From positions 79,697 to 143,696 of the forward strand of contig NW_004797758.1 in the NCBI RefSeq assembly GCF_000002075.1: a DNA stretch of 64,000 bases, in the 5' to 3' direction. Shown here one piece after another: positions 1-64,000 of the stretch. The notes beneath the pieces are model-generated. The model did not search any database, was not told the DNA's origin, and was given only the letters and a program-made list of their open reading frames with translations. How positions within the stretch are numbered: position 1 is the first letter of the stretch; every line of letters starts with the position of its first letter. The DNA is from Aplysia californica (lineage: Eukaryota). The position numbers and the translations under genes are program-made.

Positions 1-987
1 TGAAAAAAATTGGGCTATGAATTTGCACTACTATGAACATGTTTTGTAAGTTTCATGTCTTTTCAGCAATAACTTTCCATTTTATTGATGTCTGAAATCA
101 GTCTTTTTAGCATTTTTGAATTAACATTATGCATCGAGGAGTAATTTTTTTCCAATTTTAAGTCTCTGTATTGGCTTAATCTAAACTCTGATTGTCCTCT
201 TCTTGGTATTTTGCATAGTTTATACTGGCACCTGTTGAAACAAATGATAATACACACTTTATGTACCTGAATATATTTTCTGTGAACTCACAAAATCGCA
301 CTTTTTAACATGATTTTAAAGTTGCCAAAAATTTACGGCGTCCACAAATTTCAAACGCCTGTCATTTTTTTTATTTATTGTCCGATTTCTATAATTCAAA
401 CACCAAAGTTCATGGTTTGTATAGTTCTTTATGATGCAACAAACATAAGTTTGATCAAAGCACTTTGAAATTTGGGTTTGTGGTACCTAGTGTAAATAAG
501 TGATTTTCACCAAAACCCTGAATTACTATACTTGAGCTGATACCCCACGACACGTTGATACAACTTTTAATTTTCAAACACTTCTGTTTCACTGATGTTA
601 AAAATCTGAAAATTTCCAAAACAGAGTCAAGAGCTGAATACCGGGCATTTGATAGACATTACGACCAACACAAATATTACTGTCTTTGTATTTTCATTTG
701 ACATTTTCTTAAAATCCCGAACTTTCATTTTTATGCCTCATTTTGAGAATATATTTCCCATACACTGGGTCACAAAAAAATTTTTATTAAAAGAAGTGAG
801 CCCTTGTAATATCACAGCATAATAATTTACTGTGGACAAATACAAAGAAACACATGTGTACCCATTTTTTTAAAAACATATTGGAAGTTATAGAAGCACA
901 GACAAACTTGGCCCCGACTGTTCTTTGCCTTTTTTACCTGATGGTACAGGAAGAGAGTCAGTAAGTAAGTATGAGACCAGCACTCAC

Positions 988-3900
988 CATCAACAACATG
1001 AGCATCCGCCAGCAGGGCCAGCCGGTCCTCCATGGTGGTGACCACCTTGAGCTGCTTGCCGCGGAACACATAGAAGAGCTCGCCCTCCTCCAGCACGTGG
1101 TGCTCGCAGACCTTGCGCATTGAGCGCTTGAAGGTGTTGTGGCTGTTGGGCGGGTACTGGGCAGTCGCCTTGTACAACCAGATGGCAGAGTAGTAGGTAT
1201 CTAGCTCCATCTGAACAATACAGTAAAACCTTTATAGCACAAGCTTTCCAGGACCATAAAATTTGTTTGCGTTGAGCAGGCTGATCTTAGTTTTTGGAAG
1301 AGTTCTTGGGAACTTGCAAACACAAGTAGGTCATACAAGTGCTGAATATTAGAGGTGTTACTAGACAGCAACATACAAGTAAAAGAAGAAAAGGTGGAGA
1401 GATATGGACGATGGATGTTTGAAATGAAAGAAGGAGCAAACGACACCAGAGCACCCCACCAACCCCTCATGCAGACTTCATGTTAAGGGAAGTTATATTG
1501 TATAGAAAAAAGAGAAAAATAGAAATTGTGGAGTAATTCCTGAGATGACAGAATTGCCAGCGACAAAATAAATCAAAAGAGTCATGCTGAGTTATAATTT
1601 ACAGCAAATCAAAACACAAAAACCACCATAATTCAAAAGCTTATATGAGATCAAGAATTTTGGGGTTTGAACATTAACATAAAACCCAATTAAATTAATC
1701 TGCCTAGCACTCCAAAAGGAAAACTTCATTGCGAAAATGACATGGTTTGTGCACTGATGTACATGAGCACAATGTTCAAATGTGGGCTGAGTTTATGGGT
1801 GATGAGCTTTGTTTGACTGTGAAATGCAATTTTTTCTTCCTAAGTTTTAGGGATGGGATGTTGGCTTCAACCTGAATTATTAAATGCTCACCTTAAAGAG
1901 ATAGGCATCACCAGTGAGAGATAACTACCTGGGTAAGTAGACCAAGAGCCTTGAAAACTTCCCAAACAACCCACAAAAACGAAACAATGTGAACCAAACC
2001 CAAGGTCATTCACACCATAGTCTCCTCCCCCGTGATACAAACAAAAAAGCTCATCAAATGTCGAGCACAATGAGCAAAAGGACAACTTACCTCAACTTCA
2101 ATATCATCCTCGCTAAAAGCATTCTTGTCCAGATCACTGCTTTCTTTAACATTCTCTAAGGTCGCAGTTTTCTCATTCCTTGCTGCTGGCTGACCTACTC
2201 TGGGATTCGAAACTGAAAGCCATGATTTTCGTTTTGGACCACGCACTGCAAAAAATAAAAAAAAATAAAAAATTATAGATAGAACAAATCTCATGATCAA
2301 TGCTATTGTCTCCTTCACGTCAAAAACATTACAGACTTAACACTTACAGAACATTTTTCAGCTGTCTTGAGGTCAAAGAGTTGAAATATCTATTCAAAAT
2401 TATCAAACAATCTTTCCTGGCCTATGTTTAAAATTGACTTGTAAAGCCATATTCCTGGAAACCTAAAAACATCAAGTCTTGGAAGAATACTCTTTATCAT
2501 GTAATGGGATCTATACTTAAATGCATCTTTCAATCAGCTAGCAGTACAATGTTTTACTCACTTGTTTCTGTCTGTCAAATTAAAAGAGACCAGATCAGAT
2601 ACCCAATGAGCACAAAGAGCATCTCATTGCAAGAGACAAAAATGGGTATACAGAGGACACACAGAGTACCTCACCTTCCTTAAGACAAAGATTCTGAGAA
2701 ATCTTAATTTACTTACCAGAGTTACAACCCTCATGTGCCCCATCCTCCGACAGAGCTCCATTGTCCTCACTGCCTCCGCCCGCCGTTCTGTGAGATTTCT
2801 TCGGCTTACGACCTGATCTCCGCTGTGGGACACTCTCGCTAAGATCATTGACACTGGCCAGGGTAATGACCTGCTTGATATCAGGGACACAGCACTGGAG
2901 GTAGTCAGACATAGCCGCTTCCACACACTGCTCTGTCTGTGCAGTGGTCAAGGAGATTTCTCCATTACTTGAGTCTTTTGGAGGGAGGATAGAAGCAGGA
3001 AATGATGGTTCTCTGGAAGACAAAAAATTTGGGTGAATTAGCTTCAGCTTTTTAAGTATTATTTCATGACTGATTTAATTCCACGTTCACAGATTTCAGT
3101 ACTGTAAATAATTAGGAAAAATTTTTAATCACATTGATGCTGCTAAGTGAACACCTTATTTCACAGCATTCTTAATATTTTAACTTTTTATCTCCAGAGG
3201 GGGCTTTCCCACTATGCCAGGGCCCTGTTTTAGTACAAAACTTGAAGTAGACATATACGTCTCTCGACTGGTCATCAAATCAAACAAATGAACCTATTTT
3301 GATAGCTCTTTTTCTGAGGAAAGAACTCCCAATAAAAGAGACCTGTTTTCAGCAATTACTGAAAATTAGTGTAATACTGAGTGCAAATTCCTCAGCTCAC
3401 TATTGGCCCACTTCAAAATTATAAAGTGCATGTGCAACTACAACATCCCTTTCAAGATAACAAACTTTTCAGCAAGAATGCTTACAATATCTCATGCATA
3501 CAGCTTTAAAAAATGGCAAAGCAGTGAAACTTTCAACCTTTTACATGACTGTACATGCACCCTTACACACACACACACACACCTGTTCATCAACAGGTAA
3601 GCCGGGCTAAAGTCTGAAGCAGCTGTGAGCGAGTTGCGGGCTGGGATGAGGCAGAGGTCCAGACAGGTGTGCCAAGAGTCTGTGTACTGCTCTGAGAAAC
3701 TCTGCACTAACTGTAGCAAATGGCTCCAGTGCTCATCTAAATGGAAAGAAAATTTGTATTTATTTTTTCTCATTAATTTCCTAATGCAAATGAAGAAAAG
3801 ACTGTAGTCATTCTTCTTCATTAATCATATCTCTGTGCAAACTGAAAAGCAATTGAGCTTCTCTTCTTCTTCAATTTCCCTATGAAATTCTACAAAGCTC

Positions 3901-6900
3901 ACAAAATCCACTGACATATTATGAATAAATTTACAAAAACTGATAAAGGATTGAGATGCTCTTCTACAATAATATTTCTTTGTTAAATACTCACAAGTCC
4001 ATTGACATCTTTATTAGCTGAGTGGTTGCTATGGCACATTTCATACCAAACCTGCTAAACACAGAGACAGTTGAGGTTGGAGTTTAGCAAAACCCTTTCT
4101 TTATTCAGAATATCTTTCCTCAGCCCAAAAGCCCAGAGTAGGAGACATAGATCTTTCAAATGATTTATTCTCCATCTCAATATAATTTAAGTACAGTATC
4201 ATTTGAGGTACCAACTAACTAGGTGGTATGAAAGTGCCACTGGAATGTTCTGCATTTTTCTTCCCTCTGTTGCTTCTGTCAGTCTGGCATGCTTTCCCAG
4301 CACTAACCTCCCACTTTGTTTTTTATGAAATGTAGACGTTTTAACACTAACATCAATACAACTGAGATCATTTAGAAGGTGGACTTTGACCCTCACTGTC
4401 TGAGCCAATCCAGGCTGAAATGGATATTCGTCTCACCAGAAAGATCAAGATCCTCAATAAAAATTCTCCCTACTACACAAAATCAAACTCAGGTCTTCTG
4501 CATGCGACTGTAAAACGCCCAACCGCAACACCATAGATGCCAGTCCTTCATACTTTAAAGTCATTTATTCTCTCATACGTAGTTTAACTCAGACAAAACC
4601 AAACAGCAAAACAACCTACCTACAGGGTTGTACTTCTCTAGACTAACTGCCACAGCGTAGTGCTGCAAGTTCTGAGCAATGCCACCACTGTCCAGGCTCT
4701 GATCCTGAAGTAAGTCATTGGCCAGCAAAATCACTTCTTCCATCACACCATACCTGTGCCACAGGGAGACAAACACAAAACAGACAATCATATCGATTTG
4801 AATATTTCAGAACGCTCAGTTTTTTTCTCCAACTTAAGAAGTATAGATGGAGTCTGAACACACTCCAGTCAAACACATAATATTCACTTCAAGTATAGTT
4901 TTAAAACAGATCAAGAGCGTTTCTGAGCACATACTTGACACAAATTTCAATAACTTAAAACACTTTTTAGGGCCTGGCTGAAGAGTCATGCTCTAAAAGA
5001 GAATAATCAGGCTAGGTATTTCTATGTACAATTAATGTTATATTGCAATGACTTTCAGTTTACCAACCCACCTTGCGATGAGTCTTAGCAGAAACTGTGA
5101 AACGTATTTCTCGTTGAGCTTCTCAAGAACGTGAACCTCTGGCCACTTTGAGAAACCGTCAAGAGCAGCAGCCACATAAGTTTTTTTCCTCTTTTTATAC
5201 TGTAGTGGGCCTATGATTTGCACCTCAACCTAGAAAAAAAAAACAAGCAAGGAAAGAACTATAAGAAATAGGCTTCAATGCCAATCACCAAAGAGCAGGA
5301 ATGGCAAAATCTCTCAATAGCCACAAAAGTCCCAACAGATCAATTTGGAAAAAATCATAAGTGTCAAAGAAAAATATAAAAGCAATAAGAAAAGAAGAAA
5401 CAAAAGCCTGCACAAAAAGGAAATGTGAAATTCAAACACATTTTATTTACACAGAATACCATAGAAAACACCAGGGTATCCTTATTCAATTTGCTCTATT
5501 TTAAGACACGAGTAAGACATAAATTCTAATTTCTCAATTTTTTTTAAAATTACATTTTTTTTCTACTCTAATATTCTGTACTTCTGTGTACTTTAGAAGA
5601 AACGATTATTTGCTGAGTCTGAAACACACTCAAATCAAAATTATCTTTAAAAAAAAAAAAAAAAAGAAACAATGAAATATCACAGAATTTCCACACAAGC
5701 AATTAGTTTTTTAAACAGATTTGTGGGCTTCAGAAGACTGATTTTTTTCTCTCTCTCTGTGACTTACAGTACAGTGGCAATTTCTATAATTACAGGAGTA
5801 ACTGTTTTAGCTACGATGGGAACACATCTATCCAACACAAGGTACATAAGGCTAGTGTCCACAAACCTTTTGCCAAAACCTCCGAGCTACGTCAAAATCC
5901 ACTCTGGGATCAAACACGGAATCGGTGACAACAGAGCTTGGGTCAAAATCAAGGTCAGAGTCAACTGTTTCTGGTTCGTGTAACTCAGCAGTCACAATAT
6001 ACTGCATCTCCGTCGAAACATCCTCTTGTTTAGCTGTGACTGGTGCCAGCTTATCCTGTAGCTCTTTTTTCTCCCCACCAGTAGCACTTCCACAGCTCGT
6101 TGTGGGGATTTCCGGTTCAACAGCCGGTACAACTTCGCTGAAGTGGCTCTGTTGAAAATTTGACACTGCAGGACGATTTGCCAGGCAAACAACACAGTTC
6201 TTGAGGACTTTCCGCACTGTACTGGCCATGCCCACCCAGTAATACTTGGAGGACAAAGCGTTTAAGGTACGTTCGGTTCCCATATGAACACCTGCATAAT
6301 GAAAGTTCAGAAATGTATTAAATTTAAAAACAAAAGCTTTTGTAAATGAAAGCATTCAAAAATGCATCGCACAAGCTCAGGAAGAAATAGGCTTACATTT
6401 CAAGTAAAATTCATATAATTTCAAAAATTGTCGTACTGAAATACAAGAGGACAGATAGGGCTCTCACAGAGTCAATTTTACTTTCTAACATATATATTAA
6501 TTAATATTGCACTATGATATTAGATCATCATATCTTTTTAAAAAATGGTTAAATAGTAAGGGTTTAATGCCCCTATCAACACTTCTAGTAGGTAAGCAGC
6601 TTAATTTGAGAGGCAGGACCTCCAAATTGAATATTCATCTCCAAAAGGACAGAGCCAAAAATAGGAAATTCATGTAAAATGCCTTTCCCAAGGGCACAAT
6701 GTTGGACTGAGGTGAGGCTCAACATACCATAGAGGTCTATAAAAACTATCAATAATATTTATGACGTGGCGCACCAGCAAGACTCAAGAACAGGGGTAGC
6801 TTTACTAACTGGATTTTTAGAATCATTTCTTTAGCTTTCCAGTGACACTGAATCAGCACCAAACTTTTCCAGCTTTTTTTTCCCGTTTTTCCAACCTTAA

Positions 6901-9218
6901 AATGCTAAATTAATCTTAGACTAACCACGTTCTGATTTCTTTACACATTCATGAAGTGTCTGCTCACAAGAAATGAATCATGTATCAGTTGTCATTGTCA
7001 TCCACATGTCACAAGAAGTTGGTCTCTACCTCTATGTATCTGCATAGTTTTCATATTCTTCCTTAGTTGTATGCAGGCTGCCAGTGAGACCTGGCATAAA
7101 ATCCATAAAAAAACAAGGCCCCACTGCCGCGATATAGATATGTGACTCAAAACCACACACAACCAGTTACATAGATTATTGTATTCATGTCTGCGTATAA
7201 ACATTTCAAATCGTTTTGCAGTCGTTATAAACATAATATAGCAAATTCAATGACAAAAGGTTTCAATATTATGGTGTGGAAATGGAATTGTGTAAATAAT
7301 GTAATGGCTGAATGATGAGTATAAAACGTTTTCAATGTGCTAAAAATCACACAACACTGCAAACTTGGCGTGAAAATCACACACAGGGCGGGGAGTGGAC
7401 GAGAGGAGGTGTACCACGGGGTGGGAAGAAGAATAATTATTGGCTGAATGAGGATTCNNNNNNNNNNNNNNNNNNNNNNNNNNNNNNNNNNNNNNNNNNN
7501 NNNNNNNNNNNNNNNNNNNNNNNNNNNNNNNNNNNNNNNNNNNNNNNNNNNNNNNNNCCCCCCTAAAACTTGAGTGTCGATTAGAATCGACTAAGAGACG
7601 AAAATATCTATTAATGTACTCTCTAAGGGGGTCGTTTTTAACAAGTACTGAGTACTGCCAGTATCAATTAGTAGTCCACCACTACCCCCCCCTGAAATCC
7701 CCCTGAAATCCCCCAGATTTTTTTTAGGTAAAAAAAAGTCATTAAATGCAAATGGTCAAGTATAGTTCGTATGAAAGTATATCCATAAATCTATAAATAT
7801 AAACTTTATATTTAAGTAATAATTTGCGGTGGATATAAAGTCAGAATTTGTGTAAGAACGGATCCGTAGTTTGTGTAAAGCAGACTAAAAATGAAAAGGA
7901 AAAATGTTTTAGTTCTGAACATTCAGACAGGTCCAAGAGTAAAATACCTTCCTATTATTATTTGACATCGGGAGGGGGGAAGGGGGGTCCAAAGCACAGA
8001 AATTTTTAGTACTGCAGTACTATCTAGAGTAATTGTACAGGGTCGGGCAGCACGGTTTTTTTTTTTGCTGTCAGGCACAGGAGTACAAAAAGATCGTTTA
8101 AAACTTTGTTTAAATATCTAGCCCCAAAAGAGTGGCACACAAAGCTAAAGCAACCTCCCTTACTTTCGTTGAAACAACAGTTACGGCGATATTTTGCTAA
8201 AAATAGTCCTTAAGACAGCTTTTTCTTCATCAACTGAGCAAAACAGCATGAAGCTCTTTCCCCGGAAGAGTCAACATTGGTTGTGGATGAAGGCTGTGGC
8301 CTAGAGAGTTATTTGCATATGAGGCCCTATCAAGGATGAAAGAGAATTTGCAGTCGCCGTTTTTGCCCAAATGGGTGGTGCCCGGATTGTAACAAAATCC
8401 GTAGTTTCTCATTCTTCGGGCACATATAAGATAATATAGTGCCAATGGTTGTTTTATAGAGAATCAACTATTTCAAAAACCATGTCATTAGGCCTAATTT
8501 ACGCAGAAATGGAGGACGGTATACCACGGTATTTTGTGTTTACCCATCAATAAAATACTAAAAATTTAAGAAATTGGGCACTCAGTTACAGTAACTATGA
8601 CACCTAGAATCTATTTCTATAGATCTAGATCTAGATATATCTCTAGATCTAGATTTTCTAGATCTAGAATCTAGATTTAGATCTAGATTTTAGATTCTAT
8701 CATGTGTGGTACAGGAGGAAAAGTAAAAGAATAACAATTATTTAAGAGTGAGGGAGAGATCTAATATTTTTTATGACTGTGTCGGTCATGGATTCATGGA
8801 CATGGAAGCTCTAGTCTGCTAGAATTCTCAGTGTTTTTTCTTAAAATTGTACACACCCCATCCCAAAAAGGACCCCAAAATGAAAAGTGACGCCACAGAA
8901 AAATGGCCCTGGCAAAAGAGGCCTACCTTCAGCAGTAACATGCATCTGTGAGACGACAGAAAACTGGGTTTTTGGTGTAATGACAGCTCGACGTAAATTC
9001 GCCTTATCTGAGCCCGGGTTTGGATCCGGTGGTTCTCCTTCCAGTCGCTTGGGACGAACAATGTAGTGTAATTCTCCATCTTCGATTTTGAAGGACTCTG
9101 ATCTCTTCCGCACCGACCGTTTATCTGTCGGTGTCGACCCACTTGGGTAGGTGCCGCACAACAGATATTGCTTGATAACCGCAAGGCTGATATGCGTATT
9201 ACTAGATTTTCGCCGCAT
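988..9218 (-). CDS. Domesticated Gypsy/Ginger-type integrase-like protein (GIN1-like), multi-exon, 3'-incomplete (continues past the left edge)
   Basis: Exons (minus): 9218-8927, 6291-5867, 5229-5072, 4753-4620, 3736-3583, 3012-2717, 2245-2091, 1210-988. All introns are GT-AG and the phases chain (1,0,2,1,2,1,0,1) into at least 612 open codons. Integrase motifs: YLLCGTYP..KRSVRKRSESFKIEDGELHY; HHCC finger (QMHVTAEGVHMGTERT..KYYWVGM..VLKNCVVC); FWQKVEVQIIGPL; DGFSKWPEV; IARYGV; W..CL..ARNS..SDFSPAYLLMNREP. Exon 8 starts a second N-terminal module. Confidence 0.85.
7458..7557. other. Assembly gap (100 N) in intron 1 of the integrase-like gene
   Basis: Run of N bases. Confidence 0.99.
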
Positions 9219-9299
9219 CTTATGTTCCTGTACAGTCTTCCTCAATGAGAATCCAGAAGTTGTAAGATTTTCATAGATCCCAATCACGAACTGCACGGG

Positions 9300-9850
9300 G
9301 TGACCACTCAAACCTGCACTCCATGATGTAAAGACCCGGATAAATTTTGGGTTTATAAGAAGGAAGAGCTTCTGAAAAGGCCGGAAGTAACTTTGAAGTG
9401 GGCTCCATTAGGGTTATTTAAGCTGGTACATATTTTTTGTGGAATATAAATTATTGAGTGTTTACATTGTCCATCATGAAATATGGGTTGCAATTTTTAA
9501 TTTTCTATCGTTATTTAAGTTCGTGAGTGAAATCTGTGTCTGTATTCATGTTATATGCGTTTATATTCAGCGAAGGAACAGATATACGAACAGGCCTTCT
9601 TCTTCCTCAGATTGGTTACCTCTGTACGTAAAATCTGGATTTAATCGAAAACGAAAGCGAAAGGAAAAAGAATGTTTGCATTGCAGTCGTTCTTGCTGTG
9701 TTTGGAATCTTCGCCTTGAGATTGGCAATAGCAATCACTCATCTTTATGATTGCTGTTTAACAGTTTTACTTTTCTAGACGTGTATTCCTCATGTAAGGA
9801 GTACTTTTGCCTGATGTCTCACTTTTTCGACGGACGTTTGGTCGAGGTCG
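9300..9850. promoter_or_regulatory. Probable bidirectional promoter between the integrase-like gene and the JmjC gene
   Basis: CpG-richer than the background. ETS-type CCGGAAGT near 9381 and a reversed CCAAT (GATTGG) near 9610. The first JmjC coding exon begins at a splice acceptor (ttacag|15537), so a non-coding first exon must lie upstream. Confidence 0.45.
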
Positions 9851-10659
9851 TGACAGTTGTTGTTTGCCACTCTTCTGAACTCAGTTCAGAACTGGATAAT
9901 CTGGTTTTGGCCCCAACGACAACTACTATGGAGCGTGATGTCAAACCTAATTGCAGAACATTAAACTGTGGTTAAATTCAGGAGGGCATGCCCCCCGTGA
10001 AAACCCCCATATTTTTATTTTTAGTCAGAGGGACAATACTAGCCCCACTGAAAAACCACCCTTATTACATACCCTTATAAATTATAATCAAGTTAAGTAG
10101 GGGCCAAGAAGATTACTGTTCATTTTAGTTTTGTACTGAAAAATTAAATAGCAGCGCTTCTCTTGCCTAGCATCTGCGTTTGTTGCCATTTTTTTGTCCA
10201 TATGTTGCCAAAAGTTGCCACAAAAATGGCAAAAGTTGCCATTAATTTTCAAGCTTTCAACTCTATGTGATGATTATATGGCAATATGTAGACTAGATCT
10301 AGAGGTAACTTAATAATCTAAAGTACCAGAATTTCTTGTGCTCTGTTTTAAGCATCAAGAATATGATTTGTAGCCACACAGAGTGTAAAAAAAAAAGGTG
10401 TGAAAAAAGAAAGGTTTCACAACAGAATAAATCAAAATTAGAACAGAACATAAACAACCACAAAAATTTTAAAATATGTGCGTATGTCCACCAATCTGAA
10501 GATTGACAGTTTCAACCCTAAACGTGTGTATTTCAAGAAAAACTACAGGATATTACATGTGTAAATTATGGAGTCACACACAAGGGGCCTGCATTGTCAG
10601 TATTTGGTTTTGGTGGACACGCTCTAACATTATAACACATTTATTAATTAATTTTTTTT

Positions 10660-11170
10660 GGTAAGTGTTTTACGGTGCTCGCAACTGCATAAGGTCATAT
10701 GAGCGCACAGGACACACCTAATATTTTCAGTTGGTAGGAAATTTTTGAATTTTGCCTGGGTGGCGGCTGAAGCCTTATCGATTTTAGACCTCCAAGGGAT
10801 CTTTAATGTGCGCAACTTGCACACGAGCCCTCTAAGATTTTTCGGCCTTGTCCGAGAAGGCTAGGTGTAGATCTTTCCTACCAGAAGATCAGGGGTGTGG
10901 CTGAAGAAAGACAGCAGTAAGAAGGAGCCAAGGAGTAGCAGTAGAAAGGCTGCAGAAAGAGTCAGGAGCCCAGAGAAGGGGGCAAAGGAGGTGAGGGGGA
11001 GGGGGCAGAGAGAGGAGACGAATGCAGACGATAGAACATTGCTAGAGAGCAGGAAGGAGGTGAAAGGAGACAATTTTAGAGAAGAAAAGGTTTCGGTCAC
11101 TACCCGGATTCGAACCCGGCACCTTTGAATGAGAAGCCAACACCTTAACCTCTTGGTCAAGAGAGCCCAC
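10660..11170 (-). mobile_element. tRNA-derived SINE, apparently full length
   Basis: The minus-strand head GGGCTCTCTTGACCAAGAGGTTAAGG...GGTTCGAATCCGGG has pol III A and B boxes. Central motif GCACATTAAAGATCCC. 3' tail GCGCTCATATGACCTTATGCAGTTGCGAGCACCGTAAAAC followed by an A-rich end. A second copy lies at about 18330-18720. Confidence 0.8.
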
Positions 11171-11188
11171 ATAACACGCACACGCACG

Positions 11189-11226
<38 letters not shown>

Positions 11227-11879
11227 AGGTAGGAACAATTAACATACCCTATCTATACAAACAAACAACAACAACAACAAAATAGAAAAACAACAGAACA
11301 AAAACAAGAAAAAAATTAACGAACTAACAAATTAAAATACAACAAAGAGTAAAAAATAAAAGAGGAACAGCAATACAAATAGTAAGTAATGTACTTATAT
11401 ATTATTCACATGAAAATAACAAATCAACGAGATGTAAATAAGTGAGAAAGAGACGAAGTGAAGCTAAAGTGAAAAAACTTTCTTTCTAAAAGTAAAGAGG
11501 TTCGGGGTTTTTTTGTTGTTTTTTTTAGTTGATTTTTATTCCCCGGCGGTGTTGTTGTTGTTGTTGGTGGGGTTTTTTGTTGTTGTTTTTTAATGCAAAA
11601 ATCGCTGCCGCAATTCACGGACCAAAAAATGCCAAAAATCGTGGCCGCGACAAACGCAGATTCTAGTCTTGCTTTCTTCCACTTCAAATAAAACATCGAT
11701 ACCGAGTTATTAAATCAATATAGATATCCAGTACTCTTGGGGCCAAAACCGGAGAATGCCGAAATTTGTTTTGTGTGATGTCTGACTTTGAACTGACCAC
11801 TGCACTGCGCTCACACACAAATAGTAATTGGACTCTACCTTCGTTATGACCGACCTTTAATGCTCCTGACCCTGAATCA

Positions 11880-14800
11880 TCATCATCATCATGGCCTTTC
11901 TCACCCTGGGTCAGGATATAGGCCACGAACAAACACTCTCCACCTTTCCCTATCCTGGGCTAGTCGCTTGATGTCACTCCGCGTCTTCCCACTTTTCTAT
12001 ACATCCATTTCCGTGACTCTTCTCCAGGTTCCACGAGGTCTTCCCCTTGATCTTTTACCCTGTGGGTTCCAATCTAACACTTTTCTTGTTATGCAGCTGC
12101 TTGACTTCCTGAGAGGGTGTCCAATCCATCGTCAATGTCTTCTTTCCGCCTCATCTCTGACCGGCCTATGTCTGGTTCTTCCTTTATCTAATACTTCCTC
12201 GTTGGTGATCCTGTCTGTCCATTTGATCCTCAGCAGCCTCCTCAGACACTTGTTCATGAAAACCTGGATCTTCTTTATGCATGTATGGGATGCGTTCCAC
12301 GTCTCACATCCATACAACAAAACTGTCTTCACATTTGAGTTGAAAATTCTAAGCTTTGTTCATAATGAGATATCCCTGGTCCTCCAAATCCTGCTCAAAG
12401 AAATAAATGCAGCCTGTGCCTTTCCAATGCTGGACTTTATTTCAGCGCCTGTTCCTCCCTCTCTGTCAATTATATTCCCCAGATAGCAAAAGGATTCGAC
12501 GTCTTCTAATGCATTTCCTTGTACCGTGACCTGCTCCTTTCGCAGTGCATCTATCCTTAGGACTTTCGACTTTTCGGGGGTGGATCCTCAATCCAACAGA
12601 CTCTGATAGGCTGTTTAAAATTGTTGTCTTTGCTTTCATCTGTTCCTGAGTGTGTGACAGAAGCACCAAGTCATCTGCAAAGTCCAGATCATCCAACTGT
12701 GTCCATGGGGTCCACTGTATACCATTTCTGTGTCTTCTGGTGGTTTCCTTCATCAGCCAGTTGACTGCCAATATGAAGAGGAACGGTGATAATAAACATC
12801 CCTATCTCACACCAGTCTTGATGTCAAAGTTGTCAGTACAACCCTGCAACTTGTCTCTTCGTACATGCTCTTGATGAGGTTCACCAACTTCTGTGGAATT
12901 CCGTGGCGTCTCAGTATCTTCCATAGTGTTGCTCGGTCTATACTGTCAAAAGCCTTCTCATAGTCAAGGAAGTTGACGATCAGCTGAGAGTTCCACTCCA
13001 GGGACTGTTCCACAATAATCCTCAGCGTAGCAATCTGGTCGGTGGTTGAGCGAAACCAGCCTGTTCATCCCGTAGTCTTGGATCCGTTGCTGTCTTGATT
13101 CTCTCCAGAGTGATTCTGTTGAAGACCTTACCTGGTATTGAGAGAAGAGTGATCCCTCTGTAATTGCTGCAGTTGCTGAGATCCCCCTTTTTTGGAAGCT
13201 TCACAAGGTGTCCTTCCTTCCAATCCTTTGGGAACTTGCTCTCATTCCAGATCCTGGTAAACAGTGGGAGGAGGATGTCTGCCGTCACATTGGCATCTGC
13301 TTTTAGGGCTTCAGGTGGAATCTGGTCAGGACCGGCCGCTTTACCTTTGTTCAGCTTCTTAATGGCATCCAGAATCTCTTGTTTTGAAGGAGCATCACAG
13401 CAGATTGGTAACTCATTTCTTGCTGGCAGGATGTTTGGTGGGTTACTCGGTGGTGGTCTGTTCAGGAAACTGTTGAAATGCTCTACCCATCGTTTGGACT
13501 GAGCTTCCTTTCCAAAAATGGTTTTCCCCTCTTGGTCCTTTACTGATACTTCAGGTTTCCCGTATTTTCCAGAAAGTGTCCTTGTGATCTGGTAAAGGAT
13601 TCGCATATGTGCCTTCCTACTGCTGCTTCCTCTGCCTTCCCAGCCAACCTGTTCATGAATTCCTCCTTGTCTTTTCTTAGTGATTTCTTGACATCTTTAG
13701 CTGTTGTCCTGTACTTTTCCAATGCATCCGCTCTTGATCCTCTTGTTCTACTTGCATTCGCTTCTGCCTTCAGCTATCTTCTTATCCTAATTAAATCCAA
13801 TGAGTGTTGACTAATCCATTCCTTGTGCTCCCATTTCTTCACACCGAGTACTTCTTGACAGGTTGATGTAAAGACTTCTTTGACCTTGGTCCAGTGTGTA
13901 TCCACCTCCATGTCTTCCTCACCAAGATCCGCCAAGGGTTGAAATCTGTTCCTCAACTGCAGTTGAAACTCCTGTTTCTTGTGTCCATCTAAAAGACTTA
14001 CTTGGAACTTCATTCTTTTTGTTCATGTTCTGGTTCCATGCTTTTTGAGACGAAGCTTGAGTTTTGCTAACAGCAGATGATGATCCGATCCAACGTCTGC
14101 CCCCCTCTGTACTTTGACATCTTCCAGTAAACGCCTGAACCTACGAGAGATACAAAAATGATCGATCTGGTTCTCTGTCACTCCATCCGGTGATACCCAA
14201 GTAGCCTTGTGGATCCTCTTATGGGGAAAAACAGCCTCCGATGACAAGACTGTTGAGAGCACAGAGATTTGCAAATCGCTTACCGTTCTCTTTCATTTGT
14301 CCCAGGCCATGTTGTCCCATGATTCCCTCGTAACCTACGTTGTCCTGACCAATCTTAGCATTAGCATCTCCCATTATGATGTTGGTAGTTTGTCGATGAC
14401 CCCTTGGAGCCGGCTGTAAAAAGTATCCTTGTCATCATCCGAAGCATCGTTTGTTGGGACGTAGATCTGTACTATGTTCATGTTGATGCTCTTACTTCTG
14501 GTAGTGAAAGAAGCGATGATGATCCTCTCCCCCTGTGGTTCCCATCCTCTAAGTGACTTCTGTTCATACTTACTCAAAATAATTCCTACTCCCTCCCCAT
14601 GGTGCTTGTCTTCCCTCCCAGAATACAATACTTGTTCCCCCGAGCTGAGCTGCTTCTGTCCAAACTGTATCCAGTGGGTTTCGCTGACTCCTAGTATGTG
14701 CAGCCTGTATCTTTTCATCTCTTGTGTCACTTGAGAACTCTTTCCTGCTTCATACATGGTGTGAACATTCCACCACGCAATCTGGAGAGACTTGTTCGAC

Positions 14801-15098
14801 AGAGAAGGTTTTGGGTCAGAAGAGTCCTTTCGGCTTTGTCCGCTGTCCTTCATTGTTCCTGCTGATGCAGAAGCTCCTTCGTCTCCCAAGATGGAAAAAT
14901 TATAAGGCATGTTTGTTGGTGTTTCTATAACTCTCCTTTTTTACTGGGTCGGGTAGTTGGCCCTCCGCAAACTGTCACTTTTCGGGTGGCCAGACCTATG
15001 CACTTTTAGTCGCCTCTTACGACACGCAGTATCACAGCAGGTGATTTTTTACTCCCCCATAGTAAAACTATGTGGCCCCCCCCCCGCCTGCAGGGGCG
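11880..15098 (-). mobile_element. Full-length, decayed RTE-clade non-LTR retrotransposon (APE endonuclease plus reverse transcriptase)
   Basis: APE motifs WNVHTM, LGVSETHW, QIDHF, SDHHLL. RT motifs KLPKKGDLSNCSNYRGITLLS, FLDYEKAFDSI, LDFADDLVLL, LLYGCETW. The ORF is split by frameshifts and stops. 3' (TGA)n tail at about 11877-11893. 12-bp TSD GACCCTGAATCA at 11868-11879 and 15099-15110. Confidence 0.93.
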
Positions 15099-15545
15099 GA
15101 CCCTGAATCAACTGCTAGTTAAAACTGTTGGGATCCTGCCTTCCTTCATAAGCAGACATTTACCCCTCCTGGTCCCTCTGGACTAAAAAAAGAAACGTTT
15201 GTTCTGTAAAAGGTCACTTTAATTTGTTTCTTCTTTGTAGAACATATTTCTGTTACAGTGGTCATCAAAACATGCAGAATATCAGTTACCACTATGAGTT
15301 TATATTTTTATATTAGGGGGCCTACGTGTACATGATATATATTATTAGTAGCTAGCGCTACTACCAATAATTTTTTTGTGTTCCTTTTTATTAGTACAGT
15401 CTCTTTTAGTTCCAAGACGACCTTGCCTGTGTAGTGTATGTAATATAAATAGTCTTATTTATAACTATCCAGGAAACCTTCAGGTTTGGACAATATATAA
15501 TATTCTTCAATAAAAGATAAATTTGATGCTTTACAGGTCCATATC

Positions 15546-18500
15546 ATGTCCGACTCTGATGATGAAGGAAACGATAATATTATACCTATCACAGAATGGC
15601 CCATAAACCCAAGTCCACCTTCTGCTTCCAAGAAAGACGAAGACGTTGCTGAAAAATGTGCTACAAGAAAAATACATCACAGTCAAGAATATGAGCATTG
15701 CTCGAAGGTTAAAAAAGTACGACTAGAAAGCGGAGAGCTACCATACGGCAATCTAGCAGGGCACTATGATGAGATGCAAGAGCAAGAAGCCATGGTACAG
15801 ACTAGAATTGCAAGATGGTGGAGGAAATATAAACAAGGTGTAGAAACAAAATCTATGCCTGTCACCACAAATCCGAACACTACTCTGTTATGGATTTCAA
15901 GGTAACTCAAGAAAAAGACACTAAAATATAAAACAGCACTAGATCTATCTTTCTCTTGCTAATTTTGTGCAAGGGCATATAAATGAATGTATAGACAATG
16001 CCGATGAAGACCGGGTGCCATTTGTACAGATCTTGTCAGTTTGGTAATGTTTGAGCATTTAATCAGCTGCTTGCACTGTATGCTTCCCAAGAAGATGAGA
16101 ATGTTTCTTAGTGTTCTATAGTCTGCTGGGGTAATAATATAGTGTAAAACGCAGAGCTTGCTGTAGAGCAGGGTTATGCGCTATACAAAAGCTATTTATT
16201 ATTTACTATTAATATTATTATTACAGGTGGCCATATTGTACAAATGGCCATCATGGCAGGTTCGACTGTAATAGATCTATATATATCTGTCATGACACTG
16301 TGAAATCAGACTCTCGTCAGTTTTTGGGTGTGTGGAGTTGGTATCATCTTAAGACTTGTTTTTTTATCTTGTTTTCTATGAATAAATTATCCGTCTATCT
16401 TGGATAGAAGTCGGGATATTTGTAGTTGAAGGAAGTGGGGGTCATCTGTTTTCAGAGGCAAATTAATAGCTGCCAAAATTTGGTGACTTACGAAGCTTGA
16501 GAGTCCTTGTAAACTGCCAATTTTTACATTTTTTGTGCCTTTGATCAATGTTTTTTTAGTAAAATCCACTCATATATTGTGTTTTTAAATAGACATATAA
16601 GGTCCTGAGCCTGAAAAAAAAAACCCTAAAAATATTTTGCCCAATGACCATAAAAATGCAGACTTCTTTGATTTGATTATTTCGACGAGCACCTTATATC
16701 ACTACAATGCTTCACATAATTAAATATGATATACAGTTGAACCTGCTCCAATGACCACTAAATCCAAGACAATCACCTATATAAATTACAACCTCACCCT
16801 TAGTGGTTGTTTTTTGTGTAGTATAATGACACTGTCCAAGAAGGCCACCTGTTTAAGATGACCAACTATTCTCGTTGACAATGGATGGTCATCTCTTGGA
16901 CAGGTTTGACTATATATACATGTATGTAATAAGTTTATTTAATTTTCACTCATTTTCTATTTCTTGCCCTTTATTTAAATTCTATGTGCATCATCTTACT
17001 TACATTTTCTTGTTTCAAACTGTTTCACAATGTAGCCTACTATTTCCTACTCTTTCAGAACATGATAATTTAGTTTTATTTATCTAAAAATATTCTTTTT
17101 AACTCTTTCAGAACATGATAATTGAGTTTTATCTAAAAATAATAGGTTCGTTGTCCCAGTCTATTGGGACACCTTCAGAAATGATTTAGAGAAATACAGA
17201 CCAAAGTTCCTCAACTACATGCAGGTTTCAATGTTAATTGGCGTGTTAGATACAGGTAAATAAATAACTTTGTGTGAGACAAATACAGGTAGAGAGAGCT
17301 CATGCAGAGTGTCAAGTCAATAAATGATAATATCTTGGCTGAGTCTGTTTGTTTAGACATTTTGCCATTATCATAAGAGATTTCTTGTCTATCATTGTGT
17401 TTATTTTAATTTCATTAATTTTTTAAAAAAATTTTAGTAGAGGGTTTTACGGCGCTCGCAACAGCATAAGGTCATATGAGCGCCAAGAGGTGGGTGTCAA
17501 CAGAGAAGTCCTTACAGGCATCAGACTTACTCTGCTCACCTCTCTAGCTTCAACAGCACAAGGTCTGCTTCGACTATGAAGGCACCCCGGAAATAAAGGG
17601 TCACAAGAATGGCAAACATACATAAGAAGTAAAGGTAAATGACAATAGTAAGGATTAGGAAAGAAAAGGCAGCAGTTATGAGCATGACATGATGAATCAG
17701 CCCATTTACAATTCTACTGTGCTTGAATGAGAAATGTCCCCCCTTTGAATGGCCTAAAGACACTACAGTCAGTGGCACTGCCCCGGGGGGGGGGGGGTGT
17801 TTCTTATATTTATATTAAACTTTTTTTGTTTCACCCAGGACTCCAGAATGCCAAGTTTTTCTACTTGAAGAGGAAAAATCCCTGAAGTTCAGGTTGCAGG
17901 CTCAACATGGTGTGACAGCAAACTTATATGCCGCCCTCGCTAGTGTGGAAGACTATTTAGGACAGATGGATTCAGCTCTCACGAATATCAACAAAGCTGT
18001 TGCCCTTGACCCAAACAGTAAGACTGATCGGACATTTAAGTTTTTAAAAAAAAACTCATTATATATTTGTGTATATTAGACCTATGTATCTTCCTCTATC
18101 TTTTTTATTTCTTTGAGCTTTGTTCTTTAAAATCAGTTTTACGACTGTGTCTTTGTTTAACATTACATTTTTAAAAGTACTTTTATCATTTAAACACCGT
18201 TTTTCTGGTGGTGGTGGCATTAGTAGCCCAGTGGTTAGGCTACCGTACCCATAATTGTGAGATGTTGTGTCCTTAAGAAAGACACCTTACACAAATTTCC
18301 TATTTAGCTTGGGCCCCTCAGAGATTTTTTTTTTAGGGTTAGTGTTTTATGGTGCTCGCAACTGCATAAAGTCATATGAGCGTGCGGTACACACATAAAG
18401 CATTTTCAGTTTGGCAGGAATTAATTTTGAATTTTGCCTGGGTGGCAGCCAAAGCTTACTCTTGTCGATTTCAGGACCACCAAGGGATCTTTAACGTGCG

Positions 18501-21500
18501 CCACTTGCACACAAGGTCTCTGAGTCTTTATCTCTCTTATCCGAGAACGTTAGGTGTTTGATCTTACCTAAGATCAGGGGCCTGGCTGAAAAACAGTATA
18601 GTATGAAGGAGCCAAGGAGTAGCAGCAGAAAGGCTGCAGAAAGAGTCAAGAGCTCAGAGGAGGGGCAAAGTGGGGTGGGGGGCAGAAAGCCAAGACAAAA
18701 GCAGACGACAGAGCATGATTCGAAGATGTATGTAAAACCCAGAGGTTCCACCTCTTAAATAACCTTTTATGTGTTGATAGGGTCATTTAACCTATACTAT
18801 TTTACATTTCACATTTTTCTGATGGTATTCTGCAAGTACAACAACAAAAAATCAGATGTAAATGAAGAATACATCACAGCAATTTAAATCACAATTTAAA
18901 AATTGCCCTTTTCATTTCCATACTTGCTGCACAACTTCCCTGTAGAATGGTGTGTTTGCAATTTATCTTTGAGCCTTTAGCTGATGCCACATTTCTGTAT
19001 TCTCTCTCAGTCTTGTAACAAATTAACTACTATATTTCCTTCCAAATTGAAAGTCTGACTACAGATTCTCACAATAACAAACTGATCACCTAGCGTTTCT
19101 TCTTACGTTTTCACAGATTCTGAATATCAATGGTTGCGGGAAAAACTGTCCAGGCAGAGCCGAGTCATTGAAATTCAGTCAGATAAACAAAATGCCTTGG
19201 AAACAATGGACTTAAAATTTCCTCCAGTCTCAAAGGTAAAACGCAATTGGTACCTATGGGCACTCAGCAATTGGCTATCTGTAATGTAATGCCAGAGAGA
19301 TTTGAGTTTAAATATGTTTATTACTCCCATATCGACACAATTTAGGTCATTTCAGAGGTGGGCTTCTTCAGCCTTGCCTGTTAAGACCAGCCCTGGCTGA
19401 GTGTGACACTACATCTGACCAGAAAGACAGAGGTACTGAAGAAAATTCTCTTCCCCACATGATTACTAGACTCCCAATTTTTTGTGTGCAACCGTAAAGA
19501 GTCTTTATCATAATCTGGATACGCGAAGGTGTTACCTCTGGCTCAGAGGTACAATGACCTACCATTGCTTATGGTCTGCTGTGGTCATATGCCATATTTA
19601 GGCCAGTCCATGCCTTGATGTTATCATTCTAGATTGTTCTTAGTCCACTTGTAGCTCTTTTGCCCCACATGTTGCCTTTGAGTATTTCAATGGCCACCAT
19701 TAAAACTCAGTCACAGGTCAAGGAGACTTGACCTTGGTCAGATTCACTTTTGTTAATGAATATGGCATTGAAGCCAGATTTTCTTTTCTTTTGTTCTGCT
19801 TGTAAATTATAACTGTGGTTTGTGAATTGTTGCTAGTTTACTTTTTTAGATGAAACCTGCTGTTACTTTTAAATATCAATAAATATTCAGAATCCTTGTG
19901 AATTCTTTTTTGACTAGCACATTGTGAAGTTGGAAAAAAAATGAAGGGGCAGTGGATTTTTGCAGGCCATAATCTTTTAGCCCCTTTATTGCGTTGTACT
20001 CGTATTTCATATGTCTTGATAATCCACTGCCCAGTTCGCTGTAAATGTATCTCATACAGAGACTAAGACCTGTAATTTGTTTCATTGATATCTCGGCTTT
20101 TGAAAGTTAATTGTTTTAGCCATGCAGTCATAGGCATATCTATTCATAGATTATAAGATGAGAAGTGCTTGTTCTAAATCCGATTTTTAAAAAAAGAAAA
20201 GTGTCTTGTTTTTCTTACACACATCATACCAGACGATCAGAGTGGACAAGTTAAATTGGAACTTTAGTCTCAATACTTTCAAGTTGTTTACATCACAAAT
20301 GGTTTGTTCTACCAGATTCTTAGATTTCTCTTTGTATTGACAACGATACACCATTTGCCATTCTCTTTGGCTTGGCGAGGAAGTAACCCTTTGCCAGTTG
20401 TTTCTTTCCATCGTATTCTTTGGTTTTATTTCTGGTACTTTATTATTTCTTTAATTTTTTTTCTTTTTCCAACATGTTTTTAAACATAAACCTATAGGTG
20501 GATCGAGTCTCCATCAAAGACCTAAGTGAGAAAGATTTTCATGAAAGATATGTGAAGACCCACAGACCAGTTATCCTGCTTGACCTCGTCCAAACAATAA
20601 CATCAACTCCCTGGAATTTGGACTTTGTCAAAAAAATTGCAGGTACATGTTATAGAAACTATTTATACCATCGATCATAGTCAGTTAAATATAAATATTT
20701 TTATTTATTTAGATGATATGATTACTTCTCATAACAGAACTTCTATTTGTTTTAAAATTTAATCAACTTTAATTGCTCCAGATTTCGATTCTATGTTCTT
20801 TTGGAATACTTTACAACAGAATGGCATATGTCATTTAACAGAATGGCATATGTCACTTTACAGCATGGCATATGGCGGAGTCTTACAATAACCAGTCGAT
20901 ATATATATATGTGTAGTCCAGGATTATCATCCCTTTTGGTAGGCGTATGAGCGTATGTGTCACAACGCGGTGGGATCAGGCGCTCGTCAATTTTTGGCCA
21001 TTTGGAGTTATTGGTATCATCGAATAGCTAATTCATTTGTCTTGCTGTCAATGAAAAAAAGTACCCATCTATCTTGAATAGAAGTCAAGATGATTGCGAT
21101 TAAAGGAGGTGGGGTCGCCTGGTTTCAGTAGTAAAATTAGCAAGAAATGGCCACCAAAGTTTGATAACTTCAGTAGCTTGAGAGTCCTTGAAAACTGAAA
21201 ATTTAGAAATTTTGTGCCATTAATCAACGTCTTTCAGTAAAATTCACTGGGAAATGTGCTTTTATATGGAGATAAAATGTGTTTTTTTCTTTTTTTTTGT
21301 AAAAATGGCAAAACTTTTGCAAAAAATGCCTATTTCTTCGATTTCAATATTTTGGCGAGCGCCTGATTTGACCATGATGCCTCACATATGATAAGTATAA
21401 TATTTTTAATAGATTGCCAACAGTCAAGTCAAATGCAGCATTACTGTGGATATATCCCCTCGGAGTGACCCCCCCAAAACCAATGTAAAAGCTAAAATTA

Positions 21501-22745
21501 TATATTTTTTAAAATTGTTATGCAACAGGCAGCAAGAGAGTGATGTTGAAGAAGCAGGTACCCCTGTCTGCTGAATGGGCTTGCCTTGAGGACAGTCGAA
21601 CAAGCACTGTGGAAGAGTTCATTGATTCTGTGACAGAGGGGGAAACTGATGATTATCTCTTTGATTGGAGTCTACCCCTTCACTGTCCCGAGCTTTCTTC
21701 AACCTTAACAGTACCTAGTTATTTTGCAGGTAGATTAAGTGTTTGCCCTGAAATTATTGAAAAACTAATACTGCAGCCATTTCTTTTATATATACAGCAG
21801 AATCCGCTGAAAGTGATGTTTGTGGGACTGCTGGATTTTCTTCAGTATGTAGAGGTTGCTTAAATAGAAGGAAAAAAATCTGAGGTTACCAATGTTCACG
21901 GATTAATCGTGTTTGGTTGAAGTGGACTCCACTCTGTGTGTGTGTGTGTGTGTGTGCGTGTGTGTGTGTGTGTGTGTGTTTGTCATGTCAGGGTCACAGG
22001 GGTCAGCTCCCAGTCAGTGTTCTGGCTGGGCTGACTTAATTTATGGTACTTTTTAAATTTAAAGTTTAAGATGTGTCCTTGTACATTTAGTCATTATCAT
22101 GTTACACACTCATAGCACAAATTTCTGATTTTGAAACTAAAAAAAAACCAATCACAATAATTTGCCTGGTTATTTGATAATGTGCTCTGAAGTCTGCAAT
22201 GCTAAATTGTGATTTATTAGACTAGTGTGGAGGAAAAATAATCAATACTAATAACTAACGGCTTGACAAAATCATTGAACTTTTGGAACATGAACAACAT
22301 AACAAAGATGGAACGAGGTACACACAAAAGACGTATCAGTGCAGTTTATAGAAAGCTGCGTATCTGCAACTCAATCTACGTTGCTCATAACGTGCGGTGA
22401 GTTATTCTGAGACACAGCACAAGTAATTCCTTCACATTCAACTTTATATGTCAAATACAATAAGAAATATTCACATATTTGCATACAAAGATTTAAGTGG
22501 TTGTCTCACTACACAGAAATACTTGTCAATTTTAGTGCCACAGTGCCAGAACACATGATTTTCAATGTAGTTTGTTCATTTTGCAACCTTCTTTTAAATC
22601 TATTTACCTGGATATGAAAAGAAAGGTTAATTTCAAAGAGATATTTCTTCATGCACACTTCATGAATTGCGATTTGTCAAGAATAACAAAATGTTTACAT
22701 TTGCACTATATTTTTAAATATAATATACAATTGTGTGTAAACGTT

Positions 22746-22803
<58 letters not shown>

Positions 22804-25800
22804 TGTGTGTCTGTGTGTGTGTGTGTGTGTTCACCACACTAGTTATCTTCCATATGTCACATTTATCCTTCATCTGATTTCTTGAATAGTTTGACTCATC
22901 TTTAAACTCAAATCAGTGCCTAGACATAGCCTACTGTAATACTATTTGAACCTATGCCTTTACGTTACGTACAAAAATGTTAATGTTATGCATGTCATTG
23001 TAAAACAATTCTCCTGAATGGGATCTATGGAGGCAGGTTTTTAAAACAAACATTTTTCCGATTTTTGACCAGATAACTATTTGTGTCAGACCAGCCAGGG
23101 TTCCCTGTACCGAGACAGTTGGCCGAGTCTGTTTGTGGCACCAGCTGGGGCTGTGAGTCAGCTCCACATCGACGCCTTTGCCTCCAGCTTCTGGATGGCT
23201 CTCATGGAGGGAGAGAAACGGTCAGTGAGAGTAGCATTTCTTTTTATCTGACAAATTTGTTTTGAGTTTTTTAAATCTGTTCAATTTCTTTTTCTTGTCA
23301 TAATTGTTTGGGTTTTTTTGTACTTTAGTCCTCTGCTTGGTCTTTGAGGTCGGGAAAATTTGGTTCATCAAAAACCAGTGTAATGATTTTTATTCCCTCA
23401 GACCTAAACGCTTACCTCATCCTGCTCTACTTTTAGACTCTTGTGTACCAAAGGCACGCCCAGTTTGAGATTGTGTATATTATCTAGCTCCAGCAGTCAT
23501 CTCAAGTAACGGGAGCTTAGGAGCATGTTTCCTGTCGGGTAGCTAGTTTTGGGATGGGGTTCATTTAGAATTCTGCTCTTTCATAGCTGCTCTTCTTCTG
23601 CTCTTTCAGTTTCCAAAAAGTCTTTAACATAAACTTCATATTTGTGGACCCTCTAAACATTTTGGTCCTTATTTGAGAATACTGACTGCTCAGTCCCACT
23701 CTCACACACCTTTAGTTCATTAGTGTTAAAGAAAAAGAAAATATAAAATATCCAATTGACCATCAGCAGCGCCTGCATAGACTGAAAATGGGATCTGGTA
23801 ATTTGGCTTGACAAAAGCACATTCCTTATTTCTAGTTTGAAACACCCCTTAGAAATTTTTCATCAGCTAGGTGCAGTGTATAGTAGATTCTGTTTGGTGA
23901 CTTCCATAGCATAAGAGTCCTTGGAAACTGCAAATTTTAATTTTATGTGCCTTTAATCAATGTTTTTGCATAAAATCCACTCATAAAAGTGTTTTTGAAT
24001 GGACATACTTGGTGGTGAGCCAAAAAAAAAAAAATTCGAAAAAAAAAATTCCAAAACGGCAGAAAAATGCAGATTTCTGGGATTTAATTTGTTTTGATGA
24101 GGGTCTGATTTCACCACGACGCCTCACATATATTTAGCTATTGTACACCCCACGGGAATCAATAGAAATGAAATTTTTCATGAGTTAACATTGTAGATTT
24201 TTATCTCTGTGTTTAGTAAGGAAAGGGGGACTGAATAATTTCCTTAAGACAAGCTTTAAGAATAAAGAATAAAGTGAAACTTCATGAGAGTTACACCTCT
24301 CACATATGTGGGTGAATTCATTAATGTCCACGTATAAAGATTATCATAACACATTTCCCCCCTTTATTCCAGGTGGACTTTCTTCCCACCATCAGACACA
24401 GCCCTCCTGTATCCTCGCTACATTCACTCCATGGATCCCGTGTTTAGTGTCAATCTGCAGGAGCCAGATCTGCAAAGTCATCCTTTGTTGGCTCTCACTC
24501 ACCCAAGCCAGTGCGTGTTGAAGCCTGGTGAGTCAAGCAAACTTATTATCTACTTCAAAAATATGAAATGATGCATAGCTTATGTTATGAAATAAGTCAG
24601 TCTGATTCACTATTAGTCCAAATACCCACAATTTTTTCTTTGACACTCCAAACTGACAAAATTGTGATTTTTTAAAAATAACCTGGCCTGTTTCTTATAC
24701 CAAAAGCTTACACTTTTTTTTCTTTGATCTTTGCTTGCTGTTTGTTTGCCCATTAGAACTAAAATAGAATTAACCTTTTGAGCCTGGGGGACCCGTGCAC
24801 ATGAGCTCCCTTTCGACAACTGCTTGATTTCCACCACCATACTCGAGGCCTGCATTCAATATGTAGAAATAGAAGGGTAATGATAATGCATACTGAGGCG
24901 TGTGCTTGAGTCTGTAGGGTTAATGTTGACAACTCAAGATATTAAAGTTGATGGCACTGTAGCTTGATGTTTTAAATGTTCTCTTCCATGCATGAGCTCC
25001 ATTTGAATGACTACACAGATTTTTGCTTAGAAACTTATAAAATTACTTTTACCTCGAAACTATTTCCAAAGGTATTTTTCTAAACTATGTATGTTGTACA
25101 CCATTTTTGTTTCAGTTCTTTATCACTGCAACAGCAGTTCTCAATTTTTGTTGGTTCTTAAATGTTTCTGAAAACTTCTTTCAGCGGTTAAGATTACTTC
25201 TGAACTCTTTTCTCTAAACAGTGATCATGCCATTCTTTAAATATTTCCCCATGTTACTGCACTACAAATATGTGTTAGTCCTTTGTTACTTAATGTAACA
25301 CAGTACTTCTCTATCTAGGAGAGCTCCTCTATGTGCCAAATGGTAGTGCCCACTTTGTGGAGAACCTCACAACATCTCTGGCCATCTCCTCCAATCATGT
25401 GGATGAAGCCAACTACACACAGGTATCTCAGTATATGCCATTCTCTGTCATATTATGCATGTAGCAGACTAGATATGTAATTATATTTTAAAGGATCTCT
25501 CTCAAAAGAACACATGGGTCATGACTACATTGCAAAAGTATTTTTTATAGGCTGATCAAATATTCATTGTAATTGTAAGTGAACACTGGATATTTGTCAA
25601 TCCATGGTGTCCTGTCATCTCCTCTCTGATTTGACCTATAGAGTTATATGACAAAACTTGTTTTGTCTTAGTTCCAAAAAGAATGTTTTCTGTGTGCCTG
25701 TGCAATCTTCAGTCAAATGGCTACATTTTTCCCCCTCATATAATGAACTGTAAAAGACAACTCGAATTAACAGTTAGCTGTGAAATGATGATCACGTTGT

Positions 25801-26076
25801 GGTGAACAGAATATATGAAGTAGAGGTAGTTTCATATTATGTTTGATCAGATGTATGGCAAGTTTTTTTCCCTTTAACCTGTGGTGTATATTTCCACACT
25901 CTTCTTCCAGCTTCAGAACAGTTGTTTCAGTGAATCTGTGTACTGTATACCCACAGGTGTGTGAGGAGCTGCACATCAATGGACTGGTGGACCCCAGAGC
26001 AGCTGAGCTGTTACAGCAGCTACACAGCCCAAAGTTTAGAAGGAGGAAAACAGACAGTGAATCTTTGAAATCATGA
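15546..26076 (+). CDS. JmjC-domain Fe(II)/2-oxoglutarate dioxygenase (JMJD4/JMJD6-like cupin) with N-terminal IQ-like and TPR-like segments
   Basis: Exons: 15546-15901, 17839-18017, 19117-19235, 20498-20642, 21529-21729, 23073-23220, 24373-24527, 25319-25422, 25957-26076. They are GT-AG, phase-consistent and give 508 aa (542 aa with optional exon 17146-17255 and the acceptor at 17847). Motifs: FHERYVKTHRPVIL, YLFDW, SWPSLFVAPAG..SQLHIDAF..GEKRWTFF, LKPGELLYVP..SAHFVENL..AISSN. AATAAA at 26791. Confidence 0.88.
16285..16720. mobile_element. MITE family A (about 430-490 bp, imperfect TIRs, TGTG...CACA-type ends), copy 1
   Basis: Homologous to copies at 20956-21386, about 23840-24128 (partial) and about 50515-51000. 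Confidence 0.65.
16733..16912. mobile_element. Short Tc1/pogo-type MITE
   Basis: TA|CAGTTGAACCTG ... CAGGTTTGACTA|TA. A related copy lies at about 48607-48739. Confidence 0.5.
17146..17255 (+). CDS. Tentative optional exon of the JmjC gene (FVVPVYWDTFRNDLEKYRPKFLNYMQVSMLIGVLDT)
   Basis: In frame after exon 1 (phase 2) with a good donor ACAG|GTAAAT, but the acceptor is weak and it needs the alternative acceptor at 17847. Confidence 0.4.
18330..18720 (-). mobile_element. 5'-truncated copy of the tRNA-derived SINE
   Basis: Colinear similarity to 10660-11040 (tail, GGGATCTTTAA core, purine-rich body). Confidence 0.75.
20956..21386. mobile_element. MITE family A, best-preserved copy
   Basis: TA|TGTGTCACAACGCGGTGGGATCAGGCGCTCGTCAA ... 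TTGGCGAGCGCCTGATTTGACCATGATGCCTCACA|TA. Confidence 0.7.
22745..22830. repeat. (GT)n microsatellite
   Basis: Seen directly. Others lie at about 21934-21978 (GT), 11175-11226 (CA/TA) and 58776-58812 (CT). Confidence 0.95.
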
Positions 26077-26299
26077 CATACAGTAGAAAAGTCAATGTTA
26101 TGGGGCCATGTTCATAATTCATGTTTTTCTCCTGTTTCCATCACAGATTGTAAATCAAAATTTCTTACTTTTAAACCTTATTCCTTAACTATTTGTTTCA
26201 TAGAGACCTCAATTGTGTGATTGTGCTTATTTGTTTCTGTAAAACATTTGTGTCAGGAAGGGCCAGGAGTGGACACAAAAATACATGCTCAACTTTTTG

Positions 26300-26570
26300 A
26301 AAGTTCAGTAACACTGCATTCTGCAGTTTTTCCCTCATGTGTTCAGAGCCGCGCACTGCATCATTGAAATCATGAATGCAATATAATGTGAGTATGAAGT
26401 CCTCCATCGCGAAGAGTTGATTTTTGGCTTCTCCAACTTCCACTTCATCTTTGTCAAGCATCTAGAGCTACATATTCACATTTGATCTCATCCATGATGT
26501 CAATGACGCAGTGTGAGGCTTGCTTCATGCAAGGATATAACTTTAAAATATGACGCATATACTGTTCAGA
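26300..26570. repeat. Imperfect inverted repeat (65-100 bp arms) in the JmjC 3' UTR
   Basis: 26331-26396 aligns with the reverse complement of 26471-26535 (GCC.C.CACTGC.TCATTGA.ATCATG.ATG..AT..AATGTGA.TATG). Confidence 0.75.
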
Positions 26571-28712
26571 TAAATGGATGGGTACTGTCACTTAGTTTTT
26601 GCGTCTTTTCTCCTTAAATTTGCCGTGGCCGTTTCTTTATGGCTGTTCATATGACCATCAAATTGAATTTGTTAAACCTTGAAAAATTATGTATTTAGAA
26701 AAGATTGAATTTGACGTTTAACTGTTTTATTTTGTTACTTTTAATGTAGAAGAAACTGTTTGCTTTTTATGATCACATAACAATTACATGAATAAACATG
26801 TAAATATCTCACTAAAACACACATTTTATGAAGATTCATTAATTTCCAGACATTCTGGTGTATGATACACTTATTGAATGATAAATTTTATCTAAAAATG
26901 ATGTTTTTTGTGTAATACTCGAGATAAGAATTTTGTCAACTGAAAGTTTAGCTAAAAGAGAAAACAAAACAACCATGATCTCTATGTAATCGAAGCCTTT
27001 AGCAATTCATGAAATGAGAAAGTTGTGACATAGCTTTTGATAGAATTTTTATTGTTAATAAAATATTGTTGGTAAGTTAACTCTCACTGTTCAAGACTGT
27101 GTTCTTCATTATCTCCGGACTTTGAGCTTCATTTATTTTTTCCCTGCTTTCTTGCTTTCTGTTAATAAGTTAACCAGGTAGGGTCCATTTCTCGTCTAAC
27201 AATACAAAATTGCATAATCCATTTCCTTCATCCCACTTACTGCAGCAAACACTTACATGTGGACCCAGTCACAAGAAAAGTTGGTAGCTTATGTAGTTGT
27301 AGAGCAAGGCCAAACAAAATTTTTTCTGGGGAGGGGTTTGCCTGTTATGATACGTGATGAGCAAGTCCTCGGGTCTGATATGAGTTTTTAAAATCTGCAA
27401 CATGTTCAAATTTGGTAAATATGTCGTATAGTTTATAAAAGTAATAGACTTTCTCGGGTCCTAGTCAACTGCAATGTATTAGACATTCAGAATAACAGCA
27501 AGTTCTTTCCAAGCTGATATTATCACATGAGTATGGTTGGAGGGTGCCACCGGTAGGTCTTATTTCTTTACTTTACTTTCCCTCTGTTGCTTCTGTCTGT
27601 CTGTCTTACTTTTTCCTAACACAAAATGACCATTATTGTGCCAATGTGCTTATCTTTAGTTGAACAGAACAAAACAAATTAGACAGCATGATTGTGTTTT
27701 GATTTGTCCAGTTCAATGCCCAAATAGACATGAAGTAGTTTCAGTACGACAATGGACTGAGATGTAAAACAGACTGAGAATATACTGGTAAAAGGCCTTA
27801 TCATTAGTAAGGCGTAATCAAAGACTGAAAGAAACAGAAGTAACAAACCAGTTCAGAGCCACTAGCATCGCCCTGATCATGACAAATCAAATTCAGATTC
27901 CAATATCTTGATTTGAAGCACTGTCAATAAATACCAGGCCAAAAGTTAAGAGTCAAAGCCAAGTGAATAAACCCAAAGTTGACTCTGTGAAAAGTTTATT
28001 TTATGTCCGTATTTGAACAAACACCAAAACAAAACAGGAATTAAACAACAAACTAAAAACAATGCATTACAACACAAATGAAAAAAGTTTTAGAATAAAA
28101 CAGTACAATGTGTCAATTAAATAAAATTTGAAGAACGATGAAAGGTGTCTAAGAAAAGGCGAATAATTTGACTTTAAAACAAACACGTATAAAAAAAAAG
28201 ACAGAAAAAAATTAATAAAATGTGATATGAACATGATAAGAAGAGCACCAATTCAGATCACTTTCATAAATACATATATGTACAAAAAATAATGTCCCTG
28301 TCATGAGTCCACATAAGCTGTCTGAGTTCACTGGGAAATACAAATCAAGTAACCTAGTTTTCCTTCCATTATTTCACAAGTCATATATAAGGAAACACAT
28401 GCAAGCATCTTGAAAATAGACAGAGAAAAAAAAAAAAGGTAAATTATCAACTGACTCAACCTAACTGACATACATAACAATGTACAATAAAAATTTTCTC
28501 CAGGTAGGAATGCTCTCTAGGCTTCTGCTGGGAATGCGAAAGAATAAAAACCTTTTAATAACAGAGCCAATGCCACCTTTGAGCAACCTATCATTGAAAA
28601 AAGTTTTCAAGCTCAGTTATTCATCACAATTGAGTCAAATAAGGGCCTAAAATTAATCATTTTCTTTACACACAAGCAAACAAATTTTTCTTTAAAAACC
28701 ACATGTCACTAA

Positions 28713-31700
28713 CAGGGCTGCCAACCATTCCAATTTTTTCGTAATCATTACAATTTTTTAGCTTCACTACGAAATTCAGATCTTAAGGCGATTCATTACG
28801 ATTTTTACCATCAGCAGATTTTTGGCTCTTTTTTTATTTTACAAGTCTTAGTGCAGACCTGTAAATCGTCCGCCAATAGTCGGAAAAACGCCCATCTCTA
28901 AATCAACTCCCCACCCCCTAAAAAAAGGAACAGCTGGCCCACTTCGTGCGAGTTAGCCATGTCCACAATAATACCATACATGAGTAGAAGCATCGCTGCT
29001 ATGCTGCTGAGACCCAAGCAGTCTAAAAATTGATTTTATTGATCGGCGTGAGATGGTGTGCCTTCACCCCGCTCGCTTCGCCCAGCTCGATGCTTCCGCC
29101 ACAACCTCTCTTTTGCCCCATTCAGACACTCGAAAGAATTAAATTGTTGTGGTGAAGAATGCGAAAGACGCGTAGTAGGCTACCATTTAGGCCTAACGAT
29201 GCTCTTTTTTTGGCAGCCATTATTGTTTATCATTCTGATCACCTCGGCATGGTTGTCGATAAGTTCAGTCTACTTCAAAGCTTGATGTTTGTTGTGCACT
29301 TAGTGATGCTCGATAAGTTGATGCACGTGGAAGTTTTTCTGGATCTCTACCTAGACTTCATTCTAGTTTGAAGCTTGTGATTTACCTTAGGCCTAGATCT
29401 AGGCTTTTTATTTAGCGCAAACATTCAGTTCTCTGCATTTTTTCTTTTAAAAATTATCTACATTCTAGATCTAGATATAATCTTGATTAGAATTAGATCT
29501 AGCGTGATCAGTGTAGAATTCTACTGTTAGATCCAGATCTACGCCAACAATGTTGTCAAAAAGCTTCTCAGCCTGCTATGAAGAAACCTCGCATTGAGCA
29601 GAAGTTCAAAGCTGACTACTCTGTTTCATGGCCGTTCATTTTTTCTTCATTGAAATTGGGTGACACTTACGCATTTTGCAAAACATGAGGAAACATGTGG
29701 GCTCAAAGATACGTCAACTTAGAGCTAATGCACAGAGCCAGATGAAACCGATCACCTTTCTTCAAGATTCCTCAGTTGTGGATTTTGAAAACAGTGTGAC
29801 CAATGCAGAAATGCTGCTCATGAAGTTCATCATTGGACACAATATTCTTATTTCTGCCACTGACCATGCGGGAGAACTTTTCAGAGCTATGTTCCCTGAC
29901 TCGAGATTGCAGCGAAATATGGAAGTGCATGGACTAAGACCACTGCAATATCGAAATGTGAAAGTGAGCAGATGAGTGAGGAGCTGGCAGGAAGAATGCG
30001 GACTCAGCCCTTTTCATTAGCGACTGATGGAAGTAATGATTCTGGTGGCAACCAATTGTACCCTCTTGTTGTAAGGTGCTAGAACCCTGAGGAAGGGAAA
30101 GAGATCACAGATGTCCTGCATATTGCGGAATGTAAGGAGTCATCTACGGGAGAGCACATGTTCAACATCCTGGATGAGGGACTGAAGAAGCATTCCATTC
30201 CCTGGTCGAACTGCTTGTCATTTGGATGTGGCAATGCTTCTGTGATGATTGGGAAGCATAAAGGAGTGGTAGCTCCAAGGCTGCCCCTGTCATCCTCTCC
30301 ACATCGCAGCAAAGCAAGACAGCTCACAACTTACTGTGAATGTTGAAGAAGTTTTTATTAATATGCATTATTATTTTGACAAAAGCTCTAAAAAGGAAAA
30401 ACGAATTTGAAAAGTTTCAGGTGGCGACTGGAGTGGAGCTTTCTAAGATCTTAAAACATGGGGAAACAAGGCGGTTGTCTTTGTCATCCTGTATCAACAG
30501 ATTGTTACAAAAATGGCCTGCTCTGGAAGCCTTCTTCAACGAGGAAAACAACACGACCCCAAGGCTTCAGCAGATCATGGCCTTCTTTGCCAATCCAATG
30601 GCTAAGGCATACTGCCATTTTCTGAACAACGTTCTCCCTGTATTCATAAAGGCAAACACATTTCTGCAAACTGAAGATCCAGTATCCACCAGATGAAGGA
30701 GGCCCTTCAGAACATCTTCCTGGAACTTTTGGTTAGGTTTGTAAAGCCCAAAGCGGTCTCAGACTGCAGCAATATCTTTGAGGGCAATCATGGAGAGAGA
30801 ACCAACCAAAAACACAGACAGGATGTTATAGTAAGCAAGGAGGTGAGAGATCACATCAGTAAAAAGGCAAGATTACTGCTGATGATGAGAAAGGTTTCTT
30901 TAATGAAGTTTGACTTTTTTTTTTCAGAGGCATGCACCTACATTTCTGAAAAGCTTCCCCTGTAAGACAAAGCCTTGCTCATGCCCAAGTCATTGATGTG
31001 AAGACCAGGATGGAACAGTCATACAACTCACTTTAACATTTTGTCAGGAAATTTCCATGCCTGATTGGAGCTGAAGAGAGAGACAATCTGGAGGTAGAGT
31101 TTTCTAAGTATCAGACAGATAAGCTGAATCCACCAATTTCCAATGCTGAAAGAGTGGATGTTGATGGCCAGCCAAAGTACAAGATACTCTCCAAGGCCAT
31201 GCTGGGATTATTTGTCATCCCACACAGCAGTGCAGGACGTGAGAGAGTGTTCAGTTTGGTGAGGAAAGCCAAGATTGAATTCCGAACCTCAATGTTTACA
31301 GTAATCCTCTCGTCCCTGATGGTCCAGAGACTGAGAATGCTGTCAAGAGTCAAGAGAGGAGGTGTGCTACAAGGCCAAGTTCACAAAAGAGCAATTGAGC
31401 CGGACAAAGAACGCTTGCATGCACTCTTAGAATTCAAAGGCTTAACTGTTGAATTAACATTGTAAATAGTCTGTAAATAGAAGCTAGGCCAGGCTAGTGA
31501 TTTGGTAGTGGGCCTACATGTGCAGTGTAGATGGGTATGTAAAGAAGTATAGCGTGGATTGAAGTATGTTACTTGTTGTGAATTTAAGGACTGTGTAAAT
31601 ATGTTTTTCTGGAGTTGAGGATGGAAATAGATTTGGCAAAAAATCCTTGATAAAAACGAATTACTGTCACCAGAGCCTGAAATGCAACCGTAAAAGGCTA

Positions 31701-31938
31701 AATCCATTACATCAGTCATCTACCATTTTGTGATTTAAAAGGTGAGTTTAAAGCAAAACTTTGACCTTCACATTTATTTAATTTTCGATAAGCCTTATTT
31801 TTCCGTAATTAAGACATATTTTGGTTGGTTGTAATATAGTAATTTGAAAATGAGAAGACTATTACAAATTTTTATGGGAAATTACAAATTTTCTTCATGG
31901 TCATTACTAAAAACCATGGAGATGGGTTGGCAGCCCTG
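28713..31938 (+). mobile_element. hAT-superfamily DNA transposon with a decayed transposase
   Basis: Perfect 14-bp TIR CAGGGCTGCCAACC / GGTTGGCAGCCCTG, flanked by the direct repeat CACTAA. Frameshifted transposase fragments at about 29578-31400: FSLATDGSND, SFGCGNASVMIGKHKGV, ILKHGETRRLSL, and the dimerisation-domain motif IPHSSAGRERVFSLV. Confidence 0.9.
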
Positions 31939-34351
31939 CACTAATATCAGAGAACATAAGAATTACATTCGCTGTAACAACCATCCATTCAACATGTCAA
32001 AAAAGTTTCAAATGCAATGGTGACTGATACTTAAGTGAATAACCCAAGAACTGCCAGTTACTGCTAGGAAAGAGCAAGAAACAAAAGAGGAAGAGAAAAG
32101 AAGTATGGCGTACCAGTGCTACCCACCAACTCCAACCACCCACATATGAACAACTCACCACAGCTAAGTGACAATCTTATTATATTATAACAATTACACA
32201 AAATCTGACATTGAACAACTTGTCACTATGTGCATGCAAAAGACATACAATACACACTGGTCCTCAGGACAAATAATTATGAGCCAACCTTGAGGATCGT
32301 TAGTTAGTCTGGCCTGATCCTTAATCGTGGTTCAATCGGTCAACTTAAACCAGTCATGCAAAGGTAATCAAGCGACCAGAAAGGAATACAAATTTTAATG
32401 TGCTCATCCCTGCATACAGTTATGATAATAATTATAATAATAATAATACTAATAATTGCATTTATATAGCAAATTCTACCCACCCTCTGCAGCATGCTCA
32501 ATGCGTTTTACCACTATTGTACACATTAGACATTACCAAAGTACTGGAACAGTAGGATGGACAGATCTGATTAGTCTACACAAGCTGTGACAGTTCAATG
32601 CATATCTTTGAATCATCTTTGGAAAAAGCATAATGCACAGGCAAGAGCAAGAGAAGGACAAGGAAGGACATACCAAAGGTTACCATCTAAGTAACATCAG
32701 GAAGACTAAGAAGAAATGTTACCAAATTATACTTGAACACAATAAAACCATCATATTTGTGCTTAGCACTAACTGTGAGAACGTGATGTTAGTTCTGAAT
32801 CATAAGTACAAGGAAATTTCACGAAATGTTGCAAAGCAATTGGCAACTACTAATTATAAAGATGTGTCAACATTGGCAAGATTATGGGGTTTTAGCTCAA
32901 CTTCATAGTATTACTCATTATTTAAGTTTAAGGAAAAACAAAGGCTTGAAAGTATAAATTTGTAGCCTCTTTGGTTCCCATTGAAAACTTAAAAATTTGA
33001 TTGAAATTTTAACTCTTAGAACACATAAAAACTATTTAATGCAACATTTTAAAAATCCCCAACAATACAAAATGGCATCAAAATACTATTTCTGAAGATG
33101 CTCTGATTAATAATAAACATTGACTAGAGTTTAGAAAGGAATTGATGGAACATTTTCCCCAAGTAAGTCTTCTCTTCAGCTTTCAGCTACTGAAGTGTTT
33201 AGAACATTCACAGTATGTAATTAGGACCTCAAAATTTGCCACTCGAATGCAAGCATATTAGATGCTACACATACATGTTATCTTCCCCTGGGCCTGGATC
33301 ACAGATGGGGAAAAACTTGACAAGACAAACAAACTAAACTTATGCACAGAGGCCAAAATACAAGAATAAATGAGGCAGACCTGGTAGGTCATATGTCAGC
33401 AACATCTCTTACTGTACTAAAGGAACCAAATATAGTGAAGTCTGCTCTTACCAAACATGGTCAATCAGAAAAGAGCTGTAAACAGAGAGAAAAGAAAATC
33501 CCCAATTCTTTTTCCCTGTTTCTATTTGGGCAACCTCTCTAAATCGAAAAACCCAGTTAACCGAAAGAAAATTTAGCAGTCCCACGGATTTCAGTTTAAG
33601 TGGACTCCACTGTACAAGGTCTTCTACTAAGCAAATCAGTGAGATTGAAGATGATTGACAGAGACAGTCATAGATGATAGCAAGTGACAGAGCAGGGGTC
33701 AGCAGCAACTATCAATCATGACAATACCAATAGTTCTCAGGTATACACTGACCATTAGGCACAAACCCCTGAATGCAAACCAGATACTTTGGCATGGGCA
33801 AGAACTGTAGAGGATCATTTCTTTTAACAGAATTATTTTTAAAATATTGTAATCAATATATATATATATAAATAGATAAACCCACAATTTGAGTCATACC
33901 ATCAAGCTTTTACGAATAGGCATTGCACATAATACTTTTTTTGTTTATAAGTAGAATATACATCATTAAATGCAGGAAAAATGCAACGAAGCAAAGGGGA
34001 TAATCAAATATAAACAAGGAAATGCAAAGTGTAGAAATACTGAGTTGGACTCGTGGCAAAAAGTAGCAATCGCAGACTAGTATCGACAGGGTCAATAATG
34101 TTAGTAATATGTAAAGTAAAAAGTTCCTGCTGAAGCAACGACAGGCAACATTCCCTGAAAGAAGGACAAAAATAGCTATACAACAAATGAACACAACATA
34201 AAACAGAGCTTTGTGCATTGAACTTTGCGTGGGAGAAACTTTAGGTCAACAAATAAAAAAGTCTGAGACCTGATGTCATCACAGACTCATTGACAAACAA
34301 AAGGTCGTTGTACCATTACGGGGACAAACTTTTGTTGCCCCACATGCTTAA

Positions 34352-35067
34352 CTCTTTCCGGACGTATCGCCGATATATCGGCGCCAGTCCACACCCCTTG
34401 CAGACGTATCGCCGATATATCGGCGCGAGTCCACACCCCTTGCAGACGTATCGCCGATATATATCGGCTGTAACGGGGTGCCTCAGTATTGTTTCATTTT
34501 AACATGATCTGTCATTCATAAATACTTTTTATTGCTATTGAAAAACTCGGAAAGGATTTAGGAAATGAAAATGTCTAGTTTCACTTTGTCAAAGCGTGGG
34601 TTTAGGGAAAAACGAGTGAATTAGTTCTTGCTGTCTTGCATCAACAAAACAATGTAACTGGACTCAGTATAAATATCATAACTCAAACACAAATTGAAAT
34701 ATTACTTTCAAATAAAAAGCTGCGCATTCAGAAATTTATGGATTATGCTCTTGGCCTGTATATGATAAGATACCTATGCTGATTTGCTTTCAAATGTTTG
34801 GTGAATGTAATTTTTTCCGTCAAAATTTATTTTTCTCATCACCATCGCCATTTCTAACCCTTGTAATGCATACTTATGTTCAAAATTATTCCTTGTTTCA
34901 TATTGGAATGTATTCCTCATTCAATTTCCTTCAATTTGATATATCATATGTTGCGTTTGGAGCGATGGGTATGCTTCTATGAAGTCATTTTGTACACCAC
35001 CTGCACAGCCAAAGTGAGCCACAAGTTAATTATGTCTAGACCCCAAAAAAACTACGTCCGGAAAGAG
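34352..35067. mobile_element. piggyBac-type MITE
   Basis: TTAA TSD at both ends. Perfect 15-bp TIR CTCTTTCCGGACGTA. Subterminal 42-bp tandem repeat (about 2.5 copies) containing the palindrome CGCCGATATATCGGCG. Confidence 0.85.
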
Positions 35068-35756
35068 TTAAAGTAAATAGTAAAGAATAATTTTAAATGA
35101 TCGAAGCCTTAACTAATATCGCCACCAGTCTATAACTACATCCCGAAACGTTTCTCACATGTCTTACATCAATTGCACCATTCTTTCCAAACGGCTCTCA
35201 GCCAAATGCAGCAGAAAGAATACCAGTACGCCATTTCGACAGACAAGGCAGTCTCTTAAGCATTCATACGAGAAAACACATTCGCACATGTGCTGCATCA
35301 GTAGGAAACCCTAACAATTCAAAGCCAGTTTCTTCCTGAGGGAGATGCAGAGAAAATTTATCTCCATTTCTGGTTTTCTGACTGACTTCTTACCACTAGA
35401 TTTTATCAATTTCACACTAAAGTAACAACATGCGTATTGTTAGATAAATGTTGCACAATGGCTGCAAACTCAGAATGATTTGCTCTTTGACACTCTTCTA
35501 CTACCTACCACCATCCATGTGCTGCAAATGCTAAAAATTCACAACATTCATTTTATTTTTTTTATTCGGCAGCCAAGATTCTTTGTGATCACTGATAAAA
35601 ATGTATATAATTGTGGAAGATTAATGATTAATGAACTTGCAGACTATAAACAAATGAAATACTTTTTCTAAATTTTTCTTATTCAGTGCTTGAAACTACT
35701 TTCGAAGATAAGTCCATCCATTGTAAAAATACACTCTGGAAATAAAAATTTTTATA

Positions 35757-36565
35757 CAGTGGAACTCGGAATCAACGAGGTCGCCGGGTCTGACCTAAAA
35801 TCTCGTTGAATCTGAGTGTTCGTTATAGCAGGTTTTGTGCAGATAATTACAGGCACTGAGCAAGTAATGTATGAAGAGAAGTCACAAGTTGTGGCTGAAA
35901 TGCCTGCATATTATGAGCTGTGTAAAAAAAAGACAGATTCGTTCAAATGCACACACCTGTTTCATCTCGATTGTTTACCAAAAAGTTGTGTAGCTGTGTA
36001 GAGCCTAGCATACGGCAACTTTTGATTCCGTAGACCAGCGCATAATTCATTACGTAGATGTACGTCAAGACTAGCTTATCATTGTAATAATGATCAGTTG
36101 CCGAGGGGAAAAAAAGACTGTGACGCCTTTGTATCTGCGACGTTCAACGCCTGGACCGCTAGTGTCTCCCCTCCCCCGACAGGCACACACAGCCACACGT
36201 GTGCAGGCCGCCCATACGACCCCGACACACGCCAGAGTAGTCACGTGCGCGAGCCAATAAGGCATGTGTTGGTATGAAAAAAGGCTGCTGATTGGTCGCA
36301 TGGAATCGGCTAAGTGAATAATGGTACTCGATGCAGGTGCAATGGATGGTTCCTGGGAATGGATAAAGTTCGTTCTGGGAGAAAAAGGAGCAAAACCACG
36401 TATGCGGGGGCTGTTCATCCTGGAAGCGACCTCGTTGAATCCGAGCTCGCTGATTTAAGTGCTCGTTGAATCCAGGTTATTTTTATTGATTTTAAAGAAG
36501 AAAAAAAAAAGGGGGAATCTATCTCATCTCGTAGAATCCGAGCTCGTTGAATCCGAGTTCCACTG
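35757..36565. mobile_element. pogo/Tigger-type MITE
   Basis: TA|CAGTGGAACTCGGAATCAACGAG ... CTCGTTGAATCCGAGTTCCACTG, with repeated subterminal CTCGTTGAATC motifs. Confidence 0.8.
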
Positions 36566-38390
36566 AACTGGCCCTTTATGTAAAACACAAAAAAATAAAG
36601 CAAAATGTTTTTTTTCTGAACCTGAGGCTAAAAATAACTCCTCAGCAAAATTCAAGTTGTCTGGCCATCATCCAACAAAGAGCGCCACGCCAGAGTGGAG
36701 AAAGTGATGAGCGGTAAAGTTTATATTTATATGTTCATACATACCTCGGAAAAGTACATTTGATGAGACAAGCATTTAAAAAAATACTGGTCCATGATAA
36801 AATACTGTCAACAATCATCAAAGTTTACAAATTGCATTGCATTAAAAAATGCCACCTATAACATTAGAAATGAGCAAGAACAAATCTAAAATATCCCTCT
36901 CACTGTCCTCAAAATACAACAAAATTTGAACAAAAGAACACATATAAATAATTGAGCAAACAATACAAAACCCCCTCAAAAGTGAAAAAAATCCAAGAAT
37001 TAATTCATGAAATTGAAATGTCAATCATCGTCACCATAAATAATCATCATCATGATCATCATAACCATCATCATCACCGACAGAAAACATAACAATTTGC
37101 ACCATGTCAATACATTTTTACGTAACCTACAAAATTTTATGGGCACCAAAATCAGGACAAGGGACCAAAAAAAGAAAAAGAAAAAAAAAGAACAAATTCA
37201 TGAAATGTCATGTGTGTTGGGGACCTTCAGTCTACAGACCAGCAAGAAACACCTGGACAGAGGACATGGTAAATCCTGACAAATGACACTTCCCTTCCAC
37301 TACAAAGGTTGTGACATGTGAGTGGCACCTCACCAGTAGTGCTGTGATTTTGAGCCCAAGCATGAAGTCACAATTCATGCTATTCAGATACCGAGTGAAG
37401 ATTCCACGGATAGCTCAAACACATCGGGGATGGACAGAGCCAAGCATTATAATTCTATATTTCCAAACCATGCAGGTAATAACAGACAGCATTTGTACAG
37501 CACAAATTCTTGCTCAACAGCAAGCTTTATGCGCTTTGCAATCTATATTACCCCAACAGTCTCGATAGCATTCTGAAACAATCTCAACTCCCTGGAAAGC
37601 ATACAGTGCAAGCTGCCATTTTATAGACGCTTAAACACTAACATACGGACAAGATCTTTCGCTGTCTATGGCCGAGTACCCATTCCCACTGGGTGAGGTG
37701 AAGAAAATTCATTTAAAGCGTCTTTCCCAAGGACAAAACGTTGGACCTGCAGCTCAAATCCCCAAACCCGCCACCTCATGATTAAGACTATTGACGCTAA
37801 GTAGTGATCAGAGTTACACAGAAACCATGAAAATTTGAGCCCCCTCCCCCTCTTTCTCTAAATTCTGACAATAATTGCTCCTGCAACTTATTTTAGCTAA
37901 ACACTTTCACTGAAAGCAAAATCTGTGTAGAACAAGCAAAAATAACCTGATACAAATAACAGATTGTAGGAAATTCACACTTATATAAAATCCGATGGCA
38001 CCTGGTTGATGTCTAGATTAAAATTTTGAGTTAAAATAGGTTCTGATAAAAATCTTTCTCTAAATAATATCAACAACAATTATTCCATGCACCCCAAATA
38101 AAAAATGTAATAGTATAAATAAGTATCACGACGAAAGACACTAACCACCTTTCATACAAAGAAGTATTGACTATGTACAGACAGTTTACTGAAAAAGACC
38201 ATTGACAAACATGACATAATGACCTCAATTCCCATCTATTTCACAGGACAAAAGTGAGGGATGTGTCCTTGGGGCAACTGCCAATAAATACAAAAGCAAA
38301 ACATAAAAACATAACATCCACTAATTGCCCTGAAATAAAAGAAAGAAAAGTTACAAAGTAAAACTGTCCAAACTAATTTTTTCGTTAACG

Positions 38391-41300
38391 TCAAGCTTTG
38401 CCTTTTCCAGCACTCATCAGATGGAATATGGTGGAAGATATCTTCTCATAGGTGAAGAACATCAGGGCAGCCGTGAGAACAGTTTGCAACAGCTTCGACT
38501 CCATGCCCTTGTACAGAGAGCCAAAACCTCGGGTCCTGATGAGACATTCAAGACAATAAGATCATTGATGAACACGGAAGTCCAAGGAAAAGTAAAACTG
38601 GCTAATCTAAGGAAACAAAGTGCATTCTCTCCAACAAAGACACATTAAGATTTTGTCACAGTATGCTCCTCCTTTCTTGTCAAAAACCTATTGTCATTAT
38701 ATCTCTTGTTTTTCGTATGTTATTCTCTAGAAGCACTTCTAATCTTCAGTACTTAGATGACCTAATTGTGTTCCAAGAGCTGTCTGTAAGACATGTTTTA
38801 CTTTACTCAACAGTCAACTATTATATTTCTTTTTTTTTACATTAACAAGAAATTCCCGTGAGGCTAGCTAATACTATTACAAACCTACCAAATTATCAAT
38901 GACTGAAGTCGGAAAAGTTACCACTAGTTTCTACTTTTCAAAGACAGAAATAGGGAAAATAAGAGCAGAGATCATGTTTGCAAGTCAAAAGTCTTTATAC
39001 TTCAACTTGCTTCCAGATTGATGTTCCAAATCCCACCAATTATTTGAAAAGGTTGAAACTATGTGCATCACTAGGCTGAATAAAGGCCAAAAAGGCTAAA
39101 TGTTTATCAGCACAATATAGGAACAAGAAAGTCAAAAAAGTTGACTGCACACATGGAAAACATCGTTACGATAGTCAACGTAACTCTACATCCTGGAAAT
39201 GCACTTTTCCTGGTGTTATTTGTTCACAATGAACTTTGCAAATTAAGGAAAGAAAACAATTTTTCCTCTGTGGCTGAATTAATTGAGAAAATGATGTTAT
39301 CAGGACCTCTGGGAAATACAGCCTGATTCAGAAATTTCCCAATGTTATCAGAAATATGTAAAAATGCTGGTATATACCAAAAAATATATACTACCGTATT
39401 TTTTAAAAACTAAAGAATAAACTATCAAAATAAAATTTAGATCAACTTTTGATTAACAAATAGGTCTAGAAAATCTTTATCAAGGCAGTATATCTTACCT
39501 GACTAAATGAATCAAGTTTTCCAGGAGAGTTTGAGAGGTTTCCAGCTTCGCATAACCAGCCTGATGAGAAAAAAATAATATGAACACCTTCAGTTCAACA
39601 ACCTCTATTTTTCCCATTGTGAAATTATAAAAATATTCCCTAATGTGAACACTGCATTTAGCCAAATTAAACGAGCAATTCAACCAGAACAGAGATCTTC
39701 CCAGCAAAACTGAAAAAGACAAATTGGTATTTTTGAATTTGGTTGATAGTTGTACCTTTGTTGCAACTTTTTATTCTCGGCAAATCCAGCATCATAATAA
39801 ACACATCTTTTTAATCAGGAATGTAAACAACCAAATCATTAAAAAAGGCTGAAAGTATTATGATTCAAAGAAAAAGGACAGAATGATAAATTCCCCCTAC
39901 TCCTACAGAAAGCAGACGTACAAAAAATTTTACAATTACCCAAATTTTCCAATAGCAGTCAACACCAACACATATTAACACATTACACCCTAACTCGCCC
40001 GTGAATTCCCTTGCGCGCTCCACCCTGACTCGCCCAAAACAGCCCGCGCCGACCTAGCGTCTTTAGAAACGAAGTCTCACCTTGACGAGACTCTGTGGCC
40101 GAAACTTTGATTTGCATGGTTCTTGCAAAAAGTTTCTTCTTTTATTTGATACCGAAACGAAATTTTTCGGGCCAGTAGTTTTAGTATTAGAGAGCCGATA
40201 GAAGTGCGATCGCGTTACCGACACTTCGTAGGTGTCTTGACTTGTTGAAAAGCAACACAATTGAGTTCGAAAAAGGAAATAACGATGGATTTGAGGAAAA
40301 ACAAGCCTATGACAAATCAAATGACTCAGATTTTGATGAAAACATTGTAGCAAGAGTTTGGGACCATTCAGATTGATCAGACGTAGAAAATCTAGAATTT
40401 AGATCTAGGGCCCAACCGCGAGGCTGAGAGTGAGAGTGACGGGTCGAACACCCCGATTGAACTACAGTTAGAACATTTCCAACAATTTGCGCATACATAA
40501 AGTTATATTTTTCTGAAACTGCATTCATTATTCGTTTAAACTTTGATTTTTTTCAGGATTTTTGGAATTTGTTTAGTATTTTTAAAATGTGTTTTTTAAA
40601 CGCTTGTATTCACGGGAGGTGGGTTCCTTCCCCTTACATAGGATCTAACAATGGACTTCCCGTCCAGACCCTTAGGGTGTAATGTGTTAAAAAGATTTAT
40701 TATTATCTAAAGCTCTCTTAAAATGGGGGAAGAGACAGGATTGTCTCGTTATCTATACATACCCGCAGTCGACTCTGTACCACTTGCAGAGGATATGTGA
40801 CAACTGTTGCCACAGCTTTTGCTATTGCGCCTATCAGGAAGTACATCAGTCCACTCAATTCCTGAAAGACAAAGGCACAGGAGGAAATGAGGATACGTTT
40901 GAACTTGAATAGCAAAAATGAGAAGCAAAAAACAACCCCGTCCCCCTAAAAAAATGACCATTGTCAGTCTCCACACTTTATTCTCAAGTCATGATAGGAA
41001 GGGAACATCTGGTTTCATTTTGTTCCTGTATAAAACAATGTGATAAACTAAATTTTTAAAATTCATACAGCATTCATTTAAGATTAAGACAGCCAATAAG
41101 TCGGTTTAAGTATAGTATACGTGAGTTCAAAATAAATATGGTTTCAGAAGAAAAAAACCCAGTACATCTGCTGTGCTCATCTGATCCTTTGCAAATGTGA
41201 CATAGTTATAAGTAAAGAGTTGTCTTGCTGTAAGACACTCGGGACTAACAGATTATTTTCTGACAGGAAATTCACAAGAGACTTGGACTGGAAAAAAAGA

Positions 41301-44300
41301 TCTGCTGCACTGTGGCTACAGAAATTTCCCTCCAGCTAATCATCAAAATCTCAACTTGAGAAAGTATCTAATTACAACAACTGAAACTTAAAAGCAAATT
41401 CAACAGGGGTCAAATATCTATTTTTGTATAGTTTTAATCCTATTAACACTTTGAGCTTATTTCCGTGTATTTACGGGATGCGCTTTATTTATCGATTGAC
41501 AGCTCATGTGTTTTTCGGTTACAAGCTATGGGGAGCAGCAAGCCAACAGTTGACCCATTTGTTTCGTTTCGTTAAAAATTTGGTGAAGTTATGTGCGATA
41601 CTTTTTAAGCTGTAACGGACTAAGTCCGTCACCTATGCATTGCGATAGATGAATTTATTATTTTGACATTGCCATTTCAAAATATTGATAAAATAAAAAC
41701 TATTTGGACAAATTACAATGTAGATGCAGTTTTCTTTTTCTTTCAGAGCATTTCTTTCTTCCTCTTGTTGCCCACCCCTGGTCTAAATGGTCTTTCATGA
41801 GAAAGTAACGATACCCATGTTAAAAATCCCAAAACCAAGCCGACTCCAAAGTCAGTGAACTATTTCAAGACTTACCTCAACTTTCAGAGTTCGCCGAAAG
41901 TAGCGTTTGAGCGCCTCGTACACCATAAACTGTATAGCAGGATTGGAGGCAAGAAGGAGTGAAGGCACGGTACCAGACCACAATTTCTTTACTCCTTCAG
42001 TCTCCAGAATCTTCCTAAGGCAATCTAAGGAAAGCATGATTGATGAAAACAAAATGGACCAAATGGACCAATGAGACGGAAATGAATCAATTTCTAATCT
42101 GAATGAAGCCAGAATTCATTTGCTTTAAAAGTTTAAACTTTAAGAATTCTATACCCACTACAATCAAGAAAACTGGTCCATAGTTTAGAGTTCCGAAAAA
42201 GCATAAACAGAAGGAATCACAGAGTAAATATGACATAACCACCTATGAGCTCACATATCATTCTACCATTAGAGAGGTTGCACCATGTGTCTAGCCTTGT
42301 TCCAAACCCAAAAGCACCCCCCCCCCTCCCCCCTCCATCTACAAAACAGTACAGAGAAGATATAAAAGAAAAAGAAGTAGAACCTACAAAGAGCACTTTA
42401 CAGCTGCAGCTTTATTCTCATATGCACAGAGATATGTGATATGTGGTAAAAAAAAAAAGAAAAACATTATTTACACATAACCAAAGTAGACATCCTCATG
42501 TTTCAAATACAGAGGACCAGAAAAAAACAAGAAAAGAAGAACAAAAAGAAAGAACAAAAAGAAGAAGAATCAACTGGCAGTGGCAGCACTCAAAAGCCAT
42601 GGATGTGTTCCCATTTGCAAAATAAAGACATCATTGGCAAGCGGTTAAATTGTACTGAGCCTGAAAAGCAACATTTTGCAGGAGAAAGAAAAAGCATTTC
42701 ATTCTTTTAAGGATTGTACCTAGATATATGTATTATTTCTTGCTTTTTTCCTACATTTTTATATTCTCGTTACATCTGACCGATGATCCTGTTTCATCTG
42801 ACCCACACCTATGATCACCTGTAAATCTGACCCATATCTGGATATGTAACCACACATACTTGGATATGAAATGACAACCCATGCCTATGATCCCTGTACA
42901 TACATATGATCCTTGTTACATCCAATACATATCTATGATCCCTGACACATCTGACCCATTCCAATGATCCTATTTCATCTGACCCATACCTATGATCCAA
43001 TGAACCTCGCTTCATCTGAACCACACCTATGATCGCCCGTACATCTGACCCATATCTGGATAGAGCTATGTAACCACACATACTTGGATCGATATGAAAC
43101 CACAACTAATGCCTATGATCCCTGTACATATGATCCTCGTTACATCTGATGATCCCGTTACATCTGACACGGACACATACCTATGATCCCTGTTACATCC
43201 GACACATACCTATGATCCCCATTATATTCTACACATACCTATGATCCCTGTTACATCCGACACATACCTATGATCCCTGTTACCCCCGACACATACCTAT
43301 GATCCCTGTTACCCCCGACACATACCTATGATCCCTGTTACCCCCGACACATACCTATGATCCCTGTTACACCCGACACATTTCTATGATCCCTGTTACA
43401 CCCGACACATTTCTATGATCCCTGTTACACCCGACACATACCTATGATCCCCATTATATTCGACACATACCTATGATCCCCATTATATTCGACACATACC
43501 TATGATCCCTGTTACACCCGACACATTTCTATGATCCCCATTATATTCGACACATATCTATGATCCCCGTTACACATTGGACACATACTTATGATCCCCG
43601 TCACAACTGACACTTACCTATGATCCCGTTATACCGGACAGAGTCCCCCGGCAGGCTGGATCCCCCTTGCTGGTAGTGTTCTGTGTACAGCTTGGCTCCC
43701 TGCAGCTTGAGGCGGGTGTTGGCCACCCACAGGGGGGTCGTGATGAGCACATTGAGGATGCCTGTGTGAGACAAGAGAAAAGTTGTCAGGACAATGTACA
43801 ATATTTTAATTGAGTTTTTTCTAAGTTTTTTTTTTTAGTAAGAGTTTTGCGGCACTTGCAACCCCATTAAGTCGTATAAGTGCTGAAGAATAGAGGAAAA
43901 AAACAAAATAAAAGAAAATACAATGAGAGATAGGAAAGAAGGAGAAAAACCACACCATAGCACCCACCAACCACCCACTTAAAGATGTCTCAAGAAGGTA
44001 ATGCTACAAAGACTAGAAACAAAATAAACAAAGCCTCAAAATGCTATGAAGTGACATTGGACATATTGCTTGAGTATTCTTAAGAACAACAAAAAACATA
44101 ATCCTTTACATTTTAACTTCCCTATTCAAACATGTTTGAGAAGTCATATTACTAAAAACATGTAAAAGTAGTCTAGTGCCTAACAAATGATTCTGGAGGT
44201 ACTGATGTTTGTGATATTAAGACATTGATTTTTTTTAAAAACCAACAGTATACAACACAGTATGTCTCTAAACACTGATCAAAACTTTCCCATATATTTT

Positions 44301-47300
44301 TATGTAAAAAAAAAAACCCAATGAAATGAACATACATTTACCGAGTATACCAATATGAAGATTCACATACTAAAGATTATTAGCATTGAGAGACAAACAA
44401 ACAAAGAAAATATAAAGTGAGAAAAACACTGCATACATGAATATGAAGTAAGGCTGCACATGCTGAAAAAAATCATGCAGATAAGAATGACATAAATGTT
44501 AATGTACAAAAGAGATTCCCACTTCAATGAATTTCACTTCTGAACAAATAAAAATGGGAAAGTTTCTTGTTGGATAAGCTAATAAATTGATCGCTCAATA
44601 TGAGACTGCCATATATGTCACATTTCAGAAAGTCATATGGCCGAGTCTTACACGACTTACGCTAAGCAGTCAAAATGTCGATGTAATCATCAGCACAGCA
44701 GCTTTGGTTTTAGTTTTAGTACGAGTTTTACTGCGCTCGCAACTAAGGTCATATGAGTGCCAGAAGAAGGTGTTACAAGAGAGTAACAAACATAAAAAAG
44801 AAGAAGGGGAGATAAGGACGATAGATGTTCGATAGGACAGAAGAAGAAGCAAACCACACCAGAGCACCTGCCAACCACCCACCAGCTTTGGTTTGGATCT
44901 TTGGTCCTTAACCTTGTTCGAGGTATTGAACATGGTAAGTTTCATACACAAGCAATCATCGACCCTTTCTGTAACTTTCTTGAGGGGGGGGGACGGAATG
45001 GAACAGAATGTATCTCATCTATGAATTTGTTAAAGGTTTCCACATTGCAAAAACAAGTCAATGGAAAAATAAAAAAAGAACATGGTATATAATAAGTACA
45101 ACTATCAAGTATTTTAGTAAGAACTTATTTCATTCTCTGAAGACACAGATGCAGGGCACAGTGTTAACTCAGTTTAAAACATAAGATAAACAAATGATTT
45201 CACTTCTACTGAATCCAGTTGAAGAGAGGGATGATGATGCAATAGTTTTAGTTTCAGAAAAAGAGTTTAGAGGCACTTGCGTTTAATTGCTGAATATTAG
45301 GGAAATGTTACTAAAGAGTAACATACAATGAAAAGAGCATCTAATAATGATAGATGTTTGATAAGAAAGAAGGAGCAAACTACACCAGACGACCCGCCAA
45401 CCACCCCAGTAATTTCCATTAATTCATTTTCTTTTCTTATTATTATATTATACCACTACAAATAAGAAAGCATATAAGTCAACTCCGTATTTGAATAGAG
45501 TTTAAGGATTTGAAGAAGGAAGGTGGTAAAAAGGAATTAAAGGAATATGAAAGTGAAAGAAGCTGAGAAAAAAAAAGGAGTAAAACTGGAGTAACCAGTG
45601 TCCATTGATTTATCTTATGACACAGTAAAGTATAGTTCACTTCAGTCCTTGTTACATGGATATTGCTGTTGACTTTCGTTGTGTGAGGAGGCTTGATCAA
45701 GGATCACCAGCTTGCAGTAAAACGAAGACAAAGCTAGCAGTTTTACAAAAACAAAAGACAGCAGCGAGACTTCTCTCATATGCCATGCGGAGTTTAGTTT
45801 CCAGTCTAATAAATCAGAAGCAAAGAGAGTAGCACCAGTTCACTGCTTTTACACGAATACACATGGTTGGAAACATCTGTCACTTCAGATTAAAGATAGG
45901 CAGAATTGGAGACCCCAAAGTCTCCTGGAGGTTACCCGAGGATATGAATATAATATGGATGACACAGCCTATCACTACTGATTCACTACTGATACACATG
46001 TATGATGTATGGTTTGAAATAGGATCTTAGCGAAATTATAATAAAATAATAAAAGTAAAAGAGACTGCATCATGAAAATCAGCAGCTTCAGTACCTCTAG
46101 TACTAGTAGTAAGGTCTGCTTAGTAAAGATCTACTGTTACAGCGATGTCAAAACCAGCTGTGTTTAAAGTTCTCATTGCAACATGAAAGGCAAGCAATGG
46201 CTTGCGCTCTTTTTGTTCTTTTTCTTACTCATTAAATAGGAAAGACCAGCAGCTTATCCCTTAGACTGTAGGTTTACATTAATACAGAAGGACATAAACC
46301 AAAACAGGTTCAGATAAGACAGAAAAAATGCAAATGCTGTCACTACATACAGCAGGGAGGATATTCTCATATGTATACGAAAGAGAAAATCATTGATAAT
46401 GATTGTCATGTAGCCTAGAGTTGCGAAAAGCCATAAACAAAATACAGAACTAGGAAAGTAAAGAATAGGTTTAAGGCCTTTTTCAATAATGTATTGTAAT
46501 TCAACAGAGAGGCTTCTTATTTTTACTTCAGTCGTTAATAAGACCAGCCGAAAAGTACAGAGTTATGGATAATCCCAAATCACCTTGTTCAAGATTGTCA
46601 GGTTGAAGACTTGGACTAGAGTCACCAGCAACTTATTGATGATATTACCAGAACTACAAATGTTTACAAATAAGTTGCCCCTCCCCATCGCATTAGCACA
46701 TTTAGGGGGTAGGCTATTCCAACTCTGTCTGTCAGGCTGAGTGCAACACAACATCCCAGTAGAAAGACAAAGAGGCTCAGGAAAATAGTCTTCTGCATGT
46801 GACAATTGAACTCAAGTTTTTCACAAGCAATGGCCGAGAACTAAACCACTACACCACAGTAGCTAATAAATGTACAATAGATCTTCATCATTTCTGAGGT
46901 GAAAAATAGCAATTGATATACGGGGTATCATTCATAGGTCTACATTTTTAGATGACAAGCAGAAACCGAAAAAGTAGAAAGGTATTTATCAGCACAAATA
47001 AGCGTCAATAAATATCATTTTCACAAACAACCTAAATGTGTAATCATATTTCATTGACAGCATCGAGTGTGCAAATGGTATCGATTGCTAATCATTAATA
47101 ATACAAACATTAACATCCCATCCAGCAATAACAAAAAGAACCATCCAAAACAACACACAAGAAAAGCTATGAGCTGTGTCATACTGAGCAGTAATATACT
47201 GTAGGCTGTCACGATAGTGGACACATTTTACAAGGCGGAGCTCAAGTTTTTAACTTTTGTAAGAGTTTTACGACACTTTCAACACAAATATGTCATTTAA

Positions 47301-50300
47301 GAGCCAAAGATTAGAAATGCTACAAAAGAGTAACATACAAAGAAAGGAAGGAGAGATAAGGATGATTGATGTTTGATTGAAAAGAAGGAACAAAACACAA
47401 CAGAGAACCTACAACCACCGACAGAGTTTAGGGCCATAGAGTTGCAGAAAAAAAGAAGAGCAGACCACAATCCAAAAACAGAAACAGAGAAAAACACCCC
47501 ACAAAAGCCAGCATAATTTATGTAGTGCAGATAAGAGAACTGTGCACGAAAAGGCCAAAAACCTATGATCCAACACACTTTACAAGGTACATTAAACAAG
47601 CAACACACAACACCACACAGAAAACGATCTTTAAAGCTGCTTGAAACTAAATCGAGACAGAGGCAAAAACAGCTTTGTACGTGCACATATGATGAAGCAC
47701 ATCAACCATTATGAAACTGGACACTAAAGTAAATAATAGCTCCAAAAGAAAAGAAAAAAACACTGCAAAAGGCGTGCAGCAGCTAGCAAGAATGGCAGCA
47801 CATTGCAGAAGCTTATTCGTGACGCAACCGGCATCTGTCGACCTCTGTGCAGCAAAATATTGTGTCTTTCGATTCTCCCACAAATGGTACCTGTTGCAAA
47901 GGCAATGGTGAGGTCATAGAGAGCAGTAGTGGAGGTGGCCTCCTCCCCTTTGAACCTCCAATGAAGCAGCTGTAGAGCCGTATATAGGTAAAAGTAGACA
48001 AAACTGCAGCGAGAGGTCGCAAATGACATAGAAGGCCAGCCTCGGTACACGCCTGGGGACTGTGTGGGAGAGACAAGTATGGGCACTAAGGCTGTTGTTG
48101 TTGTTGTTGTTCAATTGTTGTTTACCGGGAGTCAGCACAACAGAAGCACTGTTCCGCCCAGATCATTTTAGGCCAGTTATTGTTTCTGTAAGAGTTTATA
48201 TCCGCACTTGCAACACAAATAGGTTATCTAAGTGGAAAAAATCAGAGGTGGTACCAGAAAGTAACATACAAAAAAAAGAAAAAGGAGAGATTAGGAAAGA
48301 AAGAGCAAATCACACTAGAAAGCCCACCAATTTGCGGGTAAAAATTAGACAAAGAGTACTTTTTAAAAGTCAATTTGCTTGTGTAAAGAGTGCCACAGTG
48401 ATGCAATGAGGGTCATTTAAAGGAGGGGAAAAAAAACCAAAACCGACTGCAACCAACAGGGGGAAAGAGAAGAACTTGGACCCTCCTGAGGAGCCCTCAA
48501 ACAGTCTTTTTAGTTGTCATTCATAGTTGAGATAGCACAATAGTAGGTTCACTTTGCCAGGGGCAGTTTAGGTCATCAGTTTGTTTATTTGTTTGAAACA
48601 GAGATACAGTCTAACTTATCCAAGACAACCACTCCACTCGTTGTCTCCGAAAAAAGTAGTCTCAAACTAGAGACAACATGCAAGAGGAGGCATGAGTAGC
48701 GGTCATTTGTACAGTTGGTTGTTGGCCTAAGTTTGGCTGTACTTGTTCAAATATTTCCCCCGCAATGAAATTAAACTCACGTCTCTTAAGTGTAAGGGGA
48801 AGAGCTTAACCCTTAGACTTCAGATGATGGTTAAAAAAAGATTTTACAACAAAAATAAAAGAGTCATTTAAAAGAATAATTTAAAAAGAAATAATGAAGG
48901 ACATCTCCTATCTACAGTACACTAATTCTAGGAATCTGTAACAAAATGAACATCAAGAGTTTAACAAGCAAGGGGGTTGGGGGGGGGGGGGGGTCTACAG
49001 ATAGAAATGATAGAACCACAGAAAGAATCACAGCACAGATAAAAGTAAACTGCACACTCCAGCTGAGAATTTTGCTTCAATTAATTCTTTCAAGTCATTA
49101 CAGATTATAAATATTTTGTTCATAGAAACATTAACAACCCTGAAAAGAAATGTTATAGTGCACATTAAGTGTAAGAAGCACAGTTCAGTTACTTGAGAAA
49201 CTGGTGTAATAGAGGGAAGGAAGGAAAACAAATATCACAAAAAAATACACACTAGGAATACAAATGCATTAAAAGAAACAAAAAAGCAAAATATAATTTA
49301 CTATTTAGTTTAACTAAGCCGTTTTGTTGTAATGTTAGTGCAAGCAGTGGCAATATTCAGCTATCCTGTATTCTCTCAAACAAGCTTTTCCATAACAGTT
49401 TCCGACTGAAATGAAAATATTCTGCACATAAATATTCAAAGCTACAACCGGAAAGAGCGCTTAACGAAAGTCAAGAGAAAGATCAATGTAATTTGAGAAT
49501 GTTGCTTGAAGCACCAAACTGTCATTACCAAAAAATGAAAGTAATGAAAAGTGATGAGAAGTATTAAAACAGAATGTTACAGGCAGTAGCTGTACAGCCT
49601 ACTCTGCTGTGCCTAGGCAGACGACGTATCTACAAAAATTATTAATTTTTTAATCTTCATTTCAATGGACGCCTATCCCCATTCTACATCTTGTGTCAAA
49701 GGCAGGAAGACGTATCTGAACTACAAATAGGATATTTCACTATGGCAAACAGACATAACTGATGGGCCATGCCCATATTTCCAATTTCAGTGTGACGTAA
49801 CTCAAAATCAAATAAGGTGCAGATACGTCGCTCTGCCTTGGCATGGCAGAATTAGCTTCACACTTACAACATACATCTACTTCAACAAAAGTACAAAGTT
49901 TTATCATTCATAACAACAATGATCACAGTGTCATGCGACCCAAACTCTGAATGAAGAATTATTTTGCAATCAAATTCTTCCATCAAAATCATGCATAAAA
50001 ACACAGAAGAGGTTAGTCAAACATCATGTTATAAATTATGAGGTAATACAAAAAGGTTTAACATGAGTCACTCTTTCACCAGCTATATTAAAATAGATCA
50101 AAATCCTCAGCAAAGAGGAAGTGAAGGTGTTAATAATAATGGTGAGAGAACCACTGACTCAGTGATCAAGCGCACAGGCCCTAAAACATTCAACAAGAAG
50201 AAACACACAACAACAGAACGTGCAAGAACAAGCGAGAAACAAGATGGTGCTACCTGCAGCAAAACCCACACACAAGTCAACAAGGGGGGACGTTTTTTTG

Positions 50301-53300
50301 CGTTTGCCCAGAAGTGACGACTTGATCCCATTGTAAGAATAGAAATAGACGAAGTTGGAGCAGCAGATGGCAGTCACCACAGGAAACCAGCCCCGGTACA
50401 GCCCCTCACTGCAACACACAAACATTGATATGAGAGGAATCAACTGACCACTAAAGGTACCATGAGCAAAGACCCACTGAAACAGTAGGAAACAAAAAGC
50501 AACAAAAACAAAATATTTGTCACATAGCGGTGGAGCGCTCATATGACCTTAGCAGTTGCGAGCGCCGTAAAACCTTATACTACTACTACATAGCGGTGGA
50601 ATCAGGTGCTCGTCACTTTTGGGGCATATGGAGTTATTGGTGTCTTCTTAAAGCTTGTTCATTTGTCTATCTTTCGATTTAAAAAATACACATCTATCTT
50701 TAATTGACGCTGAGATATGTGCAATTGCAGGAAGTGCGGTCGCTTGATTTCAGAGGTAAAACTAGTGAGAAAACGGTCGCAAAAGTCTGGTATCTTCCAA
50801 TACTTTAGAGTCTGAGGAAACTTAAATTGTACTTTTTTTTGTGCCTTAAATCAACATTTTTCAGTAAGGACATAAAAGCTGTTGAGCTAAAAGAACAAAA
50901 TTCGATAAAAAATTGCCCAACTGGCAGAAAAATAGAAAATGCAGATATTTTCAATTTCAATATTTCGACGAGCACCAGATTTCACTACGATGCCTCACTT
51001 ATTATAAAATTAATATCCACAAAGACTTATTAACAATTCTTCTTTACCAACCAGAATAACACACCGTTATGGTTTTTTAAAACCGAATACAGACAATCTT
51101 CATTACTGCTCACTTACTGATTTACAAATGTAACAGAAATATTTTCAAAGTAAACTCAATATAGACTTTAAGTAAGCCACTACGAAGTGAAGATACAACA
51201 TATATATGCAATGGCATACAAAGTATAAATAATAACTAACAATTCCATAGATAAAAAAATAAACTCAAGCTCATAAACATCAACTGGCAACTGGACAAAG
51301 TTTTGTTAAGTAACTCCTGAATAGTTGTCTCAGCCCAAGATTCTGGTATTCGAGAATCAGGAAAAAATAAGAGGATGAGTGAACATGAACTCAACTGTAT
51401 TGGTAATCATTAAGGCTGGGAGCAACCAATGATTGAGTTAGAACAATTTCCCTTTACTTTAAGATCAACAGAGGTGGATGCCACAACATCTTTAGTGTTC
51501 ACTTAATCGGCCAATTAAGTTGGTCTGGATATACCATGCATCATTATTCGTTTTTCGGTTCATAAATACCCTTATCCCAATACTCTTCTCTCAGCTCTAG
51601 CCCCCGCCCCATTAAAAGTAAAAATTCTGGTTCCGAAGAAAAGGGGGATCTTAGGCCAACCAAGATGATAGGAAATCGGAATCTAGATGAAGACAATTGC
51701 ACACAGAGTCAGCAAAATACATTCTATAATCTTCTATATACTATATCATGTCTTTCTCTTTGGTGGAAGACAAAACAATGGCTTCTTTGTGATGGAATCT
51801 TCCTGGAGTGTTTACAACACAGGCATCAACTGTCACCAATCCTGGACGTCCTTTTTCGCCTTTGTAACTTCACACACTGTGTACAACTTGCTTTGTGACG
51901 GACGTCGGACAAATATGTATTTTTTAGTGGAAAATTTAAAAGCACAAGCCAGTCCCAGAGAAAAAAAAAATGTCAGCAATACTCAAGGGCAAGTGCTTCT
52001 TGTCAAGTCAAATGATACACAGACAAAACTTTAAAAAAGGGCCAGTAAAATGTAAGTGTTAGTGCCAGAAGAGAGAGTTATATCAAGAGAAAGTCATTGT
52101 GAAACTGAAAAGTAGCAGCAACATAAAGGGGGCGGAAATTAAAGAAAACATCAAAATGTCATCTATGAAATTAAAAACAAGGAAAACAACTGTAGCCAGG
52201 ACTTCAGTCTAATACCTGACTGCAGTCAAAGAGAAATTACTTCCCAAATATTCTTGTGACATTTATCTATTTATAGAAACATTACCTTCTCCCTCCGAGA
52301 CCTAACATTGACAACACAGTCTATGGAACATTACAGTAACTGCAGCAAACCTGCACTTATCACTACATGGCATTGGACAGAAGGGCGAAAGTCCACCTGT
52401 TGCTGGATCGATAACAACAACAACAATAGAAATATTAAAAGGAGAAAAAATAAAACAAGACAGCAAATGAGACTCTGAAAGCAACACTTGATTTGAGGAA
52501 AAATAAAACCACCCCCCCCCCCCCCCCCCCAAAAAAAAACAAGATAAAAATCTGAGAGTACAAACAACCGAGTCTCCATTTCATTATGAGCAAGGCCTTC
52601 ACACAAACCCATCCGAAGCAACATGGGAAAGAGCTTGAATAATGTATGTCATTTTCTGTGCATCAAAACTGGTAGACACGATCAGCTGACAAAATACTAA
52701 CTCTTGCACCGTTCCATCCTTTGAAAGCAAAACCCATGAAAGCAAATCAGTATGTGAATATTTTATGCATATACACTTATTGTCTAAACATGTTAAACGG
52801 GTTCCAAAACATTTGAGTTCAAATTCACACAAAGGAGCAGGCCCACACACACTTTTATACACACACACACACACACACACAAACACACACGCTATAATGG
52901 CTGTATGCAACTAAGTTTGACTTTCTATGCCATGTGAACAATCTCTAATTTCATAATAGCAATTTTATTAAATCAACAAAAAACAAGATTAACTTACAGC
53001 CCTTCCTCAGTGAAGATGTCTTTGAGCACTTGGAAAGTATTTTTGGCTCGCCTTTGATCATCAACTTTTAAAATGAGAAAAAAAGTAATATAACATGAAT
53101 TAATATACCTGAAAAATTATGGATGTTTTTAAACACAAATTTAAGGTGCTACCACACTATGAAAGTTTAAATATGTACCAAACAAAGGTCTAGTTTGATA
53201 AATTGTGACAATTCTAATTCTTGAAAACCAATGGCATGCTTTACTGCTTCAACTATAAACTACTAAAGTAAAAGAAAAAAGATATAAAAAAACAAAAATG

Positions 53301-56300
53301 CAAACAGCAACTAAGATTCATTTAGAAATTCTATAAACATCTCATAAATGATACACATTAGACAGTGCCCATTTTGTCCAGTTTGGCAAATAATCTCCAT
53401 TTTCCTAGACCTTCTCTTCAGATGACTTTTTTCTGCAGGCCCATCACTGAAAAATCCAGAACCAAGCACAACCCTCCTTTAAACACCTAAATTGAAGAAA
53501 GGACCTAACACATTCAAATGGTATTAAAATGTCTCTCAAGTGGACTAAGCGCCACGTCACATAGATACAGCTGGAGATCATAGCGCAGAGCAGTTGTATT
53601 GAGTATTGAGCCATTTCCACAAAAAATGAAAACATTTGGTTGATGGTCAAAAACTGTAATAAAAGCCATTCTGAATCCTAATTAAAGCAAAAATCATTCT
53701 TTTCAAACAAGTAATCCAACGACTCCTACCTTGCAACCGTGTCCTCACTGTGTCGAGTGGGTAAAAGACTGAGATAGCAACCACACTGCCCTGTGGACAA
53801 CACAAAATTGGAAGTGTTATAAAACAGAAATTGCAATCCAACACATCAGAAAATGTTCACTCTTTCACTTACCGTCTTATTCAGAGTCACCAACCGAACA
53901 CCTACTGCTCACACTACTGTGAAAATACTTTATTCATAATCCACATCTCAATTCTTTTGATGATGTTGTAGGTCGGTAGGTATGTTTTTTTGTTTTTTTT
54001 AATTGTTTTACGTCTTGGGCCAAATAAAAGCAAACCATTTTGACAGACGTGTGAAAACAGCACAAATTATAAATGCCAACACATAAATCAAAAACCTTTT
54101 TGTGTTGTTAACAATGTTTTCATTTTTTTAAATAGTAAAGGTCGTATACTTTATTTTCAAGGGTTAAAAAAACGATTTTTATATAAGTAGTTGAGATAGG
54201 ACAGGGGAAATGAATAGTTTCCTTTGATATAATTTGATGATGTTGAAGACCTTGACAAGGCTGGCAAGCTGTTCCCTCTGTCACACGGCATGAATCTTAT
54301 AGTAGAATATCACTTTTCTGCTATCAGTTTGCTTAAATTAAAAAACCCAGCAATACTTAACATGCATTTTACATAAATTTACTTTCACCCCATCACACAG
54401 ATGACAATGACTAATGAAAATCTTAATTCATCTCAAAGGGAGAAATTTGTCTCGGTCATTTACAATGGCAGTGGATGTTATAAAGGTTAGGTGCACTCAC
54501 ACACGCAACAAGACAGGACATGGTATTAGAAATATATCTTTTACATATGCTGAAACAACCTGCTCCGTAAAACATTCTCACTATCAGTATCTCTCCTCTC
54601 TCTGTTTCATTTCTAGCACTGCGCGTTTAGTAACCTTACTGTAGTTGGTACAAAAGAATTTCAATATCTGTCTGTTCCTGGTTTTTTTTAAAATGTATAT
54701 ATATATATCGCTTACTGAGGGTCGATGATTGAAATTCCAGTGTCGGTGGGTGGCTATGGTCACTTAGCATTATTTCTGCCTTTCTTATCTAAAGTGTTCG
54801 TCTTTTGAAAATATTCAAAGTTATAGGTCTCTATCAACTGTTCTTGATGCCTTTGTATGATATACTGTCTTCCCAAGTTGAGAAATAACAAAATTTATCA
54901 AAGTTCCTATTGAGGAAGTGTTGAACATCTGATGCACTGCTTTAGGCATCAAACTGCTGTTAAGTAATATACATCTGGCCACTAAAACTGTCGCCGACAA
55001 TTTTTAAAAAAAAAAATTTCAAACCTTTCTGCAAAACATCAAACTATATCGGGAAAAAACGAGGGGCATGTATGAACCTCAGGACCACAGGGGACATCAT
55101 GTATTGTATGAACCTCGGCATGCCCCCACGATTGGTCCAAAACCTAAAAATAACTCTATGCGAAAACGTGAAACAGTATAGGTTAACACTATCAACACTA
55201 TTTTTAGGCAGGTTATTTGAAAGAGGAGGGACCTCCGAGTTTTAACGTCCATCTCCGAAAGGATCGAAAATTACATGCAATTATTAGGTTTTAAAGTGTG
55301 AACATGGTTCAAATAAAAACCATCTGATATTTTGACTATGGAAGGACTTCCATAACGGGGGTAACCAGTCACTTAGTCACACAGCCATCTCGTCACACCC
55401 CAATTATGTGTAACGAAATGACTTCCATTCTCTTCAAAATTGTTATGCTAGTGGAGTTTTGGAGGATCAGCCTAAAGCTTTTTTGAAGTTATATATACAT
55501 TTTTATTACTAATGTAAATTAAATGTTCGTCAAAACTGTTCCATAGTTGAACCATAGTTGAACAATTGTTTAAATAAGGCAAAAACAATGTCTGGTAAAG
55601 AGTTAAAAATTAAGGCTTTATGTTTGAAAGTAAGGGTCTAGCTTTTAGCTAAATCACAGTACCGTACACTTCTATACTAATTTATTTTTAACAGAACTAA
55701 TCCAATCCTCAACCCTAACCCTCTATTCTATAGAGGCCTATTATTCTATCTAGATCTGGATCTATTTATAGTGGTCACTCGTTAGGGAATTTCTCCCTCG
55801 ATTACTATTAATTTTTAATTTGTGACGAATTACGTCAATATTCATATAAAACAGATAAAAATGAACTAGAAAAGGGTTTTACTGGCTGACTAAATACTTA
55901 GAGTAGAGGAAGTGGTGTCTGCGCTACCCTAAGCATAAAAAGTGACCTTGCCAGTTCCCGGTGAGAGAGGAGGTAACCCCACAATAACTGATGAGAAGCA
56001 AATTTCGTCTGCTATCGTCGGCCCAGGGCGCTATGCCTGCTTTGTTTGCCTGTCTCCCTCAGTAGTGGCATTTGTGAGGCAAAGTGAGGGCGGGTGTGTG
56101 CGACAATGAGCGGGGGTGCGCGTTCCTGCTTGAAGGTGGTGCGTTTTATGGAGGGGCTGCGCCCTAGGATAGGGCGGGTCTTGCACCATGCCCTAATAAC
56201 GTTTTACTATGAATCTTATAGGCTAACGTATAATTTTCTAACCACAAAGGAGGAAATATTCTTACAAATTACACAGGAGTAAAGTTACAAGTGGAACTCA

Positions 56301-58775
56301 ATTTTTATGTATAGCCAAAAGAGAAAGAAAAAAAAAAATAACGGACGCCAACACTTACAATGGAAACAGTAATCTATTAGTAAGTCTAGATAACTTGGAA
56401 AATCAGGAATTAAATTATATAAAAGAACTGCAAAATACATTACATGTGGATTTAAACGCACATGGACAAACAAAGATAATGTTCACACTAATAGTATGAT
56501 GAAACAAATTGGGATGGGGAGATTAGTCAACACAGCAAAAGAGCTCGATGTCCATGGCATCCAGGTCTTCCAGAGTTTTGTCCTTCAGGTCCATCTGTTT
56601 GACACAGTCGACTGTAATATTCCCGCAATCGTCGGAGCTGTCGTCATACACCGGCTCTTCTCCTGAGTCAGAGGAATCTTCATCCTCTTTCTTCTTCTGT
56701 GAGGCCATAACCAAAGCATTCATCTTCTTCTCCTGAATTCTCCTCTTTCTCCTTTGATTTGCCTGCTCCCCTTGTTTTTTCTTCTTTTTGGCGTTCCTTC
56801 TTGTCTTCAGCTTGCGCTAGCTGTTCCATCTTTTTCTGCTCCCTTTGCTTCTTCCTCTCTTCCTTCTGCTGCTGTTCTTCTTCCGCCTTCCTCTTCTTCG
56901 TGAGCACCATCTCTTTCTTGTCATTTCCACTGATGGACGGTGGCACAGGTGGCCGAGCCCTTCTAGCAGCCTAGTTCTTTGAACATCACGGCAACGTGAG
57001 CACCTTGTCGATAGTCATCTGCCTGGAGGGGGTCTGAGGTTCCAGGCTCTTGCTGATGGCTGGGAGAGCAGAAGAGCCAGTTGTTCAATATTGTCCATCA
57101 GAATGGACCACATGTTGTAGTCGGGGTCGATCTTGGGGTACAGGTCTCCCTTCTCCTCCCCAAGCTTAAAGTTCATGGAGCATATTTCCTTGAGTCGATG
57201 ACGACGAGTTTGTGACGTCCTGGATGGGGCAGAGGCAGACGAAGTGGGTGACAAGTGGAGGGTAGGGACAGGGGACCTTGTGAAGGTGCAGCTGGGTTCA
57301 GCTTGTCACTTGTGAGGACAACGTCAGGGTTGTAGGGAAACTGCCCTGACTTGGTGAATCCCCTCATGGCTGTTTCCGTCCGAGCTGCTGGTCCAGAGGC
57401 TGTGTCAGGTGGCTGGTGTGGGCCTTGATGCAATAGAATATTACCCCATTCTCGTTGCAGAGGTCTGAGACGCGAAACCCCGCCATACCAGACGCCATGT
57501 CGGCACTGCGCGTCTACCCCCCATCCATCCCCTCAGAGAGGCAGAGCGGCTCCATGCTTCGCTTTGCACTAATGCTACACGCACAACACACTGCTGTGTG
57601 TGTAGTACAGTGGAATCCTGTTATAACGAAAAGGAGGGGACCGGAGCAAAATGTCCGTTATAGCAAGATTCTCGCTATAAGGGATCCAGTAATAAATTCA
57701 AGGGAAACTGTAAAATAGGCCAAATCTATGATTTTGTGGTTCTGTTTGTTTCCTTTTGATATCTCCCCTGATGATGATTTGGTTTCAACATGACCTTTAG
57801 GTCTTACGTGATCAAAAATCAAATCAGGTTTCTTTCTCTAGCGCTAGATCTAGCGATGTTGACTGACAGCTCGGCGTTGGCAATCAGAAAGAAAGGGCTC
57901 TCGGCTAACTCGCCCGCTGTGTTTTCCCCCACCCCACCACACCCTGTGGTGCGTTCCGCCAGCTTGCGCTCGTCACTAATTCGCTCCATCCATTACATTG
58001 CTGTGACCTCTCCATCCCCGCATCAGAGAAGTGAGAGGAATGGTAGGCCTTGATCATCTAAACTAGGCTTACACTGGCCTATCACGCGATGCGTTCTGCT
58101 TGTCACCCTCCCTACTCAGTCGCTCCGGCCTTCATTGTTGACAAACATTGGCTCTCCCATTCTTAGTTTCGCTAGATCACCAACAAGTTTCTCAACTGGC
58201 GAGGTTTTACATTATGCATGTATAATTGGCCTATGCATTGTGCACAGCAGCAGCAATATTCCGCTATAACCGACTCGCGTGTCCGTCTGACTGTGCTATT
58301 TATATAGCAGTATTTTATTTACAAAGGTAAAGAAAGGAAAAAAACGGGGTTTTAGAATAGTGTCTTTATAACAGACTTCTCGTTTTTTCCGGACTCGTTA
58401 TAAGTGGCTCCACTGTACAAGTATACACATCTTCATAAAATGCATTGACAGCCTTACAACTGCAGGTCGATGCATTGTTAGAATACGTAATCAGCAAGCC
58501 TTGAAATAATTTACCTCTGTGTACGTGCAGTAAGCAACCATATCGACCAACCAAAGATCTCGTGCCACAGGAAAGGACGCTGTCGGGCGTTGATAAATGC
58601 GAGAACACTCTAGCACGTCTCAATTGGTTCATACCACAGGGTTGGCGCGCTGACCCCCCTGTCGCACAACCTCGTCGCTACTCTAGGCCTACATTAAGAT
58701 TTCTGCAGGTCTCTGCATATCTCTCAACTTATCTCTCTCCCTCCCTGTCACTCTCACCACCCTCCTTCTGTAGTG

Positions 58776-58818
<43 letters not shown>

Positions 58819-61800
58819 CCTCTTTCCCAAGGCAGGGTAACAAACGCAAAAGTCCCCATTTTGTAACACATACCACTATTAAATTCTTCTTCTTCTCCTT
58901 CCTCTACTCCTTGTATTTCTTCATCTTCTTCTTGTTCTCCTCCTCCTCCTCCTCCATCTACTATTTCTGATCCTCCTCCTTTTTCTTTTATTCATTTTCT
59001 TCTTCATCTATGAGGGCTCCAAACCCGCTGTGAGAAGGAAGATGACGGTCCAAGGCGTGAAACTGAAACGGGGAATTCCCAGAGTACAGTAAGCCTACTT
59101 AATGTATTCATGAGTCAAATGTTCAGCCAATCGTAGCCCGGTTTACGCTCTCTGTTCAGTAGTCGCATGTTTTAACTCCAATGGCTTCCAGGGCTCCTTT
59201 CCGCAGTTCCCTGTTGCAGTGCTGTGGCAGTCTGGAATCCCATAACACATTGTTACAAAAGTTATTCGATAACTTTCTATTATCAAAGATCGTTCATAAG
59301 AAGACAGCTCTAGTTCACTTGGCCAAAAAAGTGTCGGCAGAAGTCCGCGCCTTAGTTCAGATATGGTGCTGGAGTCTTTGTTTTGAAGAGCGCTGCACTT
59401 TTTCGAAAAAGGCGCCACTGGATTTTCAGTGTCAACATGGACATGTGACTCAGCCTTGTTGTGATTGGCTGCAAACCACTTGATTGCGCGATTCGCAGGC
59501 CTGAAAACAAACGCCTTTGTTTCTGTAGGTCACCGACCAAGTCGATCGGTTTGTGCCACGATGGCCGCTTTGCGCCCTCAATTTGGCTACCCCCAGCTAC
59601 CCGATCGGCCCGACTCGACCCGATCGCGTATGTGGGCACCCCCTATAGCCGTACTTAAGTAGATCGGCACTCTTTGGGAGAAGAGGTTCCGACCTAACTC
59701 CATACACGTTTATATACACAAAATCGGAAACAAAAACGGAAGTCGAGAAAAAAAACTGAACTGAGTGGCTTGCCAAATCTATTTGAGACTATTTCTGAAT
59801 TTTAACATTTTTTTAAAGTGTGCGGAGAACAATTTTGGCACTAAAAACTGCCACAAACCATTATTTTGTGAATTTAGCAGGGGGCGAGACCCTGTAACCC
59901 TCCCCTTTTTTTTACCCTACATGATGTCATTCCATGCGGTACCTCCAAAGATTCTCTACTGTATCATGTATATATACACGATCTTTGGTACCTCCACGGC
60001 CTTATATAAAAATAGTCTGTGGGTATCCCAGGAAGTGATGACATCACATAACTAAAATTAGCAGCCAATCAGGAAGATGCGTCGTTCTACATTTAGTCGC
60101 ATGTGGCTAAAGTACGGCTAGCCACTTACTTCGTAGTAAAAGTAAAGGCCACCTTTATTCTCATCCCGGGTGACAATAACCCATGTCTCGCTATTCTCCC
60201 CCCCCCCCCCCCCCCCCGGTGAGAATAGCTCCCACCCCGGTGTGGGCATGAGGCGAGGACTCGCCCCTGACCTCTCGCAGGCCGATAAAATCACCTAGGC
60301 CCTTTGAGGTTGGAAACGAATATAATTATAATGCAAAAACATTTCTCGCCTCTCCAGTAAAAAAAAAAAGGCTCACTACAAACACTACAGAGCGGGATGT
60401 GAGACCGGCCACGGGGCGGACCATTCGTTGTTTACACACTGACTTAACGATGGCTGGCCTCTCACTCTATGCCTGCACACAAGAAATGAATTATGGTTCA
60501 AGGAACAGGAGAGCGTACAAACATATGAGATACACGCACGAGACAATAAATGCTCTCGCACAACTGTAGAAGGGTTGTAAATTATTCAGACCAAATGGGC
60601 GAGGGCGTTAAATTGTGTTAAAACTAGATCTAGATATATCTAGTTTAATAATTTTTATCAGATCAAGCAATCCAAGCTCTTCCTTCATTTTCATTTTTTT
60701 TCTTTTATTCTTTCTTCTCCTATTTTTCTTGCATCTTCTGTCCCCTTCTTCTTGAACATTTGGAGTTTGGAGCCAAAAAAGAGCCAGAGAGCCAAATTAA
60801 ATTCTCCAGACCAGATGCAATCCAAAAGAGCCAAATTTGTGGGATTTTGCTAATCTGACAAGATCTAGAACATGTCTAGATCTAGATATAATATTCCGAT
60901 TCAGCACCAGCACTAATCCTGTGGAGCATCAGCCCCAGTAACCTCAGCCCTTAGCCTTTTATACAATTTCCGGTGAAACAAGGGAGGGGGTGAGAATAGC
61001 GAGACATGAACATAGGAAGTCTAGACTAAATCTAGATTCTAGCTAGATTTTCTAGATCTAGATTCTAGAGACTAGGGTTAAGGCCACCTCTATTCTCACC
61101 CCGGGTGAGAATAGCGCAGGCGAGTCTTTTGGCTATTCTCACCCGGTGGGCGTTCACCGTTATAGCCTAGGCCAACCAGTGAAACGTTCAACCCTGAACC
61201 ACAGAATTCTACACTGTGATAACAGAATTATAGAATTCTGTGCTGTGAACAAACGTTCTAGATCTATTACTACTGTTAGTGTTAGCCTAAAAGCGTGCAA
61301 TTTTGTCTGTGGGCAGTGGAGAGAGAGAAAGAGAGAGAGAGAGGAGTAGCACGAGAACTTCCGGGCAAAACAAAATGGCAACCCGCGTAGTTCGGCTCGA
61401 TTCGGAAGTTAAATATCCGTAGCATCTTTATAGACAACCAAATTAATTTAGTTTTCTTAGTGTAAAATCATTTTTTAACTTTGTTTTGGTCAATTTGATT
61501 GTCCACACCGATAGACAGATTCAGAAAGAGACAGAGAGAGAGAGAGGGGAGGAGTAGATCTTGCGAGAACTTCCGGGCAAAACAAAATGGCTTCCTGCGT
61601 AGTTCGGCTTGATTCGAAAAGTGAAATAGCCATAGCATCTTTGAAGACGATCAAATTAGCTTACTTTCGTGCTATAACGTAATTTTTTCTTGGCTTTTAT
61701 CAATTTGATCATCCACACCGATAGACAGTATTCCAAAATGAGGAAAAAACAGGTCTTGTTTCACACCGGGTGAGAATAGCCTACGCTGGCAAGTCTCACC

Positions 61801-62331
61801 CGGGGTGAGAGGTAGATCGTACTATTCTCACCCCGGGTGAGAATAGTCACTTCCTAGGGTTAATTCTCTCACCCCGAATAACCACTTCCAAAAGTAAAAG
61901 AAATGACTAGACTCTAGTAGTCTAGATCTAGTTTTTTATACAAAGTGGGGGAGTGTCTTATACTCTTAGGGGATACATTGTGCACATTTAATTTTACTCA
62001 CTGTTGCTCCTGACACTGCATGAACGAGGTTGGAGTAGGTAAATAAGTTCGACAATCCAACACCACCCTGCTCTGGCTCCTTTTTTTCCGATACAACAAC
62101 TGGAACGACATCAGCATACTGGCGGTATGGCTTGGAATTCACTTCTGGTACACATAGAGATATTGATCTACGTCCTGGACCCATTTTGCTTTCATAGGGT
62201 AAACCAAGCTGTCCACTGATGACTATCTTTATCTGTTTTCCTGTAGAAGTAGATCTAGATCCTAGAAGGTGATACCGGGTGTTGTTACTAGGACGCTGTA
62301 CTGACCACTGTTCCGTCTCTCTTTTGGTCAT
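38391..62331 (-). CDS. SLC25A17: Peroxisomal membrane protein PMP34 (mitochondrial carrier family)
   Basis: Exons (minus): 62331 or 62184-62002, 53790-53730, 53064-52998, 50408-50254, 43761-43618, 42024-41876, 40861-40763, 39560-39499, 38535-38391. They are GT-AG, phase-consistent and give 354 or 403 aa. PMP34 signatures: [110 protein letters not shown]. Confidence 0.95.
39979..40686. mobile_element. TTAA-flanked (piggyBac-like) MITE in SLC25A17 intron 7
   Basis: TTAA|CACATTACACCCTAA ... TTAGGGTGTAATGTG|TTAA, a perfect 15-bp TIR. Confidence 0.85.
42770..43617. repeat. 29-bp minisatellite derived from the SLC25A17 exon 5 / intron 5 junction
   Basis: Unit CACATACCTATGATCCCTGTTACACCCGA (period 29, e.g. 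43261, 43290, 43319). About 15 well-conserved units at 43170-43617 and older diverged units at 42770-43170. Confidence 0.92.
44710..44890 (-). mobile_element. Second SINE-like family sharing the same 3' tail (representative copy)
   Basis: Tail GTTTTAC.GCGCTCGCAAC..AAGGTCATATGAG followed by a purine-rich body ending in CACACCAGAGCACC..CCAACC. Related copies at about 1300-1470, 43838-43980, 45260-45410, 47257-47420 and 48185-48330. Confidence 0.6.
47891..48059 (-). other. Diverged tandem duplicate of SLC25A17 exon 4 (alternative exon or pseudo-exon)
   Basis: Translates to [40 protein letters not shown], against exon 4 [40 protein letters not shown]. It has an acceptor, a phase-1 donor and no stop codon. 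Confidence 0.85.
49602..49852. mobile_element. Short MITE with about 30-bp imperfect TIRs
   Basis: CTCTGCTGTGCCTAGGCAGACGACGTATCT ... AGATACGTCGCTCTGCCTTGGCATGGCAGA. Confidence 0.55.
50515..51000. mobile_element. MITE family A copy interrupted by a 53-bp retroposon tail
   Basis: The insert at 50535-50587 is flanked by the 13-bp TSD ACATAGCGGTGGA (50522-50534 and 50588-50600). Confidence 0.75.
56523..57370 (-). pseudogene. Remnant of a pogo-like (DDE_1) transposase C-terminus
   Basis: [22 protein letters not shown] resembles the post-catalytic SGF..TG..P.N motif. It is followed by a K/E/Q-rich coiled segment and an acidic patch. Frameshifted, with no splice structure. Confidence 0.5.
57608..58415. 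mobile_element. pogo/Tigger-type MITE
   Basis: TA|CAGTGGAATCCTGTTATAACGA ... TCGTTATAAGTGGCTCCACTG|TA. Confidence 0.8.
60145..61885. repeat. Repeat complex with palindromic TATTCTCACCCCGGGTGAGAATA motifs and an internal direct duplication of about 220 bp
   Basis: Motif clusters at about 60145-60245, 61082-61150 and 61760-61880. Direct repeats at about 61318-61518 and 61530-61727. Confidence 0.65.
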
Positions 62332-62399
62332 TTAAATAGCAAGTCGACTAAACTAAATGACTAAATGAACTATAGATCTAGGCTAGATCTATGTTCAGA

Positions 62400-63050
62400 A
62401 TATTTTTAATGAAACCATTACCTCCACTAAAAAACACTCCCACACCCAGATGTTTAATAACAAGTAACATGAATTATATTATAACATATTTCAGGTCAGT
62501 TTTCTCCTTTTTCTTTTGCTTTAAAAACAAAAATCAGTTTTAACTAAGTCTAAGTAATAAGCCAACAAGTGTATTTTCGGTAATTAGCTTGACACTTGAC
62601 ATTTCAAAATTATGAGCTGCATTGATAAGGTTCAAAATAAAAATACTTTTCAAAGCCAAATATGATCATGCATTCATAAATTAGTAATCGTATCTCATTT
62701 TATTGGATTACTTGTGGATCTTTAAAAGATGAGTCTACCTATCACTGATATTGTATAATATAGTTTACAGCTACAATTTGATCTGTAATTCAGTTAATAT
62801 GTTTTTATTTTGCCAAGAAACTCCTCGCTTCCTACTTCCTACTTCCGGGAACAATCAAAACTGAAAGTAGGATTTGTTTACAACTTTCAACGGTGGAAGA
62901 TCACACGTGGTTCTTGTGTATGGATGGAATTTCATTCAGCTGATTGAGACCAACAGCACTAAAAGATGAGCCGACTAAAAACTAGGTGCGCACTTGTTGT
63001 TTTTATTGTTAGATTTAGATAAAAGTGTTTGTGGTAAATGCGAGTAGGCC
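62400..63050. promoter_or_regulatory. Probable SLC25A17 promoter, possibly bidirectional
   Basis: Lies upstream of exon 1. Tandem CTTCCTACTTCCTACTTCCGG (ETS-like) near 62828 and CACGTG at 62904. Confidence 0.4.
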
Positions 63051-63057
63051 CTATTAT

Positions 63058-63265
63058 ACTAGATTCTAGATCTAGATCTAGATTCTAGATCTAATCTAGA
63101 TATTAGATATAGATCTAGATCTAGATCTAGATCTAGACTATATTTACTAGCCTAGGGCCTCTTGGCTCTAGGGCTAGATTTCTAGATCTAGATTCTAGAT
63201 ATAGATCTATCTAGATCTAGATCTAATCTAGATTCTAGATCTAGATGTAGATATAGATATCTAGT
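63058..63265. repeat. (TCTAGA)n palindromic simple repeat
   Basis: Seen directly. Similar clusters at 8605-8700, 29390-29540 and 60860-61075. Confidence 0.9.
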
Positions 63266-64000
63266 TCCGTTCGTTAAAGTCCACAATCCATTTGTTTACT
63301 TCCAGAGAAGAAATCCAGAAGTCTTGAAGACCAAATACTAGAATCTAGTAGTCTTAATCTAGATTCTATTTGAATTAGGCTACACAAAGAGCAGGGATGC
63401 AACCTAACTGCAAAACATCAAATTAGGATAAAATTCAGGGGAGCATGCCCCCTTGAACCCCCCCACCTCCATATTTTTATTAGGTCAGGGGGGCAAGCCC
63501 TGAAACCCCCCTACTCTTGACTTTAACGAACGAAACTACAAAATCGCCCTAGAATCTAGACTAGATCTAGATTAGATCTTTGTGACTTTGTGAGGACCCG
63601 CAGGTATCAGGATCAGCTGCGTTCTGCACTTCACATTTCGTCCTTGCATTTATAACCGTAGATCGGCACTCACAATTGGGTACCCAATTGCCATTAATTG
63701 CGGGTGTACAACTTGACTTAAGAATCTGGGTCCCGTTTGGGGATAGTAGGCCTAGATCTACAAGTTTTGACCTCAACGAAAATTAGATCTAGATTCTAGA
63801 TCTACTTCTGGTTCTGAACGATTACTTTTTGATACACGTGCTGATAGGCCTGAGGAGAGATAGCCTATAATAGCGGCCTATAGTTCAAACCTAATAATTG
63901 CAAAACATCAAATTATGGTCAAATTCAGGGGGGCTTTCCCCCCTGAAACCCTCCACCCTATTTTTATTAGGTCTGGCCTGAAACTAGATTCTAAACCCCC

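Follow-up and report, generated by a model that had tools for sequence, protein, structure and literature searches.

A spliced Aplysia gene, of likely Ginger1-type transposase origin, that combines three YPYY+H2C2 modules and six C2H2 fingers with a single integrase core devoid of its catalytic residues

Introduction

Ginger1 transposases carry a YPYY motif directly ahead of an H2C2 zinc finger, followed by an integrase core, and their coding regions contain introns; in the available passages of the source, the elements are bounded by terminal inverted repeats of 40-270 bp (Bao et al. 2010, PMC2836005). The same passages give the combination of YPYY motif and H2C2 finger as a trait of Ginger1 transposases and of some Gypsy integrases. 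Ginger1 domestications described in the portions of the literature available are either chordate (GIN1, GIN2 and two Ciona genes) or crustacean (Imagin), with one front-end module each. GIN1 and GIN2 are vertebrate host genes of Ginger1-type origin and unknown function, with introns, a retained HHCC finger and a retained GPY/F domain, a chordate range and, in those parts of the sources, no C2H2 array described (PMC2836005, PMC3424704, PMC3670739). Imagin, from malacostracan crustaceans, is an old invertebrate domestication of Ginger1, a conserved single gene whose cytosolic product of 585 aa is described in part of the source as keeping YPYY and H2C2 in one module, having lost DDE and lacking C2H2 fingers (PMC12863088); in the passages of that paper searched, no mention of molluscs, Aplysia or C2H2 was found. 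In SCAND3 and KRBA2 a Ginger-derived integrase-like domain, of Ginger2 origin and mammal-specific, is fused to parts of host zinc-finger genes, and the available text describes no repeated YPYY+H2C2 modules (PMC3575427). A survey of transposon-derived transcription factors that covers Aplysia and Octopus mentions neither Ginger, GIN nor H2C2 in its main text (PMC10027918).

Here we describe a locus of Aplysia californica that resembles these systems in part. The window, i.e. the whole stretch of DNA analysed, comprises 64,000 nucleotides (contig C488:79697-143696; window base 1 is C488 79697). Exons and introns beyond its left end are given in contig coordinates.

Gene structure and transcript

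The exon under study, exon 8, is a 223-base minus-strand exon (window 1210-988) with borders AG/ATG and G/GT. It belongs to a gene of 21 GT-AG exons whose translation is identical to RefSeq XP_005105778.1 (P0001; uncharacterized protein LOC101859807, Aplysia californica; 1419 aa). P0002 is also matched exactly by the 21-exon chain when an alternative acceptor is used, and the NAGNAG acceptor of the last exon (C488 62775/62772) accounts for the RefSeq isoforms of 1420 and 1419 aa. The features are as follows.

Exon 1, window 8927..9218, minus strand: opens with ATG and encodes the YPYY motif of module 1 with the first His, H93; phase 1 end in G98; residues 1-98 of P0001.
Exon 2, window 5867..6291, minus strand: H100, C130 and C133 complete the module 1 HHCC finger (Pfam PF17921, E 3e-11), then linker; phase 0 end at the start of the core.
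Exon 3, window 5072..5229, minus strand: integrase core (weak rve match, E 0.0075); site of the first catalytic Asp is Gln243.
Exon 4, window 4620..4753, minus strand: core; site of the second catalytic Asp is Leu302.
Exon 5, window 3583..3736, minus strand: core helices; region of the catalytic Glu shortened, with Glu338 as a possible remnant.
Exon 6, window 2717..3012, minus strand: end of the core (REP motif), an extra helix, a basic cluster and the start of a disordered linker; no GPY/F after it.
Exon 7, window 2091..2245, minus strand: poorly conserved linker (18-28% identity to orthologues); phase 0 end; spliced to exon 8 (X3 contig).
Exon 8, window 988..1210, minus strand: encodes the YPYY motif of module 2 with the first His, H609; phase 1 end in G613.
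Intron 8, window 1..987 and continuing outside it, minus strand: contains a run of 1531 N beyond the left end of the window.
Exon 9, C488 77741-77542, minus strand: phase 1 start; H615, C646 and C649 (G-E-H ... HW ... CPEC).
Exons 10-11, C488 75838-75595 and 72258-72050, minus strand: module 3.
Exons 12-15, C488 between exons 11 and 16, minus strand: acidic spacer.
Exons 16-19, C488 68524-64768, minus strand: six C2H2 fingers.
Exons 20-21, C488, stop codon at 62250-62248, minus strand: C-terminal motif.

The encoded protein thus reads, in order, [YPYY+H2C2], integrase core, [YPYY+H2C2] twice, acidic spacer, six C2H2 fingers and a conserved C-terminal motif. A 3559-nt contig of run X3, a run that we took to be RNA by guess, is free of introns and covers exons 7, 8, 9, 10 and 11 in five consecutive pieces. 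The initial annotation had proposed that exon 7 is spliced to exon 8, and the contig bears this out. Exon 8 has its ATG directly after the acceptor AG, and the possibility that it opens a separate gene is contradicted by its junction with exon 7 in the contig. A hidden exon or second core within the N run of intron 8 is likewise ruled out, exon 8 being joined to exon 9 in the transcript without extra letters. The pieces of run X7 are each confined to a single exon, exon depth is near zero in two raw-read RNA runs, and none of the sequence records listed with the last exon is recorded as RNA; for the junctions within exons 1-6 and downstream of exon 11, support comes from the database model, from compatible phases and from orthologues.

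The gene is single copy in the Aplysia genome (four exons searched). Terminal inverted repeats were not found around it, and its 12-kb flanks match each other only through dispersed repeats. Elsewhere in the window, a head-to-head neighbour gene lies at about 15500-21900 on the plus strand, with weak TPR matches in exon 17822-18076 and an exon at 21516-21860 that may be JmjC-like, for which there is no Pfam match. A broken LINE remnant with frames that by eye resemble an endonuclease and a reverse transcriptase occupies 12466-14940 on the minus strand, and a hAT transposase remnant (dimerisation domain, E 0.00026) lies at 30340-31465 on the plus strand.

A module repeated three times

The YPYY+H2C2 module occurs at residues 9-136, 541-652 and 688-797. 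The initial annotation had read exon 8 as a parallel of exon 1, and the two minus-strand peptides indeed share 42% identity over 48 aa (BLASTP, E 4e-10 in a single-pair comparison). Searched against the 927-Mb genome, exon 1 gave two matches among three candidates scored, namely its own locus and exon 8 (E 0.037). Neither exon has a Pfam match when searched alone. In each case the exon breaks off after the first base of a Gly codon (phase 1), and this Gly sits two residues ahead of the second His: G98 lies between H93 and H100 in module 1, and G613 between H609 and H615 in module 2. The phase 1 exon that had been predicted to follow and complete the HHCC finger was present outside the window as exon 9, so the refuting case in which no such exon follows can be set aside. 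A second core had been envisaged after it; exons 10-11 carry a third module instead. This third module and the six C2H2 fingers had gone unseen in the initial annotation. In module 3 the phase 1 intron falls in the same inter-histidine loop, in Aplysia one codon nearer the His. By a hand estimate from 20 introns in 4257 coding bases, an intron would coincide exactly in module 2 with a chance of ~0.005 and would fall within one codon in module 3 with a chance of ~0.014, jointly ~7e-5. Moreover, phase 0 is shared by the ends of exons 2, 7, 9 and 11, which makes modules 2 and 3 two-exon cassettes (0-1-0) that could be copied in frame.

Profiles of one module score the others at up to 52 bits, compared with at most 8.8 bits for shuffled modules, although some single pairs are low; Aplysia module 3 reaches 11-17 bits on the profiles of the other two. 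AlphaFold predicts the same order of helix, helix, three strands and three helices in all three modules (pLDDT about 70-90), and the best Foldseek rows for the modules are the Ty3 and PFV integrases, at E 0.02-0.1 only. ESM Atlas searches gave only leads below 0.9, to H2C2 and rve clusters. PF17921 stretches number two in Aplysia and three in Octopus, Littorina and Bulinus (P0024). The HHCC zinc ligands of modules 1 and 2 are complete wherever gene models are complete. At the end of module 3, most molluscs have two cysteines side by side, and CxxC is kept in Elysia and Lingula; in Aplysia the module lacks two zinc ligands (L759, W793).

A single integrase core without its catalytic residues

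The initial annotation had described one polypeptide with an anciently repeated, intron-bearing unit, and this stands (23-26% identity between modules). Its wording of two or more integrase modules applies to the front end, which is present three times, but not to the core, which is single and without a catalytic set. With the core profile, every full-length orthologue examined yields one core and no more. No core accompanies module 2, and the question of whether it keeps DDE is moot. When a resident Ginger1 copy whose D, D and E are intact serves as reference, the first catalytic Asp is absent from 9/11 aligned orthologues (present in Octopus and Lingula) and the second from all eleven (kept in 0/11), with an acidic residue three places beyond the second site in heterobranchs. 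At the third site, Glu is found in 9/10 in one alignment, whilst the site is not alignable in a wider one. No GP[YF] follows the core in 10/10 orthologues. Pfam searches of the protein gave no match to OTU or Ulp1, nor to a protease, reverse transcriptase or RNase H.

In the first AlphaFold model the core was of low confidence, with no Foldseek match at E <=0.001. A deeper alignment gave a confident fold for the Bulinus core that matches the PFV and Ty3 integrases (best E 4e-9), and the core is thus predicted to keep the integrase fold. The models are uninformative on domain packing (pTM 0.26 and 0.31), and a predicted complex of two cores with module 2 and Zn, made without use of the alignment, scored 0.02, which speaks neither for nor against binding. 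Solved PFV and Ty3 integrases, with their N-terminal extension and NTD (PDB 3oym, 4e7k, 7q5b), resemble the predicted module and core folds; they differ in that they are catalytically active, pair each core with one NTD and carry an SH3-like domain at the C terminus. On the core profile a resident Ginger1 copy scored 34.7 bits, against at most 15.7 bits for LTR-type frames (one versus seven elements), a preference for the Ginger1 copy.

Fingers, acidic spacer and C-terminal motif

The six C2H2 fingers are joined by canonical TGxKP-type linkers, and their best matches among solved structures are DNA-binding arrays. The array is the best-conserved part of the protein, with 75-85% identity among heterobranch snails, compared with 70-80% for module 1 and 18-49% for linkers. 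In the last two fingers (5 and 6) the residues predicted to contact bases are near-constant in the nine molluscs tabulated. The acidic stretch holds 40 D/E in 161 aa, and the protein also has basic clusters resembling nuclear signals. After a divergent low-complexity tail, the last exon (outside the window, C488 about 62340-62260) encodes the motif Y.VEC...LTEAD..AI..LA.AS, which has no Pfam match. It was present in 8/10 orthologues tested, is recognisable in bivalves and Lingula, and is looser in Lingula.

Orthologues and age

We identified orthologues in Lymnaea, Bradybaena, Candidula, Biomphalaria, Bulinus, Physella, Elysia, Littorina, Octopus, Haliotis, Babylonia, Patella, Sinanodonta, Pecten and Lingula, those of Physella, Elysia and one Bulinus being incomplete gene models. 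The combination of three modules with one core and 5-7 C2H2 fingers recurs in Littorina, Octopus, Haliotis, Babylonia, Patella, Sinanodonta, Pecten and Lingula, so that the layout spans gastropods, two bivalves, Octopus and a brachiopod. The fingers of Lingula are the most distant (37% identity), at 120 bits compared with 48-93 bits for non-orthologues. Proteins P0012-P0019 match through C2H2 fingers only and were set aside as orthologues. Two gene models each in Bulinus (P0007/P0024) and Littorina (P0010/P0070) suggest local duplicates of the gene. By the early Cambrian the lineages of molluscs and brachiopods were already separate; since the layout is common to molluscs and Lingula, the gene is likely older than that split and over 500 million years old.

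Of 2071 matches in one search, the best 150 were examined and ten of them named, so the gene may range more widely. Other proteins with at least two YPYY+H2C2 modules include P0048 (Lytechinus, 1408 aa), P0054, P0064, P0077, P0088, P0098, P0137 and P0147, several without a core and some with C2H2 fingers; the module may serve repeatedly as a building block. We do not regard the long proteins that carry 2-4 cores as tandem integrases: two that were looked up are gene models from pseudoscorpions, one of them named K02A2.6-like, and such proteins are probably joined LTR elements.

Origin of the gene and of its modules

Taken as a whole, exon 8 is part of a spliced host gene that likely derives from a Ginger1-type transposase and whose product is likely a nuclear, sequence-specific DNA-binding regulator rather than an integrase, a reading to which we give a probability of roughly 0.7. 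The order of motif, finger and core, and a coding region broken by introns, are likewise described in the available passages for Ginger1 (PMC2836005); the gene differs from active Ginger1 in being single copy, without terminal inverted repeats and with catalytic residues lost. It also lacks the GPY/F and OTU/Ulp1 domains and has three front-end modules and a C2H2 array. Nor is it a Gypsy LTR retrotransposon: it has 21 exons, whereas Gypsy pol is intronless and encodes a protease, reverse transcriptase and RNase H, none of which gave a Pfam match here. An orthologue of GIN1 or GIN2 would be marked by a single module, GPY/F, three conserved GIN introns and vertebrate synteny; the three modules, the missing GPY/F and the C2H2 array set the gene apart from these.

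A resident Ginger1 family offers a direct comparison. The three copies examined (L032 2357-5863, L033 2294-6302 and L034 1107-5915; genome G000, contigs C590, C8 and C43) have terminal inverted repeats of about 140 bp, a YPYY exon, a phase 1 intron before the finger and an OTU-like tail; stops or frameshifts occur in copies, and D-D-E is intact in L033. The module profile also matches the YPYY exon of L033 and L034. The family fits Ginger1-1_AC in the portion of Bao's paper that holds Table 1 (PMC2836005). Its intron lies about 14 codons upstream of the first His, outside the inter-histidine interval in which that of the gene falls, and the family is therefore not the donor. We propose that a Ginger1-type transposase with introns became fixed beside a C2H2 array before molluscs and brachiopods diverged. 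Its front end would have lain on two exons, with phase 0 introns outside and a phase 1 intron between the histidines, and this pair would have been copied twice without shifting the frame.

Could modules 2 and 3 instead be separate transposon captures, or have been shuffled in from another domesticated gene? We regard this as unlikely, and it would change the account of origin only, leaving the role as it is. The modules are no closer to each other (25-27% identity) than to 37 outside modules (24-28%), a free tree scatters them, and repeated modules without the core of this gene exist in other proteins (sea-urchin P0048; P0054, P0088, P0098). However, all three share the phase 1 intron in the inter-histidine loop and the phase 0 ends, and exon 8 is the sole other match of exon 1 genome-wide. 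In the module tree, which is under-resolved (110 columns, 67 rows), an origin in one clade is neither rejected nor shown (p-AU 0.68), the one-clade tree stands 13.4 log units above a quick free search, and modules 2 and 3 of Lingula do not group with their mollusc counterparts. Internal duplication is thus favoured; because module identity and tree neither show nor reject a single origin, it rests mainly on the shared intron sites, which are known for Aplysia only.

Proposed role

The gene has the marks of a domesticated gene, being fixed, spliced and deeply conserved, having lost mobility and having domains conserved above linkers. It also has the layout of a C2H2 transcription factor, with a tandem array and canonical linkers. 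A domesticated Ginger1-type transposase turned DNA-binding regulator would be the best reading of these comparisons. Given the C2H2 array, the acidic stretch and the conservation, the product is, judging from its sequence, most likely a sequence-specific nuclear factor. The C2H2 array would select a DNA site, and the dead core may retain the dimer surface of an integrase. The three zinc modules could serve as repeated units of contact with protein or with the DNA backbone, like the NTD and extension of foamy-virus integrase, and cofactors would be brought in by the acidic spacer and by the helix motif at the C terminus. As far as the accessible part of the source goes, DNA is contacted by the N-terminal extension in foamy-virus integrase, and the cores dimerise (PMC3738965). 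From the models, YPYY may be the counterpart of that extension.

More tentatively, and on balance doubtfully, the Ginger1 YPYY+H2C2 module may have been freed from its enzyme and turned into an effector domain that can be repeated within the C2H2 proteins of invertebrates, much as SCAN arose from Gypsy gag. The present gene would then be a founding member that predates the mollusc-brachiopod split, sea-urchin P0048 and similar C2H2 proteins with several modules but no core would be further members, and the multivalent modules would recruit partners or jam transposon integration complexes at sites chosen by the fingers. We raise this because repeated core-less modules are also found in P0048 and several other proteins.

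A role in genome defence appears improbable. Here the fingers would hold the protein on transposon DNA, leaving the three modules and the dead core to block the assembly of Ginger1 or Gypsy integration complexes as a multivalent dominant negative. Integrase multimers are built by NTD and core (PMC3738965, in part), the Aplysia genome holds Ginger1 copies with intact D, D and E and at least 150 H2C2-bearing element matches, and the retained HHCC ligands of modules 1 and 2 would suit a decoy. Yet the near-fixed recognition residues of the fingers across molluscs fit stable host targets better than fast-changing element ends, the conservation of module 1 among heterobranchs shows no sign of an arms race, and the modules are only about 25% like those of elements.

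In our analysis Imagin would be the nearest described analogue, and its cytoplasmic location counts against a nuclear regulator. By that analogy the protein might bind RNA or form a cytoplasmic scaffold, its zinc modules holding RNA, as Imagin, with YPYY, H2C2 and a dead core, accumulates in the oocyte cytosol according to the available passages (PMC12863088). We think this very unlikely here, as the six-finger array with its TGxKP-type linkers resembles solved DNA-bound arrays and the basic clusters look like nuclear signals.

Lastly, the initial annotation had inferred a tandem integrase, a covalent pseudo-multimer, which we considered also in a form that might still be catalytic. N-terminal modules are indeed repeated within one chain, the modelled core keeps the fold, and acidic residues occur near the second site in heterobranchs and, in one alignment, at the third site. 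Yet the single core per chain, the loss of the catalytic Asp residues, a Glu placement that fails in the wider alignment, the missing GPY/F domain and a C-terminal third given over to C2H2 fingers make it highly improbable.

Significance

We found no description of this layout and lineage in the full-text literature, including by three locus identifiers; subscription papers or supplements may mention it. Domesticated Ginger1 genes are known; the tripled front end combined with a dead core and a C2H2 array, in a mollusc and brachiopod lineage, appears new. Automated annotation conceals the gene under labels such as 'Gypsy retrotransposon integrase protein 1' and 'zinc finger and BTB domain protein 49'. 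The gene makes visible a route from transposase to regulator, by loss of catalysis, frame-safe duplication of an exon pair and fusion to a finger array, and it is testable in Aplysia, Lymnaea, Biomphalaria and cephalopods. Moreover, its span across molluscs and a brachiopod would place it among the oldest Ginger1 domestications.

Follow-up and report, generated by a model that had tools for sequence, protein, structure and literature searches.

The known host genes domesticated from integrases are nearly all vertebrate, and a crustacean case was described only in 2026. That case, Imagin, is a domesticated Ginger1 transposase of malacostracan crustaceans, the origin of which was shown by a tree (PMC12863088). 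Among the vertebrate genes, GIN1 is said to retain its catalytic residues, and GIN2, which has 8 coding exons and constant neighbours (OGFOD2 and ABCB9), is reported to have a triad that is not conserved (PMC3424704). The mobile relatives of these genes, Ginger1 and Gypsy elements, occur in several copies that bear terminal inverted repeats with CCGG/CCGT duplications, and encode the DDE triad intact along with a GPY/F motif and OTU or Ulp1 protease domains; Ginger1 genes may carry introns, and one such element, Ginger1-1_AC, is present in Aplysia, while Ginger2 is without the YPYY motif that precedes the zinc finger (PMC2836005). Integrase domains derived from Ginger2 occur in mammalian “zinc-finger genes”, namely KRBA2 and SCAND3/ZBED9 (PMC3575427).

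LOC101859807 of Aplysia californica resembles each of these systems in part. Like Imagin, it is a multi-exon invertebrate host gene; Imagin, however, belongs to another phylum and to a separate event, and has one module as described, with C2H2 fingers never mentioned (PMC12863088), whereas LOC101859807 has a triplicated module and six C2H2 fingers. With GIN1 and GIN2 it shares the status of a domesticated YPYY-H2C2-core gene with introns, conserved HHCC ligands, and unknown function (PMC3424704, PMC2836005), but GIN1 and GIN2 have neither a C2H2 array nor repeated modules, and the GPY/F motif reported for GIN proteins is not seen in LOC101859807. The order of YPYY motif, H2C2 finger, and RNase H-like core is that of Ginger1 and of the YPYY-bearing Gypsy integrases (Athila/Tat and Cer1 groups; PMC2836005). 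Unlike such elements, LOC101859807 is single-copy and has no intact triad, and neither GPY/F nor OTU or Ulp1 domains were seen. KRBA2 and SCAND3/ZBED9 likewise carry an integrase or transposase domain in host genes that belong among the zinc-finger regulators, but are mammal-specific and derived from Ginger2 (PMC3575427). The combination of a triplicated N-terminal module, a dead catalytic fold, and an invariant six-finger array is unreported in the searchable literature, where no paper on the LOC101859807 family was found, in line with the suggestion, made from the letters of the DNA alone, that the gene is possibly undescribed in this lineage. The known partner domains of KRBA2 and SCAND3/ZBED9 are KRAB or SCAN and not a six-finger C2H2 array.

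The protein (P0094, NCBI “uncharacterized protein LOC101859807 isoform X2”, 1419 aa) was matched residue for residue to 21 coding exons on the minus strand over ~27 kb, with a reading frame open across all 1419 codons. The window, that is, the whole 64,000-nucleotide stretch of Aplysia DNA that was analysed, holds the first eight exons (9218-988, minus strand), which are identical to residues 1-613 of P0094. The remaining 13 (exons 9-21) lie left of the window on contig C488, from about 77741 down to 62251 (loci L005 and L003). Exons 1-8 comprise 1837 nt, or 612 codons plus one base, without a stop, and every intron is GT..AG. The sequence-only reading had proposed eight phase-consistent exons with at least 612 stop-free codons, and P0094 agrees with it to the base; 612 codons are correct for exons 1-8, but not for the gene as a whole, of which the window contains 43%.

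Exon 1 (9218-8927, minus strand, aa 1-98, ATG at 9218) is identical to P0094, encodes the module A YPYY motif together with H93 (codon 8942-8940), the first histidine of the finger, and is 65% identical to the orthologous locus L007. The phase-1 intron that follows it (8926-6292) splits the codon for G98 and harbors an assembly gap of 100 N (7458-7557), more than 1.1 kb from both splice sites. As the gap lies inside intron 1, and as all orthologues run from exon 1 into exon 2 without added residues, the coding sequence is unaffected. Exon 2 (6291-5867, minus strand, aa 98-239) supplies H100, C130, and C133 of finger A, then the acidic spacer, and finally FWQK, the start of the core. The core continues on the minus strand through exon 3 (5229-5072; β1-β3 and α1), exon 4 (4753-4620; β4-β5), and exon 5 (3736-3583; core helices), and ends with REPSFP in exon 6 (3012-2717), which also contains a low-complexity linker and the basic cluster RRSGRKPKK and is 66% identical to locus L006. 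Exon 7 (2245-2091, minus strand) encodes linker and a basic cluster, RGPKRK. Exon 8 (1210-988, minus strand, aa 539-613) brings the YPYY motif of module B and its first histidine, H609; the phase-1 intron after it splits the codon for G613, equal in position and phase to the intron in module A.

LOC101859807 is a single-copy, spliced, and transcribed host gene. A 4763-nt contig from run X4 connects exons 2-8 with the introns absent and extends ~2.8 kb past exon 8. X4 is labelled RNA by guess only, but a contig lacking the introns of a gene with one genomic copy would be difficult to account for in another way. Exon 2 is covered by the piece 5864-6293 and exon 6 by 2717-3015, exon joints are found at 5229/5867, 4753/5072, 3736/4620, and 1210/2091, and four joints have CT..AC ends, equivalent to GT..AG on the minus strand. 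Since the contig splices exons 2 to 8, LOC101859807 is not a chance open reading frame, and the 1210/2091 joint places module B and the core in one transcript. Raw poly-A RNA runs X21-X23 gave almost zero reads over the exons, indicating that expression is low or tissue-limited. In the 927 Mb Aplysia genome, the four exons tested (1, 2, 3, and 8) have one significant match each. RNA junctions and copy number had been named beforehand as checks on a host gene, and both agree with one.

The domain order along the 1419 residues is module A, an acidic disordered spacer, the dead integrase core, a basic linker, modules B and C, an acidic region, six C2H2 fingers, and a conserved C-terminal motif (VQYxVECL...LTEAD..AI..LAQAS). 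Modules A and B each consist of a YPYY motif and an intact H2C2 (HHCC) finger; module C has a YPYY motif and a degenerate finger with at least two zinc ligands missing in Aplysia, so that speaking of “three fingers” overstates the functional count. Exon 2 matches Pfam Integrase_H2C2 at 7.6e-13, and 13 orthologues all share the finger A ligands H93, H100, C130, and C133, which bears out the earlier claim that the zinc ligands are kept. Zinc ligands show little or no variation among the orthologues, both in fingers A and B and throughout the six C2H2 fingers. The YPYY pattern, assigned by eye against the published pattern (Bao et al., PMC2836005) and not by a profile, has Y18, P25, F43, and L50 invariant or nearly so and recurs before fingers B and C. 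The spacer (residues 134-235) contains 20% D/E and 8% K/R and is predicted to be disordered in the AlphaFold model of the Bulinus orthologue; it spans 102 aa, where the sequence-only reading gave ~90 aa. The six C2H2 fingers are situated at aa 1018-1182, in exons left of the window, with ligands kept, almost without exception, from Aplysia to Lingula, and match the ZNF568 and CTCF finger arrays in the PDB at 1e-48 to 1e-32. In the window exons and seven orthologues, no GPY/F motif was seen after the core and no SH3, Integrase_p58_C, or similar Pfam match was obtained; the region following REPSFP is of low complexity and poorly conserved.

The integrase core has kept its fold and lost its DDE triad. 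Its best match to the Pfam rve profile, on exon 3, is sub-threshold (0.0022, 18.7 bits versus a cut-off of 32.6), and a PDB sequence search with the Bulinus orthologue (P0006) returned no match, so the core assignment rests on BLAST matches to the integrases of RT-bearing Gypsy polyproteins (to ~1e-9) and on the predicted fold. In the AlphaFold model of P0006, module and core blocks have pLDDT values mostly of ~75-91, and the core shows an RNase H-like order of strands and helices. The best Foldseek matches of this model are the PFV, Ty3, and HIV integrases (best 8.7e-10; TM 0.72 for the PFV core). Of the two HMM scans that had been suggested, the one for Integrase_H2C2 was thus positive and the one for rve gave only a sub-threshold match, while the claim that the core scaffold is kept is upheld by Foldseek and BLAST. 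In an alignment with intact integrases, the triad columns are occupied by Q243 (codon 5220-5218), A303 (codon 4722-4720), and D337 (codon split over the exon 4/5 junction) in the place of D1, D2, and E, respectively. The earlier motif calls were right in substance. The three columns read Q/A/D in Aplysia, Q/E/D in Lymnaea, D/R/N in Octopus, and D/S/K in Lingula; across the family, the D1 column holds Q, L, K, S, M, or D, the D2 column A, E, Q, K, R, S, or another residue, and the E column D, K, A, V, or N, and no family member has D, D, and E all together. An active Ginger1 or Gypsy element was accordingly rejected as an identity for this single-copy gene, and its description as an integrase-derived host gene, multi-exon, transcribed, with HHCC kept and DDE lost, holds.

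A two-copy model of core residues 232-400 predicts a dimer with an ipSAE of 0.72 versus 0.24 for the best of three controls, a mark attained by 21/30 proteins solved as one-chain pairs and by 0/23 solved as single chains. The score may be model memory of solved integrase core dimers; the predictor passed only 1/7 eukaryotic pairs without an older solved relative. Three runs share at least 88% of contacts, with pLDDT of at least 81. The predicted interface (284-295, 360-367, and 385-395) includes three residues that are invariant (R292, G294, and R388) and one that is almost so (C361), and the exon 5 residues W358, C361, P368, and R370, all invariant or nearly so, are in or beside it.

Colinear proteins of 1026-1560 aa are found in 15 genera of gastropods, bivalves, octopus, and a brachiopod (Lymnaea, Bulinus, Biomphalaria, Physella, Bradybaena, Candidula, Elysia, Littorina, Babylonia, Haliotis, Patella, Pecten, Sinanodonta, Octopus, and Lingula). 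All seven orthologues analysed with Pfam have two to three Integrase_H2C2 stretches and C2H2 fingers, and 3/7 have a weak rve match; a slug-like contig conserves exons 1-6 in unchanged order. In a tree of the family with one Ginger1-like row and RT-bearing Gypsy rows, the family forms one clade (SH-aLRT 100) on its own branch. Within it, Lingula is separated from the 11 mollusc rows (98), heterobranchs and caenogastropods come out as groups, and the supported groupings agree with taxonomy. As the family is one clade with Lingula apart from the mollusc rows, it fits a single domestication prior to the mollusc-brachiopod split. On the other side of the tree, the Ginger1-like P0011, with its Ulp1-like tail, and the RT-bearing Gypsy rows do not separate, and the source element may be either a Ginger1 transposon or a YPYY-bearing (Athila/Tat-like) Gypsy, between which the tree does not decide, in contrast to the case of Imagin. 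P0011, the sole intron-bearing Ginger1-like gene mapped, has its introns at positions different from those of the LOC101859807 family.

The reading that best joins these findings is that of a domesticated gene combining a dead integrase with C2H2 fingers, which probably originated in a YPYY-bearing integrase or transposase and acts as a nuclear, sequence-specific DNA-binding factor paired via its core. An integrase or transposase of the Ginger1 or Athila/Tat-like Gypsy type would have been domesticated once, before molluscs and brachiopods split, and its YPYY-finger exon pair would have been triplicated afterwards. The C2H2 array would read DNA in the nucleus in a sequence-specific manner, and the dead core may pair the protein by retaining the integrase dimer interface, while the H2C2 modules may help the protein to associate with itself or to contact nucleic acids, by analogy with the N-terminal domains of integrases in intasomes; the protein would neither cut nor join DNA. 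A bolder version, to which we would give only a small chance, is an undescribed family of lophotrochozoan proteins, over 500 million years in age, that serve as chromatin or transcription factors: the core dimer and H2C2 modules would hold two DNA segments and the C2H2 fingers would supply the address, such that sites would be bridged or looped architecturally, rather than plainly activated or repressed.

The sequence-only reading had offered as an alternative a host restriction factor, a dead integrase that with its HHCC modules poisons the multimeric complexes of Ginger and Gypsy elements in a dominant-negative way. Mixed dimers with element integrases are conceivable, since the predicted interface is conserved, and Ginger1 elements are reported in Aplysia (PMC2836005). 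Nevertheless, this role is unlikely: the core is just ~24-28% identical to the element integrases in the comparison set, the gene is single-copy without paralogue expansion, the family dates back to the mollusc-brachiopod split or earlier and is colinear with no sign of lineage-specific turnover, and a decoy needs neither the C-terminal motif nor six invariant C2H2 fingers, which indicate a sequence-specific DNA-binding factor instead. Somewhat less probable again is a deep common origin with vertebrate GIN1 or GIN2 through one early-bilaterian domestication, in place of an independent lophotrochozoan event. The 21 exons, three modules, and six fingers contrast with the 8 coding exons of GIN2, for which neither a C2H2 array nor module repeats are mentioned (PMC3424704); searches gave no deuterostome orthologue of the same architecture, the multi-H2C2 urchin protein P0028 is non-colinear and without a core, and the introns are placed differently from those of P0011. 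These points outweigh the shared parts (YPYY, H2C2, core) and introns, the triad that is not conserved in GIN2 either (PMC3424704), and the automatic naming of the Biomphalaria orthologue. The identity of GIN2 orthologue was rejected for this Aplysia gene, given its 21 coding exons and 1419 aa with C2H2 fingers, and the vertebrate frame of GIN1, GIN2, and NYNRIN, in which the gene had been placed, is inapplicable because Aplysia is a mollusc.

It is very unlikely that the protein is an active recombinase or nuclease using other acidic residues near the old site, as 0/3 triad columns are conserved family-wide. Heterobranchs do keep N-D at 304-305 and D-E at 337-338, beside the old sites, and such residues were raised for GIN2 in review (PMC3424704). 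D263 in exon 3 is invariant as well, but its motif is also present in intact integrases, where it accompanies the full triad. The database names are inconsistent (“uncharacterized” in Aplysia, “Gypsy retrotransposon integrase protein 1” in Biomphalaria, “ZBTB49” in Elysia), as might be expected if a transposon copy, decaying or mis-annotated, had been stitched to an adjacent zinc-finger gene during gene prediction. Such an artefact is extremely unlikely for a single-copy gene with 1419 open codons, a single RNA contig over exons 2-8 and beyond, and the same fusion in independent predictions for 15 genera ranging from snails to a brachiopod.

The LOC101859807 family is a probably independent and very old case of integrase domestication, in molluscs and a brachiopod, and a natural test of the uses to which an integrase scaffold can be put after catalysis, whether pairing, DNA synapsis, or chromatin contacts. 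Aplysia being a neurobiology model, expression and knock-down work is feasible. The orthology also corrects the misleading names of the Biomphalaria and Elysia proteins.

LOC101859807, the gene to which the integrase-like exons of the window belong, has a database protein (P0094, 1419 aa, Aplysia californica) that fits 21 minus-strand exons residue for residue, with GT..AG at every intron among the exons mapped. NCBI names this protein 'uncharacterized protein LOC101859807 isoform X2 [Aplysia californica]'. Splice sites were found by joining adjacent exon pairs against P0094, and the full-length protein was analyzed through P0094 itself. The window holds coding exons 1 (9218-8927), 2 (6291-5867), 3 (5229-5072), 4 (4753-4620), 5 (3736-3583), 6 (3012-2717), 7 (2245-2091) and 8 (1210-988), all on the minus strand, and their best protein matches in database searches are molluscan. 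Together these exons come to 1837 nt, or 612 codons and one base, so that the coordinates 988-9218 and the 612-codon count of the sequence-only reading were exact. Its eight-exon gene was right as to the exons and too short in extent, as they make up only 43% of the gene, and 13 further exons lie to the left of the window. Intron 1 (8926-6292) contains an assembly gap of 100 N (7458-7557), with more than 1.1 kb separating the gap from each splice site. The exon 1/exon 2 junction is crossed without extra residues in 13 orthologues, indicating that the gap hides no exon. A second run, of 1566 N, abuts the left edge of the window within intron 8 (contig C488 78131-79696; L005 8432-9997 and L002 1-671).

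The encoded protein includes an integrase that has kept its zinc finger and its fold and has lost its catalytic residues. A Pfam scan places Integrase_H2C2 on exon 2 at 7.6e-13, in agreement with the earlier view that the HHCC finger is retained. For the core, rve on exon 3 is sub-threshold (0.0022, 18.7 bits against a cut-off of 32.6). In BLAST, Gypsy polyproteins match Aplysia residues 237-397 through their integrase cores, with an E-value of about 1e-9 and an identity to the element integrases compared of only about 24-28%. The Lingula protein is less derived and reaches 1e-28 against the same type of core. The Bulinus orthologue P0006 (789 aa) was modelled with AlphaFold from 17 aligned orthologues; in the model the core has the RNase H-like order of strands and helices, and pLDDT is mostly about 75-91 across modules and core. 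A sequence search with P0006 gave no PDB match at E <= 1; in a Foldseek search of the PDB, the top matches of the model were PFV integrase (8.7e-10), Ty3 integrase (1.5e-7) and HIV-1 cores; superposition on the PFV core gave a TM of 0.72 at 3.7 A. Alignment with intact integrases puts Q243, A303 and D337 of Aplysia in the columns of the two catalytic aspartates and the glutamate (D1, D2 and E). The same columns hold Q, E and D in Lymnaea, D, R and N in Octopus, and D, S and K in Lingula. None of the three columns is conserved and no family member has the full triad; the loss of DDE that had been read from the Aplysia sequence thus extends to the orthologues. Elsewhere in the core, residues D263, R292, G294, M296, W358, P368, R370, P381 and R388 are invariant among the orthologues.

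The finger and core are part of a larger arrangement. The N-terminal module A (aa 1-133) combines a YPYY motif with the H2C2 finger (ligands H93, H100, C130 and C133), and is followed by an acidic spacer (aa 134-235, 20% D/E) that is predicted to be disordered in the Bulinus model, the integrase core (aa about 236-395), and a linker with basic clusters after aa 395. Module B (aa 539-649) again has YPYY and an intact finger (H609, H615, C646 and C649). Module C (aa about 680-790) keeps YPYY; in Aplysia a Leu replaces its first His, and molluscs lack its C-x2-C. An acidic region after aa 790, six C2H2 fingers (aa 1018-1182) and a conserved C-terminal motif from aa 1383 complete the protein. In modules A and B, the Gly codon that lies two codons ahead of the second His is interrupted by a phase-1 intron; in module C an intron of that phase lies one codon ahead of the second His. 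This pattern fits an origin of the three modules by triplication of a two-exon unit. A sequence search of the PDB with P0094 returned matches to C2H2 fingers only, and the look-alikes in the ESM Atlas were generic: the front end resembled integrase clusters, and the back end E4F1, ZNF131 and ZNF64.

Database searches recovered colinear orthologous proteins of 1026-1560 aa from gastropods (Lymnaea, Bulinus, Biomphalaria, Physella, Bradybaena, Candidula, Elysia, Littorina, Babylonia, Haliotis and Patella), bivalves (Pecten and Sinanodonta), a cephalopod (Octopus) and a brachiopod (Lingula). All seven orthologues scanned with Pfam have Integrase_H2C2 in two to three stretches and C2H2 fingers, and three of the seven have a weak rve match. 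The names of two orthologues, 'Gypsy retrotransposon integrase protein 1' in Biomphalaria (P0090) and 'zinc finger and BTB domain-containing protein 49' in Elysia (P0095), do not fit this architecture. In an ENA assembly, one slug-like contig preserves the order of exons 1-6, with identities of 46-66%. Two long contigs of that assembly (L006 and L007, ENA ERZ26859052) agree in their orthologous exon 2 protein and are nearly identical in the exons beside it; they probably represent both haplotypes of a sacoglossan-like slug in the sample behind the assembly. Protein identity of L006 and L007 to the Aplysia gene is about 50-65%, a level at which synonymous sites are saturated.

A tree of the finger and core region, built from family members, RT-bearing Gypsy integrases and one Ginger1-like gene, unites the LOC101859807 family in one clade (SH-aLRT 100), separates 11 mollusc rows from Lingula (98), and recovers heterobranchs (100) and caenogastropods (96). 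This pattern fits vertical descent from a single domestication that would predate the split of molluscs and brachiopods. With its Gypsy rows and one Ginger1-like gene, the tree does not separate a Ginger1 from a Gypsy origin. The fish (Labeo rohita) Ginger1-like gene P0011 has no intron position in common with LOC101859807, a comparison that says nothing on origin because Ginger1 families vary in their introns.

Exons 1, 2, 3 and 8 each have one significant match in the 927 Mb Aplysia assembly; the LOC101859807 integrase is not a dispersed element, which bears out its assignment to a host gene. Splicing is apparent when RNA reads are aligned to window positions 900-6400. A 4763-nt contig at depth 56 from run X4, whose RNA label is a guess, covers exons 2-8 without introns and extends about 2.8 kb past exon 8. 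As an intron-free copy of a single-copy gene, it is most simply cDNA. Four of its joints (5229/5867, 4753/5072, 3736/4620 and 1210/2091) have the CT..AC ends of minus-strand GT..AG introns, providing the RNA junctions within exons 2-8 that the predicted gene called for, and the last of them places module B and the integrase core in one transcript. The two other joints adjoin short repeats, which the alignment skipped; the contig coordinates are unbroken across both. Three raw poly-A runs (X21-X23) have hardly any reads over the exons, indicating low expression of LOC101859807 in those runs, which thereby give no information on strand or transcript ends. Very many reads of X21-X23 match a stretch of about 30 nt at 1414-1457, in intron 7, where X4 word depth is also very high, reaching about 1e6 when summed over contigs. 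All of these reads fit partially and are flanked on both sides by unlike sequence; the signal probably comes from an abundant RNA that matches here over a short length, by chance or through a repeat, and not from expression of intron 7.

What such a protein might do is suggested by its parts. Retroviral integrase N-terminal domains mediate self-association or nucleic-acid contacts in intasomes. The product of LOC101859807 is most likely a nuclear, sequence-specific DNA-binding factor, in which the six invariant C2H2 fingers would read DNA, the dead core would pair the protein, and the H2C2 modules would add self-association or nucleic-acid contacts. A two-copy model of aa 232-400 has a symmetric interface formed by 284-295, 360-367 and 385-395; three runs share at least 88% of contacts, with a pLDDT of at least 81. 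Three invariant residues (R292, G294 and R388) and one that is nearly so (C361) are part of the interface, and several more invariant residues adjoin it. The model scores 0.72, whereas the highest of three controls scores 0.24. Among proteins of solved structure, 21 of 30 one-chain pairs and none of 23 single chains attained this mark, although a pass may reflect memory of solved integrase dimers. The model therefore supports a likeness to the integrase dimer and is no proof of pairing. The sequence-only reading had also proposed a dominant-negative restriction factor against Gypsy/Ginger integrases. This role is unsupported: LOC101859807 is a single-copy gene of ancient, colinear descent, and its core is only about 24-28% identical to the element integrases compared; a DNA-binding factor remains the preferred reading.

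Host genes of the same kind are known from other lineages. In vertebrates, Ginger1/GIN transposons gave rise to GIN1 and GIN2 (PMC3424704; PMC2836005), and GIN2, with eight coding exons between OGFOD2 and ABCB9, does not conserve the triad (PMC3424704). Imagin, a Ginger1-derived crustacean gene, has retained YPYY and H2C2 and lost DDE (PMC12863088), and KRBA2 and SCAND3 have Ginger2-type integrase domains (PMC3575427). The LOC101859807 family differs from all of these in lineage and in build, having three modules, a six-finger array and no GPY/F motif that we could find. A literature search yielded no description of this family, consistent with the earlier suggestion that such a gene was undescribed in this lineage.

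Several YPYY and H2C2 modules also occur in further proteins that have C2H2 fingers at the end and are devoid of an integrase core: P0012 (Dreissena), P0020 (Mya, 'ZN653-like'), P0028 (the sea urchin Lytechinus, with four stretches in the search) and P0055, which has a D-Tyr-tRNA deacylase domain and THAP domains in addition to three H2C2 stretches. Host proteins may have recruited the N-terminal module of integrases repeatedly. The fish gene P0011 (L008 10001-14540, a Labeo rohita contig; 11 exons) is named 'Gypsy retrotransposon integrase-like protein 1' in UniRef. Its catalytic Asp motifs are kept, its YPYY-finger part is repeated, and its C-terminal stretch resembles a Ulp1 protease; it looks not like a GIN1 orthologue but like the gene model of a Ginger1-type transposon.
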